From assembly GCF_963921235.1 (NCBI RefSeq), contig NC_086097.1:44828001-44892000 (forward strand): 64,000 nt of DNA, in the 5' to 3' direction. Below the pieces are notes generated by a model, which was not told where the DNA came from, searched no databases, and was given only the letters and a program-made list of their open reading frames with translations. Positions within the stretch are counted from its first letter, which is position 1; every line of letters starts with the position of its first letter. The translations under genes and the position numbers were made by a program. Positions 1 to 64,000 of the stretch are shown piece after piece. This stretch comes from Mobula hypostoma (lineage: Eukaryota).

Positions 1-1951
1 ATTTTGCAGTTTCTTCAAATGGCCTGAATTTAATGAGTCTTTAAGAAAATTGTTCAGTAGTTGAACCAATGATGCCCAAAAATGCTCTGAATGTCTGTCT
101 TTTCAGGAATTTCAATTGTCATGTTTTATCTAGGTTTGCAAAATATTCGGCACTATATTTAAATAAATCCAGTTTGATTTCAAGGGTTACATTATCAAAT
201 ATAATATCAGGTGTTCTGCCTGATCCCTGCAACTGACGTTCAAGTCATTTAAATGTGAGGAGAAATCTGCAAAAAACATCAATCTACAAATATACACAAT
301 GTCATATAATCCTTGTCAAAAAATGTTTTCATTCATCTAAGACAGGTGAATTTTATCCAAACATTCAATTCACCTAAGGACAGAATCTCCATTAAGTTAA
401 CGAACATTGTTATACATAAGTAGTCCTATGTACACTGAATTCACCTTCCTTATTAAATTCAGAAATTGTTTATTTTTCAAAGCATGCCCAGAAATAAAAT
501 TAATTTCCTTGGTTACAATTTTTCTTCTTCAAGTTCCTTAAGGCCAGATTTTGCTTGTACTATACAATGAAAGTCCATCAGTGGAAATTAGACTTGAAAA
601 CAGATTGATTCAACCTGCCTCTTTATCAAACACGCTACATGCACCTTCAGCTGTCAGGCAATGTATTTTTGAAAGGTTAACTGTTGATCAGACAATTCTT
701 TTACCACTACTTTAGATATTTCAAATGCTGTGGTGTGTGCAGGTAGCGTTACCAAGAAGACCAATTCTTCGCATATGTCATCATGCCTACAAAATCGAAC
801 AATAATATCTACCCTAGCTCTCATCAAAACAAATGAAAAAAAAATACATGAACTAATATCTCATTTTAGAATCTAGGATTTTATTCTATATCTTATGGTC
901 TTATGCTCTAATATCTTTTGTTAGTTGTTCTGCTAAGTTTGTTCTCTTCATTAATATTCTATCTTTTACTGTTTTCTGCTCACTGGCAAATTCCTAATGT
1001 GCTGAATAATTCTTATTTTTCTGGCAAAAGGCAAACCATCAAAAATGAAAGGAGCACACTCTAGCCATGATTATTCAAAATAATATTTCCCAACACTGAT
1101 GGATTTCCATGTTTCCATGTAGAGCTTTGAAACCTCAAAGCTAGCAGCAACTGAAATAAATGTCGACAAAATATTTGACCATATTTTTTGATGCTGATCT
1201 CTCAAGAAATGTGTTTTCTTTTTTAACTCTTGCTCACTTTTATCACAAAGCCATTTACGAACAGTTTCATAAAGCTGCTTTCACATCGCTGTTTCAGAAC
1301 ATAAGATTCAAAATGTTTCATTATCCTTTTTAATCATATCAAATCTTTCTCTCCACTACTCTTGAAACTCTGTTGCTTTTCCCGCCATTTGAATGTTTTT
1401 GGTTTTTGCTGGTGTATCTGACGTTCTGAACAAGTTTAAAAGGATAAACACAGTTTTAAAATATCACACAGGTAAACTTAAATAACATTTTATTATTAAT
1501 ATAATTATGTCTATTGTGTAAAAAGTAATTGTTCATTGAGGTACTAAACTATATACAATTTTTACCATTATTGTCACTGAATATCAGCTGTTCACTCACA
1601 AACAACAAAAGAAAAAAAATAATCAGAACGAAGCCAATGCAAACTGGCCCAACTATTTACTATCCAAGTACTGATGTATACACCAGGACTGTGAGGAATT
1701 TGCACATATCAGTCGATGTCACATGTTTCTGCAACCATCTGGTTGTTGCCAAGTTGGGATGAGATGTTTCCTGTGAAAACATATCACTGCTCTTCAGTTG
1801 TAAAAAAATTGTTGCTTGATTTGGCTGTAAAAATATTCAGCATGTACTTTTTTATTATAGGTGGGGTTTAAAGAATCGAAGGATGGCACTGCATGTCATA
1901 TGCCAACAAAACTTCTGTGTGTGCCATCTTGCCTTAGATTCACTAAACCTG
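1..1951 (-). mobile_element. Ancient hAT (Charlie/GTF2IRD2-like) DNA transposon, decayed transposase, runs off the window start
   Basis: Minus-strand remnants read WRERFDMIKKDNE, VAASFEVSK, WLECAP, AKSGLKELEE and VNSVYIGLLMYNNVR with many stops and frameshifts. CAGG-starting terminus near 1951 abuts ctctag, a Charlie-like target. Confidence 0.7.
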
Positions 1952-3130
1952 CTCTAGGAAGAACAACCCAGGTTTGTCCAACCCTTCTTTATAGTTCATG
2001 CACTCCAATCTAAGCAACATCCTGGTAAATTTCTTATATGGCTGCAGCATGACTTCCTTTCTCTTATACTCAATACACTTACCAATGAAGGCAAGCACAC
2101 CACAACATATACATTCCTTACCACCCTATTCATTTTTGCAGTTACTTTCAGTGAACTATGGACTTGGATATCAAGATCCCTCTATGCCTCAATGTAATTA
2201 AGGGTTCTGCCATGAAGTGTTTCATTTCATCTCACAAAGTGCAACACCTCACACTTGCCTGGACTAAACTCCATCTGCCATTTCTCTGCCCATGTTTGTA
2301 ACTGATCTATATTCCACCACATTAAAGGAAGGATGTGCAAGCTTTAGAGAGGGATGCTGTCTGACTAGATGAGGAAAGGTTGAACAAGCTAGGGCTTTTC
2401 TCTTGAACAAAGGAGGATGAGAGGTGCCTTGATAAAGGTGTATGAAATGGTAAGAGGTTTAGATGGAGAGGAAAACCAGTACCATTTTCCCAGGGTGTCA
2501 ATGGCTAATACGAGAGGGCATAGTTTTAAGGTAACTGGAGCAAAGTATCGGGAAGATATTAGAGGCAGATTTTTTTATACAGAGAGTGGTAAGTGCAGAG
2601 AACATACTGCTGAGGGTAGTGGTAAGACACACATACATTAGGAACATTTAAGAAATTCTTAGATAGGCATGTGAATGAAAGAAGAATGGAGAGCTATGTG
2701 GAAGGAAAGGGTTAGATTAATGTTGGAGTAGGTTTAAAGGTCAGCACCACATGATGGGCCAAAGGGCCTATACTGTTCTGTGTATTCAGTGATAGTGTTT
2801 TACACTGCCCACAACTCCACCAACCTTGGTGTTATTGCAAGTTTGTAAATCCACCATCCACGTTTTCACCCAAATCATTGACATACTGTATATATCACAA
2901 ACAAGAGAGGTCCCAGAACTGATCCATTTGTGGAACACCACTGGTCACAGGTTTCTAGCAACAATTACGGCCTTACACTCCTACCCTCTATCTTCTGTGG
3001 GCAAACCAGTTCTGAGTCCAATTTACCCTAGATCCCACGCATCTGCATTTGCTGAATCAACCTACCATGAGGGACCCTATCAAATGCCTTACTGAAGTCC
3101 ATGTAGCTATCGCTCACATGCCTTACTTTC
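1952..3130 (-). mobile_element. CR1 LINE fragment (minus) interrupted by a plus-strand CR1 3' end at about 2321-2790
   Basis: EKWQMEF-type (ccatctgccatttctc) and MDFSKAFD-type remnants on minus. Inner ORF 2417-2641 (MRGALIKVYEMVRGLD) is a CR1 ORF2 C-terminus plus tail. Confidence 0.8.
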
Positions 3131-3593
3131 ATCAAGCTCCAAATACAACTCACATTTAAAAGATCAGTGGAATTCGCTGTATCAATGGCATGCGTCATTA
3201 CCCCAACACATCACATATGAGTAACTCAATAAAGGCAAAACTAAGTAGACCCGTTTCCCAGCTCCCATGTTTTTCTTTTGATTAGTTTCTGTACAACTTT
3301 CTCAAGAAAACTCAAAAACTCATTGGACCTCCCTGAATAGAATTGCCAGTGTACTGCTAATCTGTGGTGGGTTATTGTCACTTCTTATATCTGGAGATAT
3401 ATGTCTAGTTGGAATCCAACTGAAATATTCAAATCATTTCTCAACAGAAACTGACAACTTGCAAAGAGAGAGGGTATTGATTTTATCATTACGGGTGATT
3501 TCAGACTATGTTCCTAACTCTAAAGAACATCAAGCCAACTACTGCTTAATTGGCTTCATTCAATTAGAGACTAATATTTTGCAACTGGTAGTG

Positions 3594-4885
3594 AACATAG
3601 AACATACAGCAGTACGTAACAGTACAGGCCTTTCAACCCATGATGTTGTGCTGACTCTTTAACCTATTCTAAAATCAATCTAACCTTTCCCTCCCACGTA
3701 ACTCTCCAACTTTCTTTCATCCACGTGTCTATCTAAGAGTCTCTTAAATAACTCTAATGCATCAGTTTCTACCACCACCTCTGGCAAGGTGTTCCATGCG
3801 CCCACCACTCTGTGTAAAGAATCCTATTCCCCCCATACTTTCCTCAAAACCTCTTACATTTATGTCCCTGTATTAGCCATTTCTAGCCTACGAAAAAGTT
3901 TCTGGCTATCCACTTAATCTATGCCCTTATCATCTTATACACTTCTATAAAGTCACCTTTCATCCTGCTTTGCTCCAAAGAGAAAAGCCCTAATTTGGTC
4001 AAAATGCTTTCATAAGACATGCCCTCTAGTTGAAACAGCATCCCGGTAAATCTCCTCTGCTCCCTCTCTAAAGCTTCCAGATCCTTCCTATAATGAGACA
4101 ACCAGAACTAAACTGAACACTTCAAATGTGGTCTAACCAGAATTTTATGGAGTTGCAACATTACCTCATGGGTCTTGAATTGAATCATCCAACTAATAAA
4201 GGCCTTATGTCTCCTTAATCACCCTATCAACATGCGCTGCAAATTTGAGGGATCTATGGACATGAACACAAAATCCTATTGCTCCTTCACACTGTTAAGA
4301 ATTCTGCCATTAATCTTGCATTCTGCTTTCAAGTTTGACTTTCCAAAACAAATCACTTCACACTTTACCGAATTGATCTCATCTGCCACTTCTCAGTCCA
4401 AGTGTGCATCCTATCAATGCCCCGTCATAAATTACAACAATCTTCTACACTATCCACAACACCATCAAATTTATGCCATCTGCAAACTTACTATACCACC
4501 TTCCTCTTCCTTATCCAAGTCATTTATGAAAATCACAAACAGCAGGAGTCCCAGAACAGATCTCTGTGGAACATCACAGGTCACTGACCTCCAGGTAGAA
4601 TACATTCCATCTGCTACCACACTTTGCCTTCTATGGGCAAGTCAATTCTGAATGAACACAGGCAAGTTTCCCTGGATCCCATTCTTCCTGACTTTCTGAT
4701 TGAGCCTACCACGGAGGACCTTGTCAAATGCCTTACCTAAATCCTTATACACCACATTCCCTGCTCTGCCTTCATCAATATGTTTTGTCACTTCTTCAAA
4801 GAATTTAATCAGGCTTGTGAGGCATGACCTACCCCTCACAAAGCCATGTTAACTATCCCTATTCAGACTATGTTTCTCCAAATTG
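3594..4885 (-). mobile_element. CR1 LINE, 5'-truncated
   Basis: ORFs 4642-4839 (GRSCLTSLIKFFEEVT...GKAFDKV) and 3919-4101; gaacatagaacat tail at the left end. Confidence 0.9.
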
Positions 4886-5504
4886 GTACTGGCATTGTAT
4901 TTAGAAGCTCATGGCTTCAGGAAAATAAATTCTCTGAAATCTGATAAGATTGAGCTCTACTGTTGTTTCTTATAGGGTGCTATATAATCTTTTGTTCAAA
5001 AAAATTCTTCTAACCACATACTTCGTTCTTTATACAATGATCTTAAGTTACATTGTGGACACACTTAATAGATTTTTCTTATTTACAGTACATTGAAACG
5101 TATTTTAGGTTTTGTTATCATCTCTGTGGCAACGAAAATAACTTCAGCGCCTCTCATTTCTCCTCGCAGCCAAAGTCTCACATTCTTGGTATTAATTAAT
5201 CAAAATGATTCAAATTAACTTCATGACTGTGATATTCTGGAGTAGATTAGAAAAACTATATAAAATACTTTATTGTGTTAATAGTCTGAGCAACTTTAGC
5301 ACTAGCTTTATTTTTTACTATTATAGGCTAGCAATCACAAATACTTTTTAAAGCATCCTTTTGAATATATTTGCCTATCCAAATCCCCGGGTGGCTTGGC
5401 ACAGCTCAAATGGCACCTATACATTTTCTAATAAAACAACCATTGTAGGCAGAATTTCAGACAAAAGGACATGCAGGAGTGAGACATATTAGCTAATTGA
5501 CTAG

Positions 5505-5790
5505 TGTCATAGCAACAACCTTGCACTCAACATCACTAAGACCATAAAACTGATTGCGGACTTCAGAAAGGGTAGGATGAGAGAACACACACCAGTCCTC
5601 ATTGAGGGATCACAAGTGGAAAGACTGAGTAATTTCAAATTCCTGGGTGTCAATATCTCTGAGGATCTAACCTGGACCCAACATATTGATGCAGCTACAA
5701 AGAAGGCATGACAGCGACTGTATTTCATTAAGAGATGAGAAGATTTGGTATATCTCCAAAAACACTTGAACATTTCTACAGATGTGGAGA
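5505..5790 (+). mobile_element. Rex/Babar-type LINE RT fragment
   Basis: NNLALNITKT...DFRKG...FKFLGV motif series. Confidence 0.75.
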
Positions 5791-6094
5791 GATTTGAGAG
5801 ATTTCTGATTCTGACACTATGCAGTCATAATTTTTTTTATCGTATCAAAGGAGACTATTTGTTCTTTTGAATTGACACCAGTCAAAATTGGGGAATGGAA
5901 CATTCTCACAATCCATGCTGGCTGATGCATCTTTATCCCAAAGAGGATATTCCTTTTGTTCTCACCACAATTTGCTCTATTCTGTACCTTCAAGCTTGTT
6001 TTCTCATTTGTTCTAGTTTTGATGAAAGGACACCCAAAGAGTATTACTTTCTCCATAGATTCTACTCAATATTTTACTTCTATTATTATTTTTT

Positions 6095-6540
6095 TAGTGA
6101 GATGCAGCGTGGAACAGGCCCTTCAAGCCCTACCACCCAGCAATCCCTGACTTAACCCAGCCTCATCACCGGACAATTTACAATGACCAATTAACCTACC
6201 AACTGATACATCTTTGGACTGTGGGAGGAAACTGGAGCACCCAGAGGAAATCCATGTGGAGGGATATTCTTTTACAACATACTGTAGATGGGGAGGAATA
6301 TCTTTAGCTGGAAGGTGATGAATCTGTGAAATTCATTGCCACAGATGGCTGTGGAGGTCAAATCATAGGATATATTTGAGGCGGAGATTGATAGATTCTT
6401 GATTAGCCAAAGGGCGTCAAAGGTTATGGGGAGAAGGTGGAAGAATGGGATTGAGAGGAATATATCAGCCATATTGGAATGGCAGATCAGACCCGATGGC
6501 CAAATGGCCTAATTCTGCTCCCACGTCTTATGGTCTAAAC
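6095..6540. mobile_element. V-SINE fragment (minus, about 6095-6260) adjoining a CR1 3' end (plus, about 6265-6540)
   Basis: caatttacaatgaccaattaaccta...tttggactgtgggaggaaac matches the SINE core at 60506-60795 in reverse; CR1 tail ggccaaatggcctaattctgctcc. Confidence 0.7.
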
Positions 6541-6739
6541 ATGTGGGTTTGAGTCAGATTGAAGATCAGAATGATTTGCATAGTATTACCACCTGTGTTC
6601 TCTATTCCTGGTCAACATTTGGTGCTTTCTCCCAAAAGATCAAAAGAATGTCTGATATTGATATACTTATGGCAATGATTATAATTGATCAGGCTTAACG
6701 TTACAAATGATCATACTTGGCTGCATGGTGGAGGGAGGG

Positions 6740-9700
6740 AGAGGGCTCAAACTAGCATTACAGGGGAATGGGAGCCAGAGTGTCAGAACAGTTGGTGAAG
6801 TGGTTGTAGAAAAAGATGTTAAGCCTACATACAGTGTCAGGAGTCAAAAGGCTGAGCAAGGTGGGAATAGTGTTCTGAGCTGCATTTTTTCCAATGCAAG
6901 GAGTATTGTAGGAAAGGCGAATGAGCTTAGGACATGGATCAACACATGAAATTATGAGACTGCAGCCATTAGTGAGACTTGGTTGCAGGAGAGGCAGGAC
7001 TAGCAGCTCAATTTTTCATGGTTCCATTGTTTTAAATATGGCAGAGCAGGAGGGCTTACAGGGGGAGGTGTGGCATTACTCGTCAGGGAAAATGTCACGG
7101 CAGTGCTCAGTCAGGACAGACCAGAGAACTCATCCAGTGAAGTGTTACGGGTAGAACCGAACAATAAGAAAGGCATGAACGTGTTAACAGGATGATTATA
7201 TTATAGGCTACCCAACAGTCTGTGGGATCTAGAGGACCAAATTTGTAAGGAGATTGCAGCTTATTGCAAGAAACATAAGGCTGTAATAGGATGTGACTTT
7301 AACTTTCCATATATTGATTGGGACTCCCACACTGTAAGATGGCTGGGAGGGACAGAGTTTGTCAGATGTGATCAGGAAAGTTTCCTTAATCAGAACATAG
7401 CAGACCCAACCAGAGAGTGCGATACTAGATCTCCCATTAGGGAATAAGACAGAGAAGGTAAGAGAAATTTGCATAGGGGAACACTTTGCATCTGGTGATC
7501 ATAATGTCATTACTTTCAAGGTAATTATGAAAAAAACATAGGTCTGGTCCTTGTTGAATTTCTAAATTAGAGAAAGGTCAATTTTGATGGTACCAGAAAG
7601 GATCTGGCAAGTGTGGATTGGGACAGGTTGTTTTCTGGCAAAGGTGTACTTGGTAAGCAGGAGGCCTTCAAAAGTGAAATTTTGAGAGTGCAGAGTTTGT
7701 ATGTTCCTGACAGAATAAAAGGCAAGAATAACATGTTTATAACACCTTAGTTTTCGAGAGATATTGAGGACCTGGTTAAGAAAAAGGATGTGCATAGCAG
7801 GTATAGGTGAGCAGGAAGAAATGAGGTACTTGAGGAGTAAAAGAAATATAAGAGAACACCTAAGAAGGAAATCAGGAGGGCTAAAAGAAGACATGAGTTT
7901 GCTCTAGCAGACAAAGTGAAGGAGAATCTTAAGAGCTTCTACAGATATACTAAGAGCAAGGATCAAAATTGATCCACTGGGAGATCATAGTAGCAGTCAA
8001 TACGTGGAACTGAAAAATGGAGATCTTTAGATGTGAGGAAATGTAGCAGTGAGGTCATGGACCCTGTGCAGATTACAGAGGAAGGGGTTTTTGCTGTCTT
8101 GAGGCGAATTAAGAGGATACATCTCCAGGACCTGACAAAGAGTTCTGTCTGATCCTGTGGGAGGCAGGTGCAGAAAATTCAGGGGCCCTGGAAGAGATAC
8201 TTAAAACATTCTGAGCAAAGGGTGAAGTGCTGGAGGATAGCTAATGTTGTTCTGTTGTTTAAGAAAGGCTCTAAGAATAGGCCAGAAAGTTATAGACTGG
8301 TGAACCTCACAGTTATTGGAAGGTACTCTAGGGACCAAGTACATTAGAATTTGGATAGGCAAGGTCTGATTAGGGATAGTCAACATGGCTTTGTGCGTGG
8401 TAAGTCATACTTAACCAAACTTATAGAGTATTTTGAGGAAATTACTGGGGAAGTCGATGAAGGCAATGCAGTGGATGTTGTCTATATGGACTTTAGCAAG
8501 GCCTTTGACAAGGTCCTGCATAGGAGGTTGGTCAAAAAGATTCCATTACTTGGCATTCAAGATGAGGTAGTAAATTGGATTACACAATGGCTTCACAGAA
8601 GAAACCAGAGGATGGTGTAGATGGTCGCCTCTCTGACAGTCTCTCTGTTACTAAAAGTGTGTCGCAGGTATTAATGCTGAGTCCATAGATGTTTGTCATC
8701 TATATCAATGATCTGGATGATAATATGGTAAACTTTATCAGCAAATTTGTGGATGACACCAACATCGGAGGTGTATTGGGTAGTGAAGTTGACTATCAAA
8801 GCTTGCAGTTAGATCTGGACCAGCCAGAAAAATGGCAGATGGAATTTAATGCAGACAAGTGTGAAGTTTTGCACTTTGGGAGGAGCAACCATGGTAGGTT
8901 TTACACAGTGAGAGGCCGTGCACTGAGGAGTGCAGTAGAACAGAGGGATCTGGGAATACAGATCCATTATTCCTTGAAATAGTAGATAGGGTCACAAAGA
9001 AAGCTTTTGGCACTTTGGTCTCCATAAATCAATGTATTGAGTATAGAAGATGTTATGTTGAAGTTGTATAAGATGTTGGTGAGGCCTAATTTGGAGTATT
9101 GTGTGCAGTTTTGGTCACCTACCTACAGGAAAAATGTAAATACGGTTGAAAGAGTAAAGAGAAAATTTACAAGTACGTTGCTGGGTCTGGAGGAACTGAG
9201 TTATAAGGGAAGATTGAATAGGTCAGGGCTTTATTCCTTTGAACGTAGAAGATTGCGAGGAGATTTCATATAGGTATACAAAATTATCAGGAGTATAGTT
9301 AGGATGTTGCATTAGGTTTTTCCACTAAGGTTGGGTGAGACTACAACTAGAGGTCATTGGTTAAGGGTGAAAAGTGAAATGTGAAATGTTTAAGGGGAAC
9401 ACAGGCAGGAACGTCTTCACTCAGTAGGTGGTTGCAGGGTTTATTTCAATATTTGAGATTAATTTGGTTAGGTATTCATGAGAGGAGTATGGAGGGCTAT
9501 GGCAGACATCCCACCCTGCAAAAACTAATTTCAGGGAGGTAGCCCATCAATTTGCGGGAGACTTTCGGGAGAGGTGGGATGTCTGCAATAGAGTAGCTCC
9601 TTAGCAGCTGGCCAGCTAGTTTAAATAATGTTAGCTATGCTAATGAACGAATGACACCTATTAAACTCACCTCAACATGTCTTTTACAGTCTTAACCCTC

Positions 9701-10135
9701 CATGGGCAATAGAAAAGTCACTGTTGCAAACAGTGCAGCGAGCAACACTGTCATTATTTTGACCCCTATTAGGCAGGGGTACACTTCAGTGTAGTCTGGG
9801 GTGACGTACGTTTTATATTTTTTTTGTAACACTCTGCCATGGCGCGCTCTCTCTCACTTTCTCTCGTGGTCGCTCACTCTCTCTCGCTTGCTTTCTCTCT
9901 CTTGCTCGCTTGCTTTCTCTCGCTCGCTCTCAAAAAAATTGATTTCCGTGATATTGTATATAATTTGTGGGCATCAGGGAGCCACCATTCACATGCGGGA
10001 GACTCCCGGAACTTCCAACAGAGGTGGGATGTCTGCTATGGTCCAGGTGCAGGTTGATGCAAGTAGTTAGATTAATTGCTCAGCATTGACCAGATGCACA
10101 AAAGGGGTTGCTTCTGTGCTGCAGTGTTCTATGAA
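6740..10135 (+). mobile_element. Near full-length CR1 ORF2 (APE endonuclease + RT), decayed, tail split by a MITE
   Basis: FSNARSIVGKANEL and DFNFPYIDW (APE); QHGFVRGKS, MDFSKAFDKV, SKFVDDT (RT); RPNLEYCVQFWSP (C-terminus). Confidence 0.92.
9503..10035. mobile_element. Non-autonomous DNA transposon (MITE) with 13-bp TIRs
   Basis: cagacatcccacc ... ggtgggatgtctg flanked by ctatgg on both sides (9497-9502, 10036-10041). Removal restores the CR1 tail gagggctatggtccagg. Confidence 0.85.
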
Positions 10136-10554
10136 TTGAATCAGATTCTGATTGTCTGAGATTGGACCTAGTTTAGATTAGTTTTAATTTAATTTCCAAG
10201 CAGACTTCTAATATCAACTCATGACTTTCAAGTAATTGATAAATAATCTTTATGCTCTGAGTGCATGGCCTTTCGGAACTCCAGAACTTGAGCTCATGAT
10301 GAAGGTTGACACTTTGGAGTAAGACAGTGTTGTGGAAACTGACTTAGAGAGCTCAGCAGGACAGATGTGAGAAGGATGACTGAGAAATCTAGAAATAGTG
10401 TCACAAGCTTAAAATAAGGGGTGGGCCACTTAAGACTGGAAATGAGGAGAAATTTCTTCATCTGGAGGGTCATGTATCTTTGCATTTCTCTCTAATGCAA
10501 AGCTATGCAGGTTTAGTCACTGCTTGCATTGCATTCAAAACAGAGATCGATAAA

Positions 10555-11100
10555 TTTCCCTCAATGTCCCATTCTGACATGTCCTCTACTGCCATGACGA
10601 GACCACTCTGTGCTTGGAGGAGCAACATCTCATAATCCGTCTGGGCAGCCTCCAACCTGATGGCATGAGCATTGATTTCTCTAACCTCCATAATTATTCC
10701 CCCTCCCTTCGTGTTCCATGTCCTATTCTGGCTGTTCGTTCACCTTTTATCTTCTTCTCACCTGTTTTTCACTTTCCTTGGTGTCCCTCCTCCTTCCCTT
10801 TCTCCCATAGTCCACTCTCTTCTCCTATTTGATTCCTTCTTCTCTAGCCCTTTACCTTTTCTACCTAAGACCTCCATGCTTTTTACTTCCTTCCCCCACC
10901 ACTTGGCTTCATTTATCACCTTGTATTTTGTACTCCTTAACCCTCTTATTTTCTTAGTCTGGCTTCTTCCTGCTTCCTTTCCAGTCCTGATGAAGGGTCT
11001 TGGCCCAAAACATCGGCTGTTTATTCATTTCTGTAGATGCTGCCTAACCTGCTTCATTGCTCCAACATTCTGTGTGAGTTGATCTGTAGAATCTCTTGTG
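10555..11100 (+). mobile_element. Penelope-like element 3' fragment (GIY-YIG end + pLTR)
   Basis: LEEQHLIIRLGSLQPDGM, homologous to the end of the element at 12225-13918; degenerate hammerhead core near 10987-11015. Confidence 0.8.
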
Positions 11101-12224
11101 CTTTTGAACTACCTCACTTTCTAAAATATTATTTCTGCTTTTTGCACGATTTCAAATCTATTCAATATACGCATACCGTAATTGATTTACATATTTATTT
11201 ATTATTATAGCCACAAATTATTTATTTATTTTCTTCTTCTATATTATGTATTGCATTAAACTGCTGCTGCTGAGTTAACAAATTTCATGACATATGCCAG
11301 TGATAATAAACATAATTCTGATAAGTCTGGATATTAGATAAATCAAATATGGGAATACAGCAGAAGGAAGGTAATGAAATAGAATGAACTTGCTGAATAG
11401 TGGCCCACTCCTACTTTTTTAATGTTCTAATGACTACATTCTGTATATACAATACACTAATGTAAGCTCTTACTTTCTTGTATAATATAAAAATACACAA
11501 GATATTTGCAAAACAGGAAGGACTGATGTCTACAATGAACAATGGCACACTTTTTGGTTAGATCAATTCTAGATATGTTTTAATGCTCCCAAAGCTAATG
11601 ATTGCTTTGGCAGATGGGAAACCTTTCAACATCTCTATGTTCGACCTGAGTTCATACTTCATTATAACATGCTACGTAAGTCCTGTTGTTATAATTGTTT
11701 GCTGGAAATGTCAGTAACTTTTGTCACCCGTATTAAATTAGTGCTATAGTATTGATCATCTGCAATGGATCTATCCCATTGATTAATTCTGCCACTTTAT
11801 TAAATAAGTAAAACTATTCTGCTCCATTAGATCCAAAATTTAAAGCAGTAAGAATAATATGCATTATATTTAAACTCAAAGAGAAACAAAATGGAAATAC
11901 CTAAGACAAAGTAAATAGCTGAGAAGTTAGGAATTTAAATAATTTTAATCAATTAACTAATTAGTCCATTTTTGGAACATTTAAAGTCAACTATATAATT
12001 TACCTGGGCCAATTCATTGCAGTGCATTGGGATTGCACTTTAAACTGCAATTCCAATGCCACAGGGCAAGAGCTGTACTTTCTGGCAGCACTTCAATATA
12101 AGGTAAGCATCATGGGCCCTCTTATTTCCTACAGGAATTTCTTGGTTGCACGTAGCTGAACAACAAACATGTCAGCTCTAGCCTGTAAAAGAACTTTTCA
12201 CAAAGGAACATGCCTCTTAAATCT

Positions 12225-13918
12225 CAAACATGAGGAATTCTGCAGATGCTGGAAATTCAAGCAACACACATCAAAGTTGCTGGTGAACGCAGCAGGCCAG
12301 GCAGCATCTCTAGGAAGAGGTGCAGTCTTCGGGCCAAGACACTTCATCAGGACTAACTGAAGGAAGAGCTAGTAAGAGATTTGAAAGTGGGAGGGGGAGA
12401 TCCAAAATGATAGGAGAAGACAGGAGGGGAGGGATGGAGCCAAGAGCTGGACAGTTGATTGGCAAAAGGGATATGAGAGGATCATGGGACAGGAGGCCCA
12501 GGGAGAAGGAAAAGCTGGGGGGGGGGACCCAGAGGATGGGCAAGGGGTATAGTCAGAGGGACAGAGGGAGAAAAAGGAGAGAGAGAGAAAGAATGTGTGT
12601 ATATAAATAAATAACGGATGGGGTACGAGGGGGAGGTGGGGCATTAGCATTAGTTTGAGAAGTCAATGTTCATGCCATCAGGTTGGAGGCTACCCAGACG
12701 GAATATAAGGTGTTGTTCCTCCAATCTGAGTGTGGCTTCATCTTTACGGTAGAGCAGGCTGTGGATAGACATATCAGAATGGGAATGGGATGTGTAGCCA
12801 CTGGGAGATCCTGCTTTCTCTGGCGGACAGAGCGTAGGTGTTCAGCAAAACCATCTCCCAGTCTGCATCGGGTCTCGCCAATATATAGAAGGCCACATCG
12901 GGAGCACTGGATGCAGTATATCACACCAGCAGACTCACAGGTGAAGTGTCGCCTCACCTGGAAGGACTGTCTGGGGCCCTGAATGATGGTAAGGGAGGAA
13001 CTGTAAGGGCATGTGTAGCACTTGTTCCGCTTACAAGGATAAGTGGCAGGAGGGAGATCAGTGGGGAGGGATGGGGGGGATGAATGGACAAGGGAGTTGC
13101 AGGGGCGGGGGAGGGAAAGATGTGCTTAGTGGTGGGATCCCATTGGAGGTGGCAGAAGTTACGGAGAATAATATGTTGGACCCGGAGGCTGGTGGGGTGG
13201 CAGGTGAGGACCAGGGGAACCCTATTCCTAGTTCCTAAGGGGGTGGTGGGAGGATGGAGTGAGAGCAGATGTGCGTGAAATGGGGGAGACACGTTTGAGA
13301 GCAGAATTGATGGTGGAGGAAGGGAAGCCCCTTTCTTTAAAAAAGGACATCTCCCTCATCCTGTAATGAAAAGCCGCATCCTGAGCGGTGGAGACGGAGG
13401 AATTGCGAGAAGGGGATGGCATTTTTGCAAGAGACAGGGTGAGAAGAGTCCAGATAGCTCTGAGAGTCAGTAGGCTTATAGTAGACATCAGTAGATAAGC
13501 TGTCTCCAGAGACAGAGACAGAAAGATCTAGAAAGGGGAGGGAGGTGTTGGAAATGGACCAGGTAAACTTCAGGGCAGGGTGAAAGTTGGAGGCAAAGTT
13601 AATGAAGTCAATGAGCTCAGCATGCGTGCAGGAAGCAGCGCCAATGCAGTCATCGATGTAGCGTAGGAAAAGTGGGGGACAGATACCAGAATAGGTTTGG
13701 AACATAGATCGTTCCACAAAGCCAACAAAAAGGCAGGCAGAACTAGGACCCATACGGGTGCCCATAGCTACACCTTTAGTTTGGAGGAAGTGGGAGGAGC
13801 CAAAGGAGAAATTATTAAGAGTAAGGACTAATTCCGCTAGACGGAGCAGAGTGGTGGTAGAGGGGAACTGATTAGGTCTGGAATCCAAAAAGAAGCGGAG
13901 AGCTTTGAGACCTTCCTG
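12225..13918 (-). mobile_element. Penelope-like retroelement (RT + GIY-YIG), 5'-truncated, 15-bp TSD
   Basis: RT motifs QTKGVAMGTRMGPS and LRYIDD (ORF 13337-13888); GIY-YIG GVIYCIQCSRCGLLYIGET (ORF 12670-12957); atgcctcttaaatct at 12210-12224 and 13919-13933. Confidence 0.93.
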
Positions 13919-15421
13919 ATGCCTCTTAAATCTTACAGGCTGCCTACCAATGAATGAATTTTTAAATATTTTGAAGTCTTATCATCATAAGACCCAAATC
14001 TCACAGGACCAGCATGCTGTTACAGCTCACCAACCAGATATGGTGTGTGACCACTGTCCTCATTGAATTAACACAGTATGTCCACTGAGATTCACAAAAT
14101 GCTGGAGGAACTCAGCAAGTCAGGCAGCATCAATGGAGGGGAATAAATGTGTCGAGTCCCAGAAGAATCAAGAATAAGAAGGTGGTAAGGGGAATGAATT
14201 CAAGCTGGTAGGCGATTGGTGAGACCAGGTGAGGAGGAAGGAGAGAAGCTGAGAGGGGATAGGTAGTAGAGGTAAAGGGCTGAAGAAGGAATCTAATCAG
14301 TGAAAACAGTGAGGACAGAGGATCATCCTTGCTCCCCTTCTCTTGTCCTCACCTCCCTCCTTCTTTCCTCTTGTTTAATATGACTGGCAATGTGACTGTG
14401 ACCTAGCTCTCCTGGTGGATGAAACTGATGCAGGTGTGCAGTGCTCTGTGGTAGTAGGGGTCTCGGAGACTGGTTGGAGTTGTAGCTGTGTAGGATCAGC
14501 AGTCAATGATGAAATAAAAAGGCCTCTTAAATGTGTGAACAGCTGAAATCAATGCACACAACAGACTTTCACTCTGAATAGAACAATAGGGTTCTTCACT
14601 AGGATACTGGTGGTCTATTGCTTTCATTACAATGCCATGAAGGTGGTGTGGGTGTTACTCCCTGCCATTGCAGTAGCACCAGTCCTGTAAGATGTTTATC
14701 AAAGTGAACTTCCTAAGAATGAAGGAATTAGATGAACTTCTTATATTCAACTGCATTTTGAATTTTCAGGGAATTGTACTTCATGAAAATCTGTGGATTC
14801 CAAAAGGGTGTCTTAATCACTATGAGTATAATCTGTAATCACCCGATCTTTGGGGAAACCTCAACCTCATTACTGAAGGAAAATTAGAGTCAAGTGTCCT
14901 TTCCTGGAATAGAGAGTATCTATGACCTTCCTAATACTCTACTGAACAGTTAATTCCAAAATAGGATGGATCAGCTGTGGCCATTTAAAAAAATCTTGAA
15001 GCTAGTGTGACAGTGATCTTGACATTAATAGGCAGAGCAGTCTAGTCCAGAGTGTATGGCTGGAGGTCACCCAGAGAAAGCTACATCATCTGTAGTAACT
15101 GCCTTGGAAAATCCTAGCCTGTTGAGTCATTGACTTGGGCAAATGCCGACGAGCACTTAAAAAGAGCTGTATGAAAATCAACTTTGTAACAATCAAGGCC
15201 AAATATGTTTCACAATCTGAAGTGCTCAGTTAAAATTTTGGAAAGGTGCAAGTTCATCTGCAACCACTTACTACTCCAGAAGTAATCTGCTTCTATTGAT
15301 GTAATATCAAAAAGCATTGCTATGCACTTGAATTTCTAGACATATTTATCTTTTTTCTTTAAGGCTTGAACATTTTCCTTTGGCACTAACATTGTATGTG
15401 GCATTTGTCAGAAACGTAATT

Positions 15422-18400
15422 AGAACAGAGAACATAGACTATTACAGCATAGTAGAAGCCCTTCGGCCCACCATGTTATGACCTAACCCTTTCCTCCTAT
15501 GTAGCCCTCCATTCTCTGTCATATATATGCCAATCTTAAGAGCTTCTGAAATGCCCCTTGTCTATCTGCTTCTACCACTACTTCTGGCAATGTGTTCCAC
15601 GCACCCTCCATTCTCTGTGTAAAAAAACTTACCTCTGACATCCCTCTTATAGTTTCCTCCTATCATCTTAAAATTATGGCCCCTGTATTAGCTATTTCTG
15701 CCCTGGGGGAAAAAAGTCTCTTGTTATCCACTCGATTTATGCTTCATCTTTAAGTTCATTTCTGTCAAGTCACTCCTCTTCACTCTAAAGAGGAAAGCAC
15801 ACTTAACCTATCCCCATAAAATGTGCTCTTAGTCCAGGTAACATCCTGGTAAATTTCCTCTGCACCCCCTCTAAAGCTTCCACATCCTTCTTCTAATAAA
15901 GCGACCAGGACTGAATACAAAAGTCCAAGTGTGGTCTAAACAGGGTTTTATAGGGCTGCACCATTACCTCATGGGTCTTGAATTCAATCCCCTGATTAAT
16001 GAAGGCCAACACACCACAAAACTTCTTAAAAATCCTATCAACTTGCATGGCAATTTTGAGGGATCTATGGATGTGGACTCCAAGATCATTAATCCTGTAT
16101 TCTGCCCTCAAATTTGACCTTCCAAAGTGAATCACTTCACATTTTTCTGGGTTGAATTCCATCTGCCACTTCTCAGCCCAGCTCTGCATTCTATCAATGT
16201 CCCAATGCAACCTATGACAACCCTCCTTGTCATCCATATCATGGAGATGAGGGGGCATACAGGAGCGAGGTATACCAGCTAGTTGAGTGGTGTCGCAGCA
16301 ACAACCTTCCATTCAACATCAGTAAGGCCAAAGAGATGATCGTGGACTTCAGAGAGGGTAAGACAAGGGAACTCAAACCAATCCTCATTGAGGGGTCAGA
16401 AACGGAGAGAATAGGCAATTTCAAGTTCCTGGGTGTCAGTATATTTGAGGATCGAACCTGGTCCCAAAATATCGATGCAGCTATAAAGAAGGTAAGACAG
16501 CGGCTATATTTCATCAGGAGATTTAGTTTGTCACCTGAAACACACAAAAACTTTGACAGTTGTACTGTGGAGAGGATTCTGACAGGCTGCATCACTGTCT
16601 GATATGGCGTGGGGAGGGGGCTACTTCACAGGACCAAAAGAAGCTACAGAAAGTTGTAAAATTAGTCAGCTCCATCATGGGTATTTGCCTCCATAATATC
16701 CAAGACATTTTCAAGGAGCAGTATCTCAGAAAACTGGTGTCCATTATCAAGGACTCCCATCACCCAGGACATGCCCTCTTCTCATTGTTACCATCAGGAA
16801 GGAGGTACAGAAGCCTAAAGGCACACACTCAGCAATTCAGGAACAGCTTCTTCCAGATTTCTAAATGGACATTGAACCCATGAACACTAACTGTTTTTTA
16901 AAATTTTATTTCTGTTTTTGCACTACCATTCTTAATTTAACCATTTAATATACATATATACTCACTGTAATTAATTAATTTATTTTATCTATATTTATCA
17001 TATATTGTATTGTTTTGCTGCCGCATAAGTTAATAAACTTCATGGCTTATATGCTGATGTTACTAAACCTGATTCTGATCCACAACTCCACCAGCCTTTG
17101 TGTGATCTGGAAACACTAACCCACTCTTCCACTTCCTCCTCCAAGTAATTTATAAAATCACTAACAGCACCACTGGTCACTAACCTCCAGGCAAAATACT
17201 CTCCATCCACAAGCACCCACTGCATTCTGTATCCACACAGCCAAGTGTCTCTGGATCCTATGCTGTTTGACTTTCTGAATAAGCCTACCATGGGAATTCT
17301 TATCAAACACCTAATTAAAATCCATATACTGTACACCACATCCACTGCTCTACTTTCAATGCCTCAAAGAATTCAATCAGGCTCATAAGGCATTTCCTGT
17401 CCCTCATAAAGCCATGCTGACTATACCTACTGAGATTATGTTTCTCCAAATGCACATAAATCCTACTGCTACAAATCTCCAATAATCTTCCCACAACTGA
17501 AGTAAGATTCACTGGTCTAAAATTCTCAGGGTTTCACTACTCCCTTTCTTGAACAAAGGAACAGCATTTGGCACCCTATAATCAGCTGATACTTCTCCTG
17601 TGGCCAGTGAAGTTGCAAAGATTGTGCCGAACAATCTATTCCCTACCTTCCCATAGTAATTTTGGGTATATCCCATCCGGCCCCTGGGGGACCTGTCCTA
17701 TCCTAATGTAACCTATCTATCCTAATGTTTTTCAACAGTTCTAGCACATACTCTTTCTTAACGTTGACATGTTCTGGCATATCAGCCTGTTTCACCAGTC
17801 CTTCTCACTGGTGAATACTAAAATAATGGTATTCATTAAGGACTTCCTACCTTCTCCAACTTCAGGCACATGCTTCCTGATCTACCTAATCCTGATCAGT
17901 GCTGCCCTCACTCTGGCCATCATCCTGTTGTTTGGCTTACACATAGAAAACCTTGGGGTTTTCCTATTGTACTTTCTCAGGCCTTTTTATGCCCCCTTCT
18001 AGCTCTCCTAACTCCATTCTTCAGCAACTTCCTGGCTATTTTGTAACTCTCAAGAGCCCTGCCTGACTCTTGCTTCCTAAATCTTAAGTATGCTTCTTTC
18101 TTCCTCTTGACTAGTTGTTCCACGTCTCTTGTCAACCTTGGTTCCTTCACTCTTTCCCTGCCTCAATGGGACAAACCTATCCAAAACCCATGCTAGTGCC
18201 CCCTAAACCATCCTCAATTTATGCTCCCAAGTTTGCATCTAATAGCATCAAAATTTCCCCGCCCCCCCCAATTAAATACTTTCCCATACCATCTGCTCCT
18301 ATCCCTTTCCAAGGCTATCGTAAAGGTCAGGGAGTTGTAGTTACTGTCTCTGAAATACTCAACCACTGAGAGATCTGACACCGGACCAGGTTAATTTCCT

Positions 18401-18840
18401 AGCACCAGATCTAGTATAGCCTCTGCTCTAGCCAGCTTGCTACCTATTGTGTCAGGAATCCTTCCCGAACACACCTAACAAATTCTTCCCCATCTAAACC
18501 TATTGCATCTGGAGGTGCCAACCAATATTAGAGAAGTTATGTCCCTCGGAACACCAACCTTGTTATTTTTGCACCCTTCCCATATCTGTCTCCCGATCTC
18601 CCAATCGGTTTCTCACTGTTTCTGTTGCTATTGGGCAGTGTGGTATCTGTAGAAACTCACAGTAGAGTGATTGCTTCCTTCCCGTTTCTGACTTCACCCA
18701 CACTGTCTCAGTAGACAATTCCTTCATGACATCCTTCTTTTCTGCAGATGCGTTACCAAACCTGCCTAGCAATGCTACTTGCCCACCTCTATGACCTCCT
18801 TCCCAGTCCCTTTTGAAAGATCTAAATATCTAGCACTGAA
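15422..18840 (-). mobile_element. CR1 LINE split by a plus-strand Rex/Babar insertion
   Basis: WAEKWQMEFNPEKC (ORF 15893-16312) and LTSVVGRLLE...QHGF (ORF 17315-17512). The RT continues across the inserted block. Confidence 0.85.
16240..17080 (+). mobile_element. Rex/Babar-type LINE 3' part
   Basis: MIVDFREG...FKFLGV...RQRLYFIRR and IIKDSHHPGHALFSLLPSGRRYRS; tail ends taaacctgattctgat. Confidence 0.85.
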
Positions 18841-18894
18841 ACATCCAGTGACCATTCTTGCCCTTGTGACAGTCAAGTCTCTGTAATGGCCACA

Positions 18895-21050
18895 ACAATG
18901 TTCACTGAGATCTTTAACCTCTTTCATCAGCAACCTGAGGAAGATACCTGCTCCAAGCAGGCTTCAATTATACCAGTACCTAAGAAAAATGTGGTAACCT
19001 GACTAATGACTGTCATCCAGTAGCACTTACATGCACTGTGTTTTGAGAGGTTGGTGATGAAGCATATCAACTCCTGTCTGAAAAGCTACTTGGATCTGCT
19101 CCAATTTGCCTACAGTGGCAACAGGCCCACAGCAGATGCCATCTCACTATCTCTTCACTTCAACCTTGAAACATCTGGATAGCAAAGATGCATACATCAG
19201 GATCGACTGCAACTCAGCATTCAATACTACCATCCCCTCAAAACTAATTAGTAAGCTTCAATACCTTGGCATCAATACCTCCTTCTGCAATTGGATCCTC
19301 AATTTCCTCACTTGCATACCACAGTCAATTCAGATTGGCAACAACATCTTTTCCATGATCACCATTAGCACAGGTGCACCACAAGGTTGTGTGCTTAGCC
19401 TTCTGCTCTACTTGCTTTATATTGATGACTGTGTGGATAAGTACAGCTTCAGTGCCCTATTTAAATTTGCTGATAACACCACTGTTGTGGGCTGAATCAA
19501 AGTTAATGACTAATCAGCATTTAGGAAGGAGGCTGAAAATTTGGCTGAGTGGCGCCACAGCAAAAATGTCTCACCCAATGTCAGCAAAATCAAGAAGCTG
19601 ATTATTGACTATAGGAGGAGGAAATTGGAGGTCCATGAGCCAGTTCTCATCAGGGGATCAGAGGTGGAGAAGGTCAGCAACTTTAAATTCCTCAGTGTCT
19701 GCTTACTCTTTCCCAAAGATGCTGCCTGGTCTGCTGAGTTCTCCAGCATTTTGTGTGACTTCCAGCATCTGCATATTTTCTCTTGGTTGTGTCATGGTGT
19801 GGCATGCAAACACCAATATCCCCGAATGAAAAAACCTATAGAAAGTAGTGGATACAGCCCAGTCCATCACAGCTAAAGCCCTCCCCACCATTGAGCACAT
19901 TTACACGGAGTGCTGTCTCAGGAAAGCAGCATCCATCATCAAGGACCCCCACCATCCAGGTCATACTCTCTCCACGCTGCTGCCATCAGGAAAAAGGGAC
20001 AGGAGCCTCACGTCCCTCACCACGAGGTTCAGGAACAGTTATTACCCCTGAACCATCAGGCTCTTGAACCAGAGGGGATAACTTCTCTCACCTCAACACT
20101 GATTCCACAACCTATGGACTCACTTTTAAGGACTCTACAACTCATGTTCTCAATATTTATTATTATTGTATTATTTTTTCAGCTCCAGCTGGAGTACGGG
20201 CATTGCCAAGGACATTCACTTGTCAATTGTTAGGAACTCTTGGATCATTCTAGTTGTGTATAGTATTGTGGCTTTCTAGAGATTTAGATAAACGTTGCTG
20301 TGTAGTCCTAATTGTTAAGTGCTATTGTGTAGTATCTTTGGGATGAAACCAGTTGTAGATATTACTATTGGTAGAGTGTATCCCTGTTCCTGTTCCAGAG
20401 TTTTTCAATTTTCTCTTTTAATTCAGCTCATTTCTGGTGTTTTCCACTTATTGATTTCTGAATGGTATGTGTTTGGAATGGCTATGTCTATTAAGTAAGT
20501 TGTTCTAGCTTGTTTATCCTGTAATATTATATCCGGATGGTTATTATGAATTGCCCTATCTGTAATAATGGATCAGTCGTAATATAATCTGACTCTAAAA
20601 CTGGATCAGGCATGTATTTATAGTAAGGAATGATGCCTTTTATGAGTTCGTATTTTAAGGCAAGATATTGGTAATGATGTTTGTCACTCGATTGTGCCTA
20701 TGTAAGTAGTCAGATTGAATTAAACTGCTGCAGGAGCCTGTAATGTGTTGGATTGTTTCTGCTTTCTCTTGTCATCTTCTGCACTTACTGCCTTGAATTT
20801 GTTGGTCTTTTATTATGTATTTTCAATAATTTTATTATATTTTATTATCTTTTTTCTTTACTTTTTGTATTTGTACAGTTTGTCTTTTGCATGTGGGTTG
20901 TTTGCCTATCTCTGTTGTGCGTGGTTTTTAATTGATTCAATTATGTTCCTTTACATGTACTATGAATGTCAACAAGAAAATGAATCTCAGGGTCGTATAT
21001 GGTGCATATACAGTATATACTTCGATAATAAATTTACTTTGAACTTCAAA
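18895..21050 (+). mobile_element. Rex/Babar-type LINE (RT to 3' tail) with nested inserts
   Basis: [17 protein letters not shown] and FKFADNT (ORF 19106-19495); KDPHHPGH. The 3' UTR is split by the R4/Dong fragment, and a small pLTR piece sits near 19700-19785. Confidence 0.85.
20174..20830 (-). mobile_element. R4/Dong-like RLE non-LTR retrotransposon 3' fragment
   Basis: Minus translation KCRR*QEKAETIQHITGSC (CCHC knuckle), YLHRHNRV and HNNHPDIILQDKQARTTYLIDIAIPN (PD..D restriction-like endonuclease). Confidence 0.8.
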
Positions 21051-22994
21051 TACAGTAGATGGTACTGACACATGCTCTGAGTTCAACACCCTAGTTAATT
21101 ACTCAACTATAAACAACCAATTTCCTCCAAACGTTCTTGTTTCCTGGAGACTCAAATGATCAAATAAATACAATTATGGCAAGGAAACATGATTATTTCA
21201 TTCTGCTATTTGTAGTCTGGTGAATTTAACATATAGGAGCCATGCAATATCAGAAAAGATAGGTAACAGATAACATTTTGTAGGTGGAACAAATTGCTAA
21301 GAGAGGTGCCAAAAGTGACATTCAGGGTAGTGGATAAGGTCCCGGTCAAGTAGGCTGCCTGGTTCTAAATGCGATAGAGCACAAAAACTGTTTGGGGCTG
21401 TTCTCATGCAGACAGGTGATAAGACATCATACTTATGACATTTGCTTTGCATGTGGTGGAAAGGCTTTGGTTCACTAGGAAATCCATCTTTGTAGATCAT
21501 TTCGCAAACTGGTCTTGTAGCCTTAACATTTTTGTAACTCATGCAGCCCACAATGTTGATGTCAATCTGTACTAATTATTCTCCTTCTGCATTTCATTCA
21601 TATCCCTCCATTCCCTTCGTATTGAATGGAGGTGCAATGCTGCTGCTTCTTCTTCTCATCTCTTCATCTCATGTTCTCAGTATTTATTGCTTGCTTGCTT
21701 ATTCATTCTTTCCTTTTGTATTTGCACAACATGTTGTCTTTTGCACATTGATTGTTTGTCCATCCTGTTGGGTGCAGTCTTTCATTGATTCTATTGAGTT
21801 TCTTAGATTTACTGTGTATCCCGTAAAAAAACAAATCTCAGGGTTGTATATGGGGACTTATATGTACATTGATAATAAATTTACTTTGAACTCTGAACCA
21901 AATTCTGTGGTAGGAAATTCCACAGATTCATTACTGTACCTGATGAAATTTTAATTAGCTCTAACCTCTTTTGCTTTTTAGTATATTCTTCTATTCCTTC
22001 TGAAGCTAGTGCCAACTTTCTGATACCGAAGTGAAGTTTATAGAGCCACTAAAGCAGAAATGCTAAAAACAGAACACCACTTGATAGTGGGAAGCATCAC
22101 AGTTGATCTTGGTTCCATGTTTACTTCATGCAGAACAAATTCTTTACACCAGGGGCCATTGCAGCAAACTGATTTATACCTCTCCACAACCCAAGGATAT
22201 GGAGGACATACTATACTGTCCTATCTCTGTGCTGACTTTTCAACAAGGTCCAAGTCAATGCTTAATCCACTGGATGCCAGGACAAAAAAGGTTGTTTATG
22301 GTATCTGTTAGGCTTATTTGGTGAGGCTGAATGTAATATTACTCAGAGCCAACCAAAGAACACCTTTTATTCTTTAGTTACTGTTTAGAATAGAGACTCC
22401 CAACCTTTATTATGGACCAATGCCATTAAGCAAAGGGCCCGTGAACCCTAGAATGGGAACCCCTGGTTTAGAACATCTTTTATTGTTAGCTATTCTCAAA
22501 CTAAATATCAAGGTCTGGTACAATATATCAAAGACATACCATGTGATATATTTAGATCCTGATAGTGCACTTAGATGCATTATACCGATTGCCCTATTTA
22601 CATACATGAACCTATTCAATAGACTAGTTATTTATATTTACTCAGTTATAGATTTGACCAATTCCCTCAACCTTTTGCTCCAAGCTGTATTAAATAACTT
22701 GTAAGTGTCCAATACAAGGAATAGTAATTCTAGAAAATCACCTCTTTGTGTATGTATACTTGACCTGGTCTTGTTATATAACTGGATCATTGTCATCTTA
22801 TGGTATGCAGCATACAGTTCACATAAGCAACACTAAAATATATTAACTATTTAATAACTATAATAGTTAGACAGTGATTTCAAGATATTTATTGAATCAG
22901 CCATGATGAAATGGCAGAGTAAACTCAATGGACCAAATGGCCTAATTCTGCTCCTATATCTTATAGCAGTCTCTGTGTTTTTAGCACTGTAAAT

Positions 22995-23835
22995 GTTTCC
23001 AAAGTTCAAAGTTAGTTTATTAACAAAGTACATATATGTCACAATATACAACCACGAGTTTCAATTTCTTGTGTGTATACTTAATAGAATAAATGTTGAA
23101 TAAAATGTTGAAAGGCATGGACAGAGTGGATGTGGCAAAGTTGTTCCCCATGGTGGGAGAGTCTAGTACGAGAGGGCATGACTTAAGGATTGAAGGGTGC
23201 CCATTCAGAACGGAGATGTGAAGAAATTTTTTTAGTCAGAGGGTGGTGAATCTATGGAATTTGTTGCCACGGGCGGCAGTGGAGGTCAAGTCATTGGGTG
23301 TATTTAAGGCAGAGATTGATAGGTATCTGAGTAGCTAGGGCATCAAAGGCTATGGTGAGAAGGCGGGGGAGTGGGACTAAATGAGAGAATGGATCAGCTC
23401 ATGATAAAATGGCGGAGCAGACTCGATGGGCCGAATGGCCGACTTCTGCTCTTTTGTTGTATGGTCTAATAACAATCATAATAAAATTAGTGAAAGACCA
23501 CACTACCTTGGGAATTCACCAATGTGCAAAAGAAAACCAACTGTGCAAATACAAAAAGAAAGAAATAATGATAATAATAAATAAATAAGCAATAAATATC
23601 GAGGACATGAGATTTGAAAGTGAATCCATAAGTTGTGGGAACATTTCAATGATGGGGCAAGTGAAGTTGAGTGAAGTTATCCCTCTGCTTCAAGAGATAA
23701 TAACTGTTCCTGAACCTAGTGGTGTGAGATCTGAGGCTCCTGCACCTTCTTTCTGATGGCAGCAGTGAGAAGAGAGCATGACTTCAGAGTTGGGGGAGGG
23801 GTTGCCCTCTGTTGATGGATGCTGTTTTCCTGTTG
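22995..23835 (-). mobile_element. Rex/Babar 3' end (minus) with a young plus-strand CR1 3' end nested at about 23105-23470
   Basis: ttcaaagttagtttatt tail in reverse; inner CR1 tail gactcgatgggccgaatggccgacttctgctc retains CpGs. Confidence 0.75.
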
Positions 23836-26800
23836 CTTTTAGACCATTTGTGCTGAAAGGTATTGGAAAGAATATTACATAGGTGAGAAGTTACCCAAGT
23901 GGCAAAGAAACAGTATAGAGAACAGTCCATGCTTATTAGAAATGGGATAAAAAACATCAAGCTGCATAAGCAAAACATGGGTTGAACTAGAGCCCAGTCT
24001 TCTGTCTTCGATTTCTGCAATAGATGACTGGTTCGTCTGCATCATTAGTATGTCTTTTCAGCCTATAGGAATTGTACCAGTGCATTTGAAATCTTTTGTG
24101 TTTTAGAAATGGTTTGTAATTTGAAAATGTTTCAGATAGAAATAGTTTGTGAGTTTTAAATGTGTTTTAAGAATATTGTTTGGATTTAAATGTGTATCAC
24201 TGAAAATAAATGAACTGTAAACTATTTTGCTAGCTGGAAATATCTTCTTCTTGGTAGGGATGGAATTCCCACCATTTAAATAGTGGGTACTGGCAGCTAA
24301 TCTTGCCGAGGAGAATAAACAGTAAAGTGAATTAGTTTTTGAAGATTCAGTACTTAAAGTATAACCTCCCTTTAGTGAGGGTACCCATAACTACTTATTT
24401 TCGATAGGGCTTAAGGTCTTTGTTTGATTAAGAACTTTGCAGTCAGCAAACCCAATACCACCATACCAGAGGAACTGAAAAAGCCTGGAATTACAATATT
24501 CCTGGCTCTATTGAAGATTTATATGAGGCCAGCCTGAATCTTCAGATGTGGAAGATTCTTTGGAAAAATTCTGAAACCACTTCTTGAGTTACCTCATCTG
24601 CTGTGAACTTACATCAGTTAGTGTCTTGTTAGTGCACAACTTGTGAGTCTCTCAATGATTCCACACAGAACCTCAAGCCATCATTTTCTAAACAGTTAAC
24701 AATTCCATCTCCTCAGAATGCTTCCTCCACAGCCTCTAATCACATACAATAAAGTTGCACACCCAAGTAGTAATTCATTTGACAACTTTCCGATATACAG
24801 CAATACAGCTCCTTGTCACATCGATCACTTTGACACTGAGTTGCACAAATGAAAATGAAATGAATGGTTTGCAGAACACCTCCATTCAGAGCACAGAGGC
24901 ATTTCTAAGCTTCCAGTCATATTGACCTCTTGATATTTGGCCTCTTCCAATGAAGATCAATGTGCTCAAGAAAACATATTACACTCTTTTGGATTCAACA
25001 CTGTCTTTAACAGCATTTGACATTTTGCATTTCAGTAGAAACAAAGCATTCCTTTAATAATTATTCTAGTAGTCACATATTCACCACATTGATCATTTTC
25101 TCCCTTCCACAATCCATTATTTCCCTCTTTCACCTTAAATTATCAACTGTCTTTTAAAAATACCTTACATCCTTCCAAAGATCTTCCCTTTTGATCTCGT
25201 CTCCCCTCCCCCTTTTTAATGCAGCTTAAAATTTATTTATATTTAGCTTTTCTCATCTCTGATGAAAGGCTGTTGACCTAAAGTATCAATTCTGTTTTCC
25301 TCTCTACATAAGCATTGCAGAATGTTATGTTTTAAATAATTAAAGTGATCGCTGCCCCTGGTATGATAAGATGGACTCTTGACCTCAATCTACCTCTTGT
25401 GACCTTGCATCTAAACCAAAACCAAGAAAACAAAATTAATTGTCATTTCTTCTTGGTTTATGCTAGCTTTTGAAACCACTCAGAAATTGTAACAGAGTAG
25501 ACTTCATAGATGAATCTTCCATTATAAAGTTTTTTCCCTTAAGATTACAACATTCTTTACTTCATTACAACTCATTAACAGTTTTCCTCATTGTAAGTAA
25601 TTGTAGAAGTTGAAAACACTTAAAAAATTATAGAAACACAGACCGTTTCACCTCAGGCACAGCAGAAAACATGGCTGTTTTCTTTTTATACACAGCAAAC
25701 CTTTAATGAGGATATACATCTTTATACTGTCATGCAAAAGTATTCATATGACTTTGACTAATCACCAATTTATGAAAATTATTGTTAGATATAGCCTAAC
25801 AGTCTATGTGCAAAATGCACTGTCACTCTAGGTCACCAACATTAAACACAACACAGAGTAAGAATGATGGCAACATTGATAGTAGACTGTGGAACTTCTA
25901 CATTTCAAAGGGAACTTTAAAATAAATCTGTATGGGTAGCCAACATAATGTTGATAACTGTTACAGGTCAAAGCTTATTGCTGGATATTGTATTAACAAA
26001 ATGAGTTAACCTCATAAAATTGTTGGCATGCAATACCATATATATATATAACACTATGCTAAATTATACTTTTGATATATAATGGAATGGAATTCCCATT
26101 ACTTTTAATGGAATTTCCTTCATGGCACAAGTATAGAATTGTCGTTCTTCCTCACATTGCAAAGTAGAATTTGTGGCTGAAACCTGAAGAACATAGCAGT
26201 GAAATTCAAATAAGATGGATAAGTGTTAATAAGATCAACAAAGAAAATTAACCAATGCCAATTTACAGCAATGCAATTTACTAAATAGATCCATGGTTTC
26301 CTGATCAGATTAAATGTCATTTAGTATAATAAAATTGTACAACTATAATTTGAATTAACTACACAGGCAAAATAATTTCTGGAACCAAAACCAATAGCTG
26401 AGAGACAGTAATATATTCAAAAGATTAATTACTCAACAATGAAATGACAATACTGAATTTAAAAGGTTCAATTCTATTCACATAAAGAATATTCCAGAAA
26501 GGACGGTAGGATTAACTCAAACATCAATTCTCAAATAATTACAAAACCTGCTACAGGTATTATATTAGTCTTCAGGATGCCAGCAGTTAACCTTTATAAA
26601 AGAAATTAATTCTGCTGTAAAGGAAATTCAGCATTCTAGAAATGAAAATCATGACAACATGAACTCAGGAACAAATTCCATTGGGACAATGAGCAGTGTA
26701 CATAAAAACATAAACTTGCAACCAACGGGAAGTCATCTCACCCAAAGTGCACAGGCAGTCCACCGTAAGGCTTCCTCAAGTCACTTAAGTCAAGTGGATC

Positions 26801-27088
26801 TACGTTGCAGGATGATTTTTTTAATGTGTGCTGATGTTAAGTTGATATTGACAATAAACATCAAGTATATGAACCAGTTTTAACACCTAATCCTCTGGAT
26901 GAAGTACATGATTAGAAATATTGCAGTATCAAATCAGTGAACTGTCGGACGTATACTGGAATAGTAAGATCAGGTATTTCCCAGTTGTCACTTTCCATGT
27001 AGTTTATGCAGCAATTAATACTGAACATTCAAAATTAATATATCAGAGCAACAGAAACTATTTAAAGTGCAAATCCTGTGTCAGTTAC

Positions 27089-27100
27089 CTACAAAATATT
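27089..27100 (-). CDS. EVL: Candidate 12-nt EVL microexon (E/K-Y-F-V), symmetric phase 1
   Basis: gtacttttctgcag|AATATTTTGTAG|gtaact. Frame-preserving, in a repeat-poor island downstream of the EVH1 exon. Confidence 0.55.
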   Translation of the reverse strand, partial: NIL

Positions 27101-27767
27101 CTGCAGAAAAGTACACGACTACAGTGGCAAGACCAGGAACAGAAGCAGTGACAGATGTACTCCCTGCTGAGCATGATGTGATCAGGTAGGGCTTGTCTGC
27201 TATACACCTGACATAATACATAGTATCTAATACTCCACCAAATGTCAAAGATAAGCCATCAATGTAACTGATACACTGCCAGAACAGAAACTCTAAGTGT
27301 ATTGTCAATAATTCAGTAGAAGCTATATAAAAAAAATCCAATATTCTAAATGGCTTACCTTAATCATGAAACAACAAGCTTTCTAATGGGGAATGCAATT
27401 ACGGACTGTCAGCTACAGACAAAAATTGCCTGAGCTTATTACATTATTTCACTTAACAGTCAGTTAAAAAATCCAAATATTATCAAGTGACATTGCTTCA
27501 AATTCAGAGATCATGAACAAACCATGTATATTTATAATATTAAAAATAAATCAGTTAGGAAACACTTCAAGTCTTTGTTATTAAACAAGAGTAACACCAT
27601 AATGAACAAAGTTAAAACTATTCTAGCAGATTACAGCTTGAATGTGCATCCCCCCTTCTTATTCTGGCTTCTTCACCTTTTACTCCAGTCCCGATGAATG
27701 GTCTCGTCCCGAAATGTCGACTGGAAATTTCCATAGATACTGCCTGACCTGCTGAAATTCTCCAGCA

Positions 27768-29450
27768 TCTTTTCATCATCAGTGGGGACGGGAGAAGTTC
27801 CGGAGGATTGGAGGGTTGTGGATGTTGTTCCTTTATCCAAGAAAGGGAGTAGAGATAGCCCAGGAAATTATAGACCAGTGAGTCTTACCTCAGTGGTTGG
27901 CAAGTTGATGGAGAAGATCCTGAGAGACAGGATTTATGTACATTTGGAGAGGTATAATATGATTAGGAATAGTCAGCATGGATTTGTCAAAAGCAGGTTA
28001 TGCTTTACAAGCCTGATTGAATTTTTTTGAGGATGTGACTAAACACATTGATGAATGAAGAGCAGTAGGTGTAGTGTATATGGATTTCAGCAAGGCATTT
28101 GATAAGGTACCACATGCAAGGCTTATTGAGAAAGTAAGGAGGCATGGGATCCACGAGGACATTGCTTTGTGGATCCAGAACTGGCTTGCTCACAGAGAGC
28201 AAAGAGTGATTGTAGACGGGTCATATTCTGCATGGAGGTCGGTCACCAGTGGAGTGCCTCAGGGATCTGTTCTGGGACCCTTACTCTTTGTGATTTTTAT
28301 AAGTGACCTGGATGAGGAAGTAGAGGTAAACACGAGGAATTCTGCAGATGCTGGAAATTCAAGCAAAACACATCAGGGTTGCTGGTGGGTGCGGCGGGCT
28401 GGGCGGCATCTCTGGGAGGAGGTGCAGTCGACGTTTCGGGCCGAGACCCTTCGTCGGCTGTGCCTCTTCCTAGAGGTGCTGCCTGGCCTGCTGTGTTCAC
28501 TGGCAACTTTGATGTGTGTTGAGGAAGTGGAGGAATGGGTTAGTAAGTTTGCTGATGACACAAAGGTTGGAGGTGTTGTGGATAGTGTGGAGGGCTGTCA
28601 GAGGTTACAGCAGGACATTGATAGGTTACAAAACTGGGCTGAGAAGTGGCAGATGGAGTTCAACCCAGATAAGTGTGAAGTGGTTCATTTTGGTGGTCAA
28701 ATATGATGACAGAATATAGTATTAATGGTAAGACTCTTGGCAGTGTGGAGGATCAGAGGGATCTTGGGGTCCGAGTCCATAGGACGCTCAAAGCAGCTGC
28801 GCAGGTTGACTCTGTGGTTAAGAAGGCATACGGTGTATTGGCCTTCATCAATCGTGGAATTGAATTTAGGAGCCGAGAGGTAATGTTGCAGCTATATAGG
28901 ACCCTGGTCAGACCCCACTTGGAGTACTTTGCTCAGTTCTGATCGTCTCACTACAGGAAGGATATGGAAACCATAGAAAGGGTGCAGAGGAGATTTACAA
29001 GGGTGTTGCCTGGATTGGGGAGCATGCCTTATGAGAATATGTTGAGTGAACTTGGCCTTTTCTCCTTGGAGCAACAGAGGATGAGAGGTGACCTGATAGA
29101 TGATGAGAGGTATTGATCGTGTGGATAGTCAGAGGCTTTTTCCCAGGGCTGAAATGGTTGCCACAAGAGAACATAGGTTTAAGGTGCTGGGGAGTAGGTA
29201 CAGAGGAGATGTCAGGGGTAAGTTTTTTACTCAGAGAGTGGTGAGGGCGTGGAATGGGCTGCCGCAACGGTAGTGGAGGTGGATACAATAGGGTCTTTTA
29301 AGAGACTTTTGGATAGGTACATGGAGCTTAGAAAAATAGAGGGCTATGGGTAAGCCTAGTATTTCAAAGGTAGGGACATGTTCAGCACAATTTTGTGGGC
29401 CAAAGGGCCTGTATTGTGCTGTAAGTTTTGTATGTTTGTATGTATGTATA
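27768..29450 (+). mobile_element. CR1 LINE RT + 3' end, 5'-truncated, relatively young
   Basis: NYRPVSLTSVVGK, MDFSKAFDKV, GVPQGSVLGPLLF, SKFADDTK, RPHLEY; (tatgt)-like tail near 29430-29448. Confidence 0.93.
28327..28519. mobile_element. Penelope-derived inverted pLTR (hairpin) insertion within the CR1 RT, 14-bp TSD
   Basis: TSD tgaggaagt(a/g)gagg at 28313-28326 and 28520-28533. Left arm matches 12226-12350 and right arm matches 30718-30783. Confidence 0.9.
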
Positions 29451-30174
29451 AATTTCTAAAGCAGTGCTACTGTCATTAACTTAAAACATGTAGAATTTCT
29501 CGTCTCACTGAGGAATATTATACAATGGTGGTATGGTAATACAATAGTACTATGCAATGGCATGATGATTTCTCCAGATTGTACACAATTATGTTCAATC
29601 ATTCCCAGGTATCCCAAAATATCTGGCAGAATCTAATGTTAATATTTATATGCACTCTAAGCAATTTTGAACACATAAATAAACTCAGTGGGAATGAAGA
29701 CTAATATTTAATTGGTATGGCTTTCAATAATAATCAAATTATGTCAGTGGGTGTAGCACTTTCTAGAAATGTGAAGGAAACGTCTGAAACAACAATTAAA
29801 TTACTATGTACATTAGAACTGCCAAAACCTGTGTTGCAGTCTTATCTTGGTACATCACTCAAGGAAATAAAAATAACAACAACTGCAGATGCTGAAGTTC
29901 TGAGAGAAAAAGAGAAAATGCTTGGGGCACTTGTAGAAAGAGTAGCAATATTAATGTTGTAAATTGAAGACATATTATTAAATTCTCTGTTGAAATAGCT
30001 TTTGACCTGAAATTCTTACATCAGTTACCTGCATTAAATTCAGCAAAACAGGACACTAATACAGTCCAGGAACAGGAAAGGAAGTTCTGATGTAGGGTCC
30101 ATGACTTGAAACTTAAACTATTTTACTTTATGCAGCTGCTGTCTCACCTTCAGAGTTATTTGAACTTTTTTTTT

Positions 30175-30820
30175 ACGCTCTGTCCGCCGGAGAAAGCAGG
30201 ATCTCCCAGTGGCCACACATTTTAATTCCACGTCCCATTCCCATTCTGATATGTCAATCCACGGCCTCCTCTATTGTCAAGATGAAGCCACACTCAGGTT
30301 GGAGGAACAACACCTTATATTCCGTCTGGGTAACCTCCAACCTGATGGCATGAACACTGACTTCTCTAACTTCCGTTAATGCCCCACCTCCCCTTTGTAC
30401 CCCAACTGTTATTTATTTTTTATTATTATTAATAATTTTTTTTCTCTCTCTCCTTTTTCTCCCTCTGTCCCTCTCATTATACTCCTTGCCCATCCTCTGG
30501 GCTTCCACCCTCCCCCTTTCTTTCTCCCTAGGCCTCCCATCCATCCCATGATCCTCTCATATCCCTTTTGCCAATCACCTGTCCAGCTCCTGGCTCCATC
30601 CCTTCCCCCTCCTGTCTTCTCCTATCATTTCAGATCTCCCCTTCCCCCTCCCACTTTCAAATCTCTTACTAGCTCTTCTTTCATTTAGTCCTGACGAAGG
30701 GTCTCGGCCCGAAACATTGACTGTACCTCTTCCTAGAGATGCTGCCTGGCCTGCTGCATTCACCAGCAATTTTTATGTGTGTTGCTTGAAATTCCAGCAT
30801 CTGCAGATTTCCTCGTGTTC
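30175..30820 (+). mobile_element. Penelope-like element 3' end (GIY-YIG end + pLTR)
   Basis: Reverse complement closely matches 12225-12830; flanked on both sides by aactttttt (probable TSD). Confidence 0.88.
30687..30722 (+). ncRNA. Minimal type I hammerhead ribozyme motif in a Penelope pLTR
   Basis: agtc-CTGACGA-aggg-tctcgg-ccc-GAAA-catt-gact: CUGANGA and GAAA core boxes, short stem II, agtc/gact stem I. Minimal hammerheads are an established feature of PLE pLTRs. Confidence 0.7.
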
Positions 30821-32012
30821 AACTTTTTTGAGTTTAGTAAAGCACTCTTCCTCTCGTTCTTGATATTTATCGCTTATCTATCTATTTATTTATTTATTTT
30901 CTTTTTTCCATTTGCATTTGCATAGTTTGTTGTCTTTTGCACATTGGCTGCTTGTCTGTCTTATTAAATGCCGTGTTTCATTGATTCTATTATGTATCTT
31001 GGATTTACTGTTTATGCCCGTAAGAAAACAAATCACAGGAGTGTAGATGGTGACATATACAGTATTTATATCGATAATAAATTTAACTTGCACTTTGAAT
31101 TTTGAATAGTTAAAATTTTTCAAATACTGATTGCTACTTCACACTTAACTAATCTAAACTACTAAACAAGTTTAAGATAACAATGTTTTAACCTAAGTCT
31201 CAAACTTAGTATTCCTTGTCATGCTGAAACTTTCTGGCCAGGCAAGATCCTTCTACAAGCAGTGTTGAAGACTCAGTTTTCACATGTGAGTCATGGTTCA
31301 TTTAGAAACCTGTTCTAGTAAACATATGGTAAAACATTATGAGTTTTACAATTTTCACATTAGCTTTAGGATATAAACGTTTTTTTAAAAAAATTTAAAT
31401 TTCAGCACATAATGAAATCAAATTAGATCAGTGCTTTCTCAGATATGTTTCAAGATCTAGATTGGTGAAGTAGTATTTAAATTAATCAAAGAAAAGGTCT
31501 CTATAAATCCAGTTTGAAATTCATGAATCATTTACTTCACCCTCATCTGAACCAAGGAGCACTGTAACTATTTTTGGCCCTCATGTCACTATCAATTCTT
31601 GGTACTGAATTTGGTAATATACATGGTGAACATTCACACAAAATTGTGTCAAAAGTCAAAGTTTAAATTCTCTGAAAATATGTTAATTTTAATGATTACT
31701 GTCCATAGCAATACAATTTATTGATATTTATTGCTAATCTGATTTTCAAAATTATTTGCAACAAATGACACATGCAATTCAGCAATCAACAGGGTAACAA
31801 ATAAGATATTCACACAGAAATAATTTTGGATTCCTTTCCCCACAAAATAACACTCTATTAACCAGTAACTTATTCAACAACTAGAAAAACCAATCCCAAA
31901 TTTTCTAAACTTTACATTTATAATACAACACTTGTTTACAATATGTCAATTTCATCAATATATCTCCCTTACTCTGCTCAATTATTTTTGCTTTGTAGAA
32001 GACTTCACTTAC

Positions 32013-32165
32013 TACGTAAGGTAATTGTCATCCGACTAACCCTCCGATTATGGTCCTTCTGAGCTTGTTGAACTGACGTTTTCTGTGATAAGCTTTGTCT
32101 TTGATTTTCAATATTAACAGAACGTTTCTTTTTGAACAAGTTTGTTTCTTTCATTCTGATCACTT
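32013..32165 (-). CDS. EVL: Candidate EVL cassette exon, 153 nt, symmetric phase 1
   Basis: taag|AAGTG...CGTA|gtaagt. Open in the EVL frame: EVIRMKETNLFKKKRSVNIENQRQSLSQKTSVQQAQKDHNRRVSRMTITLR. Five retained CpGs, four in Arg codons. Weak AAG acceptor (NAGNAG). Confidence 0.5.
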
Positions 32166-32899
32166 CTTATTTAGAGTCATAAAACATGTACTACTGAAGT
32201 TGAGTCCACAAGGAACTAACTACACTGGAAGCATAAGATTAAGCATAGGCAGGAAAATCCCATGTTTAGCAGACTCCTTCTCAACTCCTCTACTTAGAGG
32301 AAAATGGCTCAGAATGGCTTCATTACAGCTAAGGATCATAAAGCTGTTTGGATATTTTAGAACAGCATCCTTCCAATCAAATTGTCAGTGACGAGAGAAG
32401 CTGACATCAATCCTTATGAGCCATATATGTATTATACAGGGCAGTTTGCAGATGGTAAGAAACTGGAGAAGGGGCTTACAAGTCAGGTCCTGTTCAAGAA
32501 GCATCAACGTCACATGTCACTTGTCAGGCTAAAATGTGGCAGAGTTCAAAAGTCAAACACTTAAATAAAGAAAATGTATGACAAATTCTTGGGTGAAAGA
32601 GAATTTAAATGTGCGTGTAGAAAAATAGACAAGAAATAATGTCATAAAGCAGCACATCCAGGACAAAGGCAACTTATTTAAACTTTTGATACATAATGCA
32701 GAACCTGTAAATATTAGGTCATTCTTACTCAAAAGAGAACATTACACCCATGCTGCTGTCAGTTATGCACTGCTGGTATTTTATGGCAAAGCTAGTTCAA
32801 CAGTATGTGTATACTGAGGGTGGAATGCTTCCTTGGAACTTTACAGTTGACAATTGTTAATTCCTGCAACAGTACAGTGATGGATAAATGGGATGGTAT

Positions 32900-33870
32900 A
32901 AGTTACAGCATGGCTAACAGAGTTTTGGAAAGTATCGAGTTCATACTCAAAATGCGTCCCAATTGCCACTTCATTACTTGACCTGCCTTGTTCCCTAAGA
33001 GGACATCCAATATTGCTCCTTCCCAAGTAGGTTCCTCTATATATTGTGAGGAAAATGTCTTGGACATACTGCAAAAGTTCCACCGTTTGTGCTCTGGGTG
33101 GCCCGGTCGATACTGAGAAAATTGAAATCTCCCACCATCACTATCCTACTCTTCTCATGCAGTTTCTTGACATATCTGCTCCTCAAGTTCCCACTGACTA
33201 TTAAGCAGGGATCTATATTATAGCCCTACCAAAGAGACCATCCCCTTCTTATTTCTGAGTTCTAGCCAAATGGCCCTGTTAGATGATCCCACAAGAATAT
33301 TGCCTCGAAACACTGCTCTAATGTTCTCCTGTGTCAAACAAAATAACACCCTCTGTACTCTTTAACATGAGATTGTGAAAATGCAGGAAATATTGAACAA
33401 CACACACAAAATGAGTTCCACCAGCACTCTGTGTGTGTGTTACCCCCTCTACTCTTACCTGTTCCTCTGACACACCTAAAGCATCGATATGCCAGAACAT
33501 TGAGTTATCAGTCCTGTCATCCTCTGAGCCACATTTGTGTTATGGCCAGAATATCCCAGTCCATAGAGACAATCCATGCCCTCAGTTCATCTACTTTCCT
33601 CTTAAGCTACATGCATTGAAAGAAATGCAATTTAAAGCAGTACTCCTAACTGCCCTTTTGACTATAATCATGGCCCTGTCTTCTCATTGACTTTGCTCTC
33701 TCGAGTCCCACCACTTTGCCAATCTAACTTAATCCCTTCCTGGTGGCAAAAGCAAATTTCCTCCCTTGGATATAGGTTATCCTCCAGTTTAAATGCAACA
33801 CATTCCTCTTGCACAGGTCACCTCTACACCAGAAGAGATCCCAATGATCTAAGAACCTGAACCTCTGTCC
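32900..33870 (-). mobile_element. Old CR1 5' region (ORF1/APE remnants)
   Basis: Reverse reads ggtgggagatttcaatttt (GDFNF); ORF 32841-33083 resembles the CR1 endonuclease region. Confidence 0.6.
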
Positions 33871-36800
33871 TCTGCAGATACTTTAATGGTTAGATTACCT
33901 GTGTTCCAATCACATAGAATCTAATTAGTGACTTTAATCATTTTGGTACTGTGCCAGGAGCAGAAATATGGTCGAAGGACCCCTTATAAGGTGATTTGAG
34001 TAACGATGTGGCACTGATTTTGTGACTCAACCACACATTCAAACACCTGGGAGTAAAAAAGAAAGTTGGAGGTAGGATTGAGCAGAACAATTAAACAAAA
34101 ACTTTTGACAGTGATAAGGAAGATTCTAAGGATAAATGGCTTTATTTAAGAAGGGAGAATGTTTCACATGCAGGCCAGCAAAGAAAGATAATCAATGAGA
34201 GTGATCTGGAAGTCAGATTCATGGACCACACAATTCCTTTAGGAAAGAAAATATATTTGTAAGATGATCAAGTGAAAACAAAATAAAACTGAAAATACTT
34301 TGCATCTTTTAATGTCTTTTAAGGGGTTGCACATTCACTGTTTAACCATCAGATGGCAGTGAATCACGACTATCAAAGGAACAGGGAAGAGTTATTAATA
34401 GAATGGGCAGAACTTCAATAGCTTGTATGGGATTAACTACTCATCATCCCTAGCTAGCTGGTTTACTTAACCACTGAAGCTGAAAAATCTGAAGTACAAA
34501 CAAGACAGCATTAGCATGAAGTGATATATTATTAATTTTTTTGTTTGAAGTAATCTTTTTATTTGCACTCTTCAGTTACAGTTTAACAATTTACTATAAT
34601 AGAATATACTGTACCTTCTCCATCGACTCTGAATATTGGAACATGCTTGGTTTCTTTCCAGATAAGAATTGAAATCTATTTTTCCTTTATAATTGATGAG
34701 AGTAGGCTGAGCATTGTAACAATGACCTTGCCCCATCTTCATGCATGCATTTTCTACATGTATGTCCAAAAATGCATATTTTGAAAATAAACAGCCTGTA
34801 ATTGACTGTGATCCTGCTGCATTGACAAAAGTCCTAAACTTCACAGCTAGGGAATGCCTCAGGAAGTACAGAAAATTGTGAGCTAACAATTATGCTTACA
34901 GCTAAGCATTGACAAAATATTTTAATTTCAGTGAACGAATATCTTTCACCTATCATTATATGCTCCTATTTTAAGATGATGAGTTGTTACTTCATAATGC
35001 TAAAATGTGTCTTAATGTCAGCTATTTGAAACTTTGATTAATTTATTTAATTGCTTACTGTTAACAACCCTAATCAAATTCTAAATTAAAATGAAGATAT
35101 ATTTTGGAATATATCTCAATTTGTTTCTATATGATATTCAGAGTGTAGATTGATGAAGAAAATAAATCATTAGTAAGGTATTACAGTAGTTCTTTTAATG
35201 GCACTTAGCGTTGTGAAGTCCCAAAAGAGTCATTGTGTATTTAAACTAGACTTGGATAAAGCCATAGGAGCAAAGCATTCTTTACTTGTCAGATCTTCAA
35301 ACAAAAACATGGATCTTGGTCTTAAATCTTAGCACAATGTTTTAGCTTAAGATGTTCTGAGATGACTGGTCCACAATTGTTCCCTTCCTTTTTGAGGAAA
35401 CACTAAATTTGAACTCAACTTTTCTCTTGTAGCTGTGAAGTATTTTCCAACTTTCAAAAAAATGTTTAAAAACTTAACTCATTTTCCTTATTAGGTAAAA
35501 TACTCCACCTTTCATGTTAAGAGCTATGTTTGAGGCAATTTGTTTCTACCTGTGACAAAATTTCTAACAAAAACTAAGTGTAAAACTGAAAGCTTTGAGA
35601 AGCAAAAGGAATCTTTACTCTCATATAAACATTTCACTTGATATAACATAGTTTGAAGTAATCCACTTTCGATATAAATATCATCTCGTAGACTGTTATT
35701 CGAGATAATGCTGCATATGGTCTTACTCAAGACATTGTGCAAATATTACTGTCATATTTTTTGAGGAAATATGCCCTACTTCATACTTTGAAGATCCACC
35801 ATGTAACTGATTTTTTTAAATTTAAAAAGTGGTTAGCCACTGGGTGCGGGGTGGTGGAATTGAATCTTGAGTTTATGTTAAAAATTGATGCACACAAACA
35901 AGTGTACGCACACAGAAAATTGTGCCAATTGAATCTTCGCATCTACTCATATTAATTGAAGTTGTAGGAACAGCATTAGTAAACTGGAAGCTAGCATTCG
36001 ATGATTTTAACAGAATTTACAATTGCAGTAATAAAAACCTTGTGAAATAAGGAGAACCAAATCAGCAAAACAAATATACCTACTTTCAAAATTCTATGCA
36101 ACTCAATGATTCTAAAAAAACAAATTTCATCAGCAATGATTTATTTCCCAGAACAATTAGTCCTATCACAACCCAACCAGTTCAAAAGATTGCTTAAGTT
36201 CGGAGAAGAAATAATGCCCATTACAAATTGGACTTAGTAATTTAAACAACTGTTCATCCTCCAAAATCAAATTAATTGCCATCATAATTTACAGTTAACT
36301 ATGGCTTTTACAAACCTTTGAGAATGCTCTCAAATTCCTTTTTTTTTAACATAAGGACACTCAGACATTTAAGATCATTTGGAATATATTTTCTCATGTG
36401 TTAATGAGGAAATGGCACCCCAATGGTTCTGTATTTTTGAATTACTGTAAATTATTCTACTCACTCATAAATTAAGCCGTTTCAAATAATCAAGCTGCAC
36501 TCAGCAATCTTAATTGTATCAAGGATTTTTTTTTACAATGAGTTAGTGAGTTAATAAAATTTAAAAAATTGTTTAAGATGCTACCCTAATTGCTTTGGCT
36601 CATGACTCATCTGATATTTGCTGAGATGCAAATACTTGTCTCACCAAGCACACTTCTGGCTACAATGTGTGTACAGATATCCAAATGTACCCAGAGTGTG
36701 AATCTTTAATGTTCTCCTTTCAATAATTCCAATGTTAAATGCACAGCTTTTACTGAATGCACGCAGCAACCAGAGACAAAGTTGAAAGCACACATGCTGA

Positions 36801-36880
36801 GGTAGCTAAAAATAGCCAGGGTTTTAAAGCTTCTGTAAGATCTGCAGTTTATACACAACAACAACAGTAGATGGCACTCA

Positions 36881-37102
<222 letters not shown>

Positions 37103-37949
37103 CTACAAACAAATACAAATTATATCTTACGAACTGCATTTGTCTTGGGATTGTAAATATGAATCTTTATTTAATTAAAATAACTGTAATAGTGAAAATT
37201 AGCACAAGTTGTAAGTTCAGCATTTGATATTCTGAAATACATTCACTCAATAGAATGGGCCAAATTACAATCATTGCAGCTGGTAGTTCCTAGTTTAGCT
37301 GCTCTTACACAAGTCCTGGACTTATGAAGGTCCACTGTAAGTCTGGAACATGCTGAGCTATTGTTGCTGGTACATACAGTAGGCTGATACTGTTTTGTGA
37401 GATGGGAGAATCTTTTCTTGGTGGGATTTATCAGTATTAAATAGAGAATCTGGCACTCAAATCATTTGTGACTGATATTGAATAACTCATTCAGTGCAAT
37501 GAAGATTTTTAGCCCGGAGATTAGGAGAAAATGGTTTTATTAATTTACTTAGTTACTTTATTTTGTGTTTTAATTGTTTTTGGTCTTGCTGGATTTTATT
37601 ATTTATAGTCATTTCAAATGCTTTCAAATAAATGGAGCATTGGAGACCATTAAAAATTCTGAAACAGCCTCACAAGTTTTGCTCCCAGATTTGCCTCCTC
37701 TTGTCAAAGGCAGCCAGGGTTTTGCAGATTTGGGAGGGTAGACTCAGCAGTTCATCACCAAGATCTACAGGCCCCGGAGACCACACTATATGTTGCTAAA
37801 TGCCACACAGTTATAATGTTCAACCCACTGCATCAGGCCCAGGTAAATTGGAACAAGCTAGATCCAGCATAATTCCAAGGCAGCATAGAGTGCATTGCAC
37901 TAAAGCATGCTTTACACTAGAGCCTAAGGTTGATTTTTTCAGCAATTCT

Positions 37950-38652
37950 TTCCGGACAATTGCTGAGACAATCTGCAGCACCCTTAACATCTTCTGGAAA
38001 ATAAGTCCGGTCAAGAATACCATCTGCTTTGTCAAAGAGGGGGAAAGACCAACAGAACACCAGAAAGCAACTGGGTTGCTCTTCACTGCACAGGACTGGA
38101 AGCTAAAAGCAGACCTGGGAGAACAGCTGCAGTTTCCTCCCCACATCACAGAGACTACATTGCGGCCCAACATTGTGTTGTAGTCCGACTCATTGAAGCA
38201 CGTTCTTACGCTTGAGCTTACCGTGCCGTGGGAAGAACGCACGGAGGAGGCCTACGAGCGGAAAAGAGCCAAGTATGAAGACCTGAAGAACAACTGCTAA
38301 AGAAGAGGCCGGAGAGCAAGGTGTTGGCCTGTGGAGGTCGGGTGTCGTGGCTTTGCAGGCCAGTCGCTCTGCAAAGTATACACTGCACTTGGAATCACGG
38401 GAGAGAGAAGAAGGAGAGCCATTTCTACCACCAGAGATGTAGCAGAGAAAGTGTCAAGATGGCTCTGGATAAAGAGGGCAGATCCGTGGGTCACTGCTAG
38501 GGCGCAGGCCGGGGTCTGTTCAACCCTGGTTGGGTTGCCTGGGCGAGGGTGTATGATGTTGAAAGACCCGAAATACCTGACGACCCCAGGTAACATCACT
38601 GATGATGTGCCCTAGCTTAGCATCATGCAGATGTTTCTATAAGAAGAAGAAG
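37950..38652 (+). mobile_element. HERO-like RLE non-LTR retrotransposon 3' fragment with (AAG)n tail
   Basis: DWKLKADLGEQLQFPPHITETTLRPNIVL*SDSLKHVLTLELTVPWEERTEEAYERKRAKY...PVEVGCRGFAGQSL...SRWLWIKR; ends aagaagaagaag. Clade assignment is from recalled motifs. Confidence 0.75.
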
Positions 38653-40841
38653 TATGAATACTGACGGGACTGAAGAGATAACTCATTGCCCTTCAATATT
38701 GTTGCAAATCTCTATATCTCTAAGACAGGATTTAATTAATATTTAATGTATTATTGGAAAGGCAGAACTTCTGAACACAAAGAACAACCTCAGGACAACA
38801 CTGCACAATTAACTAAGATTTTTATTCCCAAGTCATCTGAAAGGCAATTGAACCCATAATTTTTACTCTGAAGCAAGAATGCTATAAATTATGACTCACA
38901 CAAGAACGAGACTTACAGATGCATACTCACATTTTTATACATATATAGCATTAGAAGTAATGTTAAGAGTAACAGAATGCATGTTTATCATATAATACCA
39001 TATTCAAAAAATCAAAAAGAATGTCAAGGTTATTAAAATAAAAATAATTCCATGATGAATACCCGTGATATTGTACATCCATTCATTAACAACTATAGAG
39101 GAGTATTAACTTGGTTGTTGTGTTGTGCATAATAATATATTTCATCAAGGAAATACCCAGGATAGAGGAATTGAGTGCTTCCAAACATGCCATCACATGA
39201 CCTACAGTGTGCAAGGTTTAGGAGAAGCCAGTGATGAGGGAAAAGGATTATGGATCTTGAGGGATGTCTGGCTGAAGTCAGATATTAGCAAGTGATGTGT
39301 CAGAGCCCTACAATTGGCACATGGTGGGAGGGTGAAACTGGCACTGGGATTGGTTACTGTAGTCTAGGCATTGGGAAAGAGTTGCTACCTTAAGAATCAC
39401 TACCTTAGCAGTCTAAGAATCACTACCTTAAATTGGAGGAGACCAAAGGAAAGTGGAGCAGGAAAGACACAGAGATACTCAGGGTGGACCTATTTAAATT
39501 GAGCAGCTCTAGATCAAGCAAGGCAATTAAAGCTTGGTTGGTCAGAATTTGTCCAATAGTAAGTGCATTTCATAACCCTGTGACCTAATTTTTCCCAGTG
39601 ATGCTCTGATTTTGTACGTATTGCCTATAACTGGGATAAACCAGGTCAGGGATAAGTCTCTCTTGAACAAGTGGATAGGCCTGTAGGCAATAAGCAATAC
39701 ATGAAAAAGATAGGGTTTGATGTAGCACCAACATAATTATGGTCCACATAAAATTATGGATTTTATATGCTTAGCAGTGAAAAGTGGCTGCCCTACAGAC
39801 CTCACCAAACTTCATCTTTCCAGGCCTGTTCCCATGAGTACTGTTGGCAGTGTTCCTCACTGTACGTTTGGAAAGTCGACAAGTCAAAAGTAAATAATAT
39901 TGATGGTTGTCAAAGTTCCCTGAGAGAGTTCCATTAAGAATATTCATGAAATTGTAACACTTTCAATTCCATGATGGAATAATACTTCCCAAAGATTTTC
40001 TGCTAAATTAGTTCCTTATTTCAACAGCAGTGCAGAAATGTTATTAAAACAAAATTAATTAAAAGTAGAACTGCATATTTAAATATGATTAAATAACACA
40101 GCTGAACAATCAGAAGATAGTTTTCTAAGCATAGAGTGCAGGCTATATTTGAAGAAAGAACAAACTTATGATTAGTTTGAAAATGATTAGCAATCTGACA
40201 ACAATGCTGGGAATTAAGGTATTTTCAACTTAGTTTCTTGAATTTGATCTCTTCAATACATAACACTCTCCTGTGGAAATTTACAAATTTGTGCTCAACA
40301 AAAAAGTTAACTATGAAATAATTGTATTATTGGTCATACAGTCTGTTACTAAAAACAAATCAATGAAAAAAGAAATATTGTGGCAGCAATGGACCAAATA
40401 AAATGAAAATAAGGTAGAAATTGGCAGCAATATTAATAAAACATGGTCCACTAATGACTCCTCTATTGCTGGATTTTTCTGCTAACCTCAGAGATCAGGT
40501 TAGCCACGAGTATTTACTGCAAGTCCCGGGAATCCTTCAGTTATTTTAAATATAAATGCTTCCACCACACCTCTATTTCCTTCTGTCAGATCTACAGTAT
40601 CTCCATCATATCTACTCCGATGGAGGACTTGCCAAGATGATCTTTCTTTTTACTTAACTCTAGCCTTCCCTCTACTATAGATAACATGGCTCTATAGATC
40701 ACACCTCAACTATGTCTTGCACCTATGCTTTCACCTGATCTCCTTCCAGCCCAAGTAAGGATAGCATTCTCCTTAATATTGTACCAGCTTCTACATTCAC
40801 CAAGTCTTACTTTAAAATTTAGATCCCACAGTCATAAAAAT

Positions 40842-42125
40842 TAGAACAGTACAACACAGTACATGTGTTGTGCCAATGCTTTAATCTATTCCTAGATCAA
40901 TCTAACCCTTCCCTCCAACATAGCCCTTTGTTTTTCTTTTATCCATGTGCCCATCTAAGAGTCTCTTAAATGTCCCTAATGTGTCTGCCTCTACCACCAC
41001 CTCTGAGAGCACATTCCATGCACCTACCATTCTACGTGTAGAAAACCTACCTCTGATATCCCCCCATACATTCCTCCAAATTCCTGACAGTTATACCACT
41101 TCACATTAGCTATTTCTGCCCTGAGAAAATGTCTCTGGCTGTCCATTCTATCTATGCCTCTTATCAACATGCACAACTCTATCAGGTCACCGTTTATCCT
41201 CCTTTGCTCCAAAGAGAAAACCCTAACTCATTCAACCTATCCTCATAAGACATGCTCTCCAGGCAGAACCCTGGTAATTTTCCTCTACACCTTCTTTAAA
41301 GCTTCACCATCCTTCATATAATAAGGCAACCAGAACTGAACACGATATTGCAAGTGTGGTCTGACCAGAGTTTTATAGAGCTGCAACATACCTCACGGCT
41401 CTTGAATACAATCCCCTGACTAATACAGACCAGCACACTATACACTTTCTTAACCAACTTGTGCGGCAACTTTCAGTTATCTATGGACGTGGACCCCAAG
41501 ATCCCCCTGTTCCTTCACACTGTTGAATCCTGCCATTAACTTGTACTCTGCCTTTAAGTTTGACATTCCAAAGTGAATCACTTCACACTTTTCTGGATTG
41601 AACTCCATCTACCACTTCTTAGCCAAGTTCTGTCTACTATCAATGTCCCTCTTATACCTACAATAACCTTCTACACTATCCATAACACCACCAACCTTCA
41701 TATCATCTGCAAACTTAATAACCCACCTTTCCCCTTTCTCATCCAGGTTGCTTATTAAAATCTCAAAGAGCAGGGGTCCTGCAGAACACCACTGGTCACT
41801 AACCTCCATGCAGAATGTGCTCTGTTACCATCCTCTGCCTTTTGTGGGCAAGGCAATTCTGAATCTATGCAGCCAAGTCTCCCTGGATCCCATGCCTCCT
41901 TACTTTTTGAATGGGTCTACCATAGGGAACTGGTCAAGTGCCTTAACAAAATCCATATACACCAAATTCACTGCTCTGCCATCATTGATATGTTTTGTCA
42001 CTTCCTCAAAAGAACTCAGTGAGGCTCGTGAGACATGATCTGTCCCCCCATAAAGCTACGTTGGCTGTTTCTAATCAAACTATGCTTCCCCAAATGCTTA
42101 TAAATCTTGTCTCTAAGAATCCGCA
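40842..42125 (-). mobile_element. CR1 LINE, 5'-truncated
   Basis: ORF 41609-41809 (VIKFADDMKVGG) and ORF 41024-41212. Confidence 0.88.
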
Positions 42126-43204
42126 TTTTTCAGGCTAGTGTGGATAGGTTCAGCAGATTTTCTTCCTGAGAGAGCATGCTATAGATGATATGTTATGACA
42201 ATGTGGTAATTTCACAGTCATTACTACTGATAACAATGTATTCATCCTATAAATTTGGCTTTTAACTCAAATCTCTGGATAAATGGGCATGCCTCCTGAT
42301 AACTATTCCTGTAATAGAATCATTGTGGTACTATAACCAACAAAGGAGTTCCATTAAGTAAAAATAGTTTTGCTTCTTCTCTGAACATTTTTAAAAAATA
42401 CACTGCATGGGTGATTTAATATGCCTTTTATATCATAGCTTATTATATTAATTATCCATGGAAATCTGATAATCTAATAGCAAAAGTGCTTAAGTATATT
42501 CACAGTATGACATGCTATCAACCAATCAACAACACAGCTATTCGTAGAATTCATGCAAATAGCGGCCAGCAATCTAGCAGCTTTTTCAGTGTTAAAATAT
42601 TTTATGCTCTCAATTTCTGCTTCTTTAGATGATGCTTTCACGACTTACCAATGCTACAGGTCAAAATGGGATCCATCTGAAGTGCTGTTCATAGCCAATT
42701 CCCAATTGCAGCCTTTTCCAAAAGTTTATATTTTTAAATAATCCTGAATGATTTCCTGTACTCCCTGAGGCTGCTTACACTGTAGAATTGTGCAAGTATC
42801 CCACTCATATTTACACAACCAATAACAGAATTAGTTGTTTCCATTTGTGTTAAATGCAAATACTAATGCACCATCAATTTGTTTAAAGGTTTTTAATATA
42901 CAATTATTTGTCACTTATGACATAGATTATGTTTGTCACGGTCAACATTACCGTAAAAAGATTTCTCCTTGGGTAAATATAAATATAGAACACATACATT
43001 CTATGTGCAACAGACAGAGCATCAACGAGGGCAAAGTGTAAAATAAAAGCATTTATTTTTGCCTCAGGTGGATGTGTATTGGATATCCATTATGTTTCAT
43101 TAATCATGTTCAGCTATAAAATAGTTATGGGTAAAGGAATGGTAATCCAGAAGGCTAATTGTTTAAGAGAAAAACTAGGAAAAAGAAGAAATAATTCAAG
43201 AACA

Positions 43205-43405
43205 AGTAACACACACAAAATGCTGGAGGAACTCAGCATGCCATGCAGCACCTATAGAAAAGAGTAAACAATCAACTTTTTGGGCTCAGACCCTTCATCA
43301 GTACTCACAAACACCTAAATGTCAACTGTTTACTCTTTTCCATAGATGCTGCCCAGCCTGCCAAGTTCCTCCAGCATTTTGTGTGTGTGCTGCTTTGAAT
43401 TTCCA
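43205..43405. mobile_element. Penelope-derived inverted pLTR pair (hairpin)
   Basis: acacacaaaatgctggaggaact...aagagtaaaca is inverted against tgtttactctt...agttcctccagcattttgtgtgt. Confidence 0.8.
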
Positions 43406-43439
43406 ATATTGTTATACAAAAAGAAAGTGAAACTCTGGA

Positions 43440-45700
43440 GGAAAGAAGTTGCTTTTATTGCAATTTTGGAGATGTATTTCTGAGGACTGCCTCAATACTG
43501 TGTAGGATGTCCTTTCATCTTATCAAGCATGGTAAATGACATAGCTAGGAAAAGAGATATGGTCCTGAAGAGTGAATGTAGGGAGTCAGGAAGGAAGCTA
43601 AAAAGCAGAGCCTCTAGTAACCTTTGTATTGTTACCTGTGCCATGTACCAGTGAGGGTAAGTATTGGAAGGTGTGACAGACAGATAAATGCGAGGATGAA
43701 AAGATAGTGCAGGGAATAAGATTACAGATTTGTGGATCAATGGGATCTTTTCTGGGGAAAGTGCGACTCGTATAAAAGTGATAGGTTACACCTGAACTCG
43801 AGAGGAACCAATGTCCTTGCAAGCAGGTTTGCTAGTGGGGTGTGGTGTAGCATTGCTAATCAGGGATAGTATCACAGATTTGCAAAATGGCAGGATATCA
43901 TGGAGAGATTTTCTTCTGAGTCAGTCTGGATGGAAGTCAAAAACAGGAAGGGAGCAATCACTATTGAGAATATTGTAAAAAAAAGAATTTAGATCAGCTT
44001 TATTCATCACACGTCTATCAAAATATCAAAACATACAATGAATTGTACGGAAGTATTGCCATGCTTCTCGTGCTTTCATAGCATGCACAGGACTTATAAC
44101 CTGTGTATCTTTTGGAATATACGTGGGAAGAAACTGGAGCAGCCGGATCAGAGTCAGGTTTATCATCACCAACATGTGTCGTGAAATTTGTTAACTTAGT
44201 GGCAGCAGTACAATGCAATACATAATATAGAAAATAAATAAATGAATTACAGTAAGTATATATATTTATATTATATAGTTAAATTTTAAATATTGCAGAA
44301 ATAGAAATAATAAAAAAAAGTGAGGTAGTGTTCATGGGTTCAATGTCCATTTAGAAATTTGACGGCAGAGGGGAAGAAGCTGATCCTGAATCGTTGAGAA
44401 TGCGCCTTCAGGCTTTTGTACCTCCTTCCTGATGGTGACAATGAGAAGAGGGCATGTCCTGGGTGATGGGCATCCTTAATAATGGACACCACCTTTCTGA
44501 GGCACCGCTCCTTGAAGATGTCTTGAATACCTAGGAGGCTAGTAACCATGATAGAACTGACTAATTTTACAACCTTACATAATTTTACATCACACAAACC
44601 AATCTTCCGTCCTTGGACTCACTTTACAGCGCATGCTGTCGGAGCAGTGCTGCCAAGATAATCAAGGACGCGACCCACCCAGCCAACACACTTTTCGTCC
44701 CTCTTCCCTCTGGGAGAAGGCTCAGGAGCTTGAAGGCTGTAACGGCCAGATTTGGAAACAGCTTCTTTCCAACTGTGATAAGACTGCTGACGGATCCTGA
44801 CTCGGATCTGGGCCGTATCCTCCAAATATCCAGACCTGCTTATTGTTTTTTTTTTGCACTACCTTACTTCCCATTTTTCTATTTTCTATTTATGATTTCT
44901 AATTTAAATTTTTAATATTTATTATCGATTTGTAATTCAGGGAGTGGGAAGCGCAGAATCAAATATCGCTGTGATGATTGTACGTTTTAGTATCAATTGT
45001 TTGGCGACAATAAAGTATAACTTTCTGTAGCTTCTTTTGATCCTGTGTAGTAGCCGCCCCCCCCACCGCCCCCCATACCAGACAGTGTCAGAATTCTCTC
45101 CATGGTACATCTGTAGAAGTTTTCAAGTCAGAGGGAAAATACACAAACTTCTTACGGACAATGGTGGGGATTCAAATCCTGACTGCTGCTGCTCTAAGAC
45201 AGTATGCTAACTGCTACACTACCGTGACACCTGCTCTACAGATCCCTGCACCACCCAGCAGCAACACAGAACACTGAGGATTAGACTAGGAGGCAGTGCA
45301 AAATAGTAAAAGTGTAAAAATAACAGGGTTGTTGTGAGGTTTTGGGAAGATTTGTCTCATGGTTGTTCGGGGGTAGAACATTCAGTCAAGAGGAGACAGG
45401 AATCATACTTCACATTTAGAATGCAGAAAATCAGACACTAGAGAGTTACAAGGTATCCAAGAAAAAGCTTAAGAACTTAGGAGAGCTAGAAGGGGAGATG
45501 AGAAGGCCTTGGTGAGTAGGATTATGGAAAATGCCAAGATGTTCTATATGTATGCAAAGAACAGGAGGGTGACTACAGTGAGATCAGGGCTGAGGTCAGA
45601 GATAACACGTGCTGGGGGCAGAGGAAGTAGGAGAGGTACTTAATGAATACTTTGCTTCTGTGTTCACCAGGGAGAGGGACATTAATGAATGTGAGATCAG
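43440..45700. mobile_element. Nested cluster: CR1 (+) containing V-SINE (-) containing Rex/Babar (-) containing a young Rex/Babar (+, about 44588-45020)
   Basis: CR1 APE text resumes at about 45230. SINE core at about 44060-44145 and tRNA head at about 45130-45230. ORFs 44340-44597 (-) and 44613-44915 (+) both carry the LPSGRR-type motif. Confidence 0.7.
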
Positions 45701-47354
45701 ATGACCTCAAATTCATTGAGGTCTCTGTGGGACTCCCAAACCCCATGCATTATGAACATATGAACCTGCCCAACAGAGGAACTAATGGGCTATTGCAGAA
45801 CAGCCTCTATATTTTACTGAGGAATTGACTGATCTGAATGAACAGCCTGAAATTGAGCACTGTTCTGAAATACAAGCCTCCAGCAGTTCTATGAAACGCT
45901 TGCAATTTTTAAAGCAAGATGCAATGACTAGCTGCCGATCCCATCGGTTGAACAGTCAGCTGCCACTGCAATTGAAGGACACTGTGTTTTTACACTGTTT
46001 TTGTGATTGTATTTTGTTTTTGAGGTGAAAAACATATAAGAGCTATGACCTCACTATAATATCAATGCAATATTCAGTGCATCATATGAGTAGGTTTGCT
46101 TACTCAGAGTGTTCTCGGAGTAGATCTCTGTGAAAGTACATGAAAAGCTCATCTCCCTGAGGTTAATATAGTTAATTTACCTTACTTAAAATTAAAGCTG
46201 TTCTTTCTTTGTAACTAACCTCAGCATGCTTACTATTACAGAGAAAACAGTTCAGGTAAATATAAAGAAATCATTCTAAGTGATTACTCTGGGACACATC
46301 AAAGTTCCTCCCAAGAAACACACACAAAAAAGCTGGAAGAACTCAACAGGTTAGGCAGCATCTATGCAAATGAATAAGCAGTCAATGTTTCATGCTGAGA
46401 CCATTTTTTCAGGACTTGAAAAGTTTCAATTAATTTGAGTCAAGTGCAAGCAGACTGGACTAGGTTAGGATTTGTCCATAAGACCATAAGACGTAGGAGC
46501 ACAACTAGGTCATTCAGCTCACTGAATTTGCTCTCATTCAATCATGGCTAATTTATTCTCCCTTTGAATCCCATTCTCTTGTCTTCTCCCTGTAATCTCG
46601 AATGCCCTAACTGATCAAGGTACTATCAACATCCACTTCAAATATACCCAATGACTGGCTGCATCATAGCTTGATATGGAGAATCTAACCCACAAGATCA
46701 TAAGAGGCTGCAGTTCTATCACGGGTTCAACCCTCCTTTCTGCCATCAGGGGCTTTTCGAGAGGTGTTGTCCCAAGGTGGCATCATCCATCCTTAAGAAC
46801 TCCCCATTATATAGGGGTATACCCTCGTCACCTGACTACCATGGCAGTGGGGGGTGGTAGTATAGGTGCTGAAAGACCCACATTCAATGTTTTAAGATTA
46901 TTCTCCTCTACCATCAGATTTCAGAAGGGTTTGTGAACCTATGATGATACCTCATTATTCATCTTTTACACTATTTATTTTTGTAACAGAGTAATTTTTA
47001 CGTTCTGCTCCATACTGCTGTCGCAAAATATTGAATTCTAAATTCATTGAATGCACAGACAGCTTTTTAAGTCCTCCCTCTTGGGTAACTGTTGGATATT
47101 TGTACGGCTGGATTGTTACATACCAATTTAATTAAATACTCTAATCTGTTTTTGCTAGCTATTGATCCAGAGACATTTGTGCCAGGGTCAAAGAGTTCTA
47201 CAGCAGGAAACCTTATCCACACTGAATGTATGAGGAGCGTTTGATGGCTCTGGGCCTGTACTCACAGGAATTTAGAAAAAAGGGCAGTCCTTTTGAACCT
47301 ACTGAATATTGAAAGGTCTAGATAAAGTGGATGTTGAGAGGATGTTTCCAATAA

Positions 47355-49020
47355 GGAAGTTGAGGATCCCGTTCAGGTGGAGTTAAAGAAGCCCGGGTTT
47401 TGAAGCTTGTTGATTAGTACTGAGGGGATGATGGTGTTGAATGCTAAACTGTAATTCATAAACAGCAATCTGGAATATATGTTGCTGCAGTCTAGGTGGT
47501 CTGAAGTGTGGTGGAGAACTAGTGAGATTGTGTCTACTGTAGATTTGTTGTGGTGAATCCAGATCCTTGCGTAGGCAGGAGTTAACTCTAGCCATTACCA
47601 ACTTCTCAAAGCACTTCATCACAGTAGATATGAGTAATAGTCGTTGAAGCTGCTTACCCTGTTCTTCTTGGGCAGTGGTATGATTGATGCTCTTTGAAGC
47701 AGATGGGAACCTCAAACTGCAGCACAGAGAGATTGAAGATGTCCTTGAATGTTCCAGTTAGTTGGTTGGCACAGGTTTTCAGTGTCCTACTAAGTACACC
47801 ATTGGGACCTGTTGCTTTCTGAAGCTTTACCCTCTTAATGGATGTTCTGATGTTAATTTCCAAGACAGAGATTACAGGGTCAGCAGAAGCTGTGGGGATT
47901 CACACAGGGGTATGTTATTCTCTCTTACAAAGCATGCAAAAAAAAAGGCATTGAGCTCATCAAAGAGTGAAGCATCACGGTGGCTGTTTGCGCTGTTAGG
48001 TTTTGCCTTATAGAAAATCATGGCATACAGTCTTCTGCAGCTGTCATGCATCCATTTGTGTCTCTAACTTCACATGGAATTGTCTTTTTGCCCTCACAAT
48101 GGCCTTCTGTAGGATGTACCAGGACTTTTTGTAGAGTTCTGGATTGCCGGTCTTGAACACTACAGATATAGCCCTCAGCAGACTGCACATCTCCCATTTT
48201 ACACAAATCTTCCAATATGGGTATGCCTGGTAGCTTCTTGAAGGCACACATGCATCCATGCAGGTCTTGATGAAGCTGATAATGTCTGCGGCTTATCCCT
48301 TCAGATCCACAGTCGAATCTCTGAATATGGTCTGGTCCACCAATTCAGTCCACCACTTCTCTGCCTCCCGTGGCCATACCTTTGCTGTCCTCACCATTGG
48401 TGCTCGGGTCCTCAGTCTCAGCCTATATGCAGGGAGTAGAAGTTCATTCAGGTGATTGGACTTGACAAGGTGCAGTTGCGGGATGGCATGGTAGGCATTC
48501 TTGATGGTGGTGTAACAGTGATCAAATGTGTTGTGCCTTCTGGTTCCATAAGTAACATGTTGGTGGTAGTCTGTCAGAGACTTCTTTAAGCTAGCCTAGT
48601 TGAAGACCCCCGAAGGCATCAGGGGCACATTGTCTTATGACTGCCTATCACAGAGCTTAGCTTCTTCAGTACTAACGATGTCAGCCAGGGGTGGAATGTA
48701 CACCACTACTAGGGTAACACTGGAGAACTTCCACTGTAGGCTGAGCAGACGGCACTTGACTGTCAAATGTTCCAGGTTGGAGGAGGAGGACAGAGACAGA
48801 ACTGCCACATCTATGCTCAATGATGATGAATTATGAAGCAAATACTGCCTCCTATATCTTTACCCGATGCTGCCTTTCTGTTCAGGTAGTGAAAGGTGAA
48901 GCCCTCAGGCTGGACTGCAGTGTCGGGAATGCTAGGGTGTGCCATGTTTCTATGAAGCAGAATACATAACAGTCCCTGATGTCCCTCTGGCACTGCAGTC
49001 TTGCTCTGAGATCTTCCATG
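47355..49020 (-). mobile_element. Rex/Babar-type LINE, APE + RT N-terminal region
   Basis: LEHLTVKCR...VVVYIPP (ORF 48635-48841), KATGPNGVLSRTLKTCANQL and VMKCFEKLV. Confidence 0.85.
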
Positions 49021-50377
49021 TTACAGTTAATTGCTTAACTGTTCCTCAAGGTTTGTGTGTCAGCTATTCTTTCCACTCACCTGGCTGAGAAGTACTTAAT
49101 TAGCACTCCATAAATTCACTACTAACCTGGAGAATGCAGCCCAAACTCATTCAGTGATGCACCCATCTAATTTCTCCATCAGAGGGAACAGGGTCTGCTG
49201 TGTATATGATAAAGGATGCACTGGCAACAATTTGCAAAGGTTCTTTGGCATCTCCTTTAAATTCACAACTGCTGTACAGCTTAAGCAGACTGTAGAGATA
49301 AATCAATGTTGCTAAATGTTTGCCCATCACTCATTTCCTTCCTTCTTTATTCAACACTGTGAGCGAGCTTTGGGACATTTGAACGTTTGGCTCAACATTT
49401 TCCTACGCATATTTCCCCAAAGCAAACTGTAGTTTTCCCAGTCACAGAACCATGCATTAGAAGTGGTATGTTCTCAGTTCCCCAAATCCCATTGACATCT
49501 ACAAACAACATGTAGCTTGGCAACCTAAATATATCTTGAGCTGGTGAGTAAAGATCCTGCTATATGTAATAGAATTTAGTAAAAGAAGCCACTTCCTTCC
49601 TGGCATTGTATACACTCAAACTGGCACTCTCTATATTGACTTCAAAATCTGGCAGAAATTTTGCAGCCATTCCCAAATGGATCAGTTGTTCCAGCGCTGG
49701 CATAAGCAGAGGACCACAGGAGGGCTGAGTCAAGCAACAATGAAAATTCAGTCCGGTAATCAGTAATGACCCTTAATTTTACACATTTTGGTTCCTTCAA
49801 TTATTTTTGTCTTTCAGATGGAATCACAGCTTCACAGGGCTTTATCCACTTTAAATCTACAGTGGAGTATTCCACATAATTGTAAAGGAAATATCAAAAA
49901 ATTGTCTCCTTGCCGAGAATTTAAATAATCTATTAAATTTGTGAATTTTTCTGTTCAGTAAGAGAATATATTGAACAGTAATTTCTGGAGTACTTAGTAC
50001 AATTTAAAAAATGCAAAATATTTTTCAGATAAACATACTATGTAATTGTAAACATACATAAGTAAAACAGCAACATTCCAGTGACCTTTGCCAAACCACA
50101 GGCATAAATAACATTGCTGATTTTTACAATGTTTATACATGTTCTGTGAAAATGTAACTTCACTTACAGAAAATGCACACTAAACAGGACTTGTTCACTC
50201 TATTAATATGCATGAAATAATGAATCTTCTTCATTTATGTGGAACATTGGAGAGGAACATATTTATCAACCACACATATTTAAATGGAAATGTTGAGGCA
50301 AAAAGGCCTCCAACATAATGAGGACATATCCAAGGAATGTGAAGGTTTCCCATTATTTTTTTTCCAATGTCCTTGTT

Positions 50378-50378
<1 letters not shown>

Positions 50379-50422
<44 letters not shown>
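50379..50422. repeat. (CA)22 microsatellite
   Basis: Perfect dinucleotide run read directly. Confidence 0.97.
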
Positions 50423-50427
<5 letters not shown>

Positions 50428-50634
50428 AAGGCACTGTCTGAATCATTACCAAAAATCCTCTATGTATATTTTTAGACATAACTCCAGAATAATTAGTTAG
50501 AAGGACATATTTAGAATAACTCCAGTGAAAATTGTCAATGTGTCATTTATTAAGTAATAGTTGATGAAGAACAATTTTTGGATCAAGAGCATAATAGACA
50601 AACAGTGCTGGCCCTGAAAATCATAAGAACATAT

Positions 50635-51529
50635 TGTTACGTAAACGGCAACAATGAATATCAATCAAGACAGGTTATATAAAAACAACCAAACACTTAT
50701 TAACCACGGAGAAACGATAAGGAAAAAAACAAACCAAAACTTTAACCGGAATTTAACCGATATGCAGTCGTTCAACAACTCGTCACTCGGCACTGGTTTC
50801 TTAAAGCGTTAAATGCGAAAACAGTTCATAAAGCGATAAAGTCAGATATAGTTCTTAAAATGGTAAATTCAAAAGTCTAACAGATTTACACGTTCAATTG
50901 GGAGAGACTTCTCTGGAGAAGGATTTCTTCATAGACGCAACTTTCCTGCTGGTTCTGTCCACAGGATTCACGATGCCGAAAATAAACAGTTTAAAACAAC
51001 TGACCGTAATTTCCTTTTAGATAGAGAGAGAGCAAACCTTTGCATGAACTCTTTGCTCTCTTGGCGAGAGTTATCTCGATGCAGGTCGCTACTCCTTCAA
51101 CGAAGACTCAATAAGGTCAATCCTTTGTTAAACTGCTAAACGATGCCGACTCCTCTCGATCCTTCGGTCCTGTCCTTTGATAAAGTCTTCACTCTCCCGT
51201 ACTACTACTGAAATTGAGTAAATCAGCACATCTACCCAAAAATTTCCAGTCCAATAATATTGTATCTTGCAATCGAATGCAACACTCCATTTTAAAAATG
51301 AAACTGCGCCACAAAACAAACACGCAACAGAAACAGAGACACAGCACGTTCTACCTGGAAATCTACAAACCAAAAACTAACTGTGTTATCTGGGGTCGAC
51401 CCTTACATACCCATGGTGCACATGTCATCATGTGACCTCACATCAGCAGGAAAATCACATCAGGTGACCTCCAAAAGACCATTACATCATTCTCACAAAA
51501 AAAACACAGATCTCCTTGAGCATGGAACA
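50635..51529 (-). mobile_element. Solo LTR (about 895 bp), probably Gypsy-type
   Basis: TGTT...AACA termini, CpG-rich, no coding remnant; flanks atat/ataa. Splits a CR1 tail (cataagaacata...aaataggagcagg). Orientation inferred from minus-strand TATA-like and polyA-like signals. Confidence 0.75.
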
Positions 51530-53460
51530 ATAAACAAATAGGAGCAGGAGTGGGCCATCTGGCCTGTCGAGCCTGCTCCACCATTCAATGAGATCGTGGC
51601 TGATCTGGCCATGGACTCATCTCCACCTACCTGCCTTTTCCCCATAACCCTTAATTCCCCTACTATGCAAAAATCTATCCAACCTTGAATAATATATATA
51701 TTTACTGAGGTAGTCTCCACTGCTTCATTGGGCAGAGAATTCTACAGATTCACCACTCTCTAACCTCATAGTCTAACCCCCTCATCTCTGGAATCAACCT
51801 GGTGAGCCTCCTCTGCTCCACCTCCAAAGCCAGTATATCCTTCCTCAAGTAAGGAGACCAGAATTGCATGTAGTACTCCAGGTGCGGCCTCACCAGTTCC
51901 CTGTACAGTTGCAGCATAACCCCCCACTCTTCAATTCAATTCCTCCAGCAATGAAGGCCAACATTTCATTTGCCTTCTTGGTCGCCTGCCAGACCTGCAA
52001 ACCAACCCTTTGTGATTCATGCACAAGCACTCCCAAGTCGCTCTGCACAACAGCATGCTGCAATTTTTTTACCATTTAAATAATAATCTGTTCTTTTATT
52101 TTCCCTTCCAAAGTGGATGATTTCACATTTACCAATATTGCATTCCATCTGCCAGACCCTTGCCCACTCAATTAACCTATCTATATCTCTCTGCAGACTC
52201 TCTGTATTTTCTGCACAATTTGCTTTTCCACTCAATTTAGTATCATCAGCAAACTTAGATACACTACATTCAGTCCCCTCTTCTAGATCGTTAATGTACA
52301 TTGTGAATAGTTTCAGGCCCAGCACTGACCCCTGTGGCACACTGCTCCCCACTGATTGCCAACCAGAGTAACACCCATGTATCCCCACTCTCTGCTTTCT
52401 ATTAGTTAACCAATCCTCTATCCATGCTAATACATCACCCCCAACTGTATGCATCCTTATCTTATGGATACATCTTTTATTTAGCACTTTATCGAACGCC
52501 TTCTGGAAATCCAAATAAATAACGTCCATCTGTTCTCCTCTATCCACTGGGCTTGTTATATCCTCAAAGAAGTCCAGTAAGTTTGTCAAACAGAACCTGC
52601 CTTTGCCGAATCCATGCTGTATCTGTCAGATGAATCCATTTCTTTCCATATGCCTCACTATTTCTTCTTTAATGATAGCTACAAGCATTTTCCCAACTAC
52701 AGATGCTAAACTAACTGACCTATAGTTACCTGCCTTTTGCCAACATCCTTTTTTGAACAGTGGCGTGACATTCACCATCTTCCAATCTGCCAGGACCAGC
52801 ACAGAGTCCAGAGAATTTTGGTAAATCAGCACCAAAGCCTCTACTATAACTTCTCCCTATTCTTTCAGTACCCTGGGATGAATTCTATCAGGACCAGAGG
52901 ACTTATCTATCTTCAGGTCCACATACTTGCTCGGTACTACCTCTTTAGTGATAGCTATTGTATCAAGGCCCTCAGCTCCCATTGCATCCATAAGATCTCT
53001 CTTTGGCATGTTAGATGTATCTTCCATCATGAAGACCGCCACAAAATAGTCATTCAAAGCATTGGCCATTTCCTCATTACCCAATATCAATTCCCCCTTC
53101 TCGTGCTCCAAGGGACCTATGTTCATTTTAGCCAACCTTTCCCGTTTTATATAATTATAAAAACTTTTACTAAACATTTTTATATTTTGTGATAGTTTAT
53201 TTTCATAATCTAGTTTCCCTCTCTTTATTGCTTGCTCAGTAGTCCCTTGTTGCTTTTTAAAGATTTCCCCATTTTCCAGTTTCCCACTACTCTTGGCAAC
53301 TTTGTAAGCACGAGTTTTTAGTTTGATGCTTTTTTTTTATTTCCGTAATTATCCAAAGCTAGCTATCCCCGCCCTTATCGTCCTTGCTTTTAACTGGAAT
53401 ATACTTTTGTTGAGCACTGTGAAAAATCTCTTTGAAAGTCTTCCACTGTTTCAAAATCCT
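51530..53460 (-). mobile_element. CR1 LINE RT region
   Basis: ORF 52017-52589 (YLDFQKAFDKV, VPQGSVLG, SKFADDTK) and ORF 52626-52835 (NYRSVSLASVVGK). Confidence 0.93.
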
Positions 53461-53920
53461 ACAAAAGGTAGTGGATTCGGCCCAGTACATCACTGGCAAA
53501 GCCCTCCTAATCATTGAGCACATCTACAAGAAAAAATTGCCATAGAAATGCAACATCAATCATCCAAGACTCTCAACACACAGGCCATGCTCTATTCTCG
53601 CTCTGCCATCAGGTAGAAGGTACAGGTGTCTCAGGACTTGCACCACCAGATTCAAGAACAGTTACTACCCCATCAGGCTCTTGAACAAAAGGGGATAGCT
53701 ACAATCATTTAAGGACTCTGTTATATATGTTATTTCATGCTTGTTATTTATTGCTATTTACTTATATCTGCATTTGCCCAGCTTGTTTACAGTTAACAGT
53801 TCCTGATGTTTACAGTTATGGTTCTATAGATTTGCTAAGAATGTCCACAGAAAAAGAATCTCAAGGTTGTATGTGGTGACATGTATGTACTCTTGATAAT
53901 AAATTTTACTTTGAACTTTT
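53460..53920 (+). mobile_element. Rex/Babar 3' end
   Basis: ccatcaggtagaaggtacagg (PSGRRYR) and the gataataaattttactttgaacttt tail. Confidence 0.75.
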
Positions 53921-56900
53921 CCAGACAACTTTAAATTGTTAAGTCATATGTTGAATCTGGTGAGTTTGTAAGGTGTTAATTCAGAAAATGAGGAGTTGTC
54001 CAATGGGCTTTGTTGATACAATTCAAGATAGCAAAGGCTGATAAGTCCAAGTACGAACAGGAAGGAAACTTAACATGGCAGACTTAGTGTTACCCTTGTG
54101 GACTGAACAAATATGTGTTTGGTTTTCCCAATGTAGAAGAGACTATATCATGAGCACTAAATGCTCTAAGTTAAGTTAGAAGCAATTAAAAAAAATCAAT
54201 TCTTCATCTGGAAGTAAAGCTCGAAGTTCGTAATTCCATGAGCTTCCATGAGCTTAAAAAAGTTTGTTATATTGAAATGTACCTGCAATGGAATTAGATA
54301 TACTAACCTCTAGAATGGTGAAGTTCCCAGACTTACAAACGCACCCTGACAATACTTCCTCCTTTCTGCTTCTTCAAGGTCTCCATTCCATTCCTTCAGT
54401 TTCTCCCATCTGTTTTGATGTATTGCTGACACCTACAGTTTTCTTTGGGATCATATGTTGAACTCACCAATCTAGATGAACATATTTTTCAGGCTTATAG
54501 GTACATGTACAGCAGCAGTTTAATCTTTTTACCCTTACGATTTTATCTTTATGCAATAAGGGACCAATATGTTACACGTCAACTATATATCATGATTGTA
54601 AAGCTACTGTACATTTGGAATGTTACATTCCCTTTTGTGTACCCTATTGAAAAGACCAAGGTTCAGTACAGAGAAGGCTGTATAAAATTAGTTTAAAAAT
54701 GCAGTCAGTGAAGTGGGGCTCTCAGAATTCCACACTTGAAGCAAAGGAAAGGGCCACAAGAAGAACTTTCTCCACACAAGATTTAGAACTAATAATTCTG
54801 AGTACTACATGAATATTAGATAATGAATAACACTAAATTAGGATAGAAAAGTATCGTGGAATTAGCCTTACTTGCATGATTCAGCAAAATAATTTACAAT
54901 GGTTTGGATCTCAGCCCCCTTGCATGCAGATAGACTACCTTTGTCTGCTTACTGTAACTCAATGACTAGAGGCTGAATGGAATGGTTTTAGAGCTGAAGC
55001 AGTGAAGGTTGAATAGCTTCCTGCACATTCTATAGCTCAATGGAATGTGTTGGAGGTTGAGGAGAAGGGAAGATTGAGAAATAGAGTTGGTGTGATGAAT
55101 CGCCTTGCTTCATTCCAGTCCAAATTATCACTAGGTCTGTACTGAAAACATCGATGTGGACCGTGGGCTGAATTACTTTGTACAACAGAGGAGCCCAAGT
55201 GTATGAGAGTATGGGCCTTATACTAAACAGTCGGAAATCAAAGATCCTTGCCCTTCACAACAATCAAGATCCATGACACAACCTAAATCAATACGCCTCA
55301 CTTCTCATGAGCCATCTCTCAGACACTGATATTGAATTCCACCACTGCCCTTGGCAACCCTAAGAAAGAGTATTCCAGGACTTAAAAGCCACTAACCTGA
55401 CTACAAGCTCATAGTCTATAGAAGAGCAGTGATTTTCCCTCCTCTCCAAATGGTGAACAAATGCCAGTCCCCTCCAGCCTAATATCCTCTGCTTTAAGTC
55501 TCTGATTACAGTCAACCAGCTTAGACGGTGAGCCACATTGTTCTCATGCCTGACATCAAACTATTCAGTGGAATTTTCAAGTGTGTGAGGCTGTAAAATG
55601 TTAAACACAACATTCAATTATTCTTTCTGTTTGAAAATGGAGCAGAAAAATGAGCTGCCATTTTGATTAATAACTGCTCCAGGACAACAGAAGATAATGA
55701 ATCCAACCAACAATAAGCAGCTCCATCAGGGCATACCATGGCAAAATGCCAGCTTCATCCAGCCGCAATTTGGATAGAGCGCTGGAGCAGATTTGGTGCT
55801 TTGTGCAATGTCAACATTCTCAAGGAAGCAGCACACTGAATTGGTGAAATTACACTAAGGCATTTTCTGCTAAAATTAATGAACAAGGTTAGGACAGCGT
55901 TATGATAGTTTGCAAAATGTTAATAAGCAATTTACTGCACAACAGCATGCTCATAAAAGAATATGTACAGAATGGTCCCTTTCTATGCTGCATAGATAAA
56001 GATGGTTAAATGTTCAATGCAATATTACGACCAGTTTTTAATAGTATGGAACTTGTGGGGACTGATTAGATCAAATAGTACATTAATAACCTGGAATTTT
56101 CCCCAATTATTTTCAAAAGTAAAAGACAGATAATATAAGCTTTTATTTTCATATGTTCACCTGTGAGTATCCATCTCCCTTTGGAATTTGAACTCACAAT
56201 GTCAATCCAGATTGTAATGGTTTTTGAAGGGAAAGATTTTCACAGTTGTGTGGTAAATGGAATTTAATTCCTCATGCTCTAAATGGGTGCTGTGCTAGCA
56301 ACCAACTTGTTAACTAACAAAAAAAGAATCAAGAATATTTTACCTGGTTTAAAAAGGATCAAGGTGGCTTTCACCAAATTTACTTGCAAAAATGATACCA
56401 GCATGATCCCTGAGGCAGTTGTCCACTAGTTTACCAGCTGCCACACCATATACCACACTGATTGTCAGAAAGCAAGACAGATGTTAAAGAGCCATTTTCT
56501 GTAGCCAAAGAAAGCAGTCTCGAAAGACGCCTTGGAGCGAGGGAAGGAGAGACAAATCCTGTTACATGTGCCTGGTCACATCTTCCTATATGATCTCCAT
56601 TTCTGGTAGATTCCATTTCTGAAAGCAGCCCCAAGGCACTGCGGGGTACAAGTTTCTCAAGGGGCTATGATCACAGCCTCACACACTTACTGCACGGTAT
56701 AAAGGTGGTACCAGTCATATTTGTGAATAGAAACGAGTGGAGGACGAAAAATGAGTTTGGTGGAGGCTGCGGACAAAATATCGGAACTCTGTGAGCACCT
56801 ACTTTTATCTTTTTGCCAACTTTCCTGTAGGCTGGGGGAGAGACGGAGGGTGCTTGTTTTACCATGAGTGAAAATGCAGTTCACAAGTCACACTTCTCAG

Positions 56901-57155
56901 CAGCCAATTTCTGTTGCATGAAAAGCCACTGCACACGAGACGTCAGCAGGAGCATATCAGATCATTTCCCGATGGCTGTTTTTCAGTCCAAAATGATAAA
57001 ATGCAGCCACAAAATAGCTTTCCACTGCAAATTTATCATAAAAATGAGCAAGTCAGTCAAACTACTAGAGAAGTTTTCCTAAATAATCCATGAACACAAT
57101 GTGGTTTGTTGCAAAAATGATTGAATCAATTCTTATCATTGGCAAAACAAAGTTA

Positions 57156-57353
<198 letters not shown>

Positions 57354-58229
57354 TTACAATTATATCTATTATATCAACGTACAATCCAATGTCAATATAA
57401 ATAAGGACAATGCTATAGATGGAGTCCATACAAACATCTGTATGTTTCTCTGCACTTCAAAGGAGATTATATGCCACTTCTATAGAAACTTTAAGAAGTG
57501 AAAATTTAAACAGAAGAACACAGCAAGTTTGTTCAAAGCTTGGTGGTTGTTACAAAAGGATAAAATGGTGTTAACATATTAATAAGAAAAGATGTAGATA
57601 GAATGTGGAATTTAGATTAGTTCTTAAGACAACAATTATCTCAATGAATGCTGAGAAAGCTAACTTGCGTCCAGAAATTGGACTCACATAAACAACAGGT
57701 ACATCAGTGAACATCAGTCTACAAATTAGAGTACGTTGGTATGGTTGCAGGCATATGATTATTGTATGGAATGACAACAGCTGTTTCAGTTTTGGGCCTG
57801 AAGCCAAAAATTTCTGTAATGCTTAGGGTTCAAAGCATGAAGCCTGAAGCACTACACTGAGAAGCACTCAAAAGGAAATTGCACCATGCAGGACAGAGAT
57901 CGGTTGGGCCAAAAGATTGGGAATTATCCTTTGAAGGATCGGTGCGTGTGAACTGGTGAGAATGCATGTTGACATGGTGGGACAGGGTTGTAAAGTGGTT
58001 ATCTGGGCCTCCCAATCACCAGGCCACTGGACAACTCTAGTGAACAACAGTACAAGGACTGCCAGCATCAGATGGGGCATAAAACACTGAAGATCTGGTC
58101 AATGGAAAATCTGGGAGCCTGATTCATAAGGACATTGGTGAGTTAGGTGATTAGAAGATACTGGGGTGGTGATCAGAGCCTGGGACAATGAGGTGTCAGT
58201 AATTGGGAACTGGTGGAAGGCAATGAGAT

Positions 58230-58980
58230 TGATCAGAATCAGAATCAGGTTTAACATCACCAGCATGTCATTGAGCATAGAACCTAGAAATCTACAGCAC
58301 ATTACAGGCCTTTCAGCCCACAATGTTATGCCGACCATATAACCTACTCTAGAAACTGCTTAGAATTTCCCTACCCCATAGCCCTCTGTTTTTCTAAGCT
58401 TCATGTACCTATCTAAGAGTCTCTTAAAAGACCCTGTTGTATCCACCTCTATCACTGTCACTGGCAGTGCATTCTACGCACCCACCACTTACCTCTGACA
58501 TCCCTTTTGTACTTCCAAGCACCTTAAATCTATGCCCTTTCGTATTAGCCATTTCAGCCCTGGGAAGAAGCCTCTGGCTATCCCCATGATCAATGTTGTG
58601 AAATCTGTTAAGTTAGCAGCAGCGTACAATGCAATACATAATATACAGTAAGAGATTATAGATATATATATATATTTACAATAGTTAAATTAAAAACAGT
58701 GGGAAAACAGAAATAACATATAAAAGAAATTTGAAGTAGTGTTCATGGGTTCAATGTCCATTTAGGATTCGAATGGCCGAGGGGAAGAAGCTGTTCCTGA
58801 ATTGCTGAGTGTGTGCCTTCAGGCTTCTGTACCTCCTTCCTAATGGTAACAATGAGAAGAGGACATGTCCTGGGTGATGGGGGTCCTTAATAATGGACGC
58901 TGCCTTTCTGAGGCACCGCTCCTTGAAGACATCTTGGATACTATGGAGGCTAGTAACCAAGATGGAGCTGACTAATTTAT
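58230..58980 (-). mobile_element. Rex/Babar 3' end with a nested CR1 tail (about 58275-58595)
   Basis: ORF 58751-58960 (KDPHHPGHVLFSLLPLGRRYRS); atcagaatcagaatcagg tail. Confidence 0.8.
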
Positions 58981-59384
58981 TTAATGATGAGTAAAGTTAG
59001 AACATAGACTAATGCAACACAAGAGGAGACCCTTCAGTTCATGATTTCTGTGCTGACCGTAATGCCAATTTAAAATACCCATGGTCTACATCCCTTCACA
59101 TCCTGCTTGTTCATGCCCCTAACTGAATGTCACTTAAACATATCTACATCCAGCACAGTGCAGGTGCTTATCACATTACGCATTAAAAAAAACTTTTACC
59201 TTCTCACCTTAAAGCAATGCTCTCTAGTTTTTGACATTTCCATATTGGGAAAAAGTCTGATTTTCTACCTTATATGTCTACCTTTATCTCTTACTTGTTC
59301 TTAAAGCTCTTAGTGGTCTGGGACGGGGGTACATCACAGAATCATTTTTGTTTTATAATCCTGCTTGTGCTCTCGGGTCTTCTT

Positions 59385-59685
59385 CCGCTGGTCTCTTAAA
59401 TTTAAAAAAACCTGCTTCAAAAGATAATTGGCAGGTCAGCTTTTTAGAATGACACTCCTAAACTGTGGAATTCAATATCTAAAACTGTAAAGGATATAGA
59501 CTCATTTGACAATTGTAAGCGCCAGCTCAAAACTTATTTATTTAACCTCGCTTTGAACTAACATCTTTTTGTCTTTTAGTTTCAAGTTTATTTTGATTTT
59601 TTTGTACTTCGTCCCATTGTAAAGCACTTTGAACTATATAATCTGCATGAAAAATGCTCTGTAAATAAAGTTATTATTATTATAG
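59385..59685 (+). mobile_element. L2-type LINE 3' end inside an older minus-strand CR1 (about 58998-59900)
   Basis: PKLWNSI...KRQLKTYLF* followed by gtaaagcactttga...aataaagttattattatt. Confidence 0.7.
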
Positions 59686-60505
59686 TATTATGTTTCCCAG
59701 AATTTTATCAGAATTCTATCATGCTGGCTCCTCAGCCTCCAAAATTGCAGAGAAAATAATCCAAATTTGTCCGACCTCTCCTTACAGCTAATACACTCCA
59801 ATTCAGGCAATGACCTGGCAAACCTCCTTCGCATTCTCTCCAAAGTCTCCACATCCTGTAAAGGGGCAGCCAGACTTGCACACAATATTCCAAGTAAGGA
59901 ATTAAGCTTAGAAGCTAATTATGGGACTTGCTTTTGTGAGGTTCCAGCAGTGACCAAAAGTGTCTGCTTCTACAAGATGTATTTTACTAATAAAAAAAAA
60001 GCAGAGTTTATGGAATGATGTGGGTTTGATGCTGAAGTTGTGAAAGACTCACATATGCAACTCCCACTGAAGAGTGCCCAAGGAATTTTTCAGAGCAACA
60101 CAAAGTAATTCAGAAATGATTGCTGTAATGTTTTGCTCTATCCAAAATCCATTTGCAATCATGCATGCTGAAGTAAACAGCACTGTACATTCACATTTCT
60201 AAGCTATTGTGATCAACTTGTACTGGTTAAGTTCAATCATTTTTGCTAAGCACTCAAGCTGTTCTGACCCTGAACACTAATCATTCCATCACTTGACCTC
60301 CAAACGGAAACAAAAAAAACTCAATTCACCATAAAAATAAGGAACAAAAGTAGTTACTAAATCACAAAGCCCATTGCTATTTTTGAATTCAGAAGTTGAA
60401 AGTTTTGCACTGCACACATCACTTACATTATATCTCCAGAGAATAGAATTTCAAAGGAGGGAAATGTGAACAGCTGAAATAGCCTTTATACTTCAGATAC
60501 AGATT

Positions 60506-60795
60506 GGGCGCCACGGTACCATAGCAGATTGCGCGATGCTATTACAACTTGCAGCGTTCCAGGGTTCAATTCCAGCGTTGTTTTGTAAGGAGTCTCTGTA
60601 CATGCTCCCCATGGAATGTGTGGGTTTTCCCTACGTGCTCTGGCTTCCTTCCACAGTCCCCAAAGACATATTCGGTAGGTTAACTGGTCATTGTAAATTG
60701 TCCTGTGATCACGTCAGGGTTAATTGGGGTTGTGGGGTTGCTGGGGTGACGTGGCTTGAAGTGCCAGGAGGGCCTTCTCTTTGTTGTAAATAAAA
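60506..60795 (+). mobile_element. tRNA-derived V-SINE-like element
   Basis: B box ggttcaattcc; core tgtgggtttt...cttccttccacagtccccaaagac...ggttaactggtcattgtaaattg; A-rich end. Confidence 0.75.
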
Positions 60796-61347
60796 TACCA
60801 CAGATAACATATCAGCATCATTAAACTGTTTTTATGCAGCTCTCCCCAGACAATCATGGGAATGAATTTTAAAAACATCTGGAAATGTTGGAAATTAATA
60901 ATGAGTCAATGTGCATAAAAAAGTGAATTTAAGAAAAAAATGAAGCAATTATATAATTTCAGGAACTAATACCACAAAGTCAGCAAGCTGTGAAAGTGGA
61001 ATAAACATGATTAACAAAAATAGAATAAATTTTTCCTTTGTTAGCAATTGCTTTCTGAGCCACTTAATAATAATATTCACATTATAGCACACAGACAAGT
61101 AAAATCTTTTACTCTACATATGAAAATAACTATTCCTATCACCTATTCATTAAAATTGTGTTATATGGCTTATGTCCATAGATGCAGAAGGTTCAGTCAA
61201 TGGCAGAATGTTTCTTGCGTGAAATTTACTTGTAAATAATTTATTTAAAACATGTGTGCCAAGTTCCTCAATGCACTTGAAAAATGACAATGGTGTAGGT
61301 TGATATTGGAATAATCACATGCTTCTAAATTTCCGGAATCACATATA

Positions 61348-61682
61348 CAACTTACTGTGAGAAGCTTGTGGAAGGCTACCCAAAATGTCTGACCCAAATT
61401 AAACAATTTAAAGGCAATTGTTAACAATTTAAAGGCAATGCTACCAAGTACTAACAAAGTGTATGTAAACTTCTGACCCACTGGGAAAGTGATGAAAGAA
61501 ATAAAAGCTGAAATAAATCATTCTCTCTACCATTATTCTGCCATTTCACATTCTTAAAATAAAGTAGTGATCCTAACTGACCTAAGACAGGGAATGTTCT
61601 CTAGGATTAAATGTCATGAATTGCGAAAAACTGAATTTAAATGTATTTGGCTAAGGTGTATGTAAACTTCTGACTTCAACTG
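61348..61682 (+). mobile_element. Tc1/mariner, Sleeping Beauty (salmonid-type) family: transposase C-terminus + right IR/DR
   Basis: YCEKLVEGYPKCLTQIKQFKGN..ATKY*. Two direct repeats gtgtatgtaaacttctgac bound the IR (61459-61682), which ends cttcaactg followed by TA. Confidence 0.92.
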
Positions 61683-63079
61683 TATAATCAACTGGCTCCA
61701 AAGTAAACTTTTAATGATTTCTTTTCAATGCTATATTTGATAGTAACAGTGATAGCTAAGAATAATCAAATTGCAATGCAATTTCAAAGAAAAAAATTTT
61801 GATTTTATAATTCTATAACTTGTTGGCAGATGGAATACAGTATAGGGAAGTTCATGATCCTGCAGTTTCGTAGAAAGAATGTGTAGGCTATATTCTAAAT
61901 ATGGAATTAATTCATAATCAGAGGTGCCAAAGGAACTGAGAGTCCTAGTTCAAGGTTCCCTTAAGATTAACTTGCAGGCTGAATCAGTAGTAAGAAAGGC
62001 AAGTGCACTCTGTGAAATAAACCCATAAAATTTTAATTTGCTGCCAGACTCAATCTTCAGATACGGCCCATCCCATTAGGATGCTCTGACCTCTGGGCAC
62101 CAAATTTGTCCTAACAAATATTCAAGTCTTCATGCACTATTTTTCTTAAAGCCCCATCTCCAAGCAGCTCAACAAAATCAGGCTCTAACAACTTGCTTCT
62201 GCATGTAATTTGCAACACCTAGCCCTGGTCTTCGATTCTTCATATTTTCCACTTGATGTCTTGGCTGTCAATCATTGCAGGTTCAAAGTTGTCATTTAAA
62301 GTTAAATTGGATAGATATATGGACAGGAAAGGAATGGAGGGTTATGGGTTGAGTGCAGGCCGGTGGGACTAGGTGAGTGTAAGAGTTCGGCACGGACTAG
62401 AAGGGCCGAGATGGCCTGTTTCCGTGCTGTAATTGTTATATGGGTATAAATTAAATATACATACTGAAGCTTATAATCAGAAGGTTACTGGTAAGCTATG
62501 CAATGGCTCTTTAAAGTACTCTTACCTATATGGAGGAACTTTTAAGTCTTGTTATGCAGACTAAACCAAAGATATACAATAATATTTTTGTCATTATTCA
62601 TTTCCCTCATTTGAAGACCAACCCAAGCTAAATTTATAGCATAGAAATATATTAACAATAGGAAATTTATTGTCACACTTGGTGCTAAGTTATTGAAGTC
62701 AATTTTGTTGCGTCATGTCTTGTCTAAATTGCAGGGAAGGATCTACTCACATGCCTCAGCTTTAAGTGTCAAATTATTTTTGAAAAGCATTCTCAAACCC
62801 AGCAATGATTCATTAAATCATGTTGCTTGGAGCAGAGGCCACAACTGGGGAAGAAATACTGTATAGTATAGTACTTTGTAACATAATGATCCAGTGACAA
62901 ATAACTTATATCAAATAAGTCTGATATAAAATTGCTACTGACTGCCAAGTAGAAACTTTGAATATAAATTGTGCTCCAACTATTTTTGGTGTTAGAAGTT
63001 AGCAACAACACTGATTTTGAATGTACACAAAAAAGTATTTGGAATGGAATAACAATAAATTTGTTTCCAAAGAGTCATT

Positions 63080-63560
63080 CAACAGAGAGACATGTCCCTC
63101 GACCCATCTCCACCATGTCAGCCAAGATGCCCATTAAACCTAATCCCATATCCGTCTAAATCTTTTCTATCCGTGAACCTGTCCAAATGATTTTTTTTTA
63201 AACATTGTAATTGGACATTCTTCTACTATCTCCTTTGGCAGTTTGTTCAGATACCCACCATCCATCCTCTGCTTGAAAAACCTGCCCCTTGGGGTGACTT
63301 TTAGGTATTTCCCCTCTCACCTTAATGTTGGTTTTAGACTTCCCTACCCTGGAAAAAAGATTGTGACCATCTGTCCTGTCCATACCTCTCATATTTTTAT
63401 AAACCTCTATAAAGTCACACCATAGCCTCTGTTATTCAAGAAAGAAAAATGTGGCAGACTTTTGAGTTTCTCCTTATAATTAATGCCCTCCAGTCCAGGC
63501 AACATCCTTCTGAACTATTTCCGCATCCTCACTAACTTGATCACATTCCTCACTTTGAAT
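63080..63560 (-). mobile_element. CR1 3' fragment
   Basis: ORF 63198-63392 (MRGMDRTDGHNLFSRVGKSKT). Confidence 0.75.
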
Positions 63561-64000
63561 GAAAGATTTACTAAGTGAGACCACAACTCGTTGAATGCTA
63601 ACTTGCCATACATTCATCTGAAAAGAATGTCACTACCATCCTTGTCCTTTGGTGATGATTATTATGTCTGCACTTTAGTTGGTGTAGTTAGACAGCAGGC
63701 TGGAGTGAGCAGCAATATGTAGAGGGTAGCCAGCCCTTCCTTGTGATGTTTCCACACTACTTAAGGTTTCTACCAAGTTTGCAAATACAATAAATGTTTT
63801 AGCATAGAGGTTCAATTAGTGTGCAATGGCTCAACGGGCAAGTCTATGTCAACTGCTTAATGTCCCTAATCCACCCAAGTTGCAGCCATGCCCTTAGCAA
63901 GCTCCTAATAGTGAATGTCAGCACTGGAGAAAGTGCTCGTTACCAGATGCAGTATACTCTGTGGACTTTGGGAAGCCCTTGCTCAGTTTACATTTAATTC

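Follow-up and report, generated by a model that had tools for sequence, protein, structure and literature searches.

The window analysed here, a stretch of 64,000 nt of Mobula hypostoma DNA taken in its whole length, carries two EVH1-encoding exons of an Ena/VASP gene on the minus strand. Exon 2 (57171..57339) encodes the first half of the EVH1 domain, and exon 3 (36925..37102) encodes its end and terminates in a phase-1 donor. Judged by these EVH1 exons, the gene is EVL and not ENAH or VASP: the identity of exon 3 is 98% to stingray EVL and ~75% to ENAH, the end of exon 3 matches isoforms of Mobula birostris exactly, and among solved structures the EVL EVH1 domain (1qc6) fits the Mobula protein best. 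Intron 3 occupies 36,924 nt inside the window. Because exon 4 lies beyond the window end, the candidate microexon analysed here falls within intron 3, at least 27 kb from exon 4. The same intron harbors an alternative first exon (coding part 32013..32154, minus strand, phase-1 donor) of an EVH1-less EVL isoform. This internal first exon lies upstream of the candidate, which could join it in frame.

The candidate was proposed in a sequence-only reading of the window as a 12-nt EVL microexon with an acceptor ending in ctgcag and the donor TAG|gtaact. The unit is present as described at 27100..27089 on the minus strand, and its symmetric phase 1-1 agrees with the phase-1 end of exon 3 (37102..36925). 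The inserted peptide had been given as E(K)YFV; because exon 3 ends in phase 1, the insert reads EYFV and the K alternative drops out. EYFV would be added between G117 and G118. Its placement directly after EVH1 holds in the sense that the insert would follow just behind the domain, but the site is ~5 residues past the end of the solved EVH1 constructs, which stop at residues 112–116.

The description of the acceptor region (27101..27160, minus strand) as pyrimidine-rich is accurate for the sequence further upstream, where 70% of positions −60 to −20 are pyrimidines and a weak branch-point-like A occurs at −49, but not for the AG itself, where the U/C run is short and a second AG is found at −20. 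UGC trinucleotides are located at −73, −47, and −29 relative to the candidate acceptor. The upstream AG, 18 nt before the candidate exon, scores 5.93 bits as an acceptor in the weight matrix described below and is itself preceded, at ~11 nt, by a UGC. Its use with the same donor would yield an open, in-frame 30-nt exon (27089..27118, minus strand) adding VVYFSAEYFV, a version for which no supporting transcript was found. The donor (27083..27088, minus strand), GTAACT, has a non-consensus C at +5. No GCATG is present within 300 nt downstream of the candidate, and RNA folding of the region is no better than that of shuffled sequences (z +1.35). The site had also been credited with a setting of roughly 2 kb free of transposable elements. 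Positions 23833–27655 are indeed without within-window repeats, a LINE-like repeat beginning ~555 nt upstream of the candidate exon, but the argument is weak: 31100–40861 is equally without within-window repeats, so that such a setting does not single the site out.

The interest of the unit stems from its resemblance to an alternative exon of ENAH. The statement that ENAH has a 4-residue ++ exon and a 19-residue INV exon after EVH1 is upheld by the accessible part of PMC2898656, according to which exon 3b (++, 4 residues) and exon 3a (INV, 19 residues) lie between exons 3 and 4. The same part of that source documents exon 3b in mouse, in chicken, and in one Xenopus EST, with expression in brain, heart, and other tissues, and links the 4-residue insert to neurons and invasive tumour cells. 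It describes ENAH and EVL as sister genes that have exon 11a/10a in common, lists exon 10a as the sole extra exon of Evl, and treats exon 6 as absent from Evl. The 12-nt exon of mouse Enah rises in neurons, as stated in the available portion of 10.64898/2026.05.13.725022. In human, the ENAH 12-nt exon is absent from Ensembl 70 and ranks among 310 novel micro-exons but outside the 145 brain-specific ones (PMC4317164, available text).

Like ENAH exon 3b, the candidate occupies intron 3 of an Ena/VASP gene just after EVH1, is 12 nt long in phase 1-1, and encodes the residue pattern x-aromatic-aromatic-aliphatic. The ++ peptide appears in ENAH proteins as VFYL or VFFL, and EYFV has BLOSUM62 scores of 5 against VFYL and 8 against turtle VFFL. 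Unlike exon 3b, the candidate sits in EVL, shares 0 of 4 residues with VFYL and 1 of 4 with VFFL, and has no transcript found for it; the comparison covers the exons. A pattern search through 10 kb of intron 3 in one amniote-type ENAH locus (L030) did not find a 3b-like unit.

Paralogy is plausible in view of the rarity of such a match in simulation (below) and of another long alternative exon that EVL has in common with ENAH. In EVL of cartilaginous fishes, coelacanth, and bichir, exon 5 is followed by a long alternative segment rich in proline and serine (P0069, P0003, and P0018 versus P0515). The coelacanth segment can be aligned with ENAH exon 6L (37% identity over 179 residues, E 5e-12); together with the shared exon 11a/10a, this 6L-like exon indicates that alternative exons were present in the ENAH/EVL ancestor.

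The candidate also partly fits the layout of neural microexons. A distal U/C tract, with a median branch distance of 45–47 nt, is characteristic of these exons in the accessible part of PMC12871342, and a distal-tract layout is likewise reported in that of bioRxiv 10.1101/2024.09.17.613571. In common with SRRM3/4-dependent neural microexons (3–27 nt), the candidate has a frame-preserving length, a set-back U/C tract, and an upstream UGC; the combination of UGC and distal tract is built from common features and carries little weight. It differs from them in that its acceptor is strong rather than weak (by the weight matrix described below) and in having the AG at −20 and the C at +5.

Splice sites were scored with an ad hoc weight matrix of splice-site frequencies. 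By this measure, the candidate acceptor reaches 8.86 bits, compared with 6.59 and 6.14 for EVL exons 2 and 3, respectively, and the donor 7.03 bits, compared with 9.05 and 9.10. Among the 1015 open in-frame AG..GT pairs of 3–30 nt in the part of intron 3 inside the window, the candidate ranks third. The two higher-scoring pairs, 12978–12958 (minus strand, 21 nt) and 7342–7331 (minus strand, 12 nt), are probably due to chance; the former falls in a LINE-like stretch of higher GC content. From 20 simulations, 1.55 pairs of matching strength, whatever their length, are to be expected in a simulated intron, and the opposite strand of the real intron holds one. Thus, the splice strength alone is within chance expectation.

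The coincidence of strength, length, and peptide was assessed by simulation, with criteria set after the candidate had been seen: strong sites, a length of 12 nt, and a BLOSUM62 score of at least 5 to VFYL. A joint match arose in 3 of 600 simulated introns under strict site cut-offs, in 9 of 600 when both sites had to be at least as strong as the weakest real site, and in 82 of 600 under loose cut-offs. By these post-hoc criteria, the joint match is uncommon, at ~1 in 70 to 1 in 200. As for the peptide, each intron has 114 random open 12-nt pairs, of which 7.6 attain a BLOSUM62 score of 5; the TAG donor forces the last insert residue to be L, I, or V, and AT-rich DNA abounds in aromatic codons.

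Protein data, which cover annotated proteins and cluster representatives, yielded no EVL with the insert. Of 84 cartilaginous-fish EVL isoforms examined, from 20 named species, 77 have both exons resolved, and 0 of these 77 contain an insert of more than one residue. With a profile built from chicken ENAH++ and Mobula EVL, the best 120 of 2057 representatives of protein clusters were examined, the lowest of them scoring 101.5 bits. Among these 120, 26 carried the insert (20 VFYL and 6 turtle VFFL), all of them amniote ENAH, and none was an EVL with an insert. The score of a simulated ray EVL is 106.3 bits with the 12-nt insert, above this lower end, and 99.6 bits with the 30-nt insert, below it, so the longer version is not detectable there. 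In cartilaginous-fish ENAH, the ++ insert was seen in 0 of 59 isoforms with both exons resolved (67 examined), in annotation that is insensitive to it. Such negative tests are too insensitive to reject a real exon, because annotation misses exons of this kind; in a 286-member bird ENAH cluster, VFYL is present in 1 of 15 listed members.

For transcripts, 4 of 24 sequencing runs, none of the 24 being recorded as RNA, were aligned to 26500–37300; the RNA status of these runs was guessed, their tissue is not given, and assembled contigs drop minor splice forms. For X2 and X6, the whole of the exon-3 depth comes from a single contig, with predicted and observed bin depths in agreement. This contig continues with GT past the donor and then departs from the intron; inclusion of the candidate would give AA or TC. 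We read the exon-3 contigs of X2 and X6 as the skipped form, on the guessed RNA status of the runs. At the candidate itself, the contigs of X2, X9, and X19 are unspliced, and X6 has no coverage. No joint to the candidate appeared among the 15 listed rows, which were flooded by repeat-derived contigs, and neither this nor the missing coverage in X6 is counted as evidence. At 36608–36968 in X9, the depth at the exon-3 donor is 21.2 against 13.2 predicted from one contig; the extra depth, which counts against an unspliced unit, could be an assembly-graph branch from any second continuation. In metagenome contigs, an exact 26-letter pattern had 0 matches. Of 80 metagenome loci with exon-3 relatives, five were vertebrate-like and none of these reached exon 4; their matches to the candidate flanks were limited to chance words of 9–14 letters.

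Conservation of the flanks was compared on listed pieces, that is, the longest kept, at least 88% alike. In X19, where the background consisted of five intron pieces with the exon-3 and internal-promoter pieces left out, the 1127-letter piece over the candidate has 32 differences in 1127 positions (2.8%) against 121 in 2631 (4.6%; p 0.012). In X9, the piece over the candidate has 28 differences in 419 positions (6.7%) against 98 in 1413 (6.9%) across five pieces (Fisher p 0.91). The comparison is capable of detecting constraint, because the piece with the internal promoter is conserved in both runs (X19, p 0.0002; X9, 16/471, p 0.005). Thus, the picture from these whole-piece figures is mixed, with flank conservation raised in one relative and not in another.

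Within the titles, abstract openings, and accessible papers and supplements searched, no EVL intron-3 microexon was found. An EVL exon between exons 3 and 4 is not described in the available text of PMC2898656 or PMC10340426, the latter giving EVL and EVL-I as the only isoforms in that text. These known isoforms arise by alternative splicing of EVL, as the candidate would, but EVL-I, which includes exon 10a, differs in that 21 residues are added in EVH2. As far as the available text of PMC4317164 goes, an EVL exon is in neither the 310 novel human micro-exons nor the 145 brain-specific ones. The EVL microexon was also not found in the supplements of PMC12626420 and PMC7935315, as far as these are accessible, nor in that of PMC12868881. 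The zebrafish neural exon table of PMC12626424 has no EVL exon, and the enah microexon is likewise absent from it. The PMC7821500 supplement, where the EVL microexon was not found, contains no Enah exon either and is hence uninformative. Neither ENAH nor EVL appears in the accessible main text of bioRxiv 10.64898/2026.09.05.749416.

Taken as a whole, these data leave a well-formed and cheaply testable candidate without direct support. We give a slight edge, roughly 0.55, to the candidate being an unspliced look-alike: a pseudo-exon consisting of an intronic AG..GT pair that combines good site scores with an open frame and lies in a long intron rich in AT. The spliceosome would not pick such a unit at a meaningful rate, and it would presumably be absent from the mRNA in all tissues. 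EVL mRNA would then join exon 3 or the internal first exon straight to exon 4 (...QDG-GPAV...), and the skipped form is what the annotation and two sets of contigs contain. The odds are our own judgement. A low prior that EVL alone retained such an exon is about balanced by how rare the match is, and the negative results, weak as they are, tilt the odds against a real exon.

Possible, if doubtful, is that the candidate is a real cassette microexon, a paralogue of ENAH exon 3b inherited from the ENAH/EVL ancestor and lost in the EVL genes of the bony vertebrates studied. The shared intron, length, and phase and the similarity of EYFV to VFYL and VFFL argue for such an origin, as does the rarity of the joint match (3–9 of 600), although the TAG donor leaves L, I, or V as the only options for the last residue, and the AT-rich DNA favors aromatic codons. 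Descent from sister genes that share exons 11a/10a and a 6L-like exon is consistent with it, and so are the UGC, the U/C tract, and the branch-like A, which fit the neural layout, and the rise of the mouse Enah exon in neurons. The raised flank conservation in X19 points the same way, but X9 shows none, and neither transcripts nor proteins containing the insert turned up. The distance to exon 4 is at least 27 kb, whereas human exon 3b lies a few hundred bases from exon 4. Furthermore, all 26 insert-bearing representatives are amniote and 0 of the 59 cartilaginous-fish ENAH isoforms carry the insert; the non-amniote support seen for exon 3b amounts to the one Xenopus EST and to what the accessible part of PMC2898656 says in general terms about gene structure. 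A real exon would have skipping as its default, and SRRM3/4 acting at the U/C tract and UGC would bring about its inclusion in neurons, possibly also in heart. Its four residues would form an aromatic patch in the linker behind EVH1, which could alter ligand preference or domain spacing. We tentatively suggest, with the odds against it, that cartilaginous fishes keep an ohnologue of the ENAH ++ exon in EVL, in which case ++, 6L, and 11a would predate the early vertebrate duplications.

It is unlikely that the candidate is a decaying relic of the ancestral ++ exon, homologous and no longer usefully spliced. Such a history would account for the match in peptide and position together with the missing transcripts and mixed conservation, but intact strong sites and an intact frame would probably not last long without selection, and no outgroup copy was seen. 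Least probable is an independent ray exon of 12 or 30 nt, depending on AG choice, that converged on ENAH 3b in position only: two in-frame acceptors on one donor, the UGC before the upstream AG, and the repeated acquisition of neural exons by the same gene families (bioRxiv 10.64898/2026.09.05.749416, accessible part) are compatible with it, but no transcript attests it, and besides the exon being new, the peptide match would have to be coincidental.

On the preferred reading, that of an unspliced unit, the candidate amounts to an ordinary look-alike within an intron. If it is spliced, it would be an EVL exon not found in the literature searched, yet one more of a known class; it would place the origin of the Mena ++ exon ahead of the ENAH/EVL split and offer a comparative handle on the 4-residue insert. 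Under true paralogy, the diverged set VFYL, VFFL, and EYFV would point to the aromatic pair as the conserved function.

The internal first exon of EVL is a separate feature of the intron. Its peptide differs from the Mobula birostris counterpart at 1 of 48 residues and has no detectable relation to the INV peptide (shuffle p 0.53–0.89). This exon is annotated in Mobula, Hemitrygon, Heptranchias, and coelacanth, and a similar peptide occurs in a sturgeon model. The region upstream of it, to ~32900, is conserved in two relatives, and an X2 contig spans 31945–32140. The EVH1-less isoform keeps the tetramerisation domain and could act as an untargeted or dominant-negative subunit. No paper on this exon was found in the literature search. 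In cartilaginous-fish ENAH, internal starts that omit EVH1 are annotated as well, joined at exon 4 or 5 (P0473, P0475, P0492, P0493, and P0507), in parallel to the EVL internal first exon. Finally, five Hemitrygon EVL isoforms (P0003, P0136, and P0138–P0140) contain one extra Gly at the exon 3–4 junction, which may stem either from tandem acceptors of exon 4 or from a microexon of 3 nt.

What the first reader, a model, noticed from the sequence alone, without database searches (positions are those of the whole stretch)
28367..28519. Candidate genomic fossil of ADAR A-to-I hyper-editing in a retrotransposed hairpin
Seen: the insert is an inverted repeat with arms of about 65 bp. Against sibling pLTR copies in this window (12270-12327, 30718-30783) it has about 14-15 A>G differences on the + strand in BOTH arms. 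Left arm: caaag>caggg, gaac>gggt, gcagcagg>gcggcggg, ccagg>ctggg, cagc>cggc, ctagg>ctggg, aagag>aggag. Right arm: gac>ggc, tac>tgc, agat>aggt, ccag>ctgg. The opposing T residues are unchanged (non-compensatory), the unpaired 5' part (28327-28366) has no A>G, and nearly all other changes are C>T at old or newly created CpGs. Established: ADARs hyper-edit long dsRNA and inosine is reverse-transcribed as G. Inference: the edited RNA was the + strand. That is the sense strand of the host CR1, antisense to EVL, and opposite to the polarity of the PLE 3' end at 28327. So a CR1 transcript carrying the hairpin was probably edited and then retrotransposed in the germline.
Basis: partly seen in the sequence, partly recalled or inferred. 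Interest (0 to 1): 0.9.

Follow-up and report, generated by a model that had tools for sequence, protein, structure and literature searches.

The report
ADAR editing fossil in retroelement hairpin
A hairpin-shaped fragment of a Penelope-like jumping gene, sitting inside a CR1 LINE, carries a one-stranded cluster of A-to-G changes that looks like RNA editing by ADAR written back into the genome by reverse transcription, and the same thing has happened at many other places in this genome.

Summary
Against the majority of 29 other genomic copies of the same 184-bp hairpin, the window copy has 16 A>G, 5 C>T, 1 C>A, 0 T>C and 0 G>A. Of the 16 G, 15 sit opposite an unchanged T in a 62-pair stem. The unpaired 5' tail has 0 of 19 A changed, against 16 of 27 in the stem.

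The hairpin is an ordinary head-to-head Penelope-like (PLE) insertion with a 14-bp target-site duplication (TSD) in a 5'-truncated CR1 (27767-29443).

It is not unique. Pattern searches found 9, 7 and 12 similarly hypermutated PLE copies, with 0 in reversed controls. The pooled 5'-neighbour order, T>A>C>G, is ADAR-like.

Three other LINE-carried PLE insertions have both unedited and edited siblings at different loci, always edited on the LINE sense strand.

For the window copy I found no donor or sibling, and the hairpin may be younger than its CR1. The CR1 route is therefore the leading reading (about 0.45) but unproven. A PLE-mediated route is the main rival.

This is a new variant of a known kind.

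The parts
27767..28326 (+). Left part of a 5'-truncated CR1 LINE copy (reverse transcriptase region)
   Evidence: RVT_1 hits for 27782-28030 (E 2e-6) and 28074-28325 (E 3e-15) on +. Homology to other CR1 copies starts at 27767.
28313..28326 (.). Left copy of the 14-bp target-site duplication (TGAGGAAGTAGAGG)
   Evidence: Direct reading. Other CR1 copies have the site once.
28327..28374 (+). Unpaired 5' part: the PLE 'tail' and start region in antisense orientation; no A>G
   Evidence: The alignment shows the same end in 29 other copies. 0 of 19 A changed in 28327-28370. The tail concept is from Craig 2021 and Frangieh 2024.
28375..28433 (+). Left arm (PLE antisense sequence); 11 A>G and 2 C>T on the + strand
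28434..28451 (+). Apex of the hairpin, where the two 5'-truncated copies meet. Holds 28438 (a polymorphic A/G site). 28427-28455 is the reverse complement of a partial hammerhead-like core.
   Evidence: Fold. Junction compared with other copies. The hammerhead motif was read by eye and recalled; Rfam found none.
28452..28510 (+). Right arm (PLE sense sequence, ending at the usual shorter PLE end GATGTGTGT); 4 A>G (1 of them polymorphic) and 2 C>T on the + strand
28511..28524 (.). Right copy of the target-site duplication (TGAGGAAGTGGAGG)
28525..29443 (+). Right part of the CR1 copy, up to its 3' end with a (tgtatg)n tail
   Evidence: Common 3' end at 29440-29445 in alignments to 5 other CR1 copies. 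Sequence. Nearest relatives are 91-93% identical.
12222..12760 (+).
   Evidence: 4 A>G, 2 T>C against the majority of 30 long copies.
30687..30830 (+).

Best explanation
The A>G cluster is a DNA fossil of ADAR-type hyper-editing.

Proposed sequence of events:
1. A Penelope-like element inserted head-to-head, as two 5'-truncated copies meeting in the middle, into a CR1 LINE. This created a perfect inverted repeat of about 60 bp.
2. A + strand (CR1-sense) transcript through it folded into a long duplex.
3. ADAR deaminated about half of the duplex adenosines in both arms and spared the unpaired tail.
4. The edited RNA was reverse transcribed, with inosine read as G, and integrated in the germline.
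5. CpGs old and newly made by the edits then decayed to TpG.

Shown: the cluster, its strand, its restriction to the duplex, its non-compensatory nature, and the same process in three other LINE-carried PLE insertions.

Inferred: that ADAR is the enzyme, that the event was in the germline, and that this particular copy came by the CR1 route.
For: Pattern in the window: 16 A>G, 0 T>C, 0 G>A. 15 of 16 G sit opposite T, and the tail has 0 of 19 A changed against 16 of 27 in the stem.

No subfamily explains it. No copy in the genome shares the Gs: the best other match is 87% identical, and all nine 33-mers differ.

Neighbour signature:
- Pooled over 9 hypermutated arms (286 edited, 281 unedited A), the edited fraction by 5' neighbour is T 0.89, A 0.66, C 0.50, G 0.32 (chi-square P 3e-15).
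- Polarised by unedited siblings, it is T 15/23, A 27/54, C 24/70, G 13/53 (P 0.002).

Edits sit on one DNA strand across mutually complementary segments:
- Window: A arm 13/43 plus S arm 5/13.
- L052: 15/26 plus 7/21.
- L046: 20/39 in the part of the upstream sense copy that is complementary to the A arm (21/103 over that whole copy, so about 1 of 64 outside it), plus 42/76 in the A arm.

The route is shown in three LINE-carried families:
- Family 1: L091 unedited. L053 and L088 are edited, with 26 of 35 and 20 of 28 changes being A>G. L092 is also edited and is 5'-truncated inside the insert. All share a common 3' end.
- Family 2, at the window's own CR1 site: L096 unedited, L094 with 16 A>G of 19 changes.
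- Family 3: L097 unedited, L090 with 17 A>G of 18 changes, both arms edited and the tail spared, next to a 526-aa RVT_1 ORF on the edited strand.

In the window too, the edited strand is the CR1 sense strand.
Against: No donor or sibling CR1 with this hairpin was found. In one search (424-nt query spanning both junctions) the best other full-span hit is 83% identical and has a different apex and left end. In one search the nearest CR1 relatives of the right flank are 91-93% identical. Both searches scored only 40 of 7930 and 40 of 9690 candidates.

The CR1 flanks carry 42 private changes in 1027 comparable sites. The hairpin has 0-2 ordinary non-CpG, non-A>G changes where 5-6 would be expected (my Poisson estimate, P 0.003 to 0.07). 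This hints that the hairpin entered an already aged CR1 copy. However, 4 CpG decays and 1 TSD mismatch show it is not very young.

At least one hypermutated PLE hairpin (L049) sits with its own TSD in an old repeat whose best relatives are 77-79% identical, and it has no parent copy. A route without a LINE carrier therefore exists, unless that donor was lost.

The window alone does not reach significance for neighbour bias: 5' G 3/15 against non-G 15/40, P 0.34.

No RNA data show ADAR editing at such hairpins in this species.
Confidence: 0.45

Rival explanations
1. Same ADAR editing of a + strand fold-back transcript, but the edited RNA was copied and inserted by the PLE machinery itself, not by CR1. 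The right arm is a sense PLE module ending at a usual PLE outer end (28510). A read-through transcript of a parent hairpin elsewhere could serve as template, with the left end set by the second, top-strand-primed cDNA. The new copy then landed in the CR1 hot spot.
For: - PLE protein cleaves and extends both target strands and starts reverse transcription at two internal sites, with the tail lying between them (Frangieh 2024, main text read).
- Both outer ends of the window hairpin are the usual ends of the family.
- Hairpin copies with the same apex junction exist elsewhere (L003, L007).
- The CR1 site took PLE insertions of different structure in several copies: L032, L034, L035 and L038 at the same site, and L033, L036 and L039 within about 30 bp.
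- L049 is a TSD-flanked hypermutated hairpin in an old repeat without any parent copy.
- The hairpin shows fewer ordinary substitutions than its CR1 flanks.
- No CR1 donor was found.
Against: - Copying of a fold-back transcript with exact trimming at the far end has never been shown. It is my inference.
- Recurrent apex junctions may just reflect microhomology.
- That the edited strand equals the CR1 sense strand would be a 1-in-2 coincidence.
- All three cases with identified unedited siblings are LINE-carried.
Confidence: 0.3
2. ADAR deaminated deoxyadenosines in the cDNA strand of the RNA:DNA hybrid during target-primed reverse transcription, so no edited RNA template is needed.
For: - ADARs deaminate dA in DNA/RNA hybrids in vitro with their usual sequence preferences (Zheng 2017, abstract read).
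- In L047, L048, L049, L050 and L084 only the arm whose + strand is the first-strand cDNA is changed (31-68 A>G). In L048, L049 and L053 the unpaired tail is changed too. The adjacent partner arm is untouched (at most 2 of about 50 A).
Against: - In the window the right arm has its A>G on the strand that would not be the cDNA, with 0 T>C, and the tail is spared.
- In L046 and L048 a separate upstream sense copy is edited on the same strand, and in L046 only where it is complementary to the edited arm. This points to an intramolecular RNA duplex.
- The LINE-carried families have both arms edited on the LINE sense strand.
Confidence: 0.07
3. The locus's own edited transcript was reverse transcribed, and the cDNA replaced the resident sequence by homologous recombination (in-place gene conversion).
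For: It would explain the absence of a donor and the in-place pattern in L046 and L048, where an upstream copy and the arm are edited together while the adjacent arm is not.
Against: There is no direct evidence, and such events are rare in vertebrates (general knowledge). It does not explain why the hairpin shows fewer ordinary substitutions than its flanks. The sibling families show true copying to new loci.
Confidence: 0.05
4. Not editing at all: a PLE subfamily, ordinary or transcription-associated mutation, GC-biased conversion, or an assembly or polishing error.
For: Three of the 16 sites are family polymorphisms. The only read-derived support may come from the assembled sample itself.
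Against: - 13 private A>G against 0 T>C (binomial P 0.001).
- No other copy shares the pattern.
- The changes are restricted to the duplex.
- Biased conversion would give T>C as well.
- The same signature occurs at more than 20 other loci, with unedited siblings at some.
Confidence: 0.03

Closest known systems
Genomic traces of ADAR-edited retrotransposons in mammals (Knisbacher and Levanon 2015, Ann N Y Acad Sci 1341:115)
   Same: Clusters of A-to-G differences between retroelement copies, read as RNA editing fixed by retrotransposition.
   Different: The paper is not held. I saw only its title in reference lists and one citing sentence, and the rest is recalled. Here the duplex comes from a Penelope-like head-to-head insertion nested in a CR1 LINE of a non-mammalian vertebrate, and unedited and edited siblings of the same nested insert are identified.
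A-to-G hypermutation of retroviral genomes attributed to ADAR (recalled from the 1990s literature; no paper seen here)
   Same: Inosine in the RNA template is read as G by reverse transcriptase, giving one-stranded A>G clusters in DNA.
   Different: Those are exogenous viruses. Here the copies are fixed germline copies of non-viral retroelements.
Hyper-editing of inverted Alu pairs in human transcripts (Porath 2014, PMC4365171, search listing and abstract start only)
   Same: A long intramolecular duplex from inverted repeats, with about half of the A edited and a 5' G depletion (the neighbour rule is recalled).
   Different: That is seen in RNA only. Here the result is in DNA.
APOBEC G>A DNA-editing fossils in retrotransposons (Knisbacher 2015, PMC4866542, listing only)
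   Same: A deaminase signature frozen in integrated retroelement copies.
   Different: A different enzyme, substrate (cDNA) and mutation type. No G>A excess is seen here (0 G>A in the window copy).
Penelope-like element insertions with an adjacent inverted 5'-truncated copy and a one-sided 30-40 bp tail (Craig 2021, PMC8557442, passages; Frangieh 2024, PMC11167929, main text)
   Same: The structure of the insert: TSD, two outer ends at the usual start sites, a tail on one side only, and a variable inner junction.
   Different: Neither the Craig 2021 passages nor the Frangieh 2024 main text that I read mentions RNA editing of these fold-backs.

Membership tests
ADAR hyper-editing fossil | Cluster of A>G on one strand without T>C | tested here: met
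   16 A>G, 0 T>C, 0 G>A in 176 columns; the other 29 copies have 0-4 A>G each.
ADAR hyper-editing fossil | Changes confined to the double-stranded part and not compensated in the partner arm | tested here: met
   Tail 0 of 19 A against stem 16 of 27 (P 1.7e-5). 15 of 16 G sit opposite T.
ADAR hyper-editing fossil | 5' neighbour preference U>A>C>G (rule recalled, not taken from a paper read here) | tested here: inconclusive
   Window alone: T 3/4, A 6/17, C 6/19, G 3/15, not significant. Pooled over 9 arms: T 0.89 > A 0.66 > C 0.50 > G 0.32, P 3e-15. Polarised by siblings: P 0.002. 3' G enrichment is not seen in the pools.
ADAR hyper-editing fossil | An unedited progenitor or sibling of the same copy | tested here: not met
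   None found for the window copy (only 40 candidates scored per search). Met for three other families: L091 against L053 and L088; L096 against L094; L097 against L090.
ADAR hyper-editing fossil | Editing of such hairpins seen in RNA, and ADAR present in the organism | not tested
No ADAR gene search was made.
Penelope-like element head-to-head insertion | TSD, two inverted 5'-truncated copies, usual outer ends, tail on one side | tested here: met
   Searches compared with Craig 2021 and Frangieh 2024. 29 other copies each have their own flanks; TSDs were read for some of them (e.g. L003).
Penelope-like element head-to-head insertion | Hammerhead ribozyme motif and GIY-YIG/RT coding capacity in the family | tested here: inconclusive
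   Rfam found no hammerhead at gathering threshold or at E up to 10; the motif was read by eye only. GIY-YIG E 4.5e-4, below cut-off, lies upstream of a sense 3' end on the same strand in L051. ORFs beside the window's long copy gave no Pfam hit.
CR1-type LINE (host of the insert) | Reverse transcriptase ORF on the + strand; common 3' end with a short tandem repeat; 5' truncation | tested here: met
RVT_1 E 3e-15. Common end at 29440-29445 and start at 27767. The 3' sequence is.
   CR1 copies with PLE inserts at this site have other structures. The route itself is demonstrated for three other inserts.

The most novel reading that the evidence does not exclude
Some of the hypermutated copies have only the first-strand-cDNA arm changed, tail included, from the usual start site inward, while the adjoining partner arm is untouched and the copy has its own TSD in an old repeat (L049; also L047, L048, L050, L084). 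These may record ADAR acting on the DNA strand of the RNA:DNA hybrid during target-primed reverse transcription. That would be natural in vivo DNA editing by ADAR. Alternatively, they may show that Penelope reverse transcriptase copies edited fold-back transcripts, making PLE fold-backs a recurrent channel that writes RNA editing into germline DNA.
Probability: 0.15. Interest if true: 0.85.

Novelty: new variant of a known kind. Interest (0 to 1): 0.6.

Why it matters
Retrotransposition of ADAR-edited RNA is an accepted idea, but clean cases with the unedited sibling in hand are rare.

In this genome, the way Penelope-like elements integrate makes perfect inverted repeats. When these lie inside active LINEs they become ADAR substrates and are then copied back into DNA. 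The result is heritable bursts of 13 to more than 60 A>G changes per copy.

The sibling sets (L091 with L053, L088 and L092; L096 with L094; L097 with L090) give a natural experiment on ADAR site choice in a non-mammalian vertebrate. They also provide a marker for which transcripts were retrotransposed, and a way to ask whether any editing reaches DNA without a LINE carrier.

Tried and rejected
I used three IUPAC or all-G patterns instead and one opposite-polarity pattern.
- Rfam: no hammerhead or other family in the window, nor at E up to 10 in 30550-30850.
- Pfam on ORFs beside the window's long PLE copy: no hit. Pfam on 148 ORFs of 11 hypermutated loci: 3 hits only.
- Subfamily explanation: rejected.
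- Two-generation model (an edited parent, then an ordinary daughter): rejected for the nine copies, because all nine 33-mers differ.
- Hairpin-RNA editing as the only model: rejected for L047-L050 and L084, where the adjacent partner arm is unedited.
- Reading the other CR1 copies with PLE inserts at this site as siblings of the window copy: rejected for L035 (antisense copy only, 1.37 kb) and L038 (sense copy only). It cannot be fully excluded for L032, because siblings of family 3 differ by apex deletions.
- Age test of hairpin against CR1 flanks: inconclusive (plus my Poisson estimate).
- Read laying: the output is dominated by repeat contigs. A bin without cover in run X9 (28378-28396) is no evidence of absence.
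- Earlier scan notes: none on editing.
- Literature: searches found no paper on ADAR fossils in Penelope-like elements or in cartilaginous fish. The key mammalian paper is not held.
Full report
**What is there.** The flagged stretch lies in a 184-bp insert (28327-28510). It is flanked by a 14-bp direct repeat, TGAGGAAGT[A/G]GAGG. The insert interrupts the reverse-transcriptase frame of a LINE on the + strand: RVT_1 E 2e-6 and 3e-15 on either side upstream.

That LINE copy runs from 27767 (5' truncation) to about 29443, where five other copies end as well. It has a (tgtatg)n tail.

As RNA the + strand folds into a 62-pair hairpin with a continuous 59-bp stem (dG -114.9 kcal/mol, z -11.7).

**The hairpin is a common, known kind of insertion.** A search of the window's own genome (3.48 Gb) with the 184 bp gave 3627 first-look candidates. 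All 40 scored were full-length copies at other loci, 81-87% identical. In the alignment of 29 of them, each copy has its own flanks. The left end is constant with a 40-nt extension, the right end is shorter, and the inner junction varies.

This matches published Penelope-like element (PLE) insertions.
- An inverted 5'-truncated copy often adjoins the main copy, and a 30-40 bp tail sits at one end only (Craig 2021, passages).
- The PLE protein cleaves and extends both target strands and starts reverse transcription at two internal sites, with the tail between them (Frangieh 2024, main text).

So the left arm's + strand and the right arm's - strand are the two first-strand cDNAs, and the arms meet at their truncated 5' ends.

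The polarity was checked in L051. There a weak GIY-YIG match (E 4.5e-4, below cut-off) lies upstream of a sense 3' end on the same strand. Rfam found no hammerhead. The partial hammerhead-like core at the apex was read by eye only. Two earlier notes of this scan on other windows of this genome describe the same fold-back structure and the hammerhead motifs.

**The observation.** Against the column majority of the 29 other copies (176 columns), the window copy has 22 differences: 16 A>G, 5 C>T, 1 C>A, no T>C and no G>A.
- Three A>G sites (28424, 28438, 28476) are polymorphic in the family.
- At the other 13 sites, at most 3 of 29 copies carry G.
- The other copies have 0-4 A>G each. Their total is 57 A>G, 35 of them at the three polymorphic sites, against 15 T>C.
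- 15 of the 16 G sit opposite an unchanged T.
- Four C>T sites (28390, 28400, 28494, 28501) sit opposite G. They lie in CpGs, two of which were made by the A>G changes.
- The unpaired tail has 0 of 19 A changed, against 16 of 27 in the stem (P 1.7e-5).

Caveat: the comparison copies are the best matches to the window copy, which biases them towards its alleles.

A 101-nt contig of one public run covers 28337-28437 with one difference. That run may be the assembled sample.

**It is not a subfamily, and it is not unique.** A pattern demanding G at two of the sites hit only the window and one other locus.

An all-G version of a 33-nt stretch with 8 A, allowing up to 3 mismatches, hit 9 loci, with 0 for the reversed control. 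All nine 33-mers differ from each other.

A balanced test used a 32-nt stretch with 8 A and 8 T:
- the A>G version gave 7 hits;
- the T>C version gave 12 hits;
- controls gave 0.

So both polarities relative to the PLE occur.

In the nine arms, 30-60% of the A are G and T>C is 0-2 per arm. Ordinary long copies have 0-8 A>G in about 600 nt.

**Enzyme signature.** Pooled over the nine arms (286 edited, 281 unedited A), the edited fraction by 5' neighbour is T 0.89, A 0.66, C 0.50, G 0.32 (P 3e-15). Polarised by unedited siblings (see below), it is T 15/23, A 27/54, C 24/70, G 13/53 (P 0.002). This is the order I recall for ADARs. 3' G enrichment is not seen in the pools. The window alone (18 sites) is not significant.

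**Duplex logic.** In several loci the changes sit on one DNA strand across segments that are complementary to each other.
- Window: A arm 13/43, S arm 5/13.
- L052: 15/26 and 7/21.
- L046: an upstream sense copy is changed only where it is complementary to the edited arm (20/39 there; 21/103 over the whole copy, so about 1 of 64 outside). The arm itself is 42/76, and the directly adjoining partner arm is 0/35.
- L048: an upstream copy 1.27 kb away is 13/30, the arm 50/92, and the adjoining partner 1/54.

This is what a transcript of that strand would give if it folds as it is made.

There are three families of LINE-carried PLE inserts.

Family 1:
- A 914-nt LINE 3' part containing a PLE hairpin (TSD ACTAATTGATG) occurs at three loci in full.
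- It occurs at one locus truncated inside the hairpin arm, and at many loci only as the last 187 nt. This is the LINE pattern of a common 3' end with variable 5' ends.
- L091 is unedited.
- L053 and L088 differ from L091 in the PLE part by 26 A>G of 35 changes and 20 of 28. The flanks differ by only 8 and 6 changes in about 143 nt.
- The truncated L092 is edited too.

Family 2, at the very CR1 site of the window insert:
- L096 (unedited) and L094 share private variants in both PLE and CR1.
- L094 has 16 A>G of 19 changes in 239 nt of PLE, and 4 changes in 131 nt of CR1.

Family 3:
- The host is a young CR1. Empty-site copies are 99-100% alike, and a 526-aa ORF with RVT_1 lies on the edited strand.
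- It carries a hairpin (TSD AAAACAGATTATT) at five or more loci.
- L097 is unedited.
- L090 has 17 A>G of 18 changes, in both arms, with the tail spared.
- Other siblings differ by apex deletions.

In all three families the edited strand is the LINE sense strand, as in the window.

**What is missing for the window copy.**
- A query spanning both junctions found no copy with the same insert. The best full-span hit (L032, 83%) has the same target site but another left end and apex. L034 is in a distant CR1. L035 has only a 1.37-kb antisense copy and L038 only a sense copy. L033, L036 and L039 are a few bases away. I read these as separate insertions into a hot spot. Given the apex deletions in family 3, kinship of the window copy with L032 cannot be fully excluded.
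- The nearest relatives of the CR1 right flank are 91-93% identical. The flanks have 42 private changes in 1027 comparable sites.
- The hairpin has 0-2 ordinary non-CpG, non-A>G changes where 5-6 would be expected (my estimate, P 0.003-0.07). It also has four CpG decays and one TSD mismatch. This is a weak hint that the hairpin entered an aged CR1 copy in place.
- L049 is a hypermutated hairpin with its own 18-bp TSD inside an old repeat whose other copies are 77-79% identical and have the empty site. No parent was found. A route without a LINE carrier is therefore likely to exist.

**Weighing.**
- That the cluster is an ADAR-type editing fossil fixed through reverse transcription: about 0.85-0.9.
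- Route for this copy: CR1 transcript 0.45; PLE-mediated copying of an edited fold-back transcript into the hot spot 0.3; editing of the cDNA strand in the RNA:DNA hybrid 0.07 (Zheng 2017, abstract); in-place cDNA conversion 0.05; no editing 0.03.

**Comparison with what is known.** Fixation of ADAR-edited retroelement RNA has been reported for mammals (Knisbacher and Levanon 2015). I saw only the title and a citing sentence.

My searches found nothing on ADAR fossils in Penelope-like elements or in this group of animals. Those searches cover only the held library.

New here:
- the source of the duplex, which is the PLE integration mode itself;
- the nesting in LINEs;
- the sibling sets with the unedited form;
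- the one-arm cases, which are not explained by a simple hairpin.

Noticed in passing
window 28313-28326 / 28511-28524; L032, L034, L035, L038 (same site); L033, L036, L039 (within about 30 bp): This short stretch of the CR1 reverse-transcriptase region (GAGGAAGTGGAGG) has taken PLE insertions of different structure in many CR1 copies. It looks like a target hot spot for the PLE endonuclease.
   Followed up: partly
L047, L048, L049, L050, L084 (edited arm starts near 1431-1480 in the oriented loci): Only the arm whose + strand is the first-strand cDNA is hypermutated (31-68 A>G). In L048, L049 and L053 the unpaired tail is changed too. The directly adjoining partner arm is untouched (at most 2 of about 50 A). 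A simple hairpin RNA does not explain this.
   Followed up: partly
L046 843-1930; L048 3-2114: A separate upstream sense copy (25 nt and 1.27 kb away) is edited on the same strand as the arm, and in L046 only where it is complementary to it. The 5'-most partner seems to win, as in co-transcriptional folding.
   Followed up: partly
L097-L100 versus L090: Siblings of one LINE-carried hairpin differ by deletions across the hairpin apex (18 to about 53 nt). Either reverse transcriptase skipped across the stem, or the palindrome is unstable in DNA.
   Followed up: no
L094 1-330: The edited sibling L094 has a chimeric 5' side: a CR1 3' portion is joined directly to the 5'-truncated PLE. It looks like a template switch during LINE reverse transcription.
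   Followed up: no
one search hits, e.g. C52:81025983-81026395: The CR1 family hosting L090 has many empty-site copies that are 99-100% identical to each other over the two roughly 210-nt flank stretches of the query. This suggests a very recently active LINE.
   Followed up: no
window 27634-27772: An older, diverged PLE-like 3' end (sense orientation) abuts the 5' truncation point of the CR1 copy. It is not edited (A>G 2/22).
   Followed up: no
window 28476 and the same column in L002-L030: G in 13 of 29 right arms, while none of the 29 left arms shows the matching C. This is either an arm-specific variant or an effect of picking the copies most like the window.
   Followed up: no
L084 2054-2271: A nearby sense-oriented PLE piece shows T>C at 25 of 68 T on the same strand. 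That could be an edit of the opposite strand, but the alignment is poor (28 transversions).
   Followed up: no
L051 oriented 1353-2226: The hypermutated, non-hairpin 112-nt PLE piece (TSD AAGTGTTCCCAA) sits inside an integrase-like frame (rve E 6e-6, below cut-off) on the edited strand. A PLE end with a weak GIY-YIG match lies 600 nt downstream.
   Followed up: partly
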